Positions 1 to 64,000 are shown, numbered from the stretch's first letter. The stretch is 64,000 nucleotides of DNA from an uncultured Actinomycetes bacterium (GCA_963845355.1 CAWJRV010000005.1:6196-70195); one strand, 5' to 3'. Notes: generated by a model not told the origin, from the sequence alone. Numbers and translations: made by a program.

Positions 1-441
1 GCCTGTCTGCGCATCGCCGCGAGCGAGGAGTTTCGCCGCGTGCAGCGCCAGATCCTGGTGAACGCGGTCGCCCTGGCGGAGACGCTGGCCGACGGTGGCC
101 TGCGCCTGGTCTCGGGCGGCACCGACAACCACCTGGCCCTGGTCGACCTGCGTGGTACGGGCTTGAACGGCCTCGAGTGCCAGCAGCTCCTCGAGTCGGT
201 CAACATCACCGCCAACCGCAATGTCGTGCCCTTCGACGACACCAACATGTCGGTCGCCGGGGGCTTGCGCGTCGGCTCGCCGGCCGTGAGCACCCGAGGC
301 TTCACCGAAGTCGAGATGCGCAAGACCGGACGCCTCATTGTGCGCGCCCTGGCGGTCCGCGACAAGCCGGCCGTGCTGACCGAGATCCGCCAGGAAGTGC
401 TCGACCTGCTCGAAGCCTTCCCGCTCTACGAGTTCCTCTAG
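1..441 (+). CDS. glyA: Serine hydroxymethyltransferase, C-terminal part (gene starts before the window)
   Basis: LVSGGTDNHLALVDLR, ITANRNVVPFD and GLRVGSPAVSTRGF match the SHMT C-terminal domain; frame is open from base 1. Confidence 0.93.
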   Translation, partial: ACLRIAASEEFRRVQRQILVNAVALAETLADGGLRLVSGGTDNHLALVDLRGTGLNGLECQQLLESVNITANRNVVPFDDTNMSVAGGLRVGSPAVSTRGFTEVEMRKTGRLIVRALAVRDKPAVLTEIRQEVLDLLEAFPLYEFL

Positions 442-748
442 GCTGGTCCGGAGGCGCTCACGCCCCGAGGTGCCGGCAGCGCCACGCTCGCTTCGCGGCG
501 GCCTTGCGCCGGCTCCATGCGAGTGACAGGACCCAGGCGCCGCTGGAGCGGTCGCCGTCGGGCTCCCGGCGGTGTCTGGCCCGGCTACGCCGATCCGGTG
601 CCATCGCGCGTCATTTGCAGCTCTGAATAGTATGATGGTGGCTGACTGGGGGGGTTGTCACTCGAATGGTGCGCCGGGCAGGTCCGTTGCCCCGCGCGCT
701 CTGCCTGACCCGCCAGATGAACGGGCCGGCACCGACCTTGGGGGATCC

Positions 749-2152
749 ATGAAGAAGTTGTCTCTCACTTTGTTCCTGGCGTTGACCGCAGCCGTACTGT
801 GGCCGGCCGCGGGGCTCGCGCTCACGCCACACGTCATGAAGCCGCTGGTTTCGGCGCCGCGACAGTCCGCCCACACGACGTATTCGTTGCCCGCGGGGTT
901 GCGGAAGGCAGTGACGCCGGCGTTCACGCCGCGGCATGCGCCTGGTCGCTTCATGGCCGCGCGAGCCGCCACCGGCCCGTGCACGGTCACCGGGCACGTC
1001 TTCGACTTCGGCGGCACTGCGCTGGCAGGAGTCGAAGTCGACCTGTGGTACACGAACAGCAGCGACGTTGACGAGTTCGTCGCCTGGGTCGACACCGACA
1101 ACACCGGCATGTTCACCTTCACCGGCGTGCCCGAGACCACCGCCGGCGAGCTCGACGTCTGGACCGGCAGCGGCGACGATGGCTTCTTCTCCACCGGGAA
1201 CACCTTCACGGCCGCCGGACCCAACGACTTCACCCTGCGCCCCGGCATGACCGGCGCGGAGGTGCTCGAGGGCACCGACGAGACCTGGCAGGGGTGGCAG
1301 TCGTTCCGCCTGGTGACCTACGGCAGCGGCGGCGGTGGCGTCACGACCATCAACGGCGACTCCAGCCAGGGTTCAGTTGACGGAGAGGGCTACGTCATGG
1401 CGCCCGACTACGACTACGCCGTCGCCTACCCCTGGGACAACCAGGGCATCGAGTCGTTCGGCTCCGCGCTGCCCGTCACGACCGGTGCCTCAGACGGCAA
1501 GACGATGGTGTTCGACCAGGACAACGGCCGGGGCGCCTGGATCTACACCCCCTACTGGCAGTCCGGCAAGCCGGGCACCAAGGTCGCCCTCATCCTCGAG
1601 AACTGGCCGGTGAACTACGAGATGGCGTTCTACGGGATCTCGCAGGCGCCAAACGCCACCGAGAAGGACTGGGGTTTCTACGTCACTTCGGACGGCTCGC
1701 AGTACGGCAGGGTCGACCTGACCATCCCGACCACGGCGACCCCCGGCTACGACTACGAGCTCCATACTTGGCGCTACGACACGACGGTCCCGGAGAGTCG
1801 GCTTGATCTCACGACGTACTTCCAGGTCGCCACTCTGAAGGCGTCGCGGTCCACCGTGAAGCACGGCGGCACGGTGCGTCTGAGCGGCATCGTTCCGACC
1901 CAGGGGCACATGGGGCGCACGGTCGGCAAAGCGAAGTCGGTGGTCCTCTATGGGCACACGACGGCCGCGGGGCAGCCCACGACGACGACCAAGGGCTGGC
2001 ACAAGGTCGCGACGCTGAGGGCGAACGGTTTGGGCAAATTCACGAGCTCCCTGCTCCACCCGAAGCGCACCACCTGGTATGTCGTGCACTACCCCGGCGA
2101 CAACTGGTACTTCGGCGCCTACACGTCCGTGATCAAGGTCACCGTCAAGTAG
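749..2152 (+). CDS. Secreted beta-rich protein with a carboxypeptidase-regulatory-like domain and a basic C-terminal Ig-like module
   Basis: ATG at 749 after GGGGGA; signal peptide MKKLSLTLFLALTAAVLWPAAGLA; VTGHVFDFGGTALAGVEV...TDNTGMFTFTGVP resembles CarboxypepD_reg; strong GC3 codon bias. Confidence 0.75.
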   Translation: MKKLSLTLFLALTAAVLWPAAGLALTPHVMKPLVSAPRQSAHTTYSLPAGLRKAVTPAFTPRHAPGRFMAARAATGPCTVTGHVFDFGGTALAGVEVDLWYTNSSDVDEFVAWVDTDNTGMFTFTGVPETTAGELDVWTGSGDDGFFSTGNTFTAAGPNDFTLRPGMTGAEVLEGTDETWQGWQSFRLVTYGSGGGGVTTINGDSSQGSVDGEGYVMAPDYDYAVAYPWDNQGIESFGSALPVTTGASDGKTMVFDQDNGRGAWIYTPYWQSGKPGTKVALILENWPVNYEMAFYGISQAPNATEKDWGFYVTSDGSQYGRVDLTIPTTATPGYDYELHTWRYDTTVPESRLDLTTYFQVATLKASRSTVKHGGTVRLSGIVPTQGHMGRTVGKAKSVVLYGHTTAAGQPTTTTKGWHKVATLRANGLGKFTSSLLHPKRTTWYVVHYPGDNWYFGAYTSVIKVTVK

Positions 2153-2207
2153 GCGGCGACCCCGCGCGAATGCGAGCCCGACCGGAGCGCCGGCGGTCGG
2201 TGCGACT

Positions 2208-3020
2208 CTAGCGAGCCTCGACCGGCGGCCCCTGTGGGGCCGCCTCGTCGGGGCTCGCTGCGTCGGGGCTCACTGCATCAGCGCCCGCCAGGGCGGGGCT
2301 TGCCTCTTCGGCGTCGGTCGCGTCGAAGCTCCGTGCAAGCTCACCGAAGGCCGCGCTCGCACCGTGGCGGATCGCTCGCCCGTGAGCAAAGCAGGCCACC
2401 TCGAACTCCAGAGCCGCCAGCTTGGCGATGCTGCCGCGGCTCTCGGAAGCGTGCTCGTGCAGGGGGCCGAGAGTGAGGCGCGCAGTATGGTTGGCGGCGT
2501 CGCCGACGAACAGCACGCCGCCCTCACGGGGCAGCAGCAGTGCGAGGTGACCGAGTGTGTGACCGGGCGTGTGGATGGCCCGCAGGCCGCCGAAGGGCAG
2601 CTCCTCGCCGTCGCTCACCTCGTGCGCCACGACGACCGGCTCGCCTCGGCGCGACGACAGGCGTTCGATCACGCCCACTGCCGCACGGCTCCGGCGGCTG
2701 GGTCCGGCCTCGAGCGGGCGTCCCAGGATGCCCTGGCGCAGGAGCGTCGCGTCGTCGGGGTGCATCCAGACCTCGGCGCCGGTGCGGCGCTGCATCTCGG
2801 CGAGGCCGCCGACGTGGTCGGTATGCGCGTGGGTCACTACGATGGCGCGCACATCCTGCGGCAGCCGGCCGAGGCCGTAGATCGCCTCGGTGATACGCGG
2901 CGGACTCTTGCGCAGCCCGGCGTCGACCAGGACGAGGTCGCTGCCGGCCTCGACCAGGAACACATTCACCCCTCGCAAACCCACCTGGTAGACGCCGCGC
3001 ACCACTTGCCTGGCCAACAT
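2208..3020 (-). CDS. MBL-fold metallo-hydrolase
   Basis: THAHTDH (HxHxDH), HTPGHT, FVGDA and FAHG motifs; ATG at 3020 preceded by AGGAGG. Confidence 0.9.
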   Translation of the reverse strand: MLARQVVRGVYQVGLRGVNVFLVEAGSDLVLVDAGLRKSPPRITEAIYGLGRLPQDVRAIVVTHAHTDHVGGLAEMQRRTGAEVWMHPDDATLLRQGILGRPLEAGPSRRSRAAVGVIERLSSRRGEPVVVAHEVSDGEELPFGGLRAIHTPGHTLGHLALLLPREGGVLFVGDAANHTARLTLGPLHEHASESRGSIAKLAALEFEVACFAHGRAIRHGASAAFGELARSFDATDAEEASPALAGADAVSPDAASPDEAAPQGPPVEAR

Positions 3021-3214
3021 GTGAGTCCTCCTGTGAAGAGACGATGAGACTGCGCTCATTCTGCCCGCAACGGGCTGGAGGGTCCACGGAGGGTCGGCGG
3101 CGGACCGGCTTTGCTTCGCGCGACCGAGCGTCGCCCAGGCCTCACTGCGAGCCCGCGGAGCTCGAGCGGCAGGTGTACAGTTGCCCGTGAGACTGTCCCT
3201 CGAGGTGAAGGCGG

Positions 3215-3951
3215 ATGCGGGTGCGCGTCGCTCTCTTTGTCACGTGCGTGGCCGACACGATCGCGCCGGAGACCGGCCGGGCCGTCGCTGCGGTGCTGGA
3301 GCGACTCGGTGTCGAGGTCGCCTTTCCGGCGACGCAGACCTGTTGCGGTCAAATGCATGTGAACAGCGGTCATCGCGACGAGGCGCTCGCGCTCGCGCGG
3401 CGGTTCGTGGCCGTGTTTGGAGGCTTCGATGCCGTCGTGTCGCCGTCGTCGTCGTGCGTGGGAGCGGTGCGCGAGATCTACCCGGTGCTGGCTCGCGAGG
3501 CCGGCGACGCCCGGTTCGAGCGCGAGGCCCGCGCGCTGGGCGAGCGCATCTTCGAGCTGTCTGAGTTCATCGTGCGGCGTCTGGGTGTCGACGATGTCGG
3601 CGCGACGTTCCCGCACACGGTGACCTATCACCCGACGTGTCACTCGCAGCGCATCACACGGGTCGGCGACGCCCCGTTGCGCCTGCTGCGCGCCGTGCGC
3701 GGACTCGAGCTGCGCGAGCTGCCCGAGGCGACGGAGTGCTGCGGCTTCGGGGGCACCTTCGCGGTGAAGAACGCCGACACCTCGCTCGCCATGCTGACCG
3801 ACAAGTGCCGCAACATCGAGGCTACCGGCGCCGAGTGCTGCACCGCCGTCGATCCTTCGTGCCTGCTGCACATCGGGGGCGGGCTCAGCCGGCGGCGCAG
3901 CCGCGTGCGAGTGCTGCATCTGGCCGAGATCCTCGCTGCGACGGGGCCGGC

Positions 3952-3955
<4 letters not shown>
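3215..3955 (+). CDS. lutA: L-lactate utilization protein A (CCG-domain Fe-S oxidoreductase)
   Basis: Two CCG motifs (QTCCGQ, ECCGFGGTF) and YHPTCH; first gene of a three-gene operon with lutB- and lutC-like genes. Confidence 0.9.
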
Positions 3956-5464
<1,509 letters not shown>

Positions 5465-5481
<17 letters not shown>

Positions 5482-6286
5482 TGCGAGCGCGCCTGACGTG
5501 AGCGGGGGTCCCGACTTGAGCGCGCCCGGCGTGAGCGCGCCCGACTTGAGCGCGCCCGGCGCGAGCGGGGGTTGCGACGCGAACGGTCTTGACCCGACCG
5601 GGACTCGCGAGGCGATCCTGCGGCGGGTCGGCGTGGCGCTGCGCGCCGCGCCGACCCCCGCGCCGGTCACGCGCGAGTACCGGCGCGGCGGGCTGGCCGA
5701 CGGCGCCGCGCTCCTCGACCTGCTGCGCGAGCGTCTCGTCGACTACAAGGCCGAGGTCCGCTGCATCGGCGCCGGCGAGGAGGGCCGCACGGTCGCCGAC
5801 GTCTGCCGTGAGCACCAGGTCCGCCGGCTGGGCGTGCCGCCCGGGCTGCCCGCCGGCTGGCGGCCGGCCGGCGTGGAGCTGGTCGAAGACGCCGGCCTCA
5901 CCGCTCGTGAGCTGGACGTACTCGACGGCGCCGTTACCGGCTGCACGCTGGCCATCGCCGAGACCGGCACTCTGGTGCTGACCGCCGGACCCGCCGAGGG
6001 ACGCCGGGCGCTGACCCTCGTGCCCGACCTGCACGTCTGCGTGGTCGACGCACGTCAGGTGGTGAGCGACCTGCCGTCGGCTCTGCCGGAGATCGCCGCG
6101 CTCGTGCGGACCGAACGCCGGCCGGTGACCTTCATCTCGGGGCCCTCGGCCACCTCCGACATAGAGCTCCACCGGGTCGAGGGCGTCCACGGGCCGCGCC
6201 GGCTCGTCGTGCTCATCGTGGCGCCGCCGGCGACATCCAATACGACGCTGCCGGCGACATCCGACACGACGCCGCCGAAAGCGTAG
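5465..6286 (+). CDS. lutC: L-lactate utilization protein C (LUD domain)
   Basis: AIAETGTLVL, GRRALTLVP and FISGPSATSDIELHRVEGVHGPR; exact start uncertain. Confidence 0.88.
5485..5580 (+). repeat. Six 15/18-bp tandem units (GAGCGCGCCCGACTT-like) in the lutC N-terminus
   Basis: Encodes SAPDV SGGPDL SAPGV SAPDL SAPGA SGGCD. Confidence 0.85.
6223..6277 (+). repeat. 24-bp tandem duplication in the lutC C-terminus
   Basis: Encodes PPATSNTT/LPATSDTT/PP. Confidence 0.8.
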
Positions 6287-6300
6287 CCCTCCCTGTATAC

Positions 6301-6378
6301 GTGTCCGCACGCCGCCGGACGTTGCCGGACGTTGCCGTACGCCTGCGAACGCTGCCGAACGTCCGGGCGCCGCCGAAC
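6301..6378 (+). repeat. Intergenic 10-bp-period direct repeats (consensus near GYYGCCGNAC)
   Basis: gtgtccgcac gccgccggac gttgccggac gttgccgtac gcctgcgaac gctgccgaac, plus gccgccgaac at 6369-6378. Confidence 0.75.
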
Positions 6379-6407
6379 GGCGCCCTTCCCGGAGCCGTTC
6401 CGGCGGC

Positions 6408-6416
6408 TGTTATACT
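6408..6416 (+). promoter_or_regulatory. Candidate extended -10 promoter (TGnTATACT) for the S53 protease gene
   Basis: TGTTATACT in a GC-rich intergenic region about 120 bp upstream of the ATG. Confidence 0.5.
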
Positions 6417-6535
6417 CGCTGCGATTCATCGTACGGGGTGCTTCGCCGGCCGCCTTAGGCCGCCGGCGCGGGCCGCCGCAAAGGGGGGAAACGATGAGCA
6501 GGGTCGTCGTCTCCACCAGTCGCCAAGGGGGTACC

Positions 6536-8464
6536 ATGCATCGTCACGTCCGATCTTTCTGTGTCGCGTTCGCCGTGGTCGTGGCGCTCGCGGCGGTGCT
6601 CGCGGCGAGCGCCACGGCGGCGCCGAGCGGCCGCGCCCAGCTTAGCGGGAGCGTGCCGGCGTGGGCGCTGCCCTCGGCGTTCAAGGCCGCGACCGACCCC
6701 GGCCAGCGCCTCAGCTTTCAGGTGTACCTCGGTTGGCGCGACGGCTCGGCTGCCAGAGCGCTGGCGCGTGCCGTCTCCAATCCGTCGAGCGCGCTCTACG
6801 GCCACTACCTGAGCCCGGCAAAGTTCCGCCGCCTGTTCGCGCCCCGCAAGGCCAGCGTCGCCGCGGTGCGGGCGTGGCTGGCGGGCCAGGGCTTCGCCGT
6901 CACGGGCGTGCCCGGCAACAACCTCTACGTGGCCGCCGCGGGCACCGTGGCGCAGGCCGAAAAGGCCCTCGGCGTCCGTCTGAATCAGTACACGACCGAC
7001 GGCCAGACGCTGCGCGCGCCGGCGTCGGCCCTGAGCATTCCGGCGTCGCTCGCCGGCATCGTGACCGCGGTCGTCGGTCTCGACCAAAGCAAGGCCCACC
7101 CGCAGGCGAGCGCCGACAACGCGCCCCCGCCGGCAGGGTTCCGCAACGCCCAGCCCTGGTCGATGTACTGGGGCCAGAACATCGCGACCGATCTGCCCAT
7201 GGGCTACGGCCACTACCTACCTTACGCACCGCGCGGCTACACGCCCAGCCAGCTTCGCGGGGCCTACGGTATCGACAAGGCGATCAGGTACGGCAACGAC
7301 GGGACCGGTGTCACGGTCGCCATCATCGACGCCTATGCCGCCCCGACCATCGTCTACGACGTCAATCGCTACTCGCACGACAACGGCGTGCCCGTCTTCA
7401 GGCCGGGACAGTTCAAGCAGATCCTCGACCCCGGTCTGGCCACTCAGCCGCCGCAGTCCGACGAATCGGACTGGTACGGCGAAGAGACGCTCGACATCGA
7501 GGCCGTGCACTCCATGGCGCCCGGCGCGAAGATCGTCTTCCTGGGCGCCCTGAACAGCCAGGACGACTCGCTCGACGTGATGATGAACTACGTCGTCGAC
7601 CATCGCGTGGCGCGCATCGTGAGCAACTCGTACGGTGAGTATGGCGAGCAGCTGCCGCCCGAACTGATCAAGGCGGAGAACTGCATCTACCTGCAAGCGG
7701 CCCTCGAAGGGATCGGCGTCTACTTCTCTTCAGGCGACAACGGCGACGAAGTCGACACGCTCGGCTATCGCTCGGTCGACTGGCCGGCGTCGAGCCCCTG
7801 GGTGACCGGGGTGGGCGGTACCAGCCTCGGTGTCGGCGCGCGCAACAACTACCTCTTCGAGACGGGCTGGGGCACGAGCCGCAGCGTGCTCGACAACGGC
7901 GTCTGGACGCCGGACCTGCCCGGCGACTGGTGGTACGGCGGCGGCGGCGGCACGAGCGTGCTGTACGCGCAGCCCTGGTATCAGCACAGGGTCGTCCCGG
8001 CCTCGATCGCCGACTATTTCGGCACCGGCAGCAAGTGGCGTACCGTGCCCGACGTGGCCATGGACGCCGACCCGACGACCGGCATGCTGGTGGGCGAGAC
8101 GCAGACGTTCCCTGACGGCGTCTACTACGACACCTATCGCATCGGCGGCACCAGCCTCTCGTGCCCGCTGTTCGCGGGCATGATGGCGCTCGCCGACCAG
8201 CGGGCGCGCTTCCCGCACGGGTTCCTGAACCCGGCGCTCTACCGGCTTGCCGGAACCGGCGCTTTCCGCGACATCGTCAACCCCAAGACGACGATCGCGG
8301 CCGTGCGTAGCGACTTCAGTGATGGCGTGGACGCCGCCGACGGCGTGGGCTTCTCGGTGCGCACCATGAACCAGACCGAGAGCCTCCAGACGCTCCCCGG
8401 CTACGACGACGTGACCGGCGTCGGCAGCCCGAACGGCGAGGCGTTCCTGAACGCCCTCAGGTAG
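6536..8464 (+). CDS. Secreted S53 (sedolisin/kumamolisin) serine protease with pro-domain
   Basis: Signal peptide, pro-domain (SALYGHYLSPAKFRRLF), EETLDIE (Glu/Asp), SSGDNG oxyanion Asp, GGTSLSCP catalytic Ser, GYDDVTGVGSP calcium site. Confidence 0.93.
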   Translation: MHRHVRSFCVAFAVVVALAAVLAASATAAPSGRAQLSGSVPAWALPSAFKAATDPGQRLSFQVYLGWRDGSAARALARAVSNPSSALYGHYLSPAKFRRLFAPRKASVAAVRAWLAGQGFAVTGVPGNNLYVAAAGTVAQAEKALGVRLNQYTTDGQTLRAPASALSIPASLAGIVTAVVGLDQSKAHPQASADNAPPPAGFRNAQPWSMYWGQNIATDLPMGYGHYLPYAPRGYTPSQLRGAYGIDKAIRYGNDGTGVTVAIIDAYAAPTIVYDVNRYSHDNGVPVFRPGQFKQILDPGLATQPPQSDESDWYGEETLDIEAVHSMAPGAKIVFLGALNSQDDSLDVMMNYVVDHRVARIVSNSYGEYGEQLPPELIKAENCIYLQAALEGIGVYFSSGDNGDEVDTLGYRSVDWPASSPWVTGVGGTSLGVGARNNYLFETGWGTSRSVLDNGVWTPDLPGDWWYGGGGGTSVLYAQPWYQHRVVPASIADYFGTGSKWRTVPDVAMDADPTTGMLVGETQTFPDGVYYDTYRIGGTSLSCPLFAGMMALADQRARFPHGFLNPALYRLAGTGAFRDIVNPKTTIAAVRSDFSDGVDAADGVGFSVRTMNQTESLQTLPGYDDVTGVGSPNGEAFLNALR

Positions 8465-8514
8465 GGCGGCAAGCACCGGCCGAGAAGCGGCGGGAAAGCC
8501 CCCACGCTCGAGTG

Positions 8515-8557
8515 GCGGCGGGCGGCGGGCCTTGAAGGGCCCGCCGCCCGCCGCTTT
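8515..8557 (+). terminator. Intrinsic terminator hairpin after the S53 protease
   Basis: Perfect 17-bp stem GCGGCGGGCGGCGGGCC / GGCCCGCCGCCCGCCGC with loop TTGAAG, followed by TTT. Confidence 0.8.
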
Positions 8558-8681
8558 CGTGAGGCGCGCCGCCGCGTCGCTTGGCGCGGCCGCAGGCCTG
8601 CGGCCCGCACCCGCGAGCCGCTACAATTCGAAGACCGTTCTGAGCGCCGAGTCGTGCGGCCCGACCTGTGGGGGGATTTCA

Positions 8682-9470
8682 GTGGAACTGAATCTGACCG
8701 GCCGGACGGCGCTGGTGACCGGCGCCAGTCTCGGGCTGGGCTACGCGTGCGCCAGGGAGCTGTCACGCGAGGGGGCTCGGGTGGTCGTCTGCGCCCGCGA
8801 CGCTGCCCGCCTCGGGGCCGCGGCCCGGCAGATCGCCGGCGAGACCGGGGGAGAGGTGGCCGCAGTGACGGCCGACCTGAGGAACGACGACGACCTTGCC
8901 AGCCTCGTTGACCAGGCGAAGGTGGTCCTCGGTACCATCGACATCCTCGTGGTCAGTACCGGACACCCCGAAAAGGCGCCCTTCTCGCAGGCGACCGACG
9001 ACCAGTGGCGGCAGGGCATCGAGCTCATGCTCCGGCCGGCCATCACGCTGGCTCGCGGGGTTCTGGCCGGGATGCGGGAGCGCCGCTACGGACGCCTGGT
9101 GTTCATCGGCTCGATCTACGGGCTCGAGCCGGAGCCGACATCGGTCGTGCAGAGCACGCTGCGCAGCGGCCTGAACGCCCTGTCGAAGTGCATCGCCACC
9201 GAGGCGGCCGCCGACGGTGTGACCGCCAACGTGATCTGTCCGGGCTACTTCGACACGCCGCTCGTCGCCGACCTCGCGCGCCGGTGGGCCGCCGAGACCG
9301 GCTGCATGCCGCAAACGGTCCTCGACGAGTGGCGCGACGTCGCGCCCTCGAAGACGTTCGGCCGGCCCGACGACCTGGGCGCTCTGGTCGCGTTTCTGGC
9401 CTCGCCGCGCGGCGAGTTCGTGAACGGCACGTCGATCGCCATGGACGGCGGCGCCGTCAGGCGGTACTAA
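8682..9470 (+). CDS. Short-chain dehydrogenase/reductase (BKR/FabG-like, atypical active site)
   Basis: TGASLGLG Rossmann motif, NVICPGYFDT and C-terminal VNGTSIAMDGG; GTG start at 8682. Confidence 0.88.
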   Translation: MELNLTGRTALVTGASLGLGYACARELSREGARVVVCARDAARLGAAARQIAGETGGEVAAVTADLRNDDDLASLVDQAKVVLGTIDILVVSTGHPEKAPFSQATDDQWRQGIELMLRPAITLARGVLAGMRERRYGRLVFIGSIYGLEPEPTSVVQSTLRSGLNALSKCIATEAAADGVTANVICPGYFDTPLVADLARRWAAETGCMPQTVLDEWRDVAPSKTFGRPDDLGALVAFLASPRGEFVNGTSIAMDGGAVRRY

Positions 9471-9586
9471 ACGAGGGCGAGAACTCCCGAATGATCGCGA
9501 CGGGACCTTCGTGCCGGGGGCGAGGCCGGCGTAGTAGGGGAGATGCGGCGGGCGCCTCGCGCTGGGAGACCGGCGGGCGCCACGCG

Positions 9587-10153
9587 CTAGGAGACCGGCA
9601 GGTCCACCCGCAGCACGTCGTTGATCGCCGCCACGAGCAGCGGCTGCAGCTCGTCGGTGGGGACGTTCAGGAACTGCTCGGCCGTGAATCCCAGGACGCC
9701 CATGACGAGACCGACGGCAGCGGCCATGCGCACGCGGTCGTCGAGGGGGATCGTCTCATCTGAGAACAGGGCGTTGACGCGCTCGTGGATGGCGACGTGG
9801 TCGGCTGCGCTCTGGGCGTCGTGCGCCAGGGAGTGAAGCGCGTTCTGGTTGCTCTGGAAGAGCTCAAAGAGGCGGCGCTGCGGCAGCACCCATTCGACGA
9901 GGGTCGCAAGGCCCGCGCTCCAGGCCTCGCGCGTGGGCCGTTGCCCAAGGAGGTTCACGACCAGTCCCTGCAGGTCGACGACCGGCTTGAAGAGCGTGCG
10001 CATGATCTCTTCTTTGCTCTCGAAGTGGTAGTAGAGAGCGGCCTTGGTCACCCCGACCCGCTCGGCGATCTCGCGCAGCGAGGTCTTGTCGTAGCCCTGT
10101 TCGATGAACAGATCGAGGGCTGCTGCGAGGATACGATCACGTGTGTCGTTCAT
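9587..10153 (-). CDS. TetR/AcrR family transcriptional regulator
   Basis: [42 protein letters not shown] helix-turn-helix. Confidence 0.95.
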
Positions 10154-10164
10154 CGTTTCCCATC

Positions 10165-10234
10165 TTACTTGACAACCGGTAGACTATCACTTACCTTACG
10201 GTCAGTCAGTGTTTACCTAACGACCGGTAGGTGA
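10165..10234. promoter_or_regulatory. Divergent promoter/operator region: sigma70 promoter plus repeated putative TetR operators
   Basis: TTGACA (10169-10174), 17-bp spacer, TACCTT (10192-10197); TTACTTGACAACCGGTAG (10165-10182) and TTACCTAACGACCGGTAG (10213-10230) match at 15/18. Confidence 0.75.
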
Positions 10235-10239
10235 TGCCC

Positions 10240-11262
10240 ATGAGTGAGACTATCATGATCGAGGCCGGAGCGCTGTCGAAGCGTTACGGCGAGACCCAGG
10301 CGCTGGACAAGGTCGACCTCGCGGTCCCCGCGGGCTCGATCCTCGGCGTGCTCGGGCCCAACGGCGCCGGCAAGACGACAGGCGTCCGCATTCTGACGAC
10401 CCTCACGACTCCCGACAGCGGCTGGGCGCGAGTGGCCGGCCACGACGTGGTCACCCATGCCGCCGCCGTGCGACGCACCATCGGCGTGACCGGGCAGGAC
10501 GCCACGCTAGACGACGCCCTGACCGGGCGCCAGAACCTGATCATGGTCGGCCAGCTCAGCCGGCTGCGGCGCGCCGAGGCGCGCCGCCGGGCCGCGGACT
10601 TGCTTGGCCAGTTCGAGCTCGACGACGCCGCCGATCGCGTCGTCAAGGGCTACTCCGGAGGCATGCGCCGGCGCCTCGACCTGGCGGCCAGCCTCATGAT
10701 GCGACCGCCGGTCCTCTTTCTCGACGAACCCACCACCGGCCTCGACCCGACCAGTCGGCAGCGCATGTGGGGCGTGATCCGTGGCCTGGTCGGCGACGGC
10801 GTCACCGTGTGGCTCACCACCCAGTATTTGGACGAGGCCGACTCCCTGGCCGATCAGATCGCCGTGATCGACAAGGGACGCGTGATCGCCCAGGGCACGC
10901 CGCGCGAGCTCAAAGCGGCCACCGGATCGCAACTGCTCGAGGCGACGCTGACGGCGCCCCACGCCGGCGCCGCGGCGGCGCTCGCCGCCTTCGCCACCGG
11001 CACCGTCAAGGTCTCGGGCGACGGTCGCCGGCTCTGGGCGCCCGTGAGTAGCGAGTCGGGCCTCTCGACAGCCGTGCTTCGTGCGTTGGACGAGGCGGGC
11101 GTGCTGGTCGACGACATCGCCATCCACCGGCCGTCCCTGGACGACGTGTTCGCCACCTTGACCGGGGCGCTGGCCGGCGGCGACGACCCCTTGCTTGCCG
11201 GCGACCCCGACGCTCAGGCGCCGGGCCGCGTGGACGACGCCACCAAAGGAGTGACCGCATGA
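10240..11262 (+). CDS. DrrA-type ABC exporter ATP-binding subunit
   Basis: GPNGAGKTT, YSGGMRRRLDLA, LFLDEPTTGLDP, TTQYLDEAD and C-terminal RPSLDDVF. Confidence 0.93.
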   Translation: MSETIMIEAGALSKRYGETQALDKVDLAVPAGSILGVLGPNGAGKTTGVRILTTLTTPDSGWARVAGHDVVTHAAAVRRTIGVTGQDATLDDALTGRQNLIMVGQLSRLRRAEARRRAADLLGQFELDDAADRVVKGYSGGMRRRLDLAASLMMRPPVLFLDEPTTGLDPTSRQRMWGVIRGLVGDGVTVWLTTQYLDEADSLADQIAVIDKGRVIAQGTPRELKAATGSQLLEATLTAPHAGAAAALAAFATGTVKVSGDGRRLWAPVSSESGLSTAVLRALDEAGVLVDDIAIHRPSLDDVFATLTGALAGGDDPLLAGDPDAQAPGRVDDATKGVTA

Positions 11263-12113
11263 GTACCGTGAGCGCCACCCTGCCCGCCAAGATCGGGGCG
11301 CCGGGGCCGTTTGCCCGCCTGCGCTCCTGGTGGGGCGACGTCTGGGTCATGACCCGGCGCAACCTGATCCACGTGCGTCGCGAGCCGATGCAGCTCTCCG
11401 ACGTCACCATCCAGCCGGTCCTGTTCACCCTCCTGTTCATCTACGTCTTCGGGTCGGCCATGGTCCTTAAAGGCGGCGGCAGCTACAAGGAGTTCGCCCT
11501 TGCCGGCCTGCTGGTCATGAACCTGACGACCTCGACCGTGGGCACGGCCATCGGGCTCAGCATGGACCTGAGCACCGGCGTCATCGACCGGCTGCGCACG
11601 CTGCCCATGTCGCCCACGGCCATTCTGGTGGGGCGCTCGCTGTCGGATCTGCTGGCGGCGGCGCTGTGCACCACGATCGTGGTCCTCACCGGCCTCGCCA
11701 TAGGCTGGCGCGCCGACGCCGGCTTTGCCTCGGTGCTGGCCGGCCTGGGCGTCGCCCTGCTGTTCAGCTACGCGCTGACCTGGGGCAACGCCTGCCTGGG
11801 CATGGCCGTCAAAGGGCCCGAGTCTGCGCAGGGGGTCGTGTTCATCGTCATGTTCCCGCTGGCCTTCGTGTCGAACGTCTTCGTGCCCACCCAGGGCATG
11901 CCGTCCTGGCTTGCCACGATCGCCAACTGGAACCCGGTCAGCGCCGTGGCCTCGGCCTGCCGGACCCTGTGGGGCAACCCCAACCCGTCGGGCATGATCC
12001 AGGCCTGGCCGATGCAGCATCCGGTCACGGCCGCGGTGTGCTGGTCGCTCGTCATCCTGGTCGTGTGCGTGCCGCTCGCCGGACACTTCTACCGGAGCCG
12101 CACGCGCGACTAG
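11259..12113 (+). CDS. DrrB-type ABC-2 permease
   Basis: About six hydrophobic helices, IDRLRTLP, FVSNVFVP, NWNPVS; ATGA overlap with the ATPase gene. Confidence 0.92.
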   Translation: MSTVSATLPAKIGAPGPFARLRSWWGDVWVMTRRNLIHVRREPMQLSDVTIQPVLFTLLFIYVFGSAMVLKGGGSYKEFALAGLLVMNLTTSTVGTAIGLSMDLSTGVIDRLRTLPMSPTAILVGRSLSDLLAAALCTTIVVLTGLAIGWRADAGFASVLAGLGVALLFSYALTWGNACLGMAVKGPESAQGVVFIVMFPLAFVSNVFVPTQGMPSWLATIANWNPVSAVASACRTLWGNPNPSGMIQAWPMQHPVTAAVCWSLVILVVCVPLAGHFYRSRTRD

Positions 12114-12197
12114 GCGACTATCTCAGCGAGGGCGGCGCCGCCCGTTTGCGTCTGCCGGTGCCGCCTTCGGCGCGCCTTGCGCCGCGTAGTAGGCGGC

Positions 12198-13055
12198 TCA
12201 GGCGGCCAGCGTGATGGCGCTCGCGGGGCAGACTCCGACGCACCGGCGGCAACGGATGCACTGCTGGGGGCGCTGGGCTACCGAGTGTCGACCGCTCTGG
12301 TCCCACGAGAAGACGCCGGCGGGGCAGACGTCGAGGCAGCGCCCGCAACCGATGCAGCTTGCCGAGTCGACCGTGACGAGGGCGGCCGTCGCGGTCGAGC
12401 CGGGCGTCGACACAGGGGTGGGGCTCTCCGGCTGACCGCTCGACGCACCGGAGCTCGTGCCGCCCGCGCCTGTCGCCGTGCTCGTGTCGCCCGCGCCGCT
12501 CGCACTGCCCGCGCCGCTCGCACTGCCCGCGCCGCTTGTGCCGCCCGCGCCGGTCGTGCCGCCCGCGCCGCTCGCGGTCACCGCGCCGAGTCGGTCGAGC
12601 AGTCCGCCGCCGAGCAGGATGGCGCCGAGGCCCGCCGCGGCGCCCAGCACGAAGCTGCGCCGCGTGGAGCGCAGAGCGCCGTTTCGGCCCTGACCCTCTG
12701 CGCGACCCTGCGCGGGTGTCGTGGCGGCGGGCCGCTGAGCGACACCGGCCGCGCGGGCGCCGGCGGACGTGTGCGGCGCGACCGGCGCCGGCGCGAAGGT
12801 GCGCCGCGTCATGGTCACGATCCAGCGGTAGTGGAGCGCGGCGTGAACGAACACGCCGGCGACTGCGACGACACCGCTCCAGTTGTGCAGGCGACGCCAG
12901 GTGGCATAGGACACGCCGAGCATGCCGGGGCGGCCGAGTCCGAGCTCGTGGACGGCGCCGGACGGCAGAAGAAAGAGAATGCCGGTCGCGGCGGTGATGA
13001 GGAAGGCGACGGCGATGACCGCGTCGACTCCGAAGTTGAGCTGGGCTCGTTTCAT
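12198..13055 (-). CDS. DUF4405-like two-TM heme-b-type domain, internal twin-arginine TM segment, Gly/Ser/Thr linker and 2x[4Fe-4S] ferredoxin
   Basis: WRRLHNWSG...VHAALHYRW His pattern; STRRSFVLGAAAGLGAILLGGG; CIGCGRCLDVCP and CIRCRRCVGVCP. Start at 13055 or 13061. Confidence 0.8.
   Translation of the reverse strand: MKRAQLNFGVDAVIAVAFLITAATGILFLLPSGAVHELGLGRPGMLGVSYATWRRLHNWSGVVAVAGVFVHAALHYRWIVTMTRRTFAPAPVAPHTSAGARAAGVAQRPAATTPAQGRAEGQGRNGALRSTRRSFVLGAAAGLGAILLGGGLLDRLGAVTASGAGGTTGAGGTSGAGSASGAGSASGAGDTSTATGAGGTSSGASSGQPESPTPVSTPGSTATAALVTVDSASCIGCGRCLDVCPAGVFSWDQSGRHSVAQRPQQCIRCRRCVGVCPASAITLAA
12455..12580 (-). repeat. 18-bp tandem repeats encoding a Gly/Ala/Ser/Thr linker
   Basis: AGGTTG AGGTSG AGSASG AGSASG AGDTST; gcccgcgccgctcgcact repeated. 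Boundaries approximate. Confidence 0.8.
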
Positions 13056-13253
13056 CTTCATCAGCGTAGTGGGCCGGTGCGAAGACGGTGTGAAGAAATG
13101 GGAAGCCGCGCGAAGCTGCTCCGCACGCTCGACCTGGGCCGTCTGGCATGCGGGCCTGCGCGCCCGACCCTGGCCGTCGGGCATGCAGGCGTACCCGCCG
13201 ACCCTATATGCTGGAGCGGTATGCACCGCGCGCCCGACAAACGCTAAAGCGTC

Positions 13254-15389
13254 GTGACCAAGCGACCCCGCACCACGGGCTCCGCCGGGCGCAAGACCGG
13301 TGCCGCCAGGCGCTCGGCGCCCGGCGCGTCGCCGTCGGGCTCCGTGCGCCAGTCCGAGCGGCCCGAGCGACCCGCGCGACCCGCCCCGACTGCCGTCGGC
13401 GCGACGGCCGCGCGGCTCCGGGCGCCCCGCCGAGCCCAGCGCGTGGCCCTCGGCTGCACGCTGGCCGGCACGCTCGTCGCATCGCTGCTCCTCTACGTCG
13501 TCACGCTGGCGCCCACTGTGACCTTCGAAGACAGCGGCGAGCTGATCGCCGCCGCCTACAACCTGGGCGTGCCGCACGAGCCCGGCTACCCGCTGTGGAC
13601 GATGATCGCGCACCTCTTCACGTGGCTGCCGTTCGGCGACGTCGCCTATCGCGTGAACCTGATGTCGGCGGTCTGCACGTCAGTTGCCGCCGCGCTCATC
13701 GCCTGGACGACCCTGCTCGTCATCGATGGCGTGGCGGCCGCCCGCTCCGGCAGGCGCCCGGATGCCTCGACCTGGCTGCCCGGGCTCGAGGGTCCGGCGC
13801 TGTGGCTCGCCTGCGCCGCCGCGCTCGGCGCCGGCGTGCTGGCCGCCACGGCGCACACGACCTGGAGTCAGTCGATCATCACCGAGGTCTACGGACTGAA
13901 CGCCGCCCTGGTCGGGCTGCTCTGCCTGCTCACCGTGGCCTGGACGCGCAGCGCCACTCCCAAGGGCCGCAGGCGCTTCTTCTACGCGATCTGCTTCGTG
14001 CTCGGTCTGGGGCTCACGAGCCACGACACGTTCGTCCTGCTGCTCCCGGTGCTCGCGCTCTACGGCTACCTGATCGACCGCCGCCTGCGCCCGACCTGGC
14101 GCCAGCTCGCGGTGGGCGTCGCGCTGTTCGTCGCCGGCCTTGCGCCCTATCTCTACCTGCCCCTTGCGGCCCGGCGGCGCCCGGTCATGAACTGGGGCGA
14201 CCCCGCTACGCTGACCAACTTCTGGCGGACGATCACCAGGCGCCAGTACATGAGTGGCGGGCATTCGGGACTGACTGCGACCCTGCACGAGCTCGCGACG
14301 TCCGCCGGCATGCTGTGGCACCAGTGGTTCGCGGGGCTTCTTGCCCTGGCGGTCGTCGGGCTCGTCGTGCTCTATCGCCGCCGGCGGCCCTGGTTTTGGT
14401 TCTCGGTCGTGTTCCTTTTGTTCATGGGACCGCTCGTCACGATCGTCACCGACTTTCCGGTGACCACGGCCGAGCCTCTGGTCAACGCCGACAACAGGGC
14501 GCTCGTGTCGGTCTTCTACATCCCGTCGTATCTGATGATCGCCACCCTCATCGGCGTCGGCGGCTGGTCGCTGGCGGCGATCGTCGCCCGGCGGCTGAGG
14601 TCGCCTCGAGTCGTCGTCTTGGTCCTCGCCGCGCTCCTCGTCGCCGTGCCGCTGGCGCTTGCCGGGACCGCGCTCGGCGGCATGACCATGCGCCACTACC
14701 GTTTCGCCGACGCCTATATCCACAACGTCTGGAGCGTGGCCACTCCGCACTCGCTGGTCATGGTCGATCGCGACCAGTTCGGCTTTCCGCTCGTCTACGC
14801 GCAGATGGTCGCCCACGAGCGGCCCGACGTCGTGGTGCTCGACCAGGAGCTCCTGCGGCGGAGCTGGTACCTGCAGGATCTCGCCTACGAGCAGCCCGCG
14901 CTGATCGCCGCCTCGCGACCCCAGGTCGACGCCTTCCTGACGGCGGTGCGGCCCTTCGAGGCCGGCCAGAGCTACGACGGCAATGCCATCGACGCGGCCT
15001 ACTACGCCATGATCAAGTCGTTCGTCGACCATACCGAGGCGGCCGGTCACGACGTCTATTTCACCTACCGGCCCGACCAGCGCATCGTCACGGGGTACAC
15101 GGGCGAGTCGGTCGTCGTGGCTCTGCGCGCCCGCCGCAGCGCTCCGGCCGCCGGCGCGGCGGGGACTGCCGCCTGGCTTTCACCGGTCGACCTCGTCCAG
15201 TTCGACTTCGCGCATCTGACCGACGGCACCGTGCCGCTCGATCGCAACGTCCTCATGGTCCGCAGCTGGTACGGCGAGCTGCTGGCTGCCCGGGCGCAGG
15301 AGCTGGCCAAGGCCGGCGACACCGCTCGGGCGGCGCAGTATGCCGGCCTGTCGCACCAGTTCCTGGCCGGCGGTGACACGGCGCCGTAG
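13254..15389 (+). CDS. DUF2723 / TMEM260-like GT-C membrane glycosyltransferase
   Basis: LAPTVTFEDSGELIAAAYNLGVPHEPGYPLW, RVNLMSA, WSQSIITEVY, YLYLPL and NWGDP motifs; more than 10 TM segments. Confidence 0.85.
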   Translation: MTKRPRTTGSAGRKTGAARRSAPGASPSGSVRQSERPERPARPAPTAVGATAARLRAPRRAQRVALGCTLAGTLVASLLLYVVTLAPTVTFEDSGELIAAAYNLGVPHEPGYPLWTMIAHLFTWLPFGDVAYRVNLMSAVCTSVAAALIAWTTLLVIDGVAAARSGRRPDASTWLPGLEGPALWLACAAALGAGVLAATAHTTWSQSIITEVYGLNAALVGLLCLLTVAWTRSATPKGRRRFFYAICFVLGLGLTSHDTFVLLLPVLALYGYLIDRRLRPTWRQLAVGVALFVAGLAPYLYLPLAARRRPVMNWGDPATLTNFWRTITRRQYMSGGHSGLTATLHELATSAGMLWHQWFAGLLALAVVGLVVLYRRRRPWFWFSVVFLLFMGPLVTIVTDFPVTTAEPLVNADNRALVSVFYIPSYLMIATLIGVGGWSLAAIVARRLRSPRVVVLVLAALLVAVPLALAGTALGGMTMRHYRFADAYIHNVWSVATPHSLVMVDRDQFGFPLVYAQMVAHERPDVVVLDQELLRRSWYLQDLAYEQPALIAASRPQVDAFLTAVRPFEAGQSYDGNAIDAAYYAMIKSFVDHTEAAGHDVYFTYRPDQRIVTGYTGESVVVALRARRSAPAAGAAGTAAWLSPVDLVQFDFAHLTDGTVPLDRNVLMVRSWYGELLAARAQELAKAGDTARAAQYAGLSHQFLAGGDTAP

Positions 15390-15439
15390 GCCGGTGCGGT
15401 CCGCCGCGAAAACGGGCGTTCGCCCGCGCGGCGTCTCAG

Positions 15440-16549
15440 CTAGAGCGCGGCGAGGTGAGTGCGCAGCCGCTCGACCACGTACTCGATCTGCTCGTCGGCG
15501 ATCTCGGGAAACAGCGGCAGGCTGAGCAGGCGCGGAGCCATCGCCTCGGCCACGGGCAGGTCGCCGCGCCGGTAGCCGAGATGGGCGTAGGCCGGCGTCA
15601 GGTGCAGCGGCGTGGGGTAGTGCACGCCGGTGCCGATGCCGTCGTCGTCGAGCTTGTCGCGAATCCGGTCGCGGCGGTCGACCAGGACGACGTAGAGGTG
15701 CCGCGCCGAGACCACGTCGGCGCGCACGGCGATGGGCTTGACGCCGGGCAGCCCGGCCAGCAGCTCGTCGTAGCGCGCCGCGGCGCGCCGCCGGGCCCGG
15801 TTCCAGTCGGACAGGTGCGGCAGCTTGGCCGCAAGAAAGCCCGCCTGCAGGTTGTGCAGCCGGTTGCAGTAGCCCACGGCCGTGTGCACCGACTTGACGC
15901 GCTCGCCGTGGCTGCGCAGCAGCGTGACCGTGTCGAAGGTCTCGCGGGAGCTCGTCGTGACCGCGCCGCCGTCGCCCAGCGCGCCAAGGTTCTTGCCCGG
16001 GTAGAAGCTGAAGGCCGCCGCCGCGCCCAGCGAGCCGCACGGACGCCCCTTGTACGCGGCCCCGTGAGCTTGGCAGGCGTCCTCAACGACGGTCAGATGG
16101 TGACGCGCCGCGATCTCGAGTATCGGGTCGACGTCGGCGGGCTGGCCGTAGAGGTGCACAGGCACGATGGCCCTGGTCTGCCGTGTGATCGAGGCCTCGA
16201 CAACGGCCGGGTCGATGTTGGCCGTGTCCGGCAGGCAGTCGACGAAGACCGGTTTGGCGCCGGTGTGACTGACCGACTCGGCCGTGGCGATGAACGAGTT
16301 GACGGGCACGATGACCTCGTCGCCGGAGCCGACGCCGACGGCCTGGAGAGCCAGGCGCAGAGCGTCCGTCCCGGAGCTCACGCCGGCACAGAAGCGGGTC
16401 CCGCAGAGCTCGGCGAAGGCGGCCTCGAAGGACGTGCACTCTGGGCCCAGGGTGTAGGCGGCCCGCGCGGTGACCGACTCGAAGACCGCGCCGAGCTCGT
16501 CGTGCAGCTCGCGCGCCTGGGCGCGAAGGTCGACGAAGGGTACCTGCAT
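15440..16549 (-). CDS. DegT/DnrJ/EryC1/StrS sugar aminotransferase
   Basis: SGTDAL, EDACQAHGA, FSFYPGKNLGALGDGG (PLP lysine), LSLPLFP. Confidence 0.95.
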   Translation of the reverse strand: MQVPFVDLRAQARELHDELGAVFESVTARAAYTLGPECTSFEAAFAELCGTRFCAGVSSGTDALRLALQAVGVGSGDEVIVPVNSFIATAESVSHTGAKPVFVDCLPDTANIDPAVVEASITRQTRAIVPVHLYGQPADVDPILEIAARHHLTVVEDACQAHGAAYKGRPCGSLGAAAAFSFYPGKNLGALGDGGAVTTSSRETFDTVTLLRSHGERVKSVHTAVGYCNRLHNLQAGFLAAKLPHLSDWNRARRRAAARYDELLAGLPGVKPIAVRADVVSARHLYVVLVDRRDRIRDKLDDDGIGTGVHYPTPLHLTPAYAHLGYRRGDLPVAEAMAPRLLSLPLFPEIADEQIEYVVERLRTHLAAL

Positions 16550-16551
16550 CT

Positions 16552-17748
16552 CTAGCGACCTCCCTCACACTCGCGGCGTTCGGGCCGGCCGGCGGAAGCC
16601 GGCTGGCGGTCGCCTGCCCAGTCGGCGACGACGGCCACGATGCGCTCCGCGGCGTGGCCGTCCCACAGCTCGGGTCGCCGGCCGCGAGGAGGCAGGGGCG
16701 CCGTCAGGATGTCGTCGACGGTGCGTACGATAGCCGCTCCGTCAGAGGGATCGGCGAGGCGATTGGTGCCCTCGCTCACCGTCACCGGACGCTCGGTCGT
16801 CGCGCGCATCGTCACGCAGGGTACACCGAGCACCGTCGTCTCGTCCTGTACACCGCCGGAGTCGGTGAGCACGAGGCGTGCCTCGCCCATCAGCGCCACG
16901 AACTCCGGATACGCCAGGGCGTCGCGGCAGGCGAGGCCCGGCCGATCGATCAGGCGGCGCAAGCGGTCGTCCTCGCGGAAGCGCTCCCGGGTGCGCACGT
17001 GAAGGGGCCAGACGAGCGGCAAGCGCTCGGCGATCTCGGTCAGCGCGGTGACGAGCGCCTCGAGGCGAACGGGATCGTCGACGTTTTCGGGACGGTGCAG
17101 GGTGACGAGCCCGTAGCCGCGCGGTTCGACACCGGCGGCTGCCAAGGCGGCCGCCGAGTCGCCGCCGGCGCGCATGCGCTCGAGCGAGTCGATCATCGTG
17201 TTGCCGACGAAGTGCAGGCGCTCGGCTGCGATGCCCTCGCGGCGCAGATTGCCGGCCGCCTCGCGCTCGGTCGTGAACAGCAACGTGCTCAGCAGGTCGG
17301 TCGCCAGGCGGTTCAACTCCTCCGGCATGGAGCGGTCACCGCTGCGCAGACCGGCCTCGACATGGGCGATGGGGATGTCGAGCTTGGCCGCGCACAGGGC
17401 GGCGGCCAGCGTGGAGTTGACGTCGCCGACCACGACGACGAGGTCCGGGCGCTCCGCCAGAAGGACCGGCTCGAGCCGTCCGAGCACGGCCGCCGTCTGA
17501 CCGGCGTGGGAGCCCGAGCCGACCTCGAGACGGTAGTCGGGCTCGGGCAGGCGGAGGTCGCGAAAGAAGACGGCGCTCATCTGGGCGTCGTAATGCTGGC
17601 CGGTGTGCACCAGCGCCTGCGAGAAGCAGACGGGGCCGGCGCCGCGCGCGTTCCAGGCGTCGACCGCGGCCATCACCGGCGCGACCTTCATGAAGTTCGG
17701 GCGCGCGCCGGCCACGTGCAGCAGACGGACTGTGCGTCGCCCGCTCAC
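16552..17748 (-). CDS. wecB: UDP-N-acetylglucosamine 2-epimerase, non-hydrolysing (WecB/WbpI-like)
   Basis: GARPNFMK, HTGQHYD, GDVNST, HVEAGLRS, MPEELNR and TDSGGVQDE; GTG at 17748 overlaps the upstream stop. Confidence 0.9.
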   Translation of the reverse strand: MSGRRTVRLLHVAGARPNFMKVAPVMAAVDAWNARGAGPVCFSQALVHTGQHYDAQMSAVFFRDLRLPEPDYRLEVGSGSHAGQTAAVLGRLEPVLLAERPDLVVVVGDVNSTLAAALCAAKLDIPIAHVEAGLRSGDRSMPEELNRLATDLLSTLLFTTEREAAGNLRREGIAAERLHFVGNTMIDSLERMRAGGDSAAALAAAGVEPRGYGLVTLHRPENVDDPVRLEALVTALTEIAERLPLVWPLHVRTRERFREDDRLRRLIDRPGLACRDALAYPEFVALMGEARLVLTDSGGVQDETTVLGVPCVTMRATTERPVTVSEGTNRLADPSDGAAIVRTVDDILTAPLPPRGRRPELWDGHAAERIVAVVADWAGDRQPASAGRPERRECEGGR

Positions 17749-18785
17749 GGGTTCGCCAGCTCGAGCAGGTGGTCGACGAACTCCTCGAGAAGATCGCTGC
17801 CGATCGCCGCCACCGGCACCCTTGCGGAGGGCTTGGCGCCCAGTCGCAAGGCATCGACGTCCGCCTCGCACGACAGCAGCGTCAGACGGCCTTCGGCGAC
17901 CAGCGCCCGGTCGACGGCCGCGAGCTTGCCCGCGTAGATCGAGTACGCCGGGGTGCCGAGCACCGCGGCTTCGCGATTCATGCTGCCGCCGGCGCTCACC
18001 ACGGCGTCGGCGCCGGCGACGAGCTGTCGGCCGTCGAGCGCCTTCCCCTGCCAGAGCAGGTCGTCGAACCCTTCTTGCCGCAGCGTCGCGGCCTGCTCGG
18101 GCGTGCGCGCGAACACGAGGGTGCGCACGTCGTCGTCGCGTTGCAGTCGGCGCAGCAGGCGCTCGAAGAGCGGGTTCTCGAAGCGGTGATAGAGCGCCGT
18201 GGCGGCCGGGGGCCGGACGACGATCACGGGACGATCGCCGGCGACGCCGTGGGCCGCCAGATAGCCCGGCTCGGGCGCGAATCCGGCGAGGGCGATGTGC
18301 TCCTTGAGGCCGAGGTAGCGCCACGTCTTCGCCGGCCGCGCACCTTGCGCGCGCAGTCGATCGAGCGGAAACGCGTTGGGCACGGCCACGAGGTCGGCGC
18401 AGCGGAAGGCAAGGTGGTTGGCGGGCTGGAACTCGTAGTCCATGGCAGTCATGACGGGGATGCGAAGCGAGCATCCGGCCGCGGTCTGCGCGTAGGAGTT
18501 GTGGCTCACCGCGAGGGCCGGGCGCGTGCGCGCGGCAAAGCGGCGCAGCTCGCGGACCCTGGCGACCAGGCTGCGTGCCTTGCCGGCCAGGCCGCCGCCG
18601 CCGTGCCTCCCGACGATCTCGGCCCGTATGGCGAACCGCTCGCAGAGCGGGACGGTCTGGGCGAAGTCCCGCGCCGTGACCACGGTCGCGACGTCGCGCC
18701 GGTGCAGCTCGGCGATGACCGGCGCGAAGAACAGCACGTGCGGGGAGTTCGCCAGATCGATCCAGACGGGTCTAGCTCGTGCCAC
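17745..18785 (-). CDS. DUF354-family GT-B-like protein
   Basis: VWIDLANSPHVLFF, TARD, GRHGG and GGSMNREAAVLGTP are typical of DUF354. Confidence 0.85.
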   Translation of the reverse strand: MARARPVWIDLANSPHVLFFAPVIAELHRRDVATVVTARDFAQTVPLCERFAIRAEIVGRHGGGGLAGKARSLVARVRELRRFAARTRPALAVSHNSYAQTAAGCSLRIPVMTAMDYEFQPANHLAFRCADLVAVPNAFPLDRLRAQGARPAKTWRYLGLKEHIALAGFAPEPGYLAAHGVAGDRPVIVVRPPAATALYHRFENPLFERLLRRLQRDDDVRTLVFARTPEQAATLRQEGFDDLLWQGKALDGRQLVAGADAVVSAGGSMNREAAVLGTPAYSIYAGKLAAVDRALVAEGRLTLLSCEADVDALRLGAKPSARVPVAAIGSDLLEEFVDHLLELANP

Positions 18786-18811
18786 GACTCACCTGCTCGT
18801 GTCGTCGAGCA

Positions 18812-19696
18812 TCAAGCGGGCGATCGACGCAGTGTTCCGTAGGCCCGAGTCAGAAGTGGGCTGCGATCGAGATACTCGTCGCGGAACTCGCACAAGAGGC
18901 GTCTCGCCATCACTCGCGGCACCGTGCGGAGGGGAGACCTTGAGCGGCAGGGCGGCACCTTCGCTCGGCTGACCTCGATTCCCACGTGCTCCACGATGCT
19001 GGACAGAGATGCCCACGTCACGTGGCCCAACCCGTTGACCCAGTCCACGAAGTCGGTGAGCGGCTCGTACCCTTCCCTGAGCGCACCCTGGTGGAGCACG
19101 GCGAGAACGGGACGCCCATGGGCGACATCGTCCAGGAAGCCGGCTCTGTCGGCGGGGTGGCGGCGCAGGAACAGCGGCAGGTCTTCATACGCCATCGAGG
19201 CGGGTTGCCTGCGCTCGTCTGCCGGCGGGGCCGAGCAGTCCGTGGCTTCAAGCCTGGAGTTGAAGGCGGCAACGTACCCGCTCTTCTTGAGAGCCCTCAT
19301 GGCCACCGAGGAGAAAAGACCCTGCGGGAACACCATGACGGGGTCATACGGCAGCCCCGTGATCAGCGCATGCTCCTCCATCCGCCAAAGCGCGGTGGCC
19401 GCCAGGGCGTGGAGCTCGGCATAATCTGTTCCGCCGAATTCGCTTTTTGTGTGATTGCAGCCGTGCACGCACAGGGCGTAGTGGTCGGGGTTCGCCGCAA
19501 GCAGCCGGACCGTGCCGGGATCGCTTCTTCTGTAGTTCCACGGAATGAAGGCGATCTCGCTGAAGAACCTGTGGGCGCGCATCTCCCTGAGAAGGGTTGC
19601 GTAGTCCAGGGCCCCGTAGCGCGGCCGCAGGAGCGGATCGTCGATGATCAGGCACGCAAGGATCTCCGTTGGGGCTGCGTGCCGTCCGGCGCTCAC
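18812..19696 (-). CDS. Hypothetical protein, polysaccharide-deacetylase-like
   Basis: LIIDDP, VHGCNHT and VFPQG resemble NodB-type DD / HxxxH / xxPxG motifs; GTGA-coupled to the upstream gene. Confidence 0.6.
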   Translation of the reverse strand: MSAGRHAAPTEILACLIIDDPLLRPRYGALDYATLLREMRAHRFFSEIAFIPWNYRRSDPGTVRLLAANPDHYALCVHGCNHTKSEFGGTDYAELHALAATALWRMEEHALITGLPYDPVMVFPQGLFSSVAMRALKKSGYVAAFNSRLEATDCSAPPADERRQPASMAYEDLPLFLRRHPADRAGFLDDVAHGRPVLAVLHQGALREGYEPLTDFVDWVNGLGHVTWASLSSIVEHVGIEVSRAKVPPCRSRSPLRTVPRVMARRLLCEFRDEYLDRSPLLTRAYGTLRRSPA

Positions 19697-20175
19697 AGCG
19701 GCTGCAGGCCCTTCTTGAACTCCTCATAGTCACCGTGAAGCGTCATCGGCACGGTCACACGCAAGATGGGTTTGGCGGGTGAGCCCCCGACGAAAGTAAA
19801 CGGTGGCACGTCCTGGGTGACCACAGAGGACGCCGCGACAACGGAGCCTTCGCCTATGCGCAGCGTCCTGCCGACCGGCGCAGTGACGACACAGTTCGGC
19901 CCGATCCACGCGTTTCGTTCGACCACGATGCCCCCAGCTCCCCGGAGATGGCACATGAGGATCGAGCGAACGACGATCTGGACACCGTCGTGCAGCTCGA
20001 TGAGCTCCGGGTACTCGTTCTCCAGATAGACCTGATCGCCTATGAACACCGTGCCGTGGATCCTCACGCCGCGCAGCCTATGCAGAAACGGGCGAAGGGC
20101 CGTACACCCAGGAGCGAACTGCGCGGCGATGTGCAGGACTCTATTGGCGGCTCTGCGGGCGAAAGACTTGTGCAT
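19693..20175 (-). CDS. Hexapeptide-repeat (left-handed beta-helix) acyltransferase
   Basis: WIGPNCVV, IGEGSVVAASSVVTQDVPPFTFVGGSPAK. Confidence 0.88.
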   Translation of the reverse strand: MHKSFARRAANRVLHIAAQFAPGCTALRPFLHRLRGVRIHGTVFIGDQVYLENEYPELIELHDGVQIVVRSILMCHLRGAGGIVVERNAWIGPNCVVTAPVGRTLRIGEGSVVAASSVVTQDVPPFTFVGGSPAKPILRVTVPMTLHGDYEEFKKGLQPL

Positions 20176-20191
20176 CGAAACGGTGCGCCCT

Positions 20192-21415
20192 TCAGTGCTC
20201 GAGTTGGTCGGGCTCACGGCTCGCCGCCAGGCCCGTCAGTGCAGAGCACATGGGGGCCAGCGACCACCGAAGGAACTGTCGCCGATCGGTGAAGGAGCGG
20301 TGGACCCGATAGGCGACCCTGCCTTTGGGAGTCACCATGTGCCGGGAGACCCAATTCACCAGTCCGTGCAGGACCGCCCCCGAACATAGTCCAGAAGCGC
20401 TCGCCCAGGCAAGGGTCTCTATGCCTTGGGCCGCCGAAAGCGCGTCCAACGGATAGTGTTTGCGGGGCGTGTAGAAAGGCTCTCCACGCGGTCCGAAGAG
20501 ATTGCCGGCGTAGAACTTCACGCCGCGTTCGACGGCCAGACGGATTCTCTCGTCCCCACCGGCGCGGGCGACAGCCCGCAAACCGTCCAGGACGAACCCC
20601 GTGTGGAACCCGTCCACCCACTGGCCCTGCGGATCCTCGGAATACGGCCACGAGCCGTCCGCTCGCTGATGAAGCGCCACGTCCAGAGCGGCACCGACGG
20701 CTTCTTCGACCAGATCGCGGCGCCGGCACAAGCAGCCGACCTCTGCCAGAGTGAATGCGGCAAGCGCGTTGGCGTTATGGACACTGCCGCCGTAGGACGG
20801 CAGATACCCGAAGCGCTGCCCGCCGTTCGTCACAGTTCTGGGAAGCGCCTCGAGGACGAACGTCGAGACAAGCTGGAGCTCTGTGCGGCAGTCAGTGAGC
20901 CCGCCACGCGTCACCTCGGCCATTCCCTTCGCGACAAACGCCGTCACGATGATATTGGGCTCCCCGGTTTCGCCGCCCGAGAACCGCGAATTGATGGGAA
21001 AGTGATAGCCCCAGGAGAGACCGGGATAGGCGGCGCTCTTCATCTCGCTCAGACGAGCCAGGAGATTCGTGCAAACCGCCTGACCCTCCCGTTCGGACAG
21101 GTCGCCGCCGCGCACGCTTCGCGCCACGACCATGAGAGCGTGTCCGAGCGTGTAGGCAGACACTACCTTTGGGATTCCGAGAAGTGGCTCAAGACTCACC
21201 GGGCAGCGCTTTACGACCTGGGTGGCGGCTCTCCGTGACGGCACGCTCAGACAGAGCCGCGCCGGGATGCCACCCGGCGCCATGGCGTCGAACGGATCGT
21301 AGCCGGAGAAGTCCTGCAGGACCATCTGTCGCCAGATGGCTCGCGAGAGCGCCGCCGGGTGAGCCGGCTCTCGAGACGTGACTGTGCTTCGGGATCCGGC
21401 CCCCCCGTGATCCAC
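20192..21415 (-). CDS. Hypothetical (alpha/alpha)-toroid protein of polysaccharide loci
   Basis: GYDPFD, WGYHFP, PNIIVT, HNANALAA, QRADGSWPY (QW-like repeat) and DGFHTGF; function not assignable; start uncertain. Confidence 0.6.
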   Translation of the reverse strand: MDHGGAGSRSTVTSREPAHPAALSRAIWRQMVLQDFSGYDPFDAMAPGGIPARLCLSVPSRRAATQVVKRCPVSLEPLLGIPKVVSAYTLGHALMVVARSVRGGDLSEREGQAVCTNLLARLSEMKSAAYPGLSWGYHFPINSRFSGGETGEPNIIVTAFVAKGMAEVTRGGLTDCRTELQLVSTFVLEALPRTVTNGGQRFGYLPSYGGSVHNANALAAFTLAEVGCLCRRRDLVEEAVGAALDVALHQRADGSWPYSEDPQGQWVDGFHTGFVLDGLRAVARAGGDERIRLAVERGVKFYAGNLFGPRGEPFYTPRKHYPLDALSAAQGIETLAWASASGLCSGAVLHGLVNWVSRHMVTPKGRVAYRVHRSFTDRRQFLRWSLAPMCSALTGLAASREPDQLEH

Positions 21416-21418
21416 GAC

Positions 21419-23589
21419 TCACCCGTCGACTTGAATGACCGGGGTCACGACCGGCGCGCCGGTCACCAGCGACTCCACGACCTTGAACGTCGCCGCCATG
21501 GAAGCCACGCAGTCCGCAAAGGACAACTCCGGCACGGGCCGCCCCGACGCCAGGTCGAGGAACGCTCTCATCTCCGCGCCATGGCCTTTGTCTGCCATCT
21601 GGGATCTAGTCGTGTGCGTGCGGCCGCCCTGGGTGAGGCTCAGCGTCTTGAAGTCGTCGATCATCATGACCTTGCCGGCCCAGAACACTTCGACGCGCTC
21701 CTTGTGATAGGCAGGGTCACCGGCGGCGGTGTAGACGATGGTCGCAACGGAGCCGTCTGCGAAGGAGAGCGTTACGGAAAGATCGTCGCTCAACAGTGGC
21801 GGCCTGTGCGCGGCAGCGCTGGCTGCGAACACGCGCTGCGGTGCGGCGCCGGCCAGGCAAGCGGCGAGGTCGACGAAGTGGCACAGCTCGCCGACGATGC
21901 GACCGCCGCCATCCTCGGGCTGCTGGGTCCAGTGGGTCGCGGGGACGGCGCCGGCGTTGACGCGGATGAGGATCGTCGCCGGTGACGTACGGCCGGTCAG
22001 TGCCGAAACGACCTTGCGCACGTGAGGAGCGAAGCGCCGGTTGAACCCGACCGTGGCGGCGGCCGACGTGTCGCGCTGGACGATCGCGACCTCGGCGAGC
22101 TCGGCTTCCGTCATGGCAAGGGGCTTCTCGATGAAGACGGTCTTGCCGGCGCGCATGGCGGCGATCGCCAGAGCGGCGTGCGAGGAGTGACGGCTGGCGA
22201 CGACGACGGCAAGCGTCTCCGGGTCGGCGAGGACTTCGTCCGCCGACCCGGAGACAAACGAGAACCCGTGGCGCTCGGCGACGTCGCGAGCGCTGAGCCC
22301 CGAGTTGGTGAACACGCCGCGCGCAGCAAAGCGAGAGTCCCTGGCGAGCGCCGGCAGGAGTGTCGCCGTGGCAAACTTGCCGGCGCCGAGGAAGCCGACA
22401 CCCACGGCACCCGCCGCGGGCTCGCCCGTAGTCGGCCGACCAACGAAGACGCACTCCCGCCGCAGCTGGGTCGCCGCGTACTCGAGCAGAACGCCGAGTG
22501 AGGCGCCGCCCCGCGAAACGGCGGCGTAAGCGGCCGCAGCGTCGTCGACGGGAAAGCGGTCGGTGATGAGCGGCTTGACGTCGATGCGGCCTTGCGCCAG
22601 CAGCCGGACGAACTCGGCCATGTTGCGCTGTTCGGTCCAGCGCACATAGCCGACCGGATAGTCGATCGCGTGCTCTTCGTAGTCGGGGTCGTAGCGTCCG
22701 GGACCGTAGGAACGCGACAGCTTGAGGGTCAGCTCCTTCTCGTAGAAGGACGCCCGGGGCACGCTCATGCCGACGTCGCCGACCACGACGACCGTGCCGC
22801 GGTCGCGCGCGAGCAGCCCGGCGAGCGCCATCGGGCCGTCGTCTTTGGTGCCGGCGGCAAGGATGACCGCGTCGCAGCCCAGGCCGCCCGTGGCGCCGGC
22901 CAGCTCTCTGGCCGCGACAGGCCCGGCGGCCGTCGTGACGGCCGCCGCCCCGAACTCCGGGCCAGCGCGCAGCGGCCGGCATCGGGATCGACGCCGACGA
23001 TCTCGCAGCCGGCGGCGCGCAGGATCTGCACGGTGAGCAGCCCGACCAGTCCGAGACCGATGACCGCGACTCTGTCGCCGACGGTAGCCGCGCTCTGACG
23101 CACACCCTGAAGGGCGACCGCGCCGACCGTCGTGAACGCTGCTTCATCGAGCTCCACGCCGTCGGGGACCGCCACGCAGAGGGTCGCCGGTATGCAAACG
23201 ACCTCGGCATGGCTTGCATACTCACCGCCGCCGCAGGCGACGCGGTCGCCCACCTTGAACCCGGCTGCCAGCTCACCGACCTGGGTGACGGTGCCGGCGG
23301 AGCTGTAGCCGAGCGGGCTCTGCTCCTCGAGGCGCGCCTTCACGGTGTGGTAGGTCTGCAGCACACCCTCGCGGCGGACCTTGTCGAGCACCTGCGCGAC
23401 CTGGTCGGGGCGACTGCGCGCCTTGGCAAGGAGATTCTTGCGACCAAGATCGAGCTTCGCCCGCTCGGTCCCGGCGCTGATGAGCGAGACCGCCGTATGA
23501 ACGAGGACGCCGTGCGGGCGCAACTGCGGCGGCGGCACGTCGCGCACTTCGATGCGACCGTCCTTCATGGATTGTGACACCTGCTTCAC
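21419..23589 (-). pseudogene. Bi-domain oxidoreductase (MDR/Zn-ADH plus Gfo/Idh/MocA) interrupted by a 1-bp deletion near 22957 (real or assembly error)
   Basis: N-half ISAGTE, PLGYS, GLGLVG; C-half SRSYGPGRYD, RWTEQRN, IEKPLA, GFNRRF. One extra G in CCGGAG joins them as LAREFGAAAV...GCDAVILAAGT. Confidence 0.85.
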
Positions 23590-23632
23590 GCGAGCGCTCC
23601 CGTCTGCGGATACCCGCTGCCCAGCGGCGTGC

Positions 23633-25105
23633 TCAAGATCCGGTTCCTTCCACCTGGCCCTGCCAGCCGAAGTGCGCCCGAAAGCCGAAGTTCCTGGACT
23701 TGCGCAGATCGGCGAGGCTCCCGCGCCATTCCGGGCGATTCGAGATGCACTCTACCTCGTCCGGGCGACAGTCCACGAGCGCAACACCGCGCGTCGACCA
23801 GGCCCGCGCCACCACGGGGATCCGCCGGTCGTCGAAGCCCATCAGGATAGCCGACACGGTGTCTACGACCACTGGGTTCAGCCCGCCCACCAGGACCCCG
23901 CAATGACGAGCATCCGGGTCCGAGGGACCATCCCCTTCGCCTCCCACGATCCCGTCGACCAGACAGAGCATGCGCAGCGGCGCAGTACGGCGTCGACCCT
24001 CGGCATCAAACCCGACCAGAGCCTTGTTGACGTCCAGGACCATGCGCCAGGCGGTGTCGTTGCCGAACCAGTTCCCCGATCGCACCCGAATGTCCGTGCC
24101 CCCGTAGACCAGCTCTCCGCCACGTTTGGCAAGGCGCGCCAGCGTGCCGCCCGTCCCTCCGCGCCCGGCGAGGACGCGCTTGTACAGCCGGATCGCTCGG
24201 CTCTGGAGTCTGCTCCCACGGTTCCCCGGGGGGAACTCGTCTCCGCCGTGGTCGGCGGCGCCAAAGGAGAAGTGGGGGAGGCAGTTGCGCAGCCCGTTCA
24301 CCCCGACCATGTTCTTGAGGCACAGCGTCACGCCCGTCTTCTTGTGGGTCTTGAGCTTCGCCAGGTCGATCACGACGTCGGCTGCCATGACGGTACGGCA
24401 CATGACGTACCGATGCCTGCCACCCGAGTGGTAGGAGGCAGTTTCCGACACGTCGTAGTCCGCGCCGTAGAACGACGCGCCGACGTCGCGATCGGCGAAT
24501 TCACTGGCCTCGTCGAGCGGTACTTCGACATACCCGCGGGGGTCGCCGCGTAGCGCTTCCCTCTCGACGAGCACGCCGCCCTTGCTCACCCAATGCTCGC
24601 GTCGGAGGTCGAGCAGCTCGCACTCTGACCCCAGCCCACGGACATGGTCGCGGACGAGCTCGAGTCCCGAGCGTCGCACGATGGTGTCGAACGAGGAGTC
24701 GGTCTGGGGGCCATCGACGATCAGGATCTTGCCGGTTCCTTGCAACGCAAGCGCCACATAGTCGACGATGGCGCGCACCACTGAACCATGAGTGATCACT
24801 TGATGCCACTGGTCTTCGTCGCTGAGGCGAGACTCGCGAATGAGGTTCGGCTTGATCGCGACGGTGTCTCCGGCCCGCACGATGTCACTCAACGGGTTCC
24901 AGGAGCTCGTGCCGAGGCGCCCCTCGTCGAGCTTCAGCGCGGCAAGGAGGTCCCGGACCGCGGCAAACACGCCGTTTTCCTCCGACAACGGCTGTCGCTC
25001 GTCGGGAAACTCCGGATAGTGGGTGTCCGGGTGGAAGGGCGGCTCGGCCGGATAGGTCGCCGCGGTCTCTATGATGGCTGCCAGTGACGACGACGTGCTG
25101 CTCAT
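23633..25105 (-). CDS. DUF362-domain protein
   Basis: VAIKPNL, KLKTHKKTGVTLCLKNMVG, DGIVGGEGDGP, NPVVVD and LMGFD; ATGA overlap with the upstream gene. Confidence 0.85.
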   Translation of the reverse strand: MSSTSSSLAAIIETAATYPAEPPFHPDTHYPEFPDERQPLSEENGVFAAVRDLLAALKLDEGRLGTSSWNPLSDIVRAGDTVAIKPNLIRESRLSDEDQWHQVITHGSVVRAIVDYVALALQGTGKILIVDGPQTDSSFDTIVRRSGLELVRDHVRGLGSECELLDLRREHWVSKGGVLVEREALRGDPRGYVEVPLDEASEFADRDVGASFYGADYDVSETASYHSGGRHRYVMCRTVMAADVVIDLAKLKTHKKTGVTLCLKNMVGVNGLRNCLPHFSFGAADHGGDEFPPGNRGSRLQSRAIRLYKRVLAGRGGTGGTLARLAKRGGELVYGGTDIRVRSGNWFGNDTAWRMVLDVNKALVGFDAEGRRRTAPLRMLCLVDGIVGGEGDGPSDPDARHCGVLVGGLNPVVVDTVSAILMGFDDRRIPVVARAWSTRGVALVDCRPDEVECISNRPEWRGSLADLRKSRNFGFRAHFGWQGQVEGTGS

Positions 25106-26520
25106 GGGTCGATGGTCTCCCCTGGGTGGCCGTCGCCGCAGGGCGGCTGCTCTCTCACGACAAAGCGAGTCTTGCCTGACCCGGCTACCCGCAGGTCGTC
25201 GACGAAGACGACCCGGACAGGCACTTCGGCGAACAGCATCCGGGAGATGCGCGGCTCCAGGATCTGCTTGATGTCTCGCGCGCGAGCGGGGTCTGCGGCG
25301 ACGCGAACGTCTACCGCCAAGTCGGGATGTTGCACGATCTGCGAGCATCGCACGCCCGACAAGTCCTTCAGGGCCCAGGTGAGCACGCTGGGTGAGACCT
25401 CCCTGCCGGAAGGGGTCCTGAGGGAGTCCTCCACCTTGGTGACGACCGGTTCGAGAATGGGGAGCGTACGCCCGCATCGGCACGACGCGCCGTGCCGAAA
25501 CACCAGGCGGTCACCCAGCTCGAAGCGGATCAGTGGCATGGCTTTGTTCAGGAGGCCCGTCACCAGAGACGGCTGCGTCCCGGCGCCCCCTTCTTCGAAC
25601 TGTCCGTCAACGTAGCCGTCAAGGACGCTCAGGTGGAGCGATTCGAACTCACACTCGGCCGCCGAGACGATGCGCTCGGCACAGCCGTACAGACCCCGTA
25701 TCGGGGCATCGACGAGTGCCCTTACAGCCTCGCGCTGATGCTCGTACAGGGGTTCGCTCGAGTAGAGGATCGCTTTCGGACGCCACCGTTCATCGCACGG
25801 GCCGGCCAGTGACGAGAGCGAGGCCAGAGCCGATGGGTACCCCTGGAGAAAGGCCGGCCGGCGCTGCTCCAGGAGTCTCTTGAAGATGCCGGCCGCCCGG
25901 TCGTCGAGATGAAAAGTCGACAGGTAGATGCGCCTGTCCATAGGGGATATCCGGTATGGTCGCGACGGAGACACGTCGCCCAGCGGCACGACGTGATCGC
26001 CTACGAGCCGCGCCGTCCAGTCTCCGCCGGCGTGTCCTGCCCAGAGCGTGCGTCGCCACCACAAGGCGTTGCTGGCACGGAGCGCCGATGGCTCGAGAAG
26101 CGTCTCCATCGGTGTCCCGGTGGTGCCGGACGTTCTCGTCGCGACGAGATGCCGTCTCCGAAACGAGTCGGAGACGAAGGCCTCGAAGTCGGCGAGGACC
26201 TCGGCGCGCGTCACGGGGGGAAATTCCGCCAGGACGGCCATGACGACCGGGGTCGGACCACGAAGCTCAGGGAGCAATCGGTGCAGGCCGCGATACCGTG
26301 GCACATGGCGTATGGCGTGGTCGAGCAGGCGGCGAAGCTGGTCGGCGACGTAGTGACGTTGCACCTCGACCGGCCAGGTCTCGCTGGCCCTCATCCGCCT
26401 CGCAAGCGTCTCTGATCTGGCGGTCGTTGCGCGAGTGCGGATACCGTAGACATTGAGTGCGACCTCCTGTGCGCGTGGAGGCAGGAGATCGTAAGCCCTC
26501 TGCACAGTGAGGGCGCTCAC
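25102..26520 (-). CDS. Phenylacetate-CoA ligase / CapK-like adenylate-forming protein
   Basis: TSGTTGTP P-loop, GYPSAL, YGCAE and AMPLIRFELGD. Confidence 0.88.
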   Translation of the reverse strand: MSALTVQRAYDLLPPRAQEVALNVYGIRTRATTARSETLARRMRASETWPVEVQRHYVADQLRRLLDHAIRHVPRYRGLHRLLPELRGPTPVVMAVLAEFPPVTRAEVLADFEAFVSDSFRRRHLVATRTSGTTGTPMETLLEPSALRASNALWWRRTLWAGHAGGDWTARLVGDHVVPLGDVSPSRPYRISPMDRRIYLSTFHLDDRAAGIFKRLLEQRRPAFLQGYPSALASLSSLAGPCDERWRPKAILYSSEPLYEHQREAVRALVDAPIRGLYGCAERIVSAAECEFESLHLSVLDGYVDGQFEEGGAGTQPSLVTGLLNKAMPLIRFELGDRLVFRHGASCRCGRTLPILEPVVTKVEDSLRTPSGREVSPSVLTWALKDLSGVRCSQIVQHPDLAVDVRVAADPARARDIKQILEPRISRMLFAEVPVRVVFVDDLRVAGSGKTRFVVREQPPCGDGHPGETIDP

Positions 26521-26584
26521 GTGATGCTCCCGTCGGCGCGCGCACGGCGGCTCGCAAGAGCTGCTGGCCGACGCGCTCCACGCA

Positions 26585-27778
26585 TCATGCGTCTCGCCCT
26601 GCGGCGGCGCGCTCGAGGATCGCCTTCATGCGTGCTACCCACCGCTCGAGGGTGTACCGGCTCTCGTACCGTTCGCGCGCCGCCCGGCCCATGCTCTCCC
26701 GTAGAGCGGGATCTCGCAGCAGCCTGACGATGGCGGCAGCCACGGCCTTGGGGTCCTGTCTGGGCACGACGAACGCCTCGACGCCGTCCCGGACCGTCTC
26801 CGCCAAGCCTCCCGACGCCGTAGCGACCACTGGCAGACCGGCGCTCATTGCCTCGAGCACCACCAGGCTCTGGCCCTCGTCCCACCGCGGCGCGAAGACG
26901 GCGACGTCCGCCGCTTCGAGCAATCGCCGGAGCTCGTCGTTGCCCACGGCTCCGGCGAAGGTGGTGGCGGCCTCCACGCCCGGCCGGCGCAGCGCGGCCC
27001 TCACGTGTGCCGTGGTGGCCTCGTCCCATACCGGCTGGCCGGCGAGCACGAAGCGTGTCGCCGGCAAGGCTTCGAGCACCATCGGAGCGGCATCCAGCAC
27101 GTCGAGGAGCCCCTTTTGAGGGATCAGGGCGCCGTGCGTGAGCACCGTGCCACCCTCGTGTGGCGCACGCGGCGGCGGACCGCCGGGCCACTCGTCGCGG
27201 ATGCCGTTGGGCACGACCGTGACCCCGCCCGGCGGCGTCGCCCAGCCTTCGAACTGCGAGCGCAGCGACTCGGCCAGCACGACGATCACACATACCCGCG
27301 CCATGCTGAAGCGCAAGAGGCTCTGCACGACCGCCGGCATGCGCCGGTAGAACGCCTGGTGCTGGGCGCCGTAGGCGTGCGCCACGACCGGCACAGAGAA
27401 GAGCCGCGCCGTCACAAGAAACGCGGCGTCGCGCGTGAACCCGGCGAGCGCCTGCGAGAGCGGCAGGTAGACGAGGTCGGGCCGGGCCCCCCGCAGCGTC
27501 CGCGCGAAGCGGGCGACGTGGCACAGCGCCAGCACCACGTTGCGCACGTCGAACAGGCCGACGTTGTCGATGCTCCTGTGGTCGGACGTGTCGAGGTGGA
27601 TAAGCTCGAGGTCCGGGTCGGCGGCTCCCTCGAGCAGCGCGGCCGTCATCACGGTCACGCCATGCAGTGGCGGCGGGACGGGCCCCACAACGAGGACCCG
27701 CCGCGGGTGACCGGGGCGACGTCCGGCGGTGCCGGTCAGCATGGTCGCGCGCCCCGGATCATCGCGCCCCCGCATCAT
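26585..27778 (-). CDS. Glycosyltransferase family 4
   Basis: GPVPPPLHG, PNG, KG and EGQSLVVLEAMSAGLPVVAT (EX7E); start could be 27742. Confidence 0.92.
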   Translation of the reverse strand: MMRGRDDPGRATMLTGTAGRRPGHPRRVLVVGPVPPPLHGVTVMTAALLEGAADPDLELIHLDTSDHRSIDNVGLFDVRNVVLALCHVARFARTLRGARPDLVYLPLSQALAGFTRDAAFLVTARLFSVPVVAHAYGAQHQAFYRRMPAVVQSLLRFSMARVCVIVVLAESLRSQFEGWATPPGGVTVVPNGIRDEWPGGPPPRAPHEGGTVLTHGALIPQKGLLDVLDAAPMVLEALPATRFVLAGQPVWDEATTAHVRAALRRPGVEAATTFAGAVGNDELRRLLEAADVAVFAPRWDEGQSLVVLEAMSAGLPVVATASGGLAETVRDGVEAFVVPRQDPKAVAAAIVRLLRDPALRESMGRAARERYESRYTLERWVARMKAILERAAAGRDA

Positions 27779-27789
27779 CGCGCCCCCGC
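27741..27789 (-). repeat. 16-bp tandem duplication (ATCATCGCGCCCCCGC x2 plus a degenerate copy) at a gene junction
   Basis: Exact copies at 27758-27773 and 27774-27789; each carries a GGGGG...ATG unit on the minus strand. Confidence 0.8.
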
Positions 27790-27790
27790 A

Positions 27791-28999
27791 CTATCGTTGC
27801 GTCCCCATGACACGACGATACGCGGCCAGCGCCTGCTCGCGGATCTCGACCGCCGAAAGCCGGGCTTCGACGGTCTTGCGGTTGACCTTCGCCGCGCCGT
27901 CGACGAGCTCATCGTCGGCGGCCGCCGCCTTGATGGCCGCCGCCACCCGCCCGGGGTCTTCCGGCGGCACGATGAAGCCGCTCACGCCGTCGACGAGCCA
28001 CTCGTCGGCGCAGGCGGTGCAGGACTGGATCGGAAACGCTCCGAGCGCCATGGCCTCGGTGAGCGACGTGCTGATGGCGTCGGAGATGCTGAGCCCCACG
28101 AAGATGCGCGCGCGGCCGTGCCAGCGCAGCATCTCCGTGTGTGGGCAGCGGGGGATGATCTCGACATCCAGTCCCGACGTCGAGGCGAGCAGGCGCGCCG
28201 CCAGCTCGACGTCCTTCGAGGCAAGGTAGACCGCGACCCGATAGCCGCGGAGGGCATCGGCGCCGGCTCCGATCGCGGCGAGCGCAACGAGCGCCCTGCC
28301 GGCCCAGTTCTGGTAGCCCTTGACCAGGATCAGGCGCCGCGTGGACGGCGCGCCGCACGCCAGGTCGCGCACGGTCGCGAGGTCGAGGCCCCCAGCGTTG
28401 GGAATGACGCCGAGGACCTTGTCGGGACGCAGGCCGCAGGCCTCGGCGAGCGCGACGTCGCGCCGGCACTCGCACAGGTAATGGTCGCAGTCGCGCAGCA
28501 CGGAGGCGATGCGGTCCGCGTGCTCGGCGAAGCGTCCGAACAGGTAGATGTCGCTGCCCCAGTTGCTGACGATCCAGCGCGGCCGGGCGCCCGGCAGCAG
28601 GTCCAGAGCGTCGTGCACGAGGTAGCCCGCGTGCTGGATCTCGAGCGAATGGACGATCCGCGGGCGCACCTTCGCGATGACGCGCGAGAGCCAGCGTGCC
28701 CGCCAGCCGGGGCGTCGTGCCTCCGCGGACCTGTCGAGGAACTGTGACGCCGCCTGCGCCGTCTTCAGGCGCGTCCAGCGCAGAGATCCTTCGGGTGCGC
28801 CCTCATCGCGACCGGCGAGCCACGAGTAGCCCAGATCGTGCATATGGACCCCGTGGATCGCCTCGTGCAGCGACGGCTCGAGAGAGGGGAAGAGGTGCAC
28901 ATCGTATCCGGCGCCGTCGAGCTGAGAGAGCCAGCGCGCCGTGTGGATGCTGTTGGCCATGCCGACCACGAGGATCCTGTTGTCGGCGGTGCTAGACAC
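27791..28999 (-). CDS. Glycosyltransferase family 4 (C-terminal half of the 809-aa ORF)
   Basis: RILVVGMANSIHTARW N-terminus, WGSDIY and SDAISTSLTEAMALGAFPI; GTG at 28999. Confidence 0.82.
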   Translation of the reverse strand: MSSTADNRILVVGMANSIHTARWLSQLDGAGYDVHLFPSLEPSLHEAIHGVHMHDLGYSWLAGRDEGAPEGSLRWTRLKTAQAASQFLDRSAEARRPGWRARWLSRVIAKVRPRIVHSLEIQHAGYLVHDALDLLPGARPRWIVSNWGSDIYLFGRFAEHADRIASVLRDCDHYLCECRRDVALAEACGLRPDKVLGVIPNAGGLDLATVRDLACGAPSTRRLILVKGYQNWAGRALVALAAIGAGADALRGYRVAVYLASKDVELAARLLASTSGLDVEIIPRCPHTEMLRWHGRARIFVGLSISDAISTSLTEAMALGAFPIQSCTACADEWLVDGVSGFIVPPEDPGRVAAAIKAAAADDELVDGAAKVNRKTVEARLSAVEIREQALAAYRRVMGTQR

Positions 29000-30220
29000 A
29001 ATCGCGAAGGGCTTGGGCAAACGAGGCGCGCGCCTGATCGGCGCCAAAGTCGCGGTGCGCGCAGCGGACGGCGTTGGCGGTGGTGGTCGGCGCAGCTCGG
29101 GGTCGTCGAGGAGCTGCTCCAGCCGGCTGAGCAGAGCGGCGGGGTCGGGTGTGTCGCAGACGATCCCGCATTGGTGTTTGCGCACATACCATGTGACAAA
29201 GGAATCGCGCGGCGCGTGCACCAGGAGCGGAACGCCGCTCGCGAGGTACTCTCCGAGCTTGGCCGGTGCGGACGTGCGGATCACTTCGGGGATGCCCGAC
29301 GCGAAGGCGAGGGGCAAGAAGAGCACGTCGGCCTTGCGCAGGAGGGCGGGGACCTGCTCGCTCGAGACATGCCGGTGGACCGTGCAGCCGTGCGCCGGGA
29401 TGCCGAAGCGCGCGAGGCTCGCGTGAGGCTCGGCGCAGTAGACGTGGAGCGCGGCAGGTTCGGGACGAGACCACAAGCCCAGGGCCTGCATGAGGCAGAC
29501 GAGGCTGTCGGCCTGGGCCTGGTAGACCGACCCTGTGTAAACGATGCGCACACCTGTGGCAGCCTGGGGCCACGCCGCTTGCGGCTCGACGGCGAGGTGA
29601 AGGTCGTCGATGGCGTTCCTGACGATCCGCGGCGTGACGGCGTACCTTGCGCAGTAGACCTCGGCCATGAACTCGTTGGGGACCACGATCGCCTGCGCCC
29701 TGCGCAGCGCGAGTCGTTCGAAGACGCCGGCGACCGCCCTCTCGGCGCGGCGATAGTGCTGGTGAGCGTAGTCGTCGAACAGGTAGGCGAGCAGCGGGAT
29801 GCCGGCCGCCCTGGCGGCCAGAAAGCCGGCCGGCAGGTCGACCAGATCGCCCGAGCAGACCACGAGGGCGTCGGGCCTCTCGAGCCGCAGGACCCGCCGG
29901 ATCTTCGCCGCTCGCAAGGGCACCCGCAGCGCCACGCCCGTCATGCGGGCGCCGGCACGGATCAGCCCGGGCCCGCTCGCCAGCTGGCGCCACGACTCGC
30001 CCACGGCGTAGGCATGAGCCGGCCGGGCGCCCGCACCGTCGCCGGACGCCAACCGCCGGGCTGCGTCGGCGACCGAGAGCCGATCCTGCCTGGACAGCAG
30101 ACAGTAGTCGTCGGCGCTGAAGCCGCCAAGCACTCTTTGCAGCACGATACCCTGTCCCCAGGGGCTCCCCGGCAGCGTGTGCGAAAGAACCGCGAACCTG
30201 GTGACGCCGGGGGCGCTCAC
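28992..30220 (-). CDS. Glycosyltransferase family 4 with a 1-bp deletion near 29087 that fuses it to the next gene
   Basis: IVYTGSVY and PAKLGEYLASGVPLL; the natural ending (TTANAVRCAHRDFGADQARASFAQALRDCV, TAG at 28992) lies in another frame. Confidence 0.78.
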
Positions 30221-31500
30221 GCGCTCACCCGGGCCCGCGACCGCTCGGCCAGCTCCTCATAGAGGTCGACGTGGGCGTCGAGATATCGCCGAAACGTGTA
30301 CGCTCGTTCGGCGAGCGCCCGGCAGGCGTCGCCGCGCCGGCGGCACTCGCTCGCGTCGGCGAGAAGGCCGCCGACGGCGGCCGCAAGGGCCCGGGCATCA
30401 CCCTGGGGTACGCTCAGGCCGGCGTTCGGCGCGTGGACGATCTCGGGCAGCGCCGTGTCGTCGGCCACGACGACCGGCACGCCACAGGCCATCGCTTCGA
30501 CGGCCATGAGACCGAACGTCTCGGCTTTCGAGGGCATCAGGAACACGTCCGCGGCCGAGTAGGCGATAGCCGCCTCGTGCGCACTGGGCACCCACCCCAG
30601 ATCGCGGATCTCGTAGTTTCCGGCAAGCGCGCGGGCGCTCGCCGAGCTCTCGAAACACAGGAGATACGTCTTGCGCGCAGGCTGGTACCTGCGCAGTGCC
30701 GCGACCACGAGCGCCGAGTTCTTCAGGTCCTCGTCCGGGCCTTTGTCGCGAAAGGCGATCACGTCGGCGTCGGCGTCTATGCCCAGAGCTCGCCGGCTCT
30801 CGCCGGAGTCTCGGGGCCGAAAGACCGTCGTGTCGACACCTAGTGAGATGACCCTGCAGTCGATGTCAGTCGCGAGCCCGCAGTCTTCGACCCGGCGCTT
30901 CATCCACTCCGACGCCACGACGACGACGGCCCTGGTATGCCGTATCACCGATCGTTTGAGCCGCCAGTTCAGCGCCGCGCAGTCCCGGTCGACGGGGATC
31001 GAGATGGTGAGGTCCGGGCAACGGGCGCAGCCCGTCCGCCACAGCTCGCAGCCGAGCGGATGGACGCAGTGCCCCGACAGGATCCAGGGGTCGTGCCAGG
31101 TCCACACGAGCGGCTTCAGCGAGGCCATCAGCGGCACCTGGAGCAGGCTGAGCCACGACGTGCCGTGGATGAGCTGCAGATGAACGACGTCGGCGGCCCG
31201 GAATTCGGGTCTCATCAGGAGCGACAGACCGGAGGTCGCGCCCACCCTCTGGATTCCCAGCCTGCCGTCGCACAGCGCCGTCAGGCGGGCGTCGAGCGCC
31301 CGGGTCGCGCGGTTGCCGACGGCGAAGACTCCGGCGTCGGCGACGGTCCGGTAGCGCACGGCCATGGAGCTGCGAACACCGGCATCGGACGAGGCTCGAT
31401 GGATATCGAGGCCGTTGAAGCGCGCGCCCTGCTCGTCCCACGTGGACACCTGCAGGACCGCGGGTGCCCCGCCGCTCTGACCGGGAGCCCTCGACCTCAT
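30217..31500 (-). CDS. Glycosyltransferase family 4, WcaC-like
   Basis: DVVHLQ, VWTWHDPWILSGHCVHPLGCELWRTGCARCP and ETFGLMAVEAMACGVPVV. Confidence 0.88.
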   Translation of the reverse strand: MRSRAPGQSGGAPAVLQVSTWDEQGARFNGLDIHRASSDAGVRSSMAVRYRTVADAGVFAVGNRATRALDARLTALCDGRLGIQRVGATSGLSLLMRPEFRAADVVHLQLIHGTSWLSLLQVPLMASLKPLVWTWHDPWILSGHCVHPLGCELWRTGCARCPDLTISIPVDRDCAALNWRLKRSVIRHTRAVVVVASEWMKRRVEDCGLATDIDCRVISLGVDTTVFRPRDSGESRRALGIDADADVIAFRDKGPDEDLKNSALVVAALRRYQPARKTYLLCFESSASARALAGNYEIRDLGWVPSAHEAAIAYSAADVFLMPSKAETFGLMAVEAMACGVPVVVADDTALPEIVHAPNAGLSVPQGDARALAAAVGGLLADASECRRRGDACRALAERAYTFRRYLDAHVDLYEELAERSRARVSA

Positions 31501-31546
31501 GGCCGCACCGGCCTCTCGCGTGGCCCTCGTGTCGTTCTCATCGCCG

Positions 31547-32506
31547 TCAACTCCGGCCTCGACGCCACGACGCGAACCGGCGGAAGGGAACGCCCGCCAG
31601 GCGCCGGCACTGGGCGCGCAGCCGGTTCGAGGTCTGCCGTCGACGCCACTGTCGCTCATACGACCAGTCGCGCGTAGAACCGTCGTCGGCATCGTCGAGC
31701 GACGGCTGCACGCGGTAGCCGGCGACGAGCTCCCTGGCGCGGTCGTCGAGGGGCCAGGGTTCCCTGGCGAGCCCGTAGCGCTCTATCAGGACGTTCTCTT
31801 CGAGCAGAGGGCGCGCGCTGCCGTTGCCGCAGAGGTTCGTGCCGTCCGTGACGAAGACGCCCGCCGTGTGCTCGCCCCAGTCGAGGCCGGTGTGCGGCAC
31901 GACGCGAAGCTGCCAGTCATAGTCTCCCACAACGTGGAACTGCTCATCGAAAGGCCCGTACTCGTCGAAGAGGCGGCGATCGAACATGAAGAACGGCCCC
32001 AGGCAGAAGTCGAGGTCGGGCTTGAGCGCGGCCTGCTGCTCGCGCTCGTTGAACAGCACGACGCGGTCCTCGCCCAGGCGGCCGGGCCTTCCCTCGCGCA
32101 CGAAGACCCAGGGGAACCGCACGACGGCGTGCCCTTGCCGTACGAGCTCGATGCCCTCGGTGATCGCGGCCGGATTGCGATAGTCGTCGACGTTCCAGAA
32201 GCCGACGGCCGCGCCGCGGGAGGCGCGCAGACCGCGGTTCCAGGATGCGTAGAGCGTCTCGCGGGCGACGACCAGGAGCCGGCTGTGGTCCTGCCACCAC
32301 GGAGACGCCAGAGCCTCGCTCAGGATGCGCCGTTCCCGGCGGTCCGGCGCGTTGGCCACGAGGATCGCTTCGGTGGAGTAGCCGTCGCTTTCCACCGCGC
32401 TCAGGCATGCCTCGAGCCGTGCGAGGAACGCGGGAAGGTGGCGCCCCGACGCATAGAGCGACGTGATCATCGAGGCATCCGGTGTGGCGTGAGTCGCGGA
32501 CGTCAT
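31547..32506 (-). CDS. Glycosyltransferase family 2 (GT-A)
   Basis: ITSLY, ETLYASWNRGL, WNVDD, GPFDEQFHVVGDYDWQLR; ATGA overlap with the upstream gene. Confidence 0.85.
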   Translation of the reverse strand: MTSATHATPDASMITSLYASGRHLPAFLARLEACLSAVESDGYSTEAILVANAPDRRERRILSEALASPWWQDHSRLLVVARETLYASWNRGLRASRGAAVGFWNVDDYRNPAAITEGIELVRQGHAVVRFPWVFVREGRPGRLGEDRVVLFNEREQQAALKPDLDFCLGPFFMFDRRLFDEYGPFDEQFHVVGDYDWQLRVVPHTGLDWGEHTAGVFVTDGTNLCGNGSARPLLEENVLIERYGLAREPWPLDDRARELVAGYRVQPSLDDADDGSTRDWSYERQWRRRQTSNRLRAQCRRLAGVPFRRFASWRRGRS

Positions 32507-33909
32507 GGCGTTTCGGCGCGGGCGGCGAGCTCGCCGGCGGTCGGCGGCGGCGACGCGACCGGCGCGGACGCAGACGATGCGGATGCAGGCACACGAGTAC
32601 CGGTCGCGCAGGCGATCAGGGCCAGCGGAAAGAGCGACAGGGCAGGCCACCAGAAGTAGGTCAGTCCGGTGAACCGCAGGATCACCGAGAGCACGGTGAC
32701 CAGCACCCCGGTCATGAGGAGCGGGTCTGCCGGTCTCAGGCCGCCGCGCCCGAGCAACCTCTTCAGGCCCCACAACACCGCCAGGGCGAGCGGCGCGGCA
32801 AACACCGCGACACCGAGCGGCCCGGTCCGATAGACGATACGGATCCAGTCGCTGTCGTAGCTGCGATACTGGGTGGAGTCGCCGTTCGGCGAGGCGTCGA
32901 ACAGTCCGGCGCCGAAGAGCGTATCGACGGCTTCACCGGCTCGTGCCGCCTGCCTGAAGAGGTGCTGCCGCAAGACCGCGTTCGGTGCGTTCAGGGCGCC
33001 CTGAACGGTCGAGACCGAGCTGAGGCGGTCCTGGAAGTAACCGAACTGGTCTGGAGCGACGATCGAACCGCCGACGATCACGATGACGGCGAGCAGAGAG
33101 CCTGCGATGGCGATGGTCACGGCCTGGTCTCGCTGGCCGCGACGGATCGCCATCAGTACCGTAGCCAGCACCGCCGTGAACACGAGAGCCAGCACGAGCG
33201 AGCGCGTGTAGCTGAACAGCGCGCCGCAACCGAGCACGGCCAGCGCCACGAACGTCCACCAGTTCTTGCTCGGCTTGGCGAGGTAGTAACACCAGGCGAG
33301 GCTCGCCCAGACCGGCAGCGTCGTGAAGTCGCGGATGATCGTGGAACCCCCGAACGACGTAGTCAGGTACTTCGGGTACGGGTAGACCGGCAGGTTCAGG
33401 GCAGCCGCGATGTACAGGACCATCAGGCAGGTGCACAGCACAGAGAGAACGCCGACGAACTCCTGGATCTCCTCCACGGTGAACCTCCGAAAAAGGTCCA
33501 GGGCGAGGAGGTAGCCGATCGGGATGTAGAACCAGTCCCGGGTAACGAGAAGCTGGGTGATGTGGACCCCCGCGCCATCTGCCGACGTGAGAGCATACTC
33601 GAGGGTCAGGAAGAAGAGCACGCACAGGCCGAGGATGGTCCACTTCGGCGACAGGCGCAGACGCGGCCTGCGCCGCTGCCGGAAGGCGTAGAACCAGCCG
33701 AGGACGAGGAGCACGAACACGACGTCTCCCGTGGTGACCGACACCGCCGACATCTGCCGGAGCACCTGGTCCGGTGTCATGTCGATGAACGCACTGCGGC
33801 CGAGGGCAAGAAACACGGCTCCGCCGGCCAGGAACAACGGATTGTGTCGCGACCAGAGGGTGAGGAACACAAGGAGCACGGCCGCCGCGACCATGGACAG
33901 GGCTAGCAT
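32503..33909 (-). CDS. O-antigen ligase/polymerase-like (Wzy/WaaL) polytopic membrane protein
   Basis: About 12 TM segments, LFSYTRS, a loop containing R...LFGAG and DSDWIRIVYRTGPLG, resembling the Wzy_C layout. Confidence 0.65.
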   Translation of the reverse strand: MLALSMVAAAVLLVFLTLWSRHNPLFLAGGAVFLALGRSAFIDMTPDQVLRQMSAVSVTTGDVVFVLLVLGWFYAFRQRRRPRLRLSPKWTILGLCVLFFLTLEYALTSADGAGVHITQLLVTRDWFYIPIGYLLALDLFRRFTVEEIQEFVGVLSVLCTCLMVLYIAAALNLPVYPYPKYLTTSFGGSTIIRDFTTLPVWASLAWCYYLAKPSKNWWTFVALAVLGCGALFSYTRSLVLALVFTAVLATVLMAIRRGQRDQAVTIAIAGSLLAVIVIVGGSIVAPDQFGYFQDRLSSVSTVQGALNAPNAVLRQHLFRQAARAGEAVDTLFGAGLFDASPNGDSTQYRSYDSDWIRIVYRTGPLGVAVFAAPLALAVLWGLKRLLGRGGLRPADPLLMTGVLVTVLSVILRFTGLTYFWWPALSLFPLALIACATGTRVPASASSASAPVASPPPTAGELAARAETP

Positions 33910-33928
33910 GTGACCGCCCTCCGCGTGC

Positions 33929-34802
33929 TCATCGGGGCAGCGGCGATGGGGACGAGGGCTGGTCGGGGCGGCCGTCGACGGCGGACGGTCTGACGAAGAG
34001 CGCATCGCCGTAGACGGGCAGCGAGTCCGACGATCGCACGATCTGGTCGATGATCCCCATGAACCCGAGGCCGCACTCATGCAGAAGCCCGGCGATCTGC
34101 TGGATCGTCGCCTGCCCCCGGTAGAGGGGCAGATACCCCACTTCGGCGATCACCGCGTCGGCGCGCGAGATGAGCCGCCGGCCACCGTTCACCACCTGGG
34201 CCTCGGCGCCTTGTACGTCGATCTTGACCAGCAGGTTGCCGCGGATGGCGATGTCGTCGAGGTAGGCGTCCAGCCGTCGCAGCGCGACGGTCTCCGGGGA
34301 GGTGGCGGCGCTGAACGGGTAGAGCTCCTTGTGCGCCGTCTCCATCTCGAGCAGCGATGACGACGGAGAGAACTCGCTGCGCAGGATCGTCGCTTCGCCG
34401 TCGGACTCTCCCAGGGCCACGTTGAACGCCGTGAAGCCCGGACCTCGCATCGTGCGCTCGAGCTCCTCGAAGCACTCCCGCAGGGGCTCGAACGAGTAGA
34501 CGAGGCAGTCCGGCAGCAGATCGCGGAAGTGGCGCGCGAACTGCCCGGTGTTGGCGCCGACATCGACCAGGGTGCCGATGTCGAGTGTCGCAAGCCAGGA
34601 CCACGGCGTCGGGGCCGGTGGCGCCGTCGCGTCTGCCGGCGTCGCCGTCCTGACGAGCTGGTAGCCGGCCTGTCGCAAGCCGCGCTGCACGACCTGTTTG
34701 AGGGCGTCGATCGTGGCTGCCGCCCGCGGCCGCGGCGAAGCGTCGGGTGTCGGCGCCGTCACGACATCACCGCGTTCCCGGTCGTCAAGGTGTTGTGAGG
34801 TG

Positions 34803-34813
<11 letters not shown>
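33929..34813 (-). CDS. FkbM-family methyltransferase
   Basis: DVGANTGQF, SFEP and LVKIDVQGAE; start uncertain. Confidence 0.9.
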
Positions 34814-36065
<1,252 letters not shown>

Positions 36066-36071
36066 GGCCTG

Positions 36072-36147
36072 CACCACGCCGGCTTTCGTCCCGACAGCAT
36101 CGGCTTTCGCCTGGACCACATCGGCTTTCGCCTAGACCACATCGGCG
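36072..36147 (-). repeat. 21-bp tandem repeats (about 3.5 copies) spanning the wzm stop codon and the wzm-wzt spacer
   Basis: Minus strand: GCCGATGTGGTC-TAG-GCGAAA GCCGATGTGGTC-CAG-GCGAAA GCCGATGCTGTC-GGG-ACGAAA GCCGGCGTGGTG-CAG. Confidence 0.85.
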
Positions 36148-36998
36148 AACACCCGCTCGACTCGCTTGAAGAAGAACAGACCGGTCGCCAGGAGCACCGG
36201 CACGACCGAGAGCGAGATCCACAGGTAGCCGCCGGGCAACGGCTGCCCGAGCAGGGCCCAGCGAAAGCCGCCGATGACCGCGGTCATCGGGTTCAGGGCG
36301 ATCGCAAAGCGAAGCGGGCCGGCCGGCAGGGCGTCGATCGGGTAGATCACGGGGCTCACGAACATGCCGAGCTGCACGAGGAAGGGGATGACGTACCCGA
36401 CGTCGCGGTAGAGCACGTTCATTGCGCTGAGCCACAGGCCGGCCGCCAGCGCCGTGACGACGGCCAGGAGCACGAACACCGGCACAAAGACGATCTGCCA
36501 CGGGGGCGCGACGCCGTAGGCCGCCATGAGCGCCAGCAGGACCAGGAACGAGATGCCGAGATCGACGAGTCCCGCGAGCACCGCCGAGAGCGGTATCACG
36601 AGACGCGGAAAGTAGACCTTGGTCAGGAGATTGGCGTTTGTCACGAGGCTCGCTCCCGAGCGCTGCACGCCTGTCGCGAAGAAGTTCCAGGCCAGGAGCC
36701 CGCTGAAGCTGAACACGGCATAGGGCACGTCCTTCACCGGGCTTTGAACGTGCAGCGCCCCGTTGAAGATCACTGTGAAGACGACCATCGTGAGCAGCGG
36801 GTTCAGCGCGGCCCAGGCGATGCCGACGACGGCCTGCTTGTAGCGCACGAGGATGTCGCGCCAGGTCAGAAAGTAGAGCAGCTCGCGATACGTCCAGAGC
36901 TCGCTGAGGTCGAGCGCCGACCAGCCGCTTCTCGCTTCGTAGACAGCGAAACCGTCGTCGGCCACCGAAGTCGACCGGGCGTCCGTTGCCGCGCTCAT
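36132..36998 (-). CDS. wzm: Polysaccharide ABC transporter permease
   Basis: LWTYRELLYFLTWRDILVRYKQ, LLTKVYFPR, YRDV, LNPM and ERVFADVV. Confidence 0.92.
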   Translation of the reverse strand: MSAATDARSTSVADDGFAVYEARSGWSALDLSELWTYRELLYFLTWRDILVRYKQAVVGIAWAALNPLLTMVVFTVIFNGALHVQSPVKDVPYAVFSFSGLLAWNFFATGVQRSGASLVTNANLLTKVYFPRLVIPLSAVLAGLVDLGISFLVLLALMAAYGVAPPWQIVFVPVFVLLAVVTALAAGLWLSAMNVLYRDVGYVIPFLVQLGMFVSPVIYPIDALPAGPLRFAIALNPMTAVIGGFRWALLGQPLPGGYLWISLSVVPVLLATGLFFFKRVERVFADVV

Positions 36999-37098
36999 CT
37001 CGCGCTCGCGCGACCCCGGCGCGGCCGGTGATGACGGCACGGCCCGTCGGCGCTGACTCCCGCGGCCGCCATGGGCCGTCGCCTCGCATTCATCCGCG

Positions 37099-38925
37099 CT
37101 AGTCGCGTGCTTCGGCGGCGCGCTGTCCGTTGTTTCCCGCGGGTGGAGCGCCCGGCACGGCGGTGGAAGCCGTGGCCGGCACGGAGACCTCGGCGGGCAC
37201 GCTGCGCCGCGCCGGCCGGCGCGGCGCAGCGTGCCCGCCGAGGTCTGAGCGCGACGAGTGGTAGTAGGAGCTCGACGCATACGAGTAGGCCCCGCTGCGC
37301 GAGTCGTGCAGGCGCACCACGGTGCCGAGCAGCTTGACAGGCAGGCGCATGAGCTGCTCGGCGGCCGCCTGAAGCTGGGGTCGGCGCACGATCTTCACGT
37401 CCGCCAGCAGGAGGATGCCGTCGACCCTCGCCGCGATCGCGGCCGTGTCGCCCACCGCCAGCAGGGCCGGGGTGTCGACGATCACCACGTCGGCCTGCTT
37501 GCCGAGACTCTCGATGATCATCTCGAGGCGCCGGGACGACGTCATCTCGCCGGGATTGGGCGGAATCGGTCCACTGGGCAGCACGAGGAGGTGCGTGAGG
37601 GCTTCGACGCTCCGCGCCCACGCGGCGTAGTCTCTGTCGTCCTCGCCCTCGACGGGCGGTGAAAGCTTCACGGGCACGAGGCTCTCGTCGAGCCGGCTCT
37701 TGCCCACGAGAGCGGTGCTCAGGCCCCGGTCGTTGGGGATGTCGAAGAGCTTGTGCTGCCGCGGACGGCGCAGGTCGGCGTCGACGACGACGACCTTCTT
37801 GCCGGCCATCGCCATGCTGGCGGCGAGGTTGGCGACGAAGACGCTCTTGCCCTCGCCCATCGCGCAACTCGTGACCGCCAGGGAGCGGATCTCGTCGTCG
37901 ACCGCCATGAACTCGAGGTTGGTCCGCACCATGCGGAAGGCTTCGGCCACGTGCCCGTCGGGGTGTCGCAGCGTGACCAGGGCACTCTCGCCGAGCGCCT
38001 TGCGGGAGATGGGCGGGATACGACCGAGCGTGGGCCGGCGCAGCAGCGCGGCGATGTCCTCGGGCTTACGCACACGCGTGTCGAACTGCTCGAGCAAGAG
38101 GGCGAGGCAGAGAGCGACGAAGAGGCCCACGCCGAAGCCCAGGACGGTGGCGCGCTTGATGTTCGGCGCGACCGGCCTGGTCGGCGTGGTGGCCGGCGTG
38201 AGCATGTGGTAGTTGCCGACGGTGGTGTCTTGAAGGATCTGGAGATCGCGGAGCTGCTGTGTGAGCAGTATGTATTCGGTGGAGTCCATGGCGGCCGCGC
38301 CCTGGGTCGCGTACTGGGCCAGACGGCGCTGGACGGCGGGGATGGCGGCGGCGATCTGGGCGCGGGATTGCTGGGCGTCCCAGGCGATGTAGGCCGTCGT
38401 GAAAGCGTTGGCCGCCGCCGCGGCCAGCGTGGGGCTCGCGCTGCGGCCGGTGACCACGACACTGTTGCTGCCGAAGCTCGTGGTGCTGGTATTCGAGGTG
38501 GACGTCGAGGGCTGGGCGGCGGTGATCGTATACCCGGGGGAGAGGTCGACGTTCTGGCGTTTGAGGATCGCTTCGGCGCTGGTCTGGAGCTGGCGTCCGG
38601 CCAGAATGTCACCGATGGTGGCCATCTCACGGTCGATGCTCACGATGTCGGTGGACGTGTTGCTCAGCGGGTTGGCGAGGTCGAGCGGCTGCCTGTAGAA
38701 CATGGTGGCGCCGGCCTCGTACTGCTTGGTCTTGCGGGACGTGTAGAAGAAGGCCGAGGCAGTGGCGACGACCACGATGAGCACGATGAGCCATTTGCGT
38801 CGCCAGATGATGCCCGCGTAGTCACGCAGTGTGAGGCCTTCGGGTTCGAGCACGGGAAGCGGTGGATCGGCCTGGCGCTGAGGCGAGCCGCCCTTGCCGC
38901 CGCTTGCCAAGGTGTCGTCATGCAT
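37099..38925 (-). CDS. Wzc-like polysaccharide co-polymerase / BY-kinase (CpsC-CpsD fusion)
   Basis: Wzz-type N-terminus with two TMs, AEAFRMVRTNL, GEGKS, DADLRRP, PNPGEM, VIVDTP and a Tyr-rich tail AYSYASSSYY. Confidence 0.9.
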   Translation of the reverse strand: MHDDTLASGGKGGSPQRQADPPLPVLEPEGLTLRDYAGIIWRRKWLIVLIVVVATASAFFYTSRKTKQYEAGATMFYRQPLDLANPLSNTSTDIVSIDREMATIGDILAGRQLQTSAEAILKRQNVDLSPGYTITAAQPSTSTSNTSTTSFGSNSVVVTGRSASPTLAAAAANAFTTAYIAWDAQQSRAQIAAAIPAVQRRLAQYATQGAAAMDSTEYILLTQQLRDLQILQDTTVGNYHMLTPATTPTRPVAPNIKRATVLGFGVGLFVALCLALLLEQFDTRVRKPEDIAALLRRPTLGRIPPISRKALGESALVTLRHPDGHVAEAFRMVRTNLEFMAVDDEIRSLAVTSCAMGEGKSVFVANLAASMAMAGKKVVVVDADLRRPRQHKLFDIPNDRGLSTALVGKSRLDESLVPVKLSPPVEGEDDRDYAAWARSVEALTHLLVLPSGPIPPNPGEMTSSRRLEMIIESLGKQADVVIVDTPALLAVGDTAAIAARVDGILLLADVKIVRRPQLQAAAEQLMRLPVKLLGTVVRLHDSRSGAYSYASSSYYHSSRSDLGGHAAPRRPARRSVPAEVSVPATASTAVPGAPPAGNNGQRAAEARD

Positions 38926-38985
38926 ACGGCCCCTACCTCCCTGGCCCGCCTCGGGGCTTTGCTGCTCCTGCTACTACCGTGGACA

Positions 38986-38994
38986 ACTGTATCA
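38986..38994 (-). promoter_or_regulatory. Candidate internal extended -10 promoter (TGATACAGT) upstream of the Wzc-like gene
   Basis: Lies in a 110-bp intergenic gap, followed by a GGAGGT Shine-Dalgarno sequence. Confidence 0.4.
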
Positions 38995-39035
38995 GGTGTT
39001 GGTCGACGGGCGCGGCCGCCGGCAGCGCACGCGAC

Positions 39036-39707
39036 TCATGTGTCGTACGGGGCCCAGGCGTAGGGTCGTTCGACGAATCCGGGCGGGCAGGTGAGATCGG
39101 CGACCTGCTTGATCGCTCGCGCCGGGTGGCCGACGACGACGGCTCCGGCCGGTACGTCGTGCACGACCACGGAGCCGGCGCCCACCAGCGCGCCTTCGCC
39201 TATCTCCACGCCGGGCAGGATGGTGCTGTTGGCGCCGATGCGCGCCCGGCGGCGCACCACGGCGCCGCCCTTGCACTGCCGGAAGTGCGGGCAGCCCATG
39301 GGGTGCGGGTCGTCGGTGAACACGACGTTGGGACCTACGAAGACCTCGTCTTCGAGCGTGACGAGCTCGAGAAAGCAGCCGCTGTGAATGCGCACCCGGT
39401 GGCCTACGCGGTTGCCCGGCTCGAGGACCGCGTTCGTGCCGATGCCGACGTCGTCGCCGACGAGGTTGTCCTCGCGGACGCTCACGCCCTGGCCGGTCTG
39501 CAGACGGACACCGAACGTGCTGCCTGCGTAGATCGTGGTGAACGGGCGTACGACGGCGCCGCCGCCGATGGCGAGCGGCAGCTCGCCCTCGGCGGCGCCC
39601 CGCGGCGCCTTGCCGAGGATGCACGGCGCCTGCAGGTCGCAGCCTTCACCAAGGCTGACGTTGCCGGCGACGTGCACCTGCGGGTCGAACGGCGACGCGG
39701 CGCTCAC
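39036..39707 (-). CDS. Hexapeptide N-acyltransferase (WbpD/FdtC-like)
   Basis: Hexapeptide repeats, VFVGPNVVFTDD, IGANSTILPGV and VGAGSVVVHDVP. Confidence 0.88.
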   Translation of the reverse strand: MSAASPFDPQVHVAGNVSLGEGCDLQAPCILGKAPRGAAEGELPLAIGGGAVVRPFTTIYAGSTFGVRLQTGQGVSVREDNLVGDDVGIGTNAVLEPGNRVGHRVRIHSGCFLELVTLEDEVFVGPNVVFTDDPHPMGCPHFRQCKGGAVVRRRARIGANSTILPGVEIGEGALVGAGSVVVHDVPAGAVVVGHPARAIKQVADLTCPPGFVERPYAWAPYDT

Positions 39708-40735
39708 GGCTTGATCGACACCTCACAGCCGCCGCCGGTGAGCGAGGCCTCGGCGGCCGAGAGCGAGGCCACCACCCGGCGCCCGACTTCGCCGCTCGTG
39801 ATCGGCTCGGTGTGCGTCACGATGCTCTCCACGAAGTGCTGAGCCTCGAGGTAGAGCGGCTCCACGGCGCTGAGCTTGGGGGCCAGGATGTCGCCCGTGC
39901 GGTAGCTCAACTGGAACTCGCCGAAGTCGTCGGGCTCTTTGTAGTCGACGCCGTGGTCGAAGATCTTGACCTTCTCGACGTTCTCGGTGTCGTCGTAGAC
40001 GAGCATCTTGCGGCTGCCCACGACGACCGTGCGCCGCAGCTTCACGGGGCTCAGCCAGCTCACCAGCACCTGAGCCACGACGCCGCTGGGGAACTTGAGG
40101 TCGATGAAGGCCACGTCGGGGGTGGCGGGCACGATACATCCGCGACCGTTGACGCTCACGCTGGTAGCGGCCTCGCCGAGCCAGTAGTAGAGGATGCTGA
40201 GGTCGTGAGGAGCGAGGTCCCACACCACGCTCACGTCGCTCTGGTGCAGGCCCAGGTTCACCCGCTGGGTGGTGATGAAGTAGATCTCGCCCAGCTCGCC
40301 CGACGCGATCAGCTCCCTGACCTTACGCACCGGTGGGCTGAAGACGAAGGTATGGCCCACCATGAGCGTGCGTCCGGTGGTCGCGGCGAGCTCGACGAGC
40401 TCACGAGCCTCGAGCGGGTCGGCCGTCATGGGCTTCTCGACGAAGACGTGCTTGCCGGCTTTGAGAGCTGCTCTGGCAAGCTCGTAGTGGGTGCGGATGG
40501 GCGTGGCGATGAGCACTGCGTCGATCGCGGAGTCGGCCAGCACCTGCGCGAAGTCGGTGGTACGCGCGATCGTGGGATAGCGCGTCGCCACCTTGTCGAG
40601 CGCCTCAGGACGCGGGTCGCACACGGTCGTGAGCGAGGCGCTCGCGAGCTCCATGTAGTTGCGCAGCAGGTTGTGCCCCCAGTGGCCGCAGCCCACGAGG
40701 GCGACGGTGACCGGGGCTGGAGCGGGCGTCGTCAC
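39704..40735 (-). CDS. Gfo/Idh/MocA oxidoreductase (candidate nucleotide-sugar 3-dehydrogenase)
   Basis: VGCGHWG, HVFVEKP and WDLAPHD. Confidence 0.9.
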   Translation of the reverse strand: MTTPAPAPVTVALVGCGHWGHNLLRNYMELASASLTTVCDPRPEALDKVATRYPTIARTTDFAQVLADSAIDAVLIATPIRTHYELARAALKAGKHVFVEKPMTADPLEARELVELAATTGRTLMVGHTFVFSPPVRKVRELIASGELGEIYFITTQRVNLGLHQSDVSVVWDLAPHDLSILYYWLGEAATSVSVNGRGCIVPATPDVAFIDLKFPSGVVAQVLVSWLSPVKLRRTVVVGSRKMLVYDDTENVEKVKIFDHGVDYKEPDDFGEFQLSYRTGDILAPKLSAVEPLYLEAQHFVESIVTHTEPITSGEVGRRVVASLSAAEASLTGGGCEVSIKP

Positions 40736-40766
40736 GAGCGGGCTCTCCGGGCGCGCCTGAAGACCC

Positions 40767-42200
40767 TCACACTGCCCCCCGGCCCATGAGCATGGCCGGA
40801 ACGGTGCGCAGGCAGATGTGCAGATCGGTGAGCACGCTCTGATTGTAGCCGTACATCACGTCCTGAAAGACCATCTCGTCGAAACCCACGCGCGAACGGC
40901 CGGCGATCTGCCAGAGGCCGCTGACCCCGGGCGTCACCTCGAGTCGCAGGCGGTGCCACTCCTTGTAGCCGTCGACCTCGTAGCCCAGCGCCGGACGCGG
41001 TCCGACCATGCTCATGTCGCCCCTCAGGACGTTCCAGAACTGCGGCAGCTCGTCGAGGGAGTACTTGCGCAGGACCCTGCCGATGGGCGTGACACGTTCG
41101 TCGTCGGCGAGCTTGAAGACCGGCCGGCCCCACTGGTCGGTGCGGGCCAGGGCCTCGTCCGAGTCGCCCTCGATCAGGCGCGCCACGTAGTCGCGGTGGC
41201 CGCCGGGGTCGTTGCCGACCATCATGGAACGGAACTTGAGAAGCTCAAAGGCGCGACCACGCAGACCCACGCGCTGCTGGCGAAAGAAGACGGGTCCGGG
41301 CGAGCCCAGCTTGATGGCGAGCCCTATGACGGCAACGAGCGGTGACAGCACGACGAGCGCCGCCGCGGAACAGGCGATGTCGAAGGCCCGGCGCCCGAGT
41401 GTCACGCGCCGCGCAAGGGCCGCTTCGGGGTCGCGGTGCACGCGCATCACCGGCATCTCGAAGAGGTGCGAGAGCAGGCGCGTGGCGTCGAGCGGGCTGA
41501 GCAGGCGTCCCGTGACGTAGACGTCGGCGCGCCGGTCCTGCGCCGCATGGATGAGGTCGATCGTGGCCTTGTGGCCGAGGGAGCCGCCGTCGAGGAACAC
41601 CTGGCGGGGGGCCGGCTCGGCTCGCTGGATCGCCGCGACGAGTCGTGGCTCGGCATCGTAGCCGTTGCCGCGCTTGTCGAATGGCTCGAGAGCCAGCACC
41701 CGCGCATAGCCGCGCAGTTCCCTGAGCCGGCTCACGAGGATGCCGCTGTCGGCCGACCAGCCGACGACGATGGTGTCGCCCGGCCGCTTGCGCACGTCGC
41801 GCCGGTAGCGGCGATCGAAGAGCCACAGGCGGAGCGTGACGGAAGCGACGAAGAACACGGCAAACGAGGTAAAGAGGCGCGATTCGGTGGCCAGCGGGGT
41901 CCTGAAGGCGAACACGAAGAACGCCGTGACGATCAGGGAGACGGCCGTCGCGCGAAACAGCGTCATAACATGCAGCGGCCGCGACACCCACACCTCGAGC
42001 ATGTACAGCCCGCTGCAGACGAACACGGCGAGGATGACGGCGAGGGCGAGCACGACATCCCAGCCGAACCGTGGCGCGACCAGCCTGAACGGGTGGCCGT
42101 GAAACCAGGAGAACGCGAGGATGGTGGCCTGGTAGCTGGCCAGCGCCGCGAACACGTCGCTGCCCAACCCGAACGCCCTCTGGTATGCCCTGATGCTCAC
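40767..42200 (-). CDS. Priming polyprenyl-phosphate sugar-1-phosphate transferase (WcaJ/CpsE type)
   Basis: N-terminal TMs, [37 protein letters not shown] and PGVSGLWQ; start uncertain (42200-42284). Confidence 0.92.
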
Positions 42201-42415
42201 GCGGTCACCCGCTGCGTCGATCGCCGCACCGCGCCGCCCCTCGACCCCAAGAGATAAGCACTTCGGCCGTCGAACCATGATCAAGAAATGGGACGGCCCG
42301 TCATAGTTACTTGTTCGTCAGACTCTACACAACGCCTTCCACGGCGCGATAGGACAACCGTCCATGCGCGACGATCGCCGCGAGCAGAGTTCGCGAGCCA
42401 TCGCCGCGGCGGACC

Positions 42416-43843
42416 TCAGCGCAGGCGGACCAACCGGATGGGGCTGGAGACGACCCCCGCCCAGAGCAGCCGGTAGCGTCCGGTGGCGGCGACCCTGACG
42501 CGCAGCGAGTAGACGCCGTCGGTTCCCGTCGTGACCCCACGGACGGCGACCCAGGCTCCGCTGCCGCGCCGGCGCAGCAGGCGAAGATGCTTGCCCGTCA
42601 CGCCGCCCACTGCGGCACAGGTCAGCCGGCCGCTCAGGCGCACCAGGGCGCCGCGCGGGACGGACGCAGGCGTCGCGGCCAGCGTCAGGCGATCGCCGCC
42701 GGCGAACACATACCACGCGGGCTTGGGCGCGCCGCCCAGTCTGCGCAGGCCGGTGTACGTCCCGTTTCCGTCGGTCGTCACGCCTGTCGGCGAGAAGTCG
42801 CGGTCCAGGTACCAGACAAGCAGCTTGATCCGCGGGTGTCGGGCGGCCATGGCAAGGGCCTTGCGCAGGTAGGCCGCCTGCTGGGTCTCGGTCACGGGCG
42901 GCCCGAAGGCCCAGCTGAAGTGGGTCGAGAAGCCGTACTCCGTCAGGTAGAAGGGCTTCGTGGGAAAGATCCGCAGGAGCGTGCCGATGTTGGCCATCTC
43001 GACGGTGTGGTCGGGGTTCACGGGCGCCAGGGAGGGGTCGAGATCGGAGCGTCCCCCCACGCAGTACGGGTGGTGTGAGTAGACGTCGAAGAGGGGGCCG
43101 GCGCCGAGCGACTTAAGCTCTCGCGCGAACGTCTGCGGGGCGGTGCGGAAGATGTCGTTCTCGCCGGTCGGCGCCGTGGCCCCGGCTATGACGAGGGCCC
43201 CGGGGTCGCCGGCCCGGACGCCGGCGCTCATCGCACTCAGGTAGCCGAGGTAGGTGTGGGCGGCAAACTCGCCGTCGGTCGCGGTGCGCTGGGGGTAGAT
43301 GTAGGACCACAGGTTCGGTTCGTCCCAGCACTCGTAGCCGAGCACCTCGTCCTTGAGGAGCTCGGCGACGTGGCGGGTGAAGGCGCCGAGGTCGCCGAGC
43401 GACGCCTGGGCGACCGGGTAGAAGGACTGATAGCCGCTGTACCCCGACGCTGGGGGATCGCTCCAGTACGACTTGTCGGACGCCCAGCGCGGCACGTAGT
43501 CGATGAGCACGATGACCTTGAGGCCCTCTGCGTGGGCGGCGTCGGTGACCGACTTCAGGTCGGCCAGATAGCCGTCGTCGTCGTAGACGCCGCGTTGCGG
43601 CTCTCCGAGCGGCCACTCGCAGTCGAGCCTGATGACCTGGCCGCGCAGGGTGACGCCGAGCTCGTGCACGAGCGCGAGGCGCTCGGCGAGCGGCTCGGAC
43701 GGAGCGGTGAACCCGGCGTCGGCCATGCCGCGCATCACCGTCCCGGCCCGCGCCGCCGGCGCGAGGGCGAGCGCTGCGAGCAGGGTCAGCGCTGCGAGCA
43801 TGGTCAGCAGCGCAAGGACAGCGAGCGGCGGACGTCGTTTCAT
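42416..43843 (-). CDS. Secreted clan GH-A glycoside hydrolase (GH5/GH39-like) with a basic C-terminal Ig-like module
   Basis: Signal peptide MKRRPPLAVLALL...ARA; YECWDEPN acid/base region, SHHPY and YLTEYG nucleophile. Confidence 0.8.
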   Translation of the reverse strand: MKRRPPLAVLALLTMLAALTLLAALALAPAARAGTVMRGMADAGFTAPSEPLAERLALVHELGVTLRGQVIRLDCEWPLGEPQRGVYDDDGYLADLKSVTDAAHAEGLKVIVLIDYVPRWASDKSYWSDPPASGYSGYQSFYPVAQASLGDLGAFTRHVAELLKDEVLGYECWDEPNLWSYIYPQRTATDGEFAAHTYLGYLSAMSAGVRAGDPGALVIAGATAPTGENDIFRTAPQTFARELKSLGAGPLFDVYSHHPYCVGGRSDLDPSLAPVNPDHTVEMANIGTLLRIFPTKPFYLTEYGFSTHFSWAFGPPVTETQQAAYLRKALAMAARHPRIKLLVWYLDRDFSPTGVTTDGNGTYTGLRRLGGAPKPAWYVFAGGDRLTLAATPASVPRGALVRLSGRLTCAAVGGVTGKHLRLLRRRGSGAWVAVRGVTTGTDGVYSLRVRVAATGRYRLLWAGVVSSPIRLVRLR

Positions 43844-43899
43844 GCCTACGATGTCGGCCGGGCGCCCCCCTGGCTTTAAGAACGCGGACCCCGCCGTGC

Positions 43900-45318
43900 T
43901 TACCGCACCCTGTAGGCGACGAGGCCGCTCTGCCGGCGGCTGGCGCCGCCACTCGCGGCGGCGATACCCACGAACAGGGTCCGGCCGCTCACCACGAGCG
44001 ACGCGGCAAGACCCGCGCGTCCGGGCGTGTAAGCGTGCCACAGGACCTTGCCGGTGCTGACCCGGTAGGCTCGCAGCAGCCCTTTGAGGTCGCCGGTCAG
44101 GTAGACGTCGTTCGAGAGAAACCCGGCCGCGGTCGCCATCGGCGACTGCGCCGGCGCCCTGGACCACAGGAAGGCGCCGTCGCTCAGGTCGAGCGCGGCC
44201 ACGTTGGCGACCCGCGTCGTACCCGTGTTGTTGCTCGCGCACAGGAGGCGGTCGGTCCCGATAGCCGCCTCGTCGCGGATGCCGTCGGACCCCGCCCCGA
44301 TCGAGGTGTGCCAGACGGGAGCGCCCGTGGCGCGGTCGAAGGCCCAGTAGGTGCCGCTCTTCTGCCCGGCGCCGACGAGCTCCCGAGGCACGCCGGCTAT
44401 CGTCGCCGTGAAGAGCTGCGGTCCGGCCCCGAAGTCGTCGTCGGGCCCGTGGCTCTGGCCGGGCAGCCAGACGTCGTTTGCCGTCACCTGCTGGTGCCAG
44501 ACCACGGCGCCGGTCGTCGCGTTCAGCGCGAGCAGGGCGTCGGACGTATCTGAGGCGATCCCGGTGTAGTTGTTGCCGGTGTCGCAGTACAGCAGGTCCA
44601 GCGTGGGATCGAGGGCGAACGAGCTCCAGACGGCGGCGCCGTTCGACGGCGGCGTGGCGCTCGTGGAAGCCGTGGGCGTGGACCAGACGCGCGCGCCGTT
44701 CGAGGCTTTCATGGCGATGACGGCGCCGCAAGAGTCGCCGGGCGTGCCGGGCAGCACCTCGTCGACCGACGAAAGACCGACGTAGACGAGACCGTTGTAG
44801 GCGAGCAGGTCGCAGAGCGAACCGGCATACGGGTCGCTTGCCCTCAGGCGCTTCGTCCAGGCGTGGTTTCCGGTCGCGGTGGACAGCGCATAGACGGAGC
44901 CCTCGACGCTCGCCACGATGAGCCGGCTGCCGACGATGACGGGCGTGCCGGCGAAACCGTGCCACGGCCAGGTCTTCGGCTTCTCGACGCGGCGCTTCCA
45001 GACGACCCGTCCGGTGGCGGCCGACACGCGCCACACCGTGCCGCTCCAGTCGGCGATGTATACCGACGATCCGGCGACCAGGGGCGTGCCGCTCACCATG
45101 CCGGCGGTGGGCAGAAACCAGGCCTTGCGCAGTCCGGACACGTTGGTCGCGCTGACGCCCGTCGTGAAGCTGGCGTGCTGGTTGCCAAGGATCTCGGACT
45201 GCGTCTGGGCGGCGGCGACGCTCGGCGTCGCCGCCGCCCAGACGATCGCGCAGGCACAGGCCAGCGCGGCCGGCAGTCGTTTGTGGCACGCCCGGATCGT
45301 TCGCCTGCATCGTTGCAT
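43900..45318 (-). CDS. Secreted PQQ-binding-like beta-propeller protein (PVA-dehydrogenase-like)
   Basis: Repeated A-x-x-A-x-T-G-x-x-x-W blades; GAAVWSS, TGNNY, DDDFGAGP and GAGQKSG. Confidence 0.8.
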   Translation of the reverse strand: MQRCRRTIRACHKRLPAALACACAIVWAAATPSVAAAQTQSEILGNQHASFTTGVSATNVSGLRKAWFLPTAGMVSGTPLVAGSSVYIADWSGTVWRVSAATGRVVWKRRVEKPKTWPWHGFAGTPVIVGSRLIVASVEGSVYALSTATGNHAWTKRLRASDPYAGSLCDLLAYNGLVYVGLSSVDEVLPGTPGDSCGAVIAMKASNGARVWSTPTASTSATPPSNGAAVWSSFALDPTLDLLYCDTGNNYTGIASDTSDALLALNATTGAVVWHQQVTANDVWLPGQSHGPDDDFGAGPQLFTATIAGVPRELVGAGQKSGTYWAFDRATGAPVWHTSIGAGSDGIRDEAAIGTDRLLCASNNTGTTRVANVAALDLSDGAFLWSRAPAQSPMATAAGFLSNDVYLTGDLKGLLRAYRVSTGKVLWHAYTPGRAGLAASLVVSGRTLFVGIAAASGGASRRQSGLVAYRVR

Positions 45319-45380
45319 CTCAAGTCTCCTCGCGCTTGGAACCTGGCGGGACAGCCGCGGCTTGTCGCTGCGGCGACATA

Positions 45381-46121
45381 CTAGGGCCGCGCGGGGCGGC
45401 TCGCCACCAGCAGGAGCGAGAGCCCGATCGGCAGGTCTGTGCGAGCCAGGATCGGGCGCTCGAGCCCGAACACCGCGCGCAGGACCGCATTGATGGGGCG
45501 CGGCGGCAGCGCGACGGCCGGCGAGCGAGGCAACCTGAGCACGCGGACCGCCGTACGTTCGAGCCCAGCCAGGGGCAGCAGCAGCGAGTTGAAATAGGTC
45601 GCCCGGTCCACGCGAAAGCCCGCTCGCCGTGCGACGGTCAGGAGCCCGCCACGCGTGTAGCGGCGGAAGTGCGCGTTCAGCTCGTCGTGTACGCTCCACT
45701 GGCTCGGAAGGGCCGGCACAGTGACGATCAGCCGTCCGCCGGGTCGCAGGACCCGAAAGGCCTCGGCGAGGCCGGGACCGTCGTCGGCAAGGTGCTCGAG
45801 CACATCGAGGGCCAGGACGAGGTCGACTGACGAAGCCTCGACGGGCAGGTCCTCGAACGTACCGCTCTCGACGTCGCAGCCCTTGCCCGCGGCAAGACGC
45901 GCGGCCGCCTCGGCCGGCTCTATCCCTTTGACCGCGGCGTCGGGAAAGCAGACCCGCAGGGCGCGCATGGTGCCGCCGGTGCCGCAGCCGACCTCGAGAA
46001 TGCGCCGCCAGGGTCGCGACACCGTCGGCGCGGCGGCGTCGAGCACGATGCGGCGCCGTACGACGAACCACCAGTGGGTGTCTTCGAGGCTGTCGAAGCT
46101 GAGCAGGAGCTGCTCGTCCAC
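45381..46121 (-). CDS. Class I SAM-dependent methyltransferase
   Basis: HWWF, LEVGCGTG, LDVLEHL, RVLRPGG and HFRRY. Confidence 0.9.
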   Translation of the reverse strand: MDEQLLLSFDSLEDTHWWFVVRRRIVLDAAAPTVSRPWRRILEVGCGTGGTMRALRVCFPDAAVKGIEPAEAAARLAAGKGCDVESGTFEDLPVEASSVDLVLALDVLEHLADDGPGLAEAFRVLRPGGRLIVTVPALPSQWSVHDELNAHFRRYTRGGLLTVARRAGFRVDRATYFNSLLLPLAGLERTAVRVLRLPRSPAVALPPRPINAVLRAVFGLERPILARTDLPIGLSLLLVASRPARP

Positions 46122-46275
46122 GAGCCCCCTCTTCTTGCCTTGGGCCGCTCTTTACGTCGCGAGGTCGCCGCACGGCCGCGTTCTCGCGCCGCGGCGTTCT
46201 CGCGCCGCCGACAGGCCGCTACTATACACTGAGCCGCGACAACCACCGGCGCACCACGGGAGGACTCCGGTCAGC

Positions 46276-47244
46276 ATGACGTCGACGTCGCTCAACAAGG
46301 TCGTGCACTCGGTCGTCGTGCCGGTCTGCGACGAAGTCGACGGCATCGACCAGTTCCACGCCCGCTGCTGCGCGGCCATGACCGCGCTCGGCGAGCCGTT
46401 CGAGATCGTCTACGTCGACGACGGCAGCCGCGACGGTTCGTGGCAGCGGCTCCAGGCGATCGGCGGGCGCGACCGCGCCGTGCAGCTGGTACGCCTGTCG
46501 CGCAACTTCGGTCATCAGATCGCCATCTCGGCGGGCATCGCCCACACCGTGGGCGAGACGGTGTGCGTGATAGACGCTGATCTTCAGGACCCCCCCGAGG
46601 TGATCGGCGAGCTCGTCGCGCGCTGGCGCGAGGGAGCCGACATCGTGTACGCCGTGCGTCGCGAGCGCCACGAGGACAGCCGCTTCAAGACGGCTTCGGC
46701 GTCGGTCTACTACCGGCTCATGCGCTGGCTTGCCGAAGTCGACATCCCGGTCGACGCGGGCGACTTCAGGCTGCTCAGCAGGCGCGCCGCCGATGCCCTG
46801 ACATCCATGCCCGAGCACGATCGCTATGTGCGCGGCATGGTAGCGTGGCTCGGCTTCACGACGGCCGAGGTCGGCTACGCCCGGGACGCCCGGCACGCGG
46901 GGCGGACGAAGTATCCCCTGACCCGCATGGTCCGCCTGGCGCTCGACGGCATCATGGCCTTCTCGGTGCGCCCGTTGCGGCTCGCCACAGTGATGGGGTT
47001 CGTCGTGTCGGCCAGCGCCTTCGCGGCCGCCTTGGTGCTGACGATCCTGCGCCTCGCCGGGCACATCTCGGTGGTCCAGGGCTGGACTTCGCTGGCCGTC
47101 CTCGTGCTGCTGCTCGCGGGCGTGCAGTTGATCACCGTCGGCGTTCTCGGCGAGTACGTGGGACGCATCTACAACGAGGTCAGGCACCGGCCGTTGTATC
47201 TTCTTCGCGATACCGACGAGCGCAAGCCCGACGCGGGACCGTGA
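46276..47244 (+). CDS. GT2 polyprenol-phosphate glycosyltransferase (GtrB/ArnC/YkoT-like)
   Basis: VDDGSRD, LSRNFGHQ, DADLQDPPE, GDFRL, two C-terminal TMs and GEYVGRIYNEVRHRPLY. Confidence 0.93.
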   Translation: MTSTSLNKVVHSVVVPVCDEVDGIDQFHARCCAAMTALGEPFEIVYVDDGSRDGSWQRLQAIGGRDRAVQLVRLSRNFGHQIAISAGIAHTVGETVCVIDADLQDPPEVIGELVARWREGADIVYAVRRERHEDSRFKTASASVYYRLMRWLAEVDIPVDAGDFRLLSRRAADALTSMPEHDRYVRGMVAWLGFTTAEVGYARDARHAGRTKYPLTRMVRLALDGIMAFSVRPLRLATVMGFVVSASAFAAALVLTILRLAGHISVVQGWTSLAVLVLLLAGVQLITVGVLGEYVGRIYNEVRHRPLYLLRDTDERKPDAGP

Positions 47245-49115
47245 GCCTCCCGGGCCGCGCGGTCAGCCGCAGGGACCCGGTCCTCGTGGCGGCGATCGTG
47301 GTCGTCGCGGCGCTCGCCGTGTGGCGGGCGACGCTCGGTATCTCGTTCTTCGACGACGGATCCTACGTGACGCTGCCCCTGCATCTCGCGCAGGGCGCGC
47401 GGCCCTTCGCCGACGAGATGACGGCTCAGGGACTGGGGTTCCTGCTGGCCGTGCCCTTCGTGAAGCTCTGGACGATGCTGTTCGGCACGAGCGCACTGGT
47501 GCTGGCCTCGCGCCTCTTCTACGTCGTCCTGGCGGTGGGCGCCGGCTACGTGATCTACCGGGCGCTCAGGCCGACCTTCGGCAGCCGCGTCACTGCCCTC
47601 GCGCTCGCGGTCGTCCTGCTGGCGCCGCCCTACAATGTGATGGCCGTGAGCTACAACACCGTGGCGGTACTGGCATTCGCCATGGCCACCGCGCTCGCCT
47701 GGCAAGCGGTGCGCGACGGCGATCGGCGGGCCGCGGTGGCGGCCGGCGTCGCCGCCGCGGTCGGCGCGGTCAGCTATGTCTCGCTGGCCCCGGTGGCTCT
47801 GACGCTGGCCGGCACCGTGATCGTGGTCGGCTGGCGGCAGCGCGTCGTACCGGCCTTCATTGCCGGTCTCGTCGGCGCCGGCGCGCTGTTTGCCGCCCTG
47901 CTCCTGCTCCTCGTCTCGCCACACACCATAGCGGTCGCCCTGCGCTACTCGTCGGACGTCTGGGGGACGCACCGATCGCTTGCCGGCCGCGCGGGGCCGC
48001 TGCTCACCGATCTGCGCGTCGTGCTCACGAGCAACTGGCTGCTGCCGATGTGGATCCTTGCCGTGCTGGCCTGCCTGCCCTGGCTCACCCGCCGCGTGCG
48101 GGCCGTCGTGCTCGCTCTGCTGCCGCTGGCGGCCACCGCGCTCCCCGCCTGGCATCACCGGCACGCCCGGATCCCGTTCTTCGGGCGCTTCGGCACGGCC
48201 TGCCTTGTGACCATCTCGGCAGGCCTGCTGGTGCCGGTCGTCTTCTGGGCCGTGAGCGAGGCCGTGACCGGGCACCGGCGCGCGACCGGGCGTGGCGCCC
48301 CGCCCGAACCCCAGCTGGACGTGGCGCTCGGGACCGGACGCGATCCCCAGCCCGAACCCCAGCCGGCCGTGGCGCTCGAGGCCGTCCGCGATCCCCAGCC
48401 CGCCGCCGCCGACCCGACCGGCCCGATCCCCCCGGTCGGCTCCGCCAGTCCGGCGGGCGTTTTGCGTCTGCTGGTGCTGGCCGTGCCGCCGGCACTCGTC
48501 GGCTTCGTGATCGTCGGCCTGTCTACCAGCTCCGGCTGGTACCGCGCCCTGGCGTTCGTCGGCCTGGCGCCGCTGACCGTCGTGCTCGTTGCCGACTGGG
48601 GTTACCTGGTCAAGCGCGACGGCGGTCGGCGGCTCTTCGCCTCAGCCGCGGCCGCTCTGCTGCTCGTCATGCTGGTCGCCCTGTTTGCGAGCTCGTTCAA
48701 AGACGGGGCGCCCTGGAAGCTGACCCACCACATCTGGCATGGCCCCCTGGCCGGCATCGCCACCACCGATCAGCGGGCCGCCCAGATCGCGGCCGTCGAG
48801 GCACAAGGGCGCCGCTGGGTCGGCAGGCACGATCGGGTGCTGATCTTCGACGCTCCGCTCGCCTATGCCCTGGTCGGTGGGCGCATCGATACGAACGCGG
48901 TCTGGTTGCAGTCCGGTCCCAGCGACCAGGCCACCGTCGACTACTTCGCCCGCACGCACCACCCGCCGGATGTCGTCTTTCTGTCGAGCGGCATCGCGGC
49001 GCGTAGCGGCGGTCCCGCGCTGCAGCAGACGAGCGACCCTCTGGTCAGGTTCCTGGCCGCTCACTACCGCGTGGTCGAGAGCGGTCAGCTGCTCGACGTG
49101 CTGGTGCGTCGGTAA
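47241..49115 (+). CDS. Polytopic membrane protein, probable GT-C glycosyltransferase
   Basis: GTGA-coupled to the GT2 gene; FFDDGSY acidic motif after TM1, SYNT, about 13 TMs and an extracellular C-terminal domain. Confidence 0.65.
   Translation: MSLPGRAVSRRDPVLVAAIVVVAALAVWRATLGISFFDDGSYVTLPLHLAQGARPFADEMTAQGLGFLLAVPFVKLWTMLFGTSALVLASRLFYVVLAVGAGYVIYRALRPTFGSRVTALALAVVLLAPPYNVMAVSYNTVAVLAFAMATALAWQAVRDGDRRAAVAAGVAAAVGAVSYVSLAPVALTLAGTVIVVGWRQRVVPAFIAGLVGAGALFAALLLLLVSPHTIAVALRYSSDVWGTHRSLAGRAGPLLTDLRVVLTSNWLLPMWILAVLACLPWLTRRVRAVVLALLPLAATALPAWHHRHARIPFFGRFGTACLVTISAGLLVPVVFWAVSEAVTGHRRATGRGAPPEPQLDVALGTGRDPQPEPQPAVALEAVRDPQPAAADPTGPIPPVGSASPAGVLRLLVLAVPPALVGFVIVGLSTSSGWYRALAFVGLAPLTVVLVADWGYLVKRDGGRRLFASAAAALLLVMLVALFASSFKDGAPWKLTHHIWHGPLAGIATTDQRAAQIAAVEAQGRRWVGRHDRVLIFDAPLAYALVGGRIDTNAVWLQSGPSDQATVDYFARTHHPPDVVFLSSGIAARSGGPALQQTSDPLVRFLAAHYRVVESGQLLDVLVRR
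48303..48398 (+). repeat. 48-bp tandem duplication within a loop of the GT-C-like protein
   Basis: Encodes PEPQLDVALGTGRDPQ / PEPQPAVALEAVRDPQ. Confidence 0.85.
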
Positions 49116-49119
49116 CCCT

Positions 49120-49172
49120 GAGCGGCGGCGCGCCCGCGAGTGACGGCGCGCGGCGAGTGACGGCGCGCTGGT
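49120..49172. repeat. About three 17-18-bp direct repeats (GAGTGACGGCGCGC) between convergent genes
   Basis: Read directly from the sequence. Confidence 0.65.
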
Positions 49173-49177
49173 CGCGC

Positions 49178-50347
49178 CTAGTCGATGAAGTCGTGCAGCG
49201 CCTGCGCGTCGCGGTAGCTCTTGAGCTTGGTCAGGGTCTTGGCTTCGATCTGACGGATGCGCTCGCGGGTGACGCCGAACTTCTGGCCCACCTCTTCGAG
49301 GGTGCGCGCGTGCTCGCCCTTGAGCCCGAAGCGCAGCTCGATCACCTTGCGCTCGCGGTGAGTGAGGGTCGAGAGCACCTTGGTGACCTCTTCCTTTTGC
49401 AGGATCTCGCTCACCGCTTCGACCGGCATGACGGCCTCTTCGTCTTCGATGAAATCGGCGAGGTTCGTGTCTTCAGTGTCGCCCACCGGACGTTCGAGGC
49501 TGACGGGCTCCTGGCTGATCTTGAGGATCTCGCGCACCTTCTGGGGCGTGGTGCCCATCTCGGCGGCGATCTCTTCGGGCGTGGGCTCGCGGCCCAGGTT
49601 CGACTGCAGCTCGCGCTGCACGCGGATCAGCTTGTTGATCTGCTCGACCATGTGCACCGGTATGCGGATGGTGCGTGCCTGATCGGCCATGGCTCGCGAG
49701 ATCGCCTGGCGGATCCACCAGGTGGCGTAGGTCGAGAACTTGTAGCCGCGGCGGTAGTCGAACTTCTCGACCGCCCGGATGAGGCCCAGGTTGCCCTCCT
49801 GGATCAAGTCGAGGATGGGCATGCTGCTGCGCGCGTAGCGCTTGGCGATCGACACCACGAGGCGCAGGTTCGCCTCGATCAGCTCGTGCTTGGCCTCCAT
49901 GTCGTGACGCTCGATGCGCTTGGCCAGCGAGACTTCCTGCACGGCCGTGAGCAGGGGCACCTTGCCGATCTCGCGCAGGTACATGCGCACCGGGTCGAAG
50001 CTGCGGGTCTTGACCGACAGGTCGAGTTGGGGCGCGGGCTCTTCGTCGTCGCCGCCGTCGCCCTGTCGCAGGTCGCCGGGCGACTCGTCGCCCTCGATCA
50101 CATCGACGCCGATGTCGTGCAGGAGCAGCAGGAAGTCGTCGAACTGATTGGCGTCGAGCTCGACGTCCTTCAGCACGTCGTGGATGTGGTCGACGTTCAG
50201 GTAGCCCTGCTCGCGACCTTCGACCATCAGGGCGTCGACTTCTTCGATGCCCTCGATGCTCAGCCCGTGCTCGGCCGGTTCGCTGGGTTTGCGCTGTTGG
50301 GGTTCGTTGCTCACGTTCTCAGGATCGGGCCGCACCGCCCGGGTCAC
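49178..50347 (-). CDS. rpoD: RpoD/SigA-type sigma-70 factor, possibly a paralogue of the housekeeping copy
   Basis: Region 1.1 (GREQGYL), [45 protein letters not shown] and [20 protein letters not shown]; start at 50347 (GTGA overlap) or 50314. Confidence 0.88.
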
Positions 50348-51324
50348 GATGGGGAGGGGGCAGAGGGGCTCGCGCCGTTGCCCCGTCTGGTGCCCCGTGC
50401 GGCGACGGGCCGCCCAATCGCTTTCGTGACGGCGCCGTCGGCGGACTGTGCCTCGAGCCCGGCGAGGTCGCCGATGACGTTGGCGAGCTGCGTGTCGCTG
50501 GGCACCACTACCTTGCTGTTCTGATAGAGCGCCCGCTCGATCGCTTCGAGCTTGCGCAGCATCTGGGCGTTGCCGACGAAATACTTATCGGCAGCCTCGT
50601 TGACGAGCTGGATGGCCTGCGCCTCGCCCTGGGCCTGCAGGATCTTGGCCTGCCTCACGCCTTCGGCCTTCTTGATCTCGGCTCGTCGCTGGCCGTCGGC
50701 CTGGGTCTCGGTCGCGGTGGCGAAGTCGATGGCGGCCACCTTTTCGTTTTCGGCTTTGACGACCTTGTTCATGGTCTCCTGTACGTCGCGCGGCGGGTCG
50801 ATCTCCTTGAGCTCGGTGCGCAGGATCTCGATGCCCCAGTTGGCCGTCTCGACCAGCAGGTTCGAACGCAGCTCGTCGTTGATCTTGCCGCGCTCGGAGT
50901 TGGCCGACTTCAGCGAGAGTGTGCCGATGATGTTGCGCAGTGTCGTGCGCGCCAGGTTGACGACCTGGTTCTGATAGTTGGTGACGTTGTACTGCGTGGC
51001 CTTGACGCTCTCTTCGTCGTCTTTGACCTTGAGGTAGACCTGTGCGTCGACCTTGGCGTTCAGATTGTCGTTGGTGATGATCTCCTGCGGTTGGGCCTCG
51101 ACCAAGACCTCGCGTATGTCGATCCTGTAGAGACGGTCGACGATCGGCAGCACGGCATGCACGCCCGGTCCGCAGTAGTGGTGGTACTTGCCGAAACGTT
51201 CCACCAGGCCGCGGTGCGTGGGGCGCACCACTCGCACGCTGAGCAGGGCCGCGACGAGCAGCGCCACGACCACGACGGCCACGCCGACGAGCACGGCGGC
51301 GCCGGCGGGCGACACGGCTACCAT
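50344..51324 (-). CDS. SPFH / band 7 (stomatin/QmcA-like) membrane protein
   Basis: N-terminal [40 protein letters not shown] and an AE-rich coiled coil. Confidence 0.92.
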
Positions 51325-51630
51325 GGTCGCCTCGGCACGCGGGCGACGGCCATCAGGGCGGCGTGAGCGGCGGATACGACGTTCATGAGCCTGTCCTTCG
51401 CGTAGGTCGGTGGCGAACGGCTCGAGTGGGAGAGCGGCGTCGGGGTCGGCGATCCGCCTTCTTTAGTCGAGGTCCTCCCGCATAGTGTACCCCGACGAGG
51501 CCAGGGGCAGCAGGTGCGCGGAAGGGTAAGCGTCCCAAGGGCAGTGACGGCGGCACTCGTGATAGGCTCGTTGGCAGGGATCGACGCGCGCAAGACGCGT
51601 GCGCCGGCACGGCTCGCGCGGAGGTGGACC

Positions 51631-52023
51631 ATAGAGCAGCCGTCGTCCAGCGCCGACGGGCAGGGCGACCAGGGAACGCCCTACGGCGCGAGCGCGCCGC
51701 GGCGCACCTGGCTTGCGGCCGAACGGACCTATCTCGCCTGGCTGCGTACGGGCCTCGGGGCGGTGGGCGTGGCCATTGCGGTCGGTCGCGTGGTCCCGGC
51801 GCTGATCGGCGGTTCGCGCGTCGCCTACGCGGTTCTGGGTGCCGGATACGGCGTACTGGGCGCCTTCATCATCGCCTATGCCCTTCTGCGCGCCCGGCGG
51901 ATCGACGCCGCGCTCGTGGTCGACGGCCCGGTCGCCCCAGACTGGTGGGCGCTCGTCGTGGTCACGGTCATCGGACTTGCTCTGGCGGTCGCCACCGTCG
52001 TCATGGTGCTGGTCGCGATCTAG
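51631..52023 (+). CDS. DUF202 (YidH-like) small membrane protein
   Basis: RTWLAAERTYLAWLRT signature plus three TMs; start uncertain (in-frame ATA after GGAGGT, or GTG at 51514). Confidence 0.82.
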   Translation: MEQPSSSADGQGDQGTPYGASAPRRTWLAAERTYLAWLRTGLGAVGVAIAVGRVVPALIGGSRVAYAVLGAGYGVLGAFIIAYALLRARRIDAALVVDGPVAPDWWALVVVTVIGLALAVATVVMVLVAI

Positions 52024-52213
52024 CGTCGTGACGCCCGCGGACTCACCTCGTCACAAGGCGTCACGGATCGCCGGGCGTGTCTCCGCGCACCGCGCGAGGG
52101 TGCGGGCGCCGGCCCGCGCCGACCACCCGTCGAGCGTCACCGACCCTGGTCGTGGCGCCGCCCGGACAAGCCGCGCCTTCGTGGCCACCCGGCGACGCGT
52201 CGCCCTACGGCCA

Positions 52214-52557
52214 GTGGGCGACGCGCCGACGCTTCCGGCGCCCAGCGGCGATCGTCGCGGGGCGCTCGTCGCGACCGCCGTGACGATCGTCTTCTCGGCC
52301 TCGCGTCCCCTGAGGTTCCGGGCGTGGTCGCCTACCTGGCGAGGACCCACGCGCCCGCCCGCACGCCGGCTGTGCTCGTGGTCGACGCTCTCTGTCTGAT
52401 CCCGCCGCTCGCCGTGATCATCGCCTTCTTCTGACTGGGCGAGCGGCCCACGGCGCTCGAGCTGTGCGGCGGCCTGGTGACCGTGGCCGGGGTCGCCCTT
52501 GTTGGGCTGCGAGGCGTGTCCGCCGACCGTGGCGGCGGGGAGCGATCGGCAGTATAA
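52214..52557 (+). pseudogene. EamA/DMT-family transporter remnant (internal deletion, frameshift, nonsense codon)
   Basis: First helix DRRGALVATAVTIVFSAS, then in another frame PGVVAYLA...LIPPLAVIIAFF*LGERPTALELCGGLVTVAGVALV, with TGA at 52432-52434. Confidence 0.75.
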
Positions 52558-52575
52558 TGATTATCCTATCATGAT
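52553..52575 (+). promoter_or_regulatory. TATAAT -10 box within an AT-rich, Fur-box-like stretch upstream of the DUF47 gene
   Basis: TATAATGATTATCCTATCATGAT in a very GC-rich background. Confidence 0.5.
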
Positions 52576-52655
52576 GGTAGTAAGTCGGCGGGGTCCGTGC
52601 CCCTCGCTCTGAGAAAGCCGCGGACCAGCGCTGGCGACCGAGAGGGTGAACGCGT

Positions 52656-53297
52656 TTGAGGACACCGCGGGCCCGTCGAGCGGCCCTGGGCCTCGGGGGA
52701 GACGTTCCCGGGCTCATCGCGATCCTCGACCGGCAGCTCGGCGAGACCATCGCCGCCTGCCGGCTGGCGCGCCGGGTGGCGGAGGGCGAGCTCGACCCGG
52801 GCAGGGCTCACGAGCAGATCGCCGCGATCGAGCATCGCGGCGACCTTCTCAGAGGCGAGCTCGTGACCAGGCTTGCCGGTGTGCCGGAGTCTCCCATCGA
52901 CCGCGAAGACCTCTTCAGGCTGTCGCGTTCGATCGACGACGTGCTCGACAATCTGCGCGACTTCGTGCGCGAGTGGGACCTGTACAAGATCGAGCCCGCC
53001 GAAGGCTACGTCGACCTCCTCGACTCGACCGAATGCGGGGTCTCCGACCTGAAGCTGGCGGTCAAGACGATCGCGCGCGACCCCAAAGAGACGGGTCAGG
53101 CCGCACTCCTTTCCAAGAAATCGGCGAACGAGATCCGCCGCCTGTATGACGTCGAGCTGGGCAGGCTGTTCAGCGGCGAGCTCAGCATGGATGTCCTCAA
53201 GTGCCGCGAGCTGCTGCGGCGGCTCGATGTGGTCGGCCTGCGGTTGAACGAGGCTGCCGACGTGCTCGCGGACGCCGCCGTCAAGCATCGGACCTGA
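52656..53297 (+). CDS. DUF47 (PhoU-like / Pit accessory) protein
   Basis: IEHRGDLLR and SPIDREDLFRLSRSIDDVLD; all-helical; start uncertain. Confidence 0.85.
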   Translation: MRTPRARRAALGLGGDVPGLIAILDRQLGETIAACRLARRVAEGELDPGRAHEQIAAIEHRGDLLRGELVTRLAGVPESPIDREDLFRLSRSIDDVLDNLRDFVREWDLYKIEPAEGYVDLLDSTECGVSDLKLAVKTIARDPKETGQAALLSKKSANEIRRLYDVELGRLFSGELSMDVLKCRELLRRLDVVGLRLNEAADVLADAAVKHRT

Positions 53298-53538
53298 GAG
53301 GGCGCGGGCGGCACCCGATGCGCCCACATCGACCCTTAACCGCGATCTCATCTGCCGCTCATACGGCTCTGCGAGAATCCGGCTCCGACGCGGGGAAGGC
53401 GGAGTATGGCAGTTCATCGTTGCCCTGCCTGCGACGGCTGTGATAAGAACAGCTTAGGCATGGGGCCTGGGGGGTTGCCCAGATCCCTGCAGCTTGGGCT
53501 TTGACCGTATCCACGGCATTGGCGCAGGAGGATGGACG

Positions 53539-54747
53539 ATGAGTGAAGACAGGCTTCCAGGCAAAGACTCCGAGAAATCCGGCCTCACCCGGCGGCAGTT
53601 CGTCGAGCGTGGCGCGATCGGCGCTGTCGGGCTGGCCAGCCTCGGCGCCGTCCCCGCGCTGCTGAGCGCCTGCGGGAGCTCGTCATCAGGCGGCAGCTCG
53701 TCTCCCACGCCGACTGCGCTGGCGACGGCTCTGCCCAGTGGTGGCCTCTCCGCCCTCGAGACGGCCGCCAAGGCCGAGGGCCAGCTCAACGTCATCGCCC
53801 TGCCGCCCAACTGGGCCAACTACGGCAAGATCATCAGCACCTTCCAGAGCAAGTACGGCATCACCGTCAACAGCGCCAACCCCAACGGCACATCCGCCCA
53901 GGAGAACCAGGCGCTCGTCACCCTCAAGGGCCAGTCGCGCGCGCCCGACGTGGTCGACGTCGGTCCGTCGTTTGCCGCCCAGGGCATGAGCCAGGGCCTC
54001 TACGCTCCCTACTTCGTGGCCACGTGGGCTACGATCCCCGACTCCATGAAGGACCCCGCCGGCCACTGGTACGGCGACTACTACGGCGTGATCTCGTTCG
54101 GCACCAACGGGAACGTTCAGAAGACCCCGCCCAAGGACTGGCCCGACCTGCTCCACTCGATCTACCACGGCCAAGTGGCCATCGACGGCGACCCGCGCTC
54201 GGCCAACGACGCCTTCTCGGCGGTCTACGCCGCGGCTCTGGCCAACGGCGGCTCGCTCGACGACATCACGCCCGGCATCGACTTCTTCGCCAAGCTCAAG
54301 AAGGCCGGAAACTACATCCCTGCCGACGCCCTGCCGGCCAACATCTCCAAGGGCTCGACACCGATCGCCATCATCTGGGACTACCTGAACCTGGCCAACA
54401 AGCAGCAGTTCGCCGGCAATCCGCCCTACACGGTGTCGATCCCCAAGAGCGGCGTCTACGGCGGCTTCTACTGCCAGGCGATCAGCGCCACGGCACCGCA
54501 CCCGAACGCCGCCCGCCTCTGGCAGGAGTTCATCTACTCAGACGAGGGCCAGCTCCTCTATCTCGAGGGCTTCACGCACCCGGCGCGTTTCGCCGACATG
54601 GCCAAGCGCAACGTCATCCCGGCCTCGGTGATGGCGGCCATGCCGCCGGCGGCCTCCTACGCGAACATCCAGTTCGCCTCTCAGGACCAGATCGCGGCCG
54701 CGACCAAGGTCGTCACCGACCAGTGGGGAACGAAGGTCGCGGGCTAG
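53539..54747 (+). CDS. ABC transporter substrate-binding lipoprotein (PotD/AfuA/Fbp-like, Tat signal)
   Basis: LTRRQFVE twin-arginine motif, lipobox LSAC, NVIALPPNWANYG, PDVVDVG and APHPNAARLW; AGGAGG Shine-Dalgarno. Confidence 0.9.
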   Translation: MSEDRLPGKDSEKSGLTRRQFVERGAIGAVGLASLGAVPALLSACGSSSSGGSSSPTPTALATALPSGGLSALETAAKAEGQLNVIALPPNWANYGKIISTFQSKYGITVNSANPNGTSAQENQALVTLKGQSRAPDVVDVGPSFAAQGMSQGLYAPYFVATWATIPDSMKDPAGHWYGDYYGVISFGTNGNVQKTPPKDWPDLLHSIYHGQVAIDGDPRSANDAFSAVYAAALANGGSLDDITPGIDFFAKLKKAGNYIPADALPANISKGSTPIAIIWDYLNLANKQQFAGNPPYTVSIPKSGVYGGFYCQAISATAPHPNAARLWQEFIYSDEGQLLYLEGFTHPARFADMAKRNVIPASVMAAMPPAASYANIQFASQDQIAAATKVVTDQWGTKVAG

Positions 54748-54800
54748 GGCCGACAACACCGGCGCGTGCGCGATTACTACGACCCGCGGGCTGCGTGTGT

Positions 54801-55778
54801 ATGACGAGCGGCGACGTGCCACAGGATAGGGACGCGGTCTCGAGCGACACGCTCGAGACCGCGTCCCCCCTCGAAGCCCGCGCCCCGGTACTGACGCCCG
54901 AACCGTCGGCCAGGCGACGGCGGGCGCGAATAAGCCGGCGCGGGCTGCTCACGTGGGCGGGTGTCGTGCCGTTCTTCGCCTACGCGGCCTTCTTCCTGCT
55001 GATCCCCGTGGTCGTGCTGGTGTTCAAGACGTTCACGAGCGAAGGCGGAGGGTTCACGCTCGAAAACGTGAAGGCCCTTGCCTCGGGCCAGTACAGGGTC
55101 GCGTTCGTCGCCAGCATCGAAGTCAGCGTGATCAGCGCCATCGGCGGCGGCCTGTTCGGCCTGTTTGTCGCCTACGCGGCCGTCCACGGCCGCGGACCGC
55201 GCTTCATCCAGCCGCTGCTCACCACGTTCTGCGGGGTGGCGTCGAACTTCGCCGGCATCCCGCTGGCCTTCGCCTTCATCGCCACGCTCGGTCCGACGGG
55301 TGTGGTGACCGTGCTGCTCGCCGACCTCGGCCTGCACATCTATCCGCACTTCACGATCTTCAGCCTGATCGGTCTTTCGCTCGTCTACATATACTTCCAG
55401 CTCCCGCTCATGATCCTGGTCATCGCCCCCTCGCTCGAGGGGCTGCGCGTCGAGTGGCGCGAAGCCGCCGACAACCTCGGCGCCACGCAGTCGCAGTACT
55501 GGTGGCACGTGGGTCTGCCGGTGCTGCTGCCCAGCCTCGCCGGCGCCATGGTCCTGCTGTTCGGCAACGCCTTCAGCGCCTACGCCACGCCGTACGCCCT
55601 GGCGAGCGGCGGCATCACCCTGGTGCCGATCCTCATCGGCTCGGTCCTGTCGGGCAACGTGGTGATCACCAACCCGCGGCTCGGCGACTCGCTGGCCTTC
55701 GGCATGATCGTCATCGTCGGCATCACCATCCTCGCCTACGTGCTCCTGCAGCGGAGGGCGGCGAAGTGGCTCCAATAG
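54801..55778 (+). CDS. ABC transporter permease (PotB-like)
   Basis: Six TMs and EAA loop EWREAADNLGA. Confidence 0.9.
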   Translation: MTSGDVPQDRDAVSSDTLETASPLEARAPVLTPEPSARRRRARISRRGLLTWAGVVPFFAYAAFFLLIPVVVLVFKTFTSEGGGFTLENVKALASGQYRVAFVASIEVSVISAIGGGLFGLFVAYAAVHGRGPRFIQPLLTTFCGVASNFAGIPLAFAFIATLGPTGVVTVLLADLGLHIYPHFTIFSLIGLSLVYIYFQLPLMILVIAPSLEGLRVEWREAADNLGATQSQYWWHVGLPVLLPSLAGAMVLLFGNAFSAYATPYALASGGITLVPILIGSVLSGNVVITNPRLGDSLAFGMIVIVGITILAYVLLQRRAAKWLQ

Positions 55779-56635
55779 AGGGTTCGATAGCACCGACGAT
55801 GGCCGGCCAGGAGGTCACCCGGCATCCGCAGCGCAAGAAGGCTCGCAAGCGCCGCGTGTCGTTCTGGACCTGGTTCTGGCTCATCATGGCGGCCCTGTAT
55901 TTCCTGGTGCCGCTCTACTCGACCCTGCAGTTCAGCCTCGAGACCGGCCAGCACAGTTACGGCTTCAAGTGGTACTCGCAGATCTTCGCCGACCCCGCGT
56001 TCCGCACGAGCTTTCTCTTCTCACTGCGTCTGGCGATCGAGACCGTCATCATCGGACTTGTCCTCATGGTGCCCACGGTTTACTGGGTGCACCTGCGTCT
56101 GCCCCAGTTGCGGCCGGTCATGGACGTGGTCTCGATCCTGCCGTTCGTCGTGCCGCCGGTCGCGCTGGTGGTGGGTCTCTCGGGCGTCTTCAACGTCCTG
56201 CCCTGGTTGCTCAGCAACTCGCAGATCCTGGCCTTCATCTACGTGATCCTGGCCCTGCCGTTCACCTACCGCTCACTCGACGCCGGCATGCGGGCGATCA
56301 ACGTGAAGACGCTGACCGAGGCGGCGCAGAGCGTCGGCGCGCCGGGCTGGAAGACCCTCGTGTTCGTGATCCTGCCCAACATCCGCACGGCCATGCTCTC
56401 CGGTGCGTTTCTGACGCTGGCGATCGTCATGGGCGAGTACACGATCTCGAGCCTGTTGCTGTTCAACACCTTCGCGGTCTATATCTATTATATTGGTAAT
56501 ACAGAGGCACAACCGGCCGCCGCCCTGGCCATCATCAGCTTCACCCTCACCTGGGGGGCGATGATGGGACTCTTCTTGCTGTCCCGGCGGCGTGGCCGGG
56601 CGAGCAGTCCAGGCGTGACGGCGGTCAGCCGGTGA
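55766..56635 (+). CDS. ABC transporter permease (PotC-like)
   Basis: Six TMs and EAA loop LTEAAQSVGA; GTG after GGAGGG (alternative ATG at 55799). Confidence 0.9.
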   Translation: MAPIEGSIAPTMAGQEVTRHPQRKKARKRRVSFWTWFWLIMAALYFLVPLYSTLQFSLETGQHSYGFKWYSQIFADPAFRTSFLFSLRLAIETVIIGLVLMVPTVYWVHLRLPQLRPVMDVVSILPFVVPPVALVVGLSGVFNVLPWLLSNSQILAFIYVILALPFTYRSLDAGMRAINVKTLTEAAQSVGAPGWKTLVFVILPNIRTAMLSGAFLTLAIVMGEYTISSLLLFNTFAVYIYYIGNTEAQPAAALAIISFTLTWGAMMGLFLLSRRRGRASSPGVTAVSR

Positions 56636-56647
56636 GGAGCGAGAAGC

Positions 56648-57715
56648 ATGGCGAGGCTTGATCTGCGAGGCATCCGCAAGGAGTTCGGCGAGACGACCGC
56701 GCTGGCTGAACTCTCGCTCGAGGTCGAGTCGGGTGAGCTCGTCTCGTTGCTCGGGCCCAGCGGCTGCGGCAAGACCACGGCGCTGCGCATCGTCGCCGGG
56801 TTCGAACAGCCGACTCGCGGCGAGCTGCTCGTCGACGGCAGCGACGTCACCCCGGTGCCGGCCAGCAAGCGCAACATGGGGATGGTGTTCCAGGCCTACA
56901 GCCTGTTCCCGAACATGACCGCCCGCCAGAACGTCGAGTTCGGGCTGCGCATGCGCAAGGTCGCACGCGACAAATGCCGCGCTCGGGCCGGAGAGCTGCT
57001 CGAGCTTGTCGGCCTGGCGGCGCGCGCCGACAACTACCCGCACGAACTCTCGGGCGGTCAACAGCAGCGCGTGGCGCTGGCGCGGGCCCTGGCCATCGAG
57101 CCTGCCATCCTGCTGCTCGACGAGCCGCTGTCGGCGCTCGACGCGAAGGTGCGCGTCGACTTGCGCCAGCAGATCAGGCGCGTCCAGCAGCGGCTGGGCA
57201 TCACTACGCTCTATGTCACCCACGACCAGGAAGAGGCGCTGTCGATCTCCGACCGCATCGCCGTCATGTCCGAGGGCGTCCTCGAGCAGGTCGGCGCGCC
57301 GGCCGAGATCTACCGCAGCCCGCGCTCCGAGTTCGTCGCCAACTTCGTCGGCCTGATGAACGGCTTCGACGGCCGGGTACAGGCGCCGAACCTGGTCGTG
57401 GTCGGCGCCTCCGAGCGTCCGATCGGCGTGGTCGAGGGACACGGCTGCGCCGCAGGCGACCGGGTGCTGGTGCTGATCCGTCCCGAGTCTGTCGGTCTCG
57501 AGGAGATCGCCGACGGCGCGGCCCCGCCCGACGGAGTGCTCGAGGGCAAGGTCGTGATGCACACCTTCCTGGGCTCGGTCACCCGCGTGAACCTGACCTC
57601 CGACCTCGGCGATCTCGTGGCCGACGTTCCCAGTCTGCGGGCGCTGACCCTGCCGCCCGGCACGCGCGTTGGGGTGCGCGTCGATCCGGTCGGCGTGCGA
57701 CTGCTCGCGCGCTGA
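56648..57715 (+). CDS. ABC transporter ATP-binding protein (PotA-like, TOBE domain)
   Basis: GPSGCGKTT, LSGGQQQRVALARAL, LLDEPLSALD and VTHDQEEA. Confidence 0.93.
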   Translation: MARLDLRGIRKEFGETTALAELSLEVESGELVSLLGPSGCGKTTALRIVAGFEQPTRGELLVDGSDVTPVPASKRNMGMVFQAYSLFPNMTARQNVEFGLRMRKVARDKCRARAGELLELVGLAARADNYPHELSGGQQQRVALARALAIEPAILLLDEPLSALDAKVRVDLRQQIRRVQQRLGITTLYVTHDQEEALSISDRIAVMSEGVLEQVGAPAEIYRSPRSEFVANFVGLMNGFDGRVQAPNLVVVGASERPIGVVEGHGCAAGDRVLVLIRPESVGLEEIADGAAPPDGVLEGKVVMHTFLGSVTRVNLTSDLGDLVADVPSLRALTLPPGTRVGVRVDPVGVRLLAR

Positions 57716-57754
57716 CCCGCAGGCTGCTCATGCGCTGATCCGCAGGCTGCCCGC
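57709..57754 (+). repeat. 23-bp tandem duplication including the stop codon of the ABC ATPase gene
   Basis: GCGCTGACCCGCAGGCTGCTCAT / GCGCTGATCCGCAGGCTGCCCGC. Confidence 0.75.
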
Positions 57755-57847
57755 GCACACATCCGTTGCGGACTCGGGCATCGGTCGCGGCAGGCCGCGT
57801 CTCGCGCCGGCGCCGGTGCGGCGACGGCCTCGCGGAGCTCGCCGCGG

Positions 57848-57876
57848 TTGAAACATCAGACGTCTGATGTTATCGT
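57848..57876 (+). promoter_or_regulatory. Sigma70 promoter with a perfect 20-bp palindromic operator filling the spacer
   Basis: TTGAAA (57848-57853), 17-bp spacer, TATCGT (57871-57876); palindrome AACATCAGACGTCTGATGTT at 57852-57871. Confidence 0.85.
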
Positions 57877-57954
57877 CAGTCGTCGTCACGAGACGGCGAC
57901 GAGGCGCGCCGTCGAGCCCCGACCCCGTCGACTTTCGCGGAGGTACTTCCGTCC

Positions 57955-59376
57955 ATGACCGACCTGTTCGACCTCGGCGCGCTGCGGCGCCGACTCGCAG
58001 AGGCGCCCGAGGCCGCGAGGCTCGAGCCACTGGGCTTGCAGACGGTCGTTCTCGGAGACGACGCCCTGGCGGCCCTGCCCCGCATCGTCGCCCAGCTTGC
58101 CGCCTCGCGCGGACGCCCGGGCCCCGTCGCCATCCTTTCCGGCCCGACCCCGAAGCTCTATCGCGCGACCGATCTGCTGGGCTTCGTCACCGAGACCCTC
58201 GCGGCACGGTCCGCCGTGCGCAGCGTCACGCTCGGGACGTCGGGCCGTCCCGTGCACGCCGACGAGGAGACCCTGGCCAGGGCCACCCGCGACTGCGAGG
58301 GCGCCGGCTGTCTTGTGGCGGTCGGCTCAGGGACCGTTACCGACATCGGCAAGGTCGTCGCGGCGGCGCACGGTATGGGCTACGTCGTCGTGCAGACCGC
58401 CAACAGCGTCAACGGCTTCGCCGACGATCGCTCCGTGCTGCTGGTCAACGGCGTGAAGCGCACCACGCCGACGACATGGGCCGACGCCCTGGTGATCGAC
58501 ACCGACGTCCTCGTCGCGGCCCCCGTCGAGATGAACGTTTCCGGCTTCGCCGACCTGATCGCCACCTTCACGGCGCCGGCCGACTGGTATCTGGCCACCC
58601 TGCTCGACATGGACGACACGTATTCGCCGACGGTCGTCGCGCTGGCTCGCGAGCAGGGACCGGCGCTGCTCGCGGCCGCGCCCCGCGTGCTGGGCGCCGA
58701 CCGCGCGGCGCTGGCCCAGGTCGCCGCGACCCTCACGCTGAGCGGCATCTCGATGGGTGTCGCCGGCACCACGGCCCCCTGCTCGGGCATGGAGCACACC
58801 GTCGCCCATCTGCTCGAGATGGCGACCATGCGAAGCCGGCCGCGAGGCGGCTCTGCACGGCGCCCAGGTGGGTGCCAGCAGCGTCGATCGCCGCGCTGCT
58901 CTGGCGGCGTGTCCTGGACGAGCTGGCCGACGGCGGGCTCTCGCGCGTCCGGGTGCCCGACGCGACCGAAGCCGAGGCCGGCGTGCGGGCAGCCTTCCTG
59001 CACGTCGATCCCAGCGGCGCCATGGGTGAGGAATGCTGGCGCGATTACGCGCGCAAGCTCGCGCGCTGGGCCGCCGCCGGCGAGCGCGTCGCGGCGGTGG
59101 CGCGCGACTGGGCGACCCACGACCGTATCCTGCGCGACCTGCTCGCCGGGCCCGAGGCGCTCGTGACGGCCTTGCGCGCCGCCGCCGCCCCGGTGCTGTT
59201 CTCCGAGGTGACGCCTCCGGCCGACGAGGCCACCGCGCGCTGGGCGGTCGCGAGCTGCCATCTGATGCGCGACCGCTTCTCGGTGGCCGACATGGCCTGC
59301 TTTCTGGGGATCTGGGACGCCGCCTGCGTCGACGAGCTCCTGTCGCGATGCCGCCGCCCTCGGGGGCGCCGTATGA
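57955..59376 (+). pseudogene. sn-glycerol-1-phosphate dehydrogenase (AraM/EgsA family) with three 1-bp insertions (real or assembly errors)
   Basis: AVGSGTVTDIGK, QTANSVNGFA, SGFADL, APADW and PCSGMEHTVAHLLEM, then LHGAQVG in a second frame and MRDRFSVAD in a third; shifts near 58833, 58885 and 59346. Confidence 0.8.
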
Positions 59377-60197
59377 CCAGCCGGCCCACGCGGATCTATC
59401 CCGGGTATGCCTTCGACCTGGACGGCACGGTGTACCTGGGCGACGCCCTGCTGCCCGGCGCGGCCGAGACGATCACCACCATCCGGCGTGCCGGCTCGCG
59501 CGTCGTGTTTGTGACCAACAAGCCGCTCCAGACCGCCGACGACTATGCACGCAAGCTGACCCGCCTCGGCATAGCCACGGCGCGCGCCGACGTGGTGACG
59601 TCGGTCGACGCGCTGGTCGACTACCTCGGCCGTGAGCATCCCGGCGAGACCGTCCTTGCGGTAGCCGAGCAGTCGACCATCGACGAGATCCGCGGGGCCG
59701 GCTTCGCGGTGACCAGAGACCCGCGCCGCACGCAGGTCGTGGTCGTCTCCTTCGACCGCACCTTCGACTACGAGAAGCTGAACGCCGCCTTCCGGGCGGT
59801 GTACTACCACGGCGCCACCATCGTCGCCACCAACCCCGATCCGTACTGTCCGACGCCCGAGGGCGGGTTGCCCGATTGCGCGGCCATGCTGGCGGCCATC
59901 GAAGCCTGCACGGGAGCCAGGGCCGAGGCGGTGGTCGGCAAGCCGAGCATCCACATGGCGCGCGCCCTGCTGGGTCGGCTCGGTCTGCCCGCCCGCGACG
60001 TCGTCCTCACCGGCGACCGTCTGCTCACCGACGTCGCCATGGCCCTGTCGCTCGGCATGACCGGCGTCCTCACGCTGACGGGGGCGACCCCCGCCGGCAG
60101 CGTCGCCGGCTCCGCGGTCGCGCCCGATTTCGTGATCGACGGGCTCGCCCAGCTTCTGCCCGAAGGCTCTGCCGCCCACCAGGAGGTCCCGCGGTGA
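59373..60197 (+). CDS. HAD-IIA phosphatase (NagD/AraL-like)
   Basis: FDLDGTVY, FVTN, ATNPDPYCP, VVGKPS and GDRLLTDV. Confidence 0.9.
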   Translation: MTSRPTRIYPGYAFDLDGTVYLGDALLPGAAETITTIRRAGSRVVFVTNKPLQTADDYARKLTRLGIATARADVVTSVDALVDYLGREHPGETVLAVAEQSTIDEIRGAGFAVTRDPRRTQVVVVSFDRTFDYEKLNAAFRAVYYHGATIVATNPDPYCPTPEGGLPDCAAMLAAIEACTGARAEAVVGKPSIHMARALLGRLGLPARDVVLTGDRLLTDVAMALSLGMTGVLTLTGATPAGSVAGSAVAPDFVIDGLAQLLPEGSAAHQEVPR

Positions 60198-60880
60198 ACT
60201 TCATCTTCATGCTGACCCACAACGACAGCACCGTCCCGGCTGCCGCCAGGGTCTACGAGAGCCTGCGCGGTACCGCGCTCCACTACGTCGGTTTCAAGGA
60301 CATCGGGGCGACTCCCGACGAGCTTGCCGTCGTAGCCGAGAAAGCCCACGCCGATGGCCTCGAGGTCATGCTCGAGGTCGTGTCGACCTCGCGCGAGTCG
60401 GAGATCGCGTCGCTGCAAGCGGGGCGCGACATCGGCGTCGACTGGATCCTGGGCGGCACGCACGCCGGCGAGGGCGTGCGTATCATGGCGGGCAGCGGCA
60501 TCAAGTACTGCCCGTTCCCGGGTCGCATCGACGGTCACCCCAGCGTCCTGCTGGGCAGCATCGCCGAGATCAGCCAGGGCGCCCGCGACCTGTCGGCCCT
60601 GGACGGCGTCTACGGTCTCGATCTGCTCGCGTATCGCAGTCCCGGGGAGGACCCCATCGCCCTGACCCGCGACGTCGTGGTCGCCTCGCCCGGGCCGGTG
60701 ATCGTAGCCGGCTCGATCGCAACACCTGAGCAGATCCGTCTCGTCGCCGGAGCGGGGGCGTGGGGGTTCACGATCGGTGGCGCGATCTTCGAGGGGCGTC
60801 TGCCCGGCGCGCCCGACCTGGCCGGCCAGATCAGTGAGGTCCTGAACATCACGGCGGCCGCCACGGCGGTTCGCGACTAG
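60194..60880 (+). CDS. Uncharacterised ribulose-phosphate-binding-type TIM-barrel protein
   Basis: Alternating beta/alpha pattern; VGFKDIG, LEVVS, VIVAGSI and GFTIGGAIF (phosphate-binding end); GTGA overlap and AGGAGG Shine-Dalgarno. Confidence 0.72.
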   Translation: MNFIFMLTHNDSTVPAAARVYESLRGTALHYVGFKDIGATPDELAVVAEKAHADGLEVMLEVVSTSRESEIASLQAGRDIGVDWILGGTHAGEGVRIMAGSGIKYCPFPGRIDGHPSVLLGSIAEISQGARDLSALDGVYGLDLLAYRSPGEDPIALTRDVVVASPGPVIVAGSIATPEQIRLVAGAGAWGFTIGGAIFEGRLPGAPDLAGQISEVLNITAAATAVRD

Positions 60881-60889
60881 GGCCGGGGC

Positions 60890-61639
60890 ATGGACAGGAA
60901 GCCTCGCGCGAAGCTGCCCGACCGAGTGCGCGACGCGCTGCTCGGCGACCTGTTCTCGGGCGTCTATATCGCCGGCGACCGGCTCCCCAACGAAGACGAG
61001 CTGGCCGCTCGCTTCGAGGTCAGCAGAGCGACCATCCGCGAAGCCGTACGTGGGCTCGTCGAGGCCGGGTATCTGGTGCGCCGTCATGGCACCGGTACCT
61101 TCGTGACGGCGCTGCCGCGCCACCGTCACACACTGAACCGCAACCTGAGCTACATGGCCATGATCCGCGAAGCCGGGCTCGAACCGGGACGCAGGCTGAT
61201 CCGCCACCTGGTCCGCGTGGCGACGAGCGACGAGGCGGCCGCGCTTTCGATCGCTCCCACGGACTCCGTGCTCTTCGTCGAGCGGATCCGCACCGCCGAC
61301 GGCCGGCCGGTCGTGTACTCGACCGACCGCATCTCCACGGCCTTGCTCGGCGACGCCGTCGAGCGTGTCGCCGATTCGTCGTCGCTGTACGTGTTGCTCG
61401 AGCAGGCCCACGCCGAGGTGCGCAGCGCGCTTGCGACCCTGCATCCCGTGGTCGCCGACGCGCGCCTGGCGCGCCTGCTCGACGTTCAGGTCGGCGCTCC
61501 CCTGCAGCAGATCGAACAGGTGGACTTCGACGAGCTCGGACGACCCGTGATGCTCTCTTCGGAGTGGCATGTACCCGACGTCTTCGAGCTTGCCGTGAAC
61601 CGCGTGAGTGACGCGCCGGCCGGTCGTGCCGGTGCCTGA
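60890..61639 (+). CDS. GntR-family regulator with UTRA domain (HutC type)
   Basis: GDRLPNEDELAARFEVSRATIREAV...GTGTFV and ERIRTADGRPV. Confidence 0.93.
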   Translation: MDRKPRAKLPDRVRDALLGDLFSGVYIAGDRLPNEDELAARFEVSRATIREAVRGLVEAGYLVRRHGTGTFVTALPRHRHTLNRNLSYMAMIREAGLEPGRRLIRHLVRVATSDEAAALSIAPTDSVLFVERIRTADGRPVVYSTDRISTALLGDAVERVADSSSLYVLLEQAHAEVRSALATLHPVVADARLARLLDVQVGAPLQQIEQVDFDELGRPVMLSSEWHVPDVFELAVNRVSDAPAGRAGA

Positions 61640-61677
61640 ATCGCCGCGACAGATGCGGCGTAGGACACGGAGGTCGC

Positions 61678-63399
61678 ATGGTGGTCGCTGACGCGCGCGT
61701 GACGTGGCTTGGTCCCGATGCTCGCCGGCGCGCTCTGGAGCGTTTCGCCGCCGAGACCTTCGACGTACTGGTCGTCGGCGGCGGCGTGACGGGCTGCGGG
61801 GTCGCGCTCGATGCCGCGAGTCGCGGCCTGTCGGTGGCCCTGGTGGAACGCCGCGACTTTGCCGCCGGCACGTCGAGCCGTTCCAGCAAGCTGATCCACG
61901 GTGGGCTGCGGTATCTCGAGCATCTCGACGTCGATCTCGTGCGCGAGGCGCTGCACGAACGGCGGCTGCTGATCGAGAAGATCGCTCCGCACCTGGTCCA
62001 TCCCACGCCCTTCCTGTTCCCGCTCAGGCGCAAGGTCTGGGATCGTCTGTATATGGGCGCGGGACTCCTGCTGTACGACTCGCTGGCCGGCCTGCACCCG
62101 GCGGTGCCGCGTCACCGGCACCTGTCGCGGCGCGCCTGCCTGAAGGCGGCCCCGGGGCTGCGCGGCGACGTGCTCGCCGGCGGCATCCGCTACTACGACG
62201 CGCAGGTCGACGACGCGCGCTTCGCGCTGGTGCTGGCGCGTACGGCGGCTTCGCTGGGCGCGGTCTGCGCGTCGGCGGTGGCGGTGAGCGAGTTCCTGCA
62301 CGACGGCGACAGGGTGGCCGGCGCACGCCTGCACGACCTCGAGGGCGGCGGCGAGCTCGACGTGCATGCTCGCACGGTGATCAACGCCACGGGCATCTGG
62401 ACCACCGAGATGGAGCGCCTGGCCGGCATCGCCGACCCCATGATCGTGCGGCCGTCCAAGGGAGTGCACATCGTCGTGGCTCGCGACAGGATCAAGTCGG
62501 ACTACGCGCTCATCCTGCCTACCGAGAAGAGTGTGCTGTTCGTGCTGCCCTGGGGCCGGCAGTGGATCATAGGCACCACCGACACCGACTGGCACTACGA
62601 CCTGGACCACCCGGCGGCCACGCACGCCGACATCCAGTACCTGCTCGAACACGCCAACAAGGTGCTTGCCGAGCCCCTCCGCTTCGAAGACGTCATCGCC
62701 GTGTACGTCGGCCTGCGACCGCTGCTCGGCGGCACGGCGGAGGAGACGGCGAAGCTGTCACGCCATCATGCCGTGCGGCGCAGCGCGCCGGGGTTCGTGA
62801 GCGTGGCGGGCGGCAAGTACACCACCTACCGGCTGATGGCGCGCGACGCGGTCGACAAGGCCGCAGCCGACCTGCCGTTCGCAAGCGACGCCAGCCGCAC
62901 CGCCGACATTCCGGTGCTGGGAGCCGTCGGCCGGGCGGGCGCGGGGTTCAGGCTGAGCCGGCACGCCGGGGCCGCCACCCTGTCGGCGGGCCAGCTCGAC
63001 CACCTGGTCGCGCGCTACGGCACGCTGGCCGAGGAGGTGCTCGACCTGCTCGTCGCCGACCCTGCTCTGGCGGCCCCGCTTGCCGGCGCCGAAAGCTACC
63101 TGGCCGGCGAGGTGCGCTACGCCGCGATGTGCGAAGGCGCGCTGCATCTGGACGACGTGCTCACCCGCCGCACGCACATCGCCTTCGAGGCGCCCGACCG
63201 CGGCCGGCTGGCCGCCGGGGGCGCCGCGCGCCTGATGGCGCCCGTGCTCGGCTGGGACGAGGCCGCGGTCGATCGCGAGATCGCCCACTACGTGGCGCGA
63301 CTCGAGGCCGAGTCGGCAGCGCAAGCGCTGCTCTCCGACGTCGCGTCCGATGCGGCTCGGGCCGGGGTGCGCGACCTGCGGCTCGAGAAGCCCGAGTAG
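61678..63399 (+). CDS. glpD: FAD-dependent glycerol-3-phosphate dehydrogenase/oxidase
   Basis: GGGVTG, GTSSRSSKLIHGGLRYL, DAQVDDARF, NATGIW, SKGVHIV, IGTTDT, GLRPL and GGKYTTYR. Confidence 0.92.
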   Translation: MVVADARVTWLGPDARRRALERFAAETFDVLVVGGGVTGCGVALDAASRGLSVALVERRDFAAGTSSRSSKLIHGGLRYLEHLDVDLVREALHERRLLIEKIAPHLVHPTPFLFPLRRKVWDRLYMGAGLLLYDSLAGLHPAVPRHRHLSRRACLKAAPGLRGDVLAGGIRYYDAQVDDARFALVLARTAASLGAVCASAVAVSEFLHDGDRVAGARLHDLEGGGELDVHARTVINATGIWTTEMERLAGIADPMIVRPSKGVHIVVARDRIKSDYALILPTEKSVLFVLPWGRQWIIGTTDTDWHYDLDHPAATHADIQYLLEHANKVLAEPLRFEDVIAVYVGLRPLLGGTAEETAKLSRHHAVRRSAPGFVSVAGGKYTTYRLMARDAVDKAAADLPFASDASRTADIPVLGAVGRAGAGFRLSRHAGAATLSAGQLDHLVARYGTLAEEVLDLLVADPALAAPLAGAESYLAGEVRYAAMCEGALHLDDVLTRRTHIAFEAPDRGRLAAGGAARLMAPVLGWDEAAVDREIAHYVARLEAESAAQALLSDVASDAARAGVRDLRLEKPE

Positions 63400-63409
63400 G
63401 CGGGGCTCG

Positions 63410-63961
63410 AGCAAGCGGAGTCCTGGTCGGCTGTTCGACGCCGCCCGCCTGCTGCGCCGGTTCCACGACGCGACGATCGGATTCGAGCCGCCGCCGGGTG
63501 TGGACTGGCAGGTGGTCTGCCCTCCCGATCTGCCGGTCGAGGTGATCTGTCACAACGACTTCGCCCCCTACAATGCCGTCTTTCGGGAGGGGCGTCTGTG
63601 CGGCATCATCGACTTCGAAACCATCTCGCCGGGCGCACGTGTCTGGGACGTCGCCCACGCGGCGTATCGCTTCGTGCCCCTCTCGCTACAGGCGCGCCGG
63701 CCGGGCTGCGACTCACCGGCGGAGCAGGCGCGCCGCCTGCGGCTCTTCTGCGCTGCCTACGGTCTGGGCCGCGCCGATCGAGCCGCGCTCGTCGGCGTCG
63801 TGGTGCGGCGCGTGGCGGCGCTTCGCGACCTCGTGGTGTGCCTGGCCGCGGAGGGTGACGCCGCCGGCCTCAGACGTATGGCCGATGGCGACGCGGACGA
63901 GTATGCGGACGACGTCGCCTACGTGCTCGCTGAGCAGCTCTTGTTCGGGAGCGCTCTGTAG
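63410..63961 (+). pseudogene. APH/choline-kinase-like phosphotransferase, C-terminal lobe only
   Basis: AARLLRRFHDA, ICHNDFAPYN and IIDFE; no N-lobe and no convincing start between the glpD stop and these motifs; left boundary approximate. Confidence 0.65.
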
Positions 63962-64000
63962 AGCCGGCGGAGCCGGAGAGTAGACTTGACCGTGTGAGCG

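Follow-up and report, generated by a model that had tools for sequence, protein, structure and literature searches.

G1PDH-type enzymes (acting on G1P) and PdxA-type enzymes both oxidize a hydroxyl group beside a terminal phosphate ester. Pathways using a DUF1537 kinase together with PdxA2 were reportedly described by Zhang (PNAS, 2016) and by Thiaville (ACS Chem Biol, 2016). As cited in passages of PMC9997740 and PMC7954711, these convert D-threonate or D-erythronate to DHAP and CO2, and 4-hydroxythreonine to 4PHT, with PdxA oxidizing the hydroxyl that neighbours the terminal phosphate ester (PMC7954711). The operon analyzed here recalls them in that a kinase is succeeded by a metal/NAD dehydrogenase whose target is the hydroxyl beside a terminal phosphate, and in that its barrel family is encoded directly behind, or fused to, PdxA-type genes in Proteobacteria. 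The window, however, has no kinase, its dehydrogenase is a non-homologous G1PDH-like enzyme, and the barrel is apparently no part of the published pathways as those passages of PMC9997740 and PMC7954711 present them.

Other described systems share different parts. Bacillus subtilis araL-araM are adjacent HAD-IIA and Fe-ADH_2/G1PDH-type genes, and the same two types adjoin one another in the window, as an earlier note on this DNA had pointed out. The window order, though, is dehydrogenase, phosphatase, barrel, no arabinose genes are present, and the dehydrogenase fails the G1PDH model and carries Asn for Asp; besides the lack of PcrB in the window that the earlier note remarked on, none was found in the genome, which is only 57% complete. 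In the Brucella erythritol pathway the FGGY-type kinase EryA and the GlpD-like dehydrogenase EryB are followed by isomerases. The module would likewise combine a kinase and a GlpD-like dehydrogenase acting on a polyol phosphate with enzymes that rearrange a keto-phosphate, but no EryC, EryH or EryI homologues were seen, and the module has in addition a HAD phosphatase and a second dehydrogenase, which is NAD-dependent. The GlpK/GlpD regulon with Ugp/GlpQ is echoed by the GlpD-like enzyme of the window, by GlpK-like kinases and GDPD genes in related loci (24/80 and 4/80), and by an importer that is probably for organophosphates. Against this, the GlpD-like and GlpK-like proteins are both under their equivalog cut-offs, the regulator is of the GntR/UTRA type and not GlpR, and that regulon offers no role for three additional conserved enzymes. 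Finally, halophilic archaea's non-carboxylating pentose bisphosphate pathway contains a HAD phosphatase and a 'G1PDH'-annotated glycolaldehyde reductase with no G1P activity (PMC9700705, in part). The HAD and dehydrogenase of the window match its NCBIfam models weakly, but far under the cut-offs (33 bits vs 330 and 19 vs 550), and the window lacks an R15P isomerase and a FucA-type aldolase. We found no published description of the module in the literature.

Organization and conservation of the module

Pfam and NCBIfam matches and ORF calls resolve positions 53539-63399 of the window (the whole stretch of 64,000 nucleotides that was analyzed) into two units, an ABC importer and a GntR-controlled operon, with all genes on the + strand (Table 1); every gene listed in the earlier note is found where it was placed. 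The operon encodes a G1PDH-like dehydrogenase, a HAD-IIA phosphatase, a phosphate-binding TIM barrel, a GntR/UTRA regulator and a GlpD-like flavoenzyme. Because the key enzyme of this conserved operon is a barrel outside the known families, the importer and five-gene operon of this soil actinobacterium probably mark an undescribed breakdown route for a small phosphorylated alcohol.

Table 1. Features of the importer and the adjoining operon, with window coordinates.
Feature	Coordinates	Strand	Basis
Substrate-binding lipoprotein (SBP) of ABC importer	53539..54747	+	SBP_bac_6 69.6 bits, SBP_bac_8 56.1 bits
ABC permease 1	54795..55778	+	BPD_transp_1; PotB/CysT/PhnU-like, under cut-offs
ABC permease 2	55799..56635	+	BPD_transp_1; ModB/PhnV-like, under cut-offs
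ABC ATPase with TOBE_2 tail	56648..57715	+	ABC_tran 127.4 bits, TOBE_2 33.2 bits
Promoter-like site with palindrome, putative GntR operator	57848..57876	+	Promoter scan and sequence
G1PDH-like (Fe-ADH_2) dehydrogenase, three one-base insertions	57955..59376	+	Fe-ADH_2 76.8 bits
HAD-IIA phosphatase	59373..60197	+	Hydrolase_6, Hydrolase_like; TIGR01460 124.9 bits
(beta-alpha)8 barrel, module signature gene	60194..60880	+	AlphaFold model; no Pfam/NCBIfam match
GntR/UTRA (HutC-type) regulator	60890..61639	+	UTRA 100.8 bits, GntR 66.9 bits
GlpD-like FAD dehydrogenase	61678..63399	+	DAO 200.7 bits, DAO_C 99.1 bits

The gene-neighbourhood check that the earlier note proposed was run on 80 loci collected via barrel homologues, and the linkage is conserved: the dehydrogenase and the HAD phosphatase are each present in 76/80 and the GlpD-like gene in 53/80, the remaining 27 having none within 10 kb. 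The exact order dehydrogenase-HAD-barrel recurs in 62/80 loci, and this gene order is not due to chance; the window operon is one instance of a module that is conserved among Actinomycetota and Chloroflexota. Most relatives carry an APC permease (50/80) and a XylB-like, not GlpK-like, FGGY kinase (64/80) at the operon head, and class-III aminotransferases occur in 23/80. In contrast to operons elsewhere, those of the window's clade have lost the FGGY kinase as well as the APC permease, and the earlier observation that the window contains no sugar or glycerol kinase holds for FGGY kinases across its whole 182,758-base contig. Also absent from the window are BMC shell genes, an acylating aldehyde dehydrogenase and a class-III aminotransferase, the marks of an RMM-type amino-alcohol microcompartment locus; an RMM-type BMC set adjoins the module in 16/80 related loci, all Streptosporangiales-type.

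Enzymes encoded by the operon

Reading frames and DNA alignments to relatives show that three insertions of one base each, near 58835, 58885 and 59345, disrupt the window dehydrogenase gene, in line with the earlier note's mention of a 'frame-repaired' protein. Neither relatives nor near-identical public contigs contain the extra bases, which makes it improbable that the gene is dead. The earlier note had named death of the gene in all relatives as counter-evidence, but its two halves lie in one frame in 67/72 relative loci. The orthologue at locus L004 is intact and 89-91% identical to that of the window. The protein has an Fe-ADH_2 domain of DHQS-like fold (PF13685, cut-off 28 bits), and its solved relatives are 9h4x (the best, E 3.7e-28, a 414-residue bacterial-length G1PDH), 3ce9, 5fb3 and 4rgq. 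The clade nevertheless scores 111-127 bits (window N-terminal frame 117.9, L004 orthologue 127.4, L013 111) against the 413-bit cut-off of the model for sn-glycerol-1-phosphate dehydrogenases (EgsA/AraM, NF002022). The Asp of the S-x-D-G motif, a metal ligand in G1PDH, is present in all five aligned solved G1PDH/GlyDH chains and is replaced by Asn in 58/58 full-length clade members, while the His of the MEH, AH and LHG motifs is retained. The earlier designation of this enzyme as a G1PDH is thus not supported, and a G1PDH paralogue devoid of G1P activity is on record (PMC9700705, in part).

The HAD gene starts within an overlap with the dehydrogenase stop, and its product belongs to the HAD-IIA subfamily (TIGR01460, cut-off 100.15 bits) but does not reach the specific HAD equivalogs (NagD-type PRK10444, 106.5 vs 368; PGP_euk, 132 vs 202). 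The GlpD-like enzyme has the DAO plus DAO_C architecture and misses the aerobic GlpD model (NF008899, cut-off 360) with 327.3 bits in the window and 315.6 bits at L013.

The barrel protein of the window has no Pfam or NCBIfam match at E 0.01, and a profile search of the PDB returned nothing below 0.003. Its AlphaFold model (pLDDT 94.2) is a (beta-alpha)8 barrel with standard phosphate-binding loops and a fold like those of HPS, KDPG aldolase and RPE. None of the known phosphate-binding barrel families (His_biosynth, NanE, RPE, OMPdecase/HPS, KDPG aldolase and PdxJ) gives a sequence match at cut-off level, and sub-threshold matches are confined to the C-terminal phosphate loops (His_biosynth in 17/18 members, NanE in 13/18). 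The best VIA-align match is HPS-PHI (9lj9, Z 20.9), followed by many families at Z 17-19, among them KDPGal aldolase (18.9), RPE (18.2) and KGPDC (17.5); Foldseek yields generic barrel matches (TM scores 0.6-0.7), and the structure matches single out no one reaction type.

The barrel has 4134 relatives found by sequence search, and proteobacterial homologues, 45-50% identical, share its invariant residues. In all six annotated proteobacterial plasmid loci the barrel gene lies directly after PdxA, and in five of these after a DUF1537 kinase as well; PdxA-barrel fusion proteins also occur (80 and 30 member sequences). The PdxA and kinase beside the barrel miss the PdxA2, DtnK and OtnK cut-offs, threonine-aldolase-type genes are directly 3' of the barrel in 2/6 of these loci, and altogether five kinds of PLP enzyme adjoin or are fused with it. 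A low-GC clade (36% identity) has other neighbours, of a sugar type and including class-II aldolases, so members of the family may differ in function.

Regulation, uptake and substrate

A perfect 20-bp palindrome at 57851-57870, within the promoter-like site, is unique in the window (0 expected by chance) and is likely the operator of the operon's GntR protein, a PhnF-like regulator (114.6 bits, cut-off 156.8). Its core, ATCAGACGTCTGAT, is found with two or fewer mismatches in 27/81 sources, in related loci mostly just upstream of the dehydrogenase, FGGY kinase or APC permease as first operon gene. Since the XylB-like kinase and APC permease of relatives often sit behind this same conserved operator, their usual substrate would enter unphosphorylated and may bear an amine.

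The importer combines a binding protein bearing a Tat motif (TRRQFV) and lipobox (LLSAC) with a pair of permeases and a TOBE-tailed ATPase, an architecture of the PotABCD/PhnSTUV/AfuABC type. Models with curated ligands fit poorly: the SBP scores 46-50 bits with PhnS models (cut-offs 310-395) and has no PotD match at E 0.001, and the ATPase reaches 403.9 bits for PhnT2 (cut-off 457.7) and 347.5 for PotA (482). The best solved relative of the SBP, and the sole close one, is 5t1p_A (E 2.2e-48), followed by a weak match to the PLP-binding P5PA (6wce, E 1.5e-5), and AfuA itself is not among the solved relatives listed. The four-gene unit is kept in 19/20 loci from other Actinomycetota (L140 has the binding protein alone), and phosphoesterases (HAD, GDPD or metallophosphoesterase) adjoin importer homologues in 6/14 loci examined. 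These neighbours fit a putative importer that probably takes up an organophosphate, and to that extent sustain the earlier proposal of a substrate imported ready-phosphorylated; the FGGY kinases and APC permeases of relatives speak against that proposal for the module at large.

We somewhat favor a reading in which a putative organophosphate importer adjoins a GntR/UTRA-repressed phospho-polyol module, for which we infer the substrate and all of the chemical steps. A small C3-C4 compound ending in CH2OH-CHOH would be phosphorylated at its end, in relatives by the XylB-like kinase after uptake through the APC permease, whereas in the window's lineage the phosphate ester may arrive ready-made via the importer. 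The CHOH beside CH2-O-phosphate would then be oxidized, one configuration by the G1PDH-like NAD enzyme and the other by the GlpD-like enzyme, giving a 1-phospho-2-keto intermediate from which the barrel would make a central triose phosphate, with the HAD phosphatase as a side or safety step. That the barrel acts on such a C3-C4 intermediate is most likely in view of the operons headed by kinase and permease, the dehydrogenase's failure at the G1PDH cut-off together with its Asn, and the PdxA/DUF1537 context.

It is rather unlikely that the importer is unrelated to the operon, being a neighbouring iron, polyamine or other transporter inserted in this lineage while the operon's substrate enters otherwise. 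The closest relative without an importer (L003) does share the window's flanks, no operator was found upstream of the SBP gene in the window, the 239 nt between the ATPase and dehydrogenase genes contain a separate promoter-like site, and an Fe(3+) binding protein is among the weak PDB matches of the SBP. Moreover, none of the 20 other homologous importer loci adjoins the operon, the linkage being found only in the window, L004 and, loosely, one Chloroflexota locus. However, loss of both FGGY kinase and APC permease in the window's clade calls for some other entry route, a related SBP with a GDPD gene lies beside the module in Chloroflexota locus L068, and there are the phosphoesterases next to importer homologues.

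As to the substrate, one account, along the lines of the earlier note, has the cell import glycerol phosphates or glycerophosphodiesters (for instance from archaeal lipids, lipoteichoic acid or the head groups of phosphatidylglycerol), with sn-G1P and sn-G3P oxidized to DHAP by the G1PDH-like and GlpD enzymes and barrel and phosphatase as accessories. The G1PDH structures closest to the dehydrogenase, the near miss at the GlpD cut-off, the GlpK-like kinase between barrel and GlpD-like gene in 24/80 loci, and GDPD genes beside the module (4/80) and importer homologues (2/14) are consistent with this, and glycerol-phosphate phosphatases are among the HAD-IIA enzymes. DHAP, however, requires no extra enzyme, and simple G1P/G3P scavenging therefore leaves the barrel, the gene conserved most strongly, without an explanation; the Asn and low scores of the dehydrogenase, the paralogue without G1P activity (PMC9700705, in part) and the APC permeases and XylB-like kinases heading most operons also count against this account, which we consider unlikely. 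In Proteobacteria PdxA and DUF1537 accompany the barrel, which makes a C4 or amino compound (one resembling 4-hydroxythreonine, a tetritol or a tetronate) a better candidate than glycerol phosphate alone. One such route, for C4 polyols or acid sugars such as erythritol, threitol, threonate or erythronate, would have the FGGY and GlpD-like enzymes act as Brucella EryA and EryB do, the G1PDH-like enzyme take the other stereoisomer, and the barrel be a tetrulose-phosphate isomerase/epimerase, a 3-oxo-tetronate-4-phosphate decarboxylase or a formaldehyde-releasing aldolase. The link to PdxA-family genes and genes for a 'four-carbon acid sugar kinase', the FGGY/GlpD-like pair, and the barrel's best fold matches (hexulose-phosphate synthase, KDPGal aldolase, RPE and KGPDC) suit this route, and C4/C5 polyol phosphates had already been named in the earlier note. 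We nonetheless think it improbable: the DUF1537/PdxA2 routes already described arrive at DHAP with no need of another enzyme (as cited in passages of PMC9997740 and PMC7954711), the APC permeases and PLP enzymes point to an amine, and the sole threitol-cluster neighbour (L094) is parted from the barrel by an IS fragment.

A further and quite speculative reading is suggested by the PdxA-barrel fusions, the threonine-aldolase-type genes, the APC permeases, the class-III aminotransferases and a distant likeness of the barrel family to HisA-type Amadori enzymes. The module would serve to catabolize or detoxify amino-polyols resembling 4-hydroxythreonine or aminopropanediol, with the G1PDH-like and the GlpD-like enzyme each acting on a different enantiomer of a phosphorylated amino-alcohol, imported directly as the phosphate ester by the ABC system in the window's lineage. 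3-Amino-2-oxopropyl phosphate is reactive and arises when 4-phosphohydroxythreonine undergoes oxidation of the PdxA type. As a new enzyme, the barrel would remove this compound by reverse-Amadori isomerization and hydrolysis, giving glyceraldehyde 3-phosphate and ammonium.

Gene content and reading frames of the locus

The source genome is an actinobacterial MAG (57% complete, 2.16 Mb in 53 contigs, ~70% G+C), and every gene of the locus at 53539-63399 is transcribed in the same direction, with a four-gene importer followed by a five-gene operon. The earlier note described this gene content correctly: all of the genes are present, there is no FGGY kinase on the 183-kb contig containing the window, and PcrB was not found in the genome at its 57% completeness. 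A small ORF overlapping the 3' end of the GlpD-like gene retains just the catalytic-loop part of an APH kinase (HND...N...IDFE; Pfam APH positions 160-214 of 239) and is probably a kinase remnant; L004, one of the two nearest relatives of the window, has no counterpart at the same place. The fragment does not resemble the APH kinase found in Streptosporangiales-type loci, and has the catalytic motif alone in common with an APH kinase of Rhizobium.

Positions and strands of the features discussed; those without a locus or genome label are in the window
Feature	Position	Strand	Remark
PhoU_div/DUF47 gene	52656-53297	+	Just upstream of binding-protein gene
Tat-lipoprotein binding protein, two permeases, ATPase with TOBE tail	First unit of 53539-63399	+	Importer
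Gap	Between importer ATPase and dehydrogenase genes		239 nt
Perfect palindrome	57851-57870		20 bp
G1PDH-like Fe-ADH_2 dehydrogenase, HAD-IIA phosphatase, 228-residue protein, GntR/UTRA regulator, GlpD-like flavoenzyme	After the gap	+	Operon
Extra bases in G1PDH-like gene	Near 58835, near 58885, near 59345		One base each
Gene of the 228-residue barrel	60194-60880	+	
APH-like ORF	63350-63961	+	203 residues
PhoU_div/DUF47 gene	L004:2383-3027		Just upstream of binding-protein gene
Second permease gene	L004:5490-6354		Split by frameshift
hemL-like class-III aminotransferase gene	L005, L008, L010: about 6150-7700		Directly upstream of G1PDH-like gene
FGGY gene	G000:C35:4473-5981		Elsewhere in the window's genome; two in-frame stops
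Cluster with 36%-identical barrel	L148:139-12980		Low-GC actinobacterial genome

The G1PDH-like gene of the window contains three frame shifts. DNA alignment reveals a single extra base at each of the first two sites relative to four of four relatives, and at the third relative to two of two. Short-read contigs from four public runs (~2 letters per 300 different from the window; all matching runs contain <0.4 of the sampled words, too little to point to a habitat) lack the first two bases in all four cases, and the third is missing in the sole run with a contig spanning that site; stretches of 58500-59500 without public contig cover carry no meaning. Because neither relatives nor public contigs have the extra bases, the frameshifts are either consensus errors or private to the window's population. 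The earlier note raised the prospect of a gene that is dead in all relatives, but its two halves are in a single frame in 67 of the 72 relatives with both halves seen (among the best 80 of 568 loci), and from these alignments the gene is probably not generally dead. Breaks also affect the FGGY gene elsewhere in the genome and the L004 permease gene, and such assemblies seem prone to indel errors.

Conservation of the module, its predicted operator and the importer

A single search of a large protein collection identifies barrel relatives in 4134 sequence clusters (E <= 0.001), and a scan of species genomes yields 568 confirmed barrel loci, of which the best 80 were examined and scored for gene presence by tblastn with the window's proteins. 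Among these best 80 of 568 loci the G1PDH-like and HAD-IIA genes are each present in 76, in the exact dehydrogenase-HAD-barrel order in 62, together with a GlpD-like gene (at least 40% identity) in 53 and an orthologous GntR gene (at least 45% identity) in 39; the linkage on which the earlier note depended is thus real and widespread. Two of the four loci lacking the G1PDH-like gene end <1 kb upstream of the barrel. The family itself is patchy, with members in 11 of 400 other Actinomycetota genomes sampled.

The same 80 loci encode several partners that are absent from the window: a XylB-like FGGY kinase directly upstream (64 loci; 337 bits, below the XylB cut-off of 380), an APC-family permease (50), a GlpK-like kinase between the barrel and GlpD-like genes (24), a class-III aminotransferase (23), RMM-type microcompartment genes (16), an APH kinase (6) and a GDPD (4). 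The upstream FGGY kinase is missing in 16 loci, seven of which have incomplete ends; the other nine include the two nearest relatives of the window, L003 and L004, as well as L005, L008 and L010, in which an aminotransferase gene replaces it. A microcompartment reading of the module was rejected, as shell genes are present in just those 16 loci and not in the window. In Streptosporangiales-type loci (L013, L016, L020, L024, L026-L028, L030, L032-L036, L042, L055, L058, L063, L065) the module sits inside an RMM-type microcompartment locus whose genes for a tandem-BMC shell protein, acylating aldehyde dehydrogenase and class-III aminotransferase are divergently placed, and in some of them a 470-residue protein and an APH kinase are encoded co-directionally after the GlpD-like gene.

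The palindrome, which occurs once in the window, is contained in a promoter-like site a short way upstream of the dehydrogenase gene. When up to two mismatches are allowed, its 14-bp core is present in 27 of 81 sources, in most cases no more than 200 nt upstream of a dehydrogenase, FGGY kinase or APC permease gene, and a few of these matches may be accidental given an estimated chance expectation of ~0.1 per locus. The palindrome defines a predicted GntR regulon to which the permease and kinase genes of the relatives belong. There is no operator before the importer in the window at up to three mismatches, and none was found before the L004 binding-protein gene.

Homologues of the importer are found in 28 of 400 other Actinomycetota genomes, and the four-gene unit is kept in 19 of 20 fetched loci (L140 has the binding protein alone), with none of the 20 adjoining the operon. 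The proposed functional tie between importer and operon is drawn from three points: the two are neighbours in the window and L004, a Chloroflexota locus shows a looser association, and this clade is without the usual permease and kinase. The best solved relative of the binding protein is 5t1p (E 2e-48), an uncharacterised binding protein for which a literature search on the PDB code gave no match, followed by weaker matches to a PLP-binding protein and an Fe(3+) protein. In six of 14 loci scanned for neighbours the importer homologue adjoins a gene for a HAD_2 phosphatase, GDPD or metallophosphoesterase, and an organophosphate is a plausible ligand. PhoU_div/DUF47 genes usually accompany phosphate transporters, and their presence ahead of the binding-protein gene, in the window as in L004, is a hint of a phosphate-related role for the importer.

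The barrel protein and its relatives

The barrel has no Pfam or NCBIfam match, and sequence and profile searches against solved structures reveal nothing significant. The high-confidence model (pLDDT 94.2, pTM 0.91) has a (beta-alpha)8 fold for which Foldseek matches are generic barrels alone; HPS, KDPG aldolase, RPE, KGPDC and PdxJ all match at Z 17-21, scores that do not single out an isomerase, aldolase or decarboxylase activity. Homologues range over Actinomycetota, Chloroflexota and Proteobacteria. Those of low-GC actinobacteria (36% identity) occur among other neighbours (DeoR, class-II aldolases, sulfatase and PfkB), and were left out of functional inference; the L148 cluster, which encodes an ABC importer, an FGGY kinase, a sulfatase, DeoR, two class-II aldolases, a second FGGY kinase and a PfkB kinase, looks like a route for a sulfated or unusual sugar. 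On a Rhizobium plasmid, D-threitol dehydrogenase and DhaK/L genes are ~3 kb away from another 36%-identical barrel, but the intervening DNA contains a fragment of an IS-type transposase gene and a broken gene for an ABC ATPase, and the threitol neighbourhood is counted as incidental.

Homologues with 45-50% identity are encoded on 23 proteobacterial plasmid records, and share with the window's barrel invariant T7, D10, K34, D35, E60, D142, R147, S116 and phosphate loops. A PdxA-family gene directly precedes the barrel in all six annotated loci, and in five of these it is preceded by a DUF1537 'four-carbon acid sugar kinase' gene, under a divergent LysR regulator. The PdxA neighbours pass the general PdxA model and fail that for D-threonate-4-phosphate dehydrogenase, and the DUF1537 kinases are below the DtnK and OtnK cut-offs. 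Behind the barrel there is a low-specificity L-threonine aldolase gene in Aminobacter, and DSD1/BhcC-like aldolase and RidA genes in Rhizobium (two of the six loci). Fusion proteins with an N-terminal PdxA (80 and 30 member sequences) have a barrel part 46% identical to that of the window; fusions to two further PLP families are single-member each. In three of the six loci a cupin is fused to or adjoins the barrel. The rhizobial fusion cupin and that of actinobacterial loci are only 22-23% identical over 40-54 residues, which does not support orthology.

Candidate substrates of the module

The G1PDH-like dehydrogenase, at 111-127 bits, is far below the G1PDH cut-off of 413, is ~100 residues longer than archaeal G1PDHs, and has Asn in 58 of 58 sequences at the S-x-D-G Asp of five solved G1PDH or glycerol dehydrogenase chains, a residue with a role as metal ligand. 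The earlier note overstated the assignment of this gene as a G1PDH, and the GlpD-like and GlpK-like proteins are likewise each under their curated cut-offs. The substrate cannot be read from the family name, as a halophile 'G1PDH' paralogue is described in PMC9700705 as a glycolaldehyde reductase without G1P activity.

A single barrel family is associated with two non-homologous kinase and dehydrogenase pairs, FGGY with G1PDH-like in Gram-positives and DUF1537 with PdxA in Proteobacteria. In the G1PDH type as in the PdxA type, the dehydrogenase oxidises the hydroxyl that adjoins a terminal phosphate ester. Most simply, the 1-phospho-2-keto product would be the substrate of the barrel. Plain scavenging of G1P and G3P, as proposed in the earlier note, fails to account for the barrel, because a DHAP product would need no extra enzyme and the most conserved gene is left unexplained. 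A phosphorylated small polyol-type substrate handled by two stereo-complementary dehydrogenases may still apply, but that proposal missed the kinase and permease of the relatives. Among the recurrent neighbours, those related to amines (APC permeases, class-III aminotransferases, threonine-aldolase-type enzymes, RidA and the PLP-family fusions) suggest an amino compound such as 4-hydroxythreonine, from which the PdxA product is 3-amino-2-oxopropyl phosphate as cited in PMC7954711. By inference alone, a deaminating isomerase is an activity that would suit a barrel of HisA-like type.

No description of the module or the barrel was found in the literature, although the primary DUF1537 papers (Zhang 2016, Thiaville 2016) may already record the barrel as a neighbouring gene. 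With its new enzyme family, the module represents a variant, itself uncharacterised, of catabolic routes built on a kinase and a dehydrogenase, and the two unrelated kinase/dehydrogenase pairs on one barrel probably mark a missing step in an undescribed pathway of soil bacteria for small phosphorylated C3-C4 compounds. It is directly testable because the operator is conserved and carriers (Streptomyces, Kribbella, Arthrobacter, Acrocarpospora and rhizobia) are culturable. Solving the barrel's function would correct thousands of G1PDH, GlpD, PdxA and HisA/F annotations, and could show by what route bacteria clear 4-hydroxythreonine-type antimetabolites or unusual cell-wall or lipid polyol phosphates. 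Free-standing barrels of proteobacterial plasmids (L087-L093) and the public proteins P0125-P0127 are named '4-hydroxythreonine-4-phosphate dehydrogenase', though they are not PdxA, a misnomer that probably spread from the PdxA-barrel fusions.
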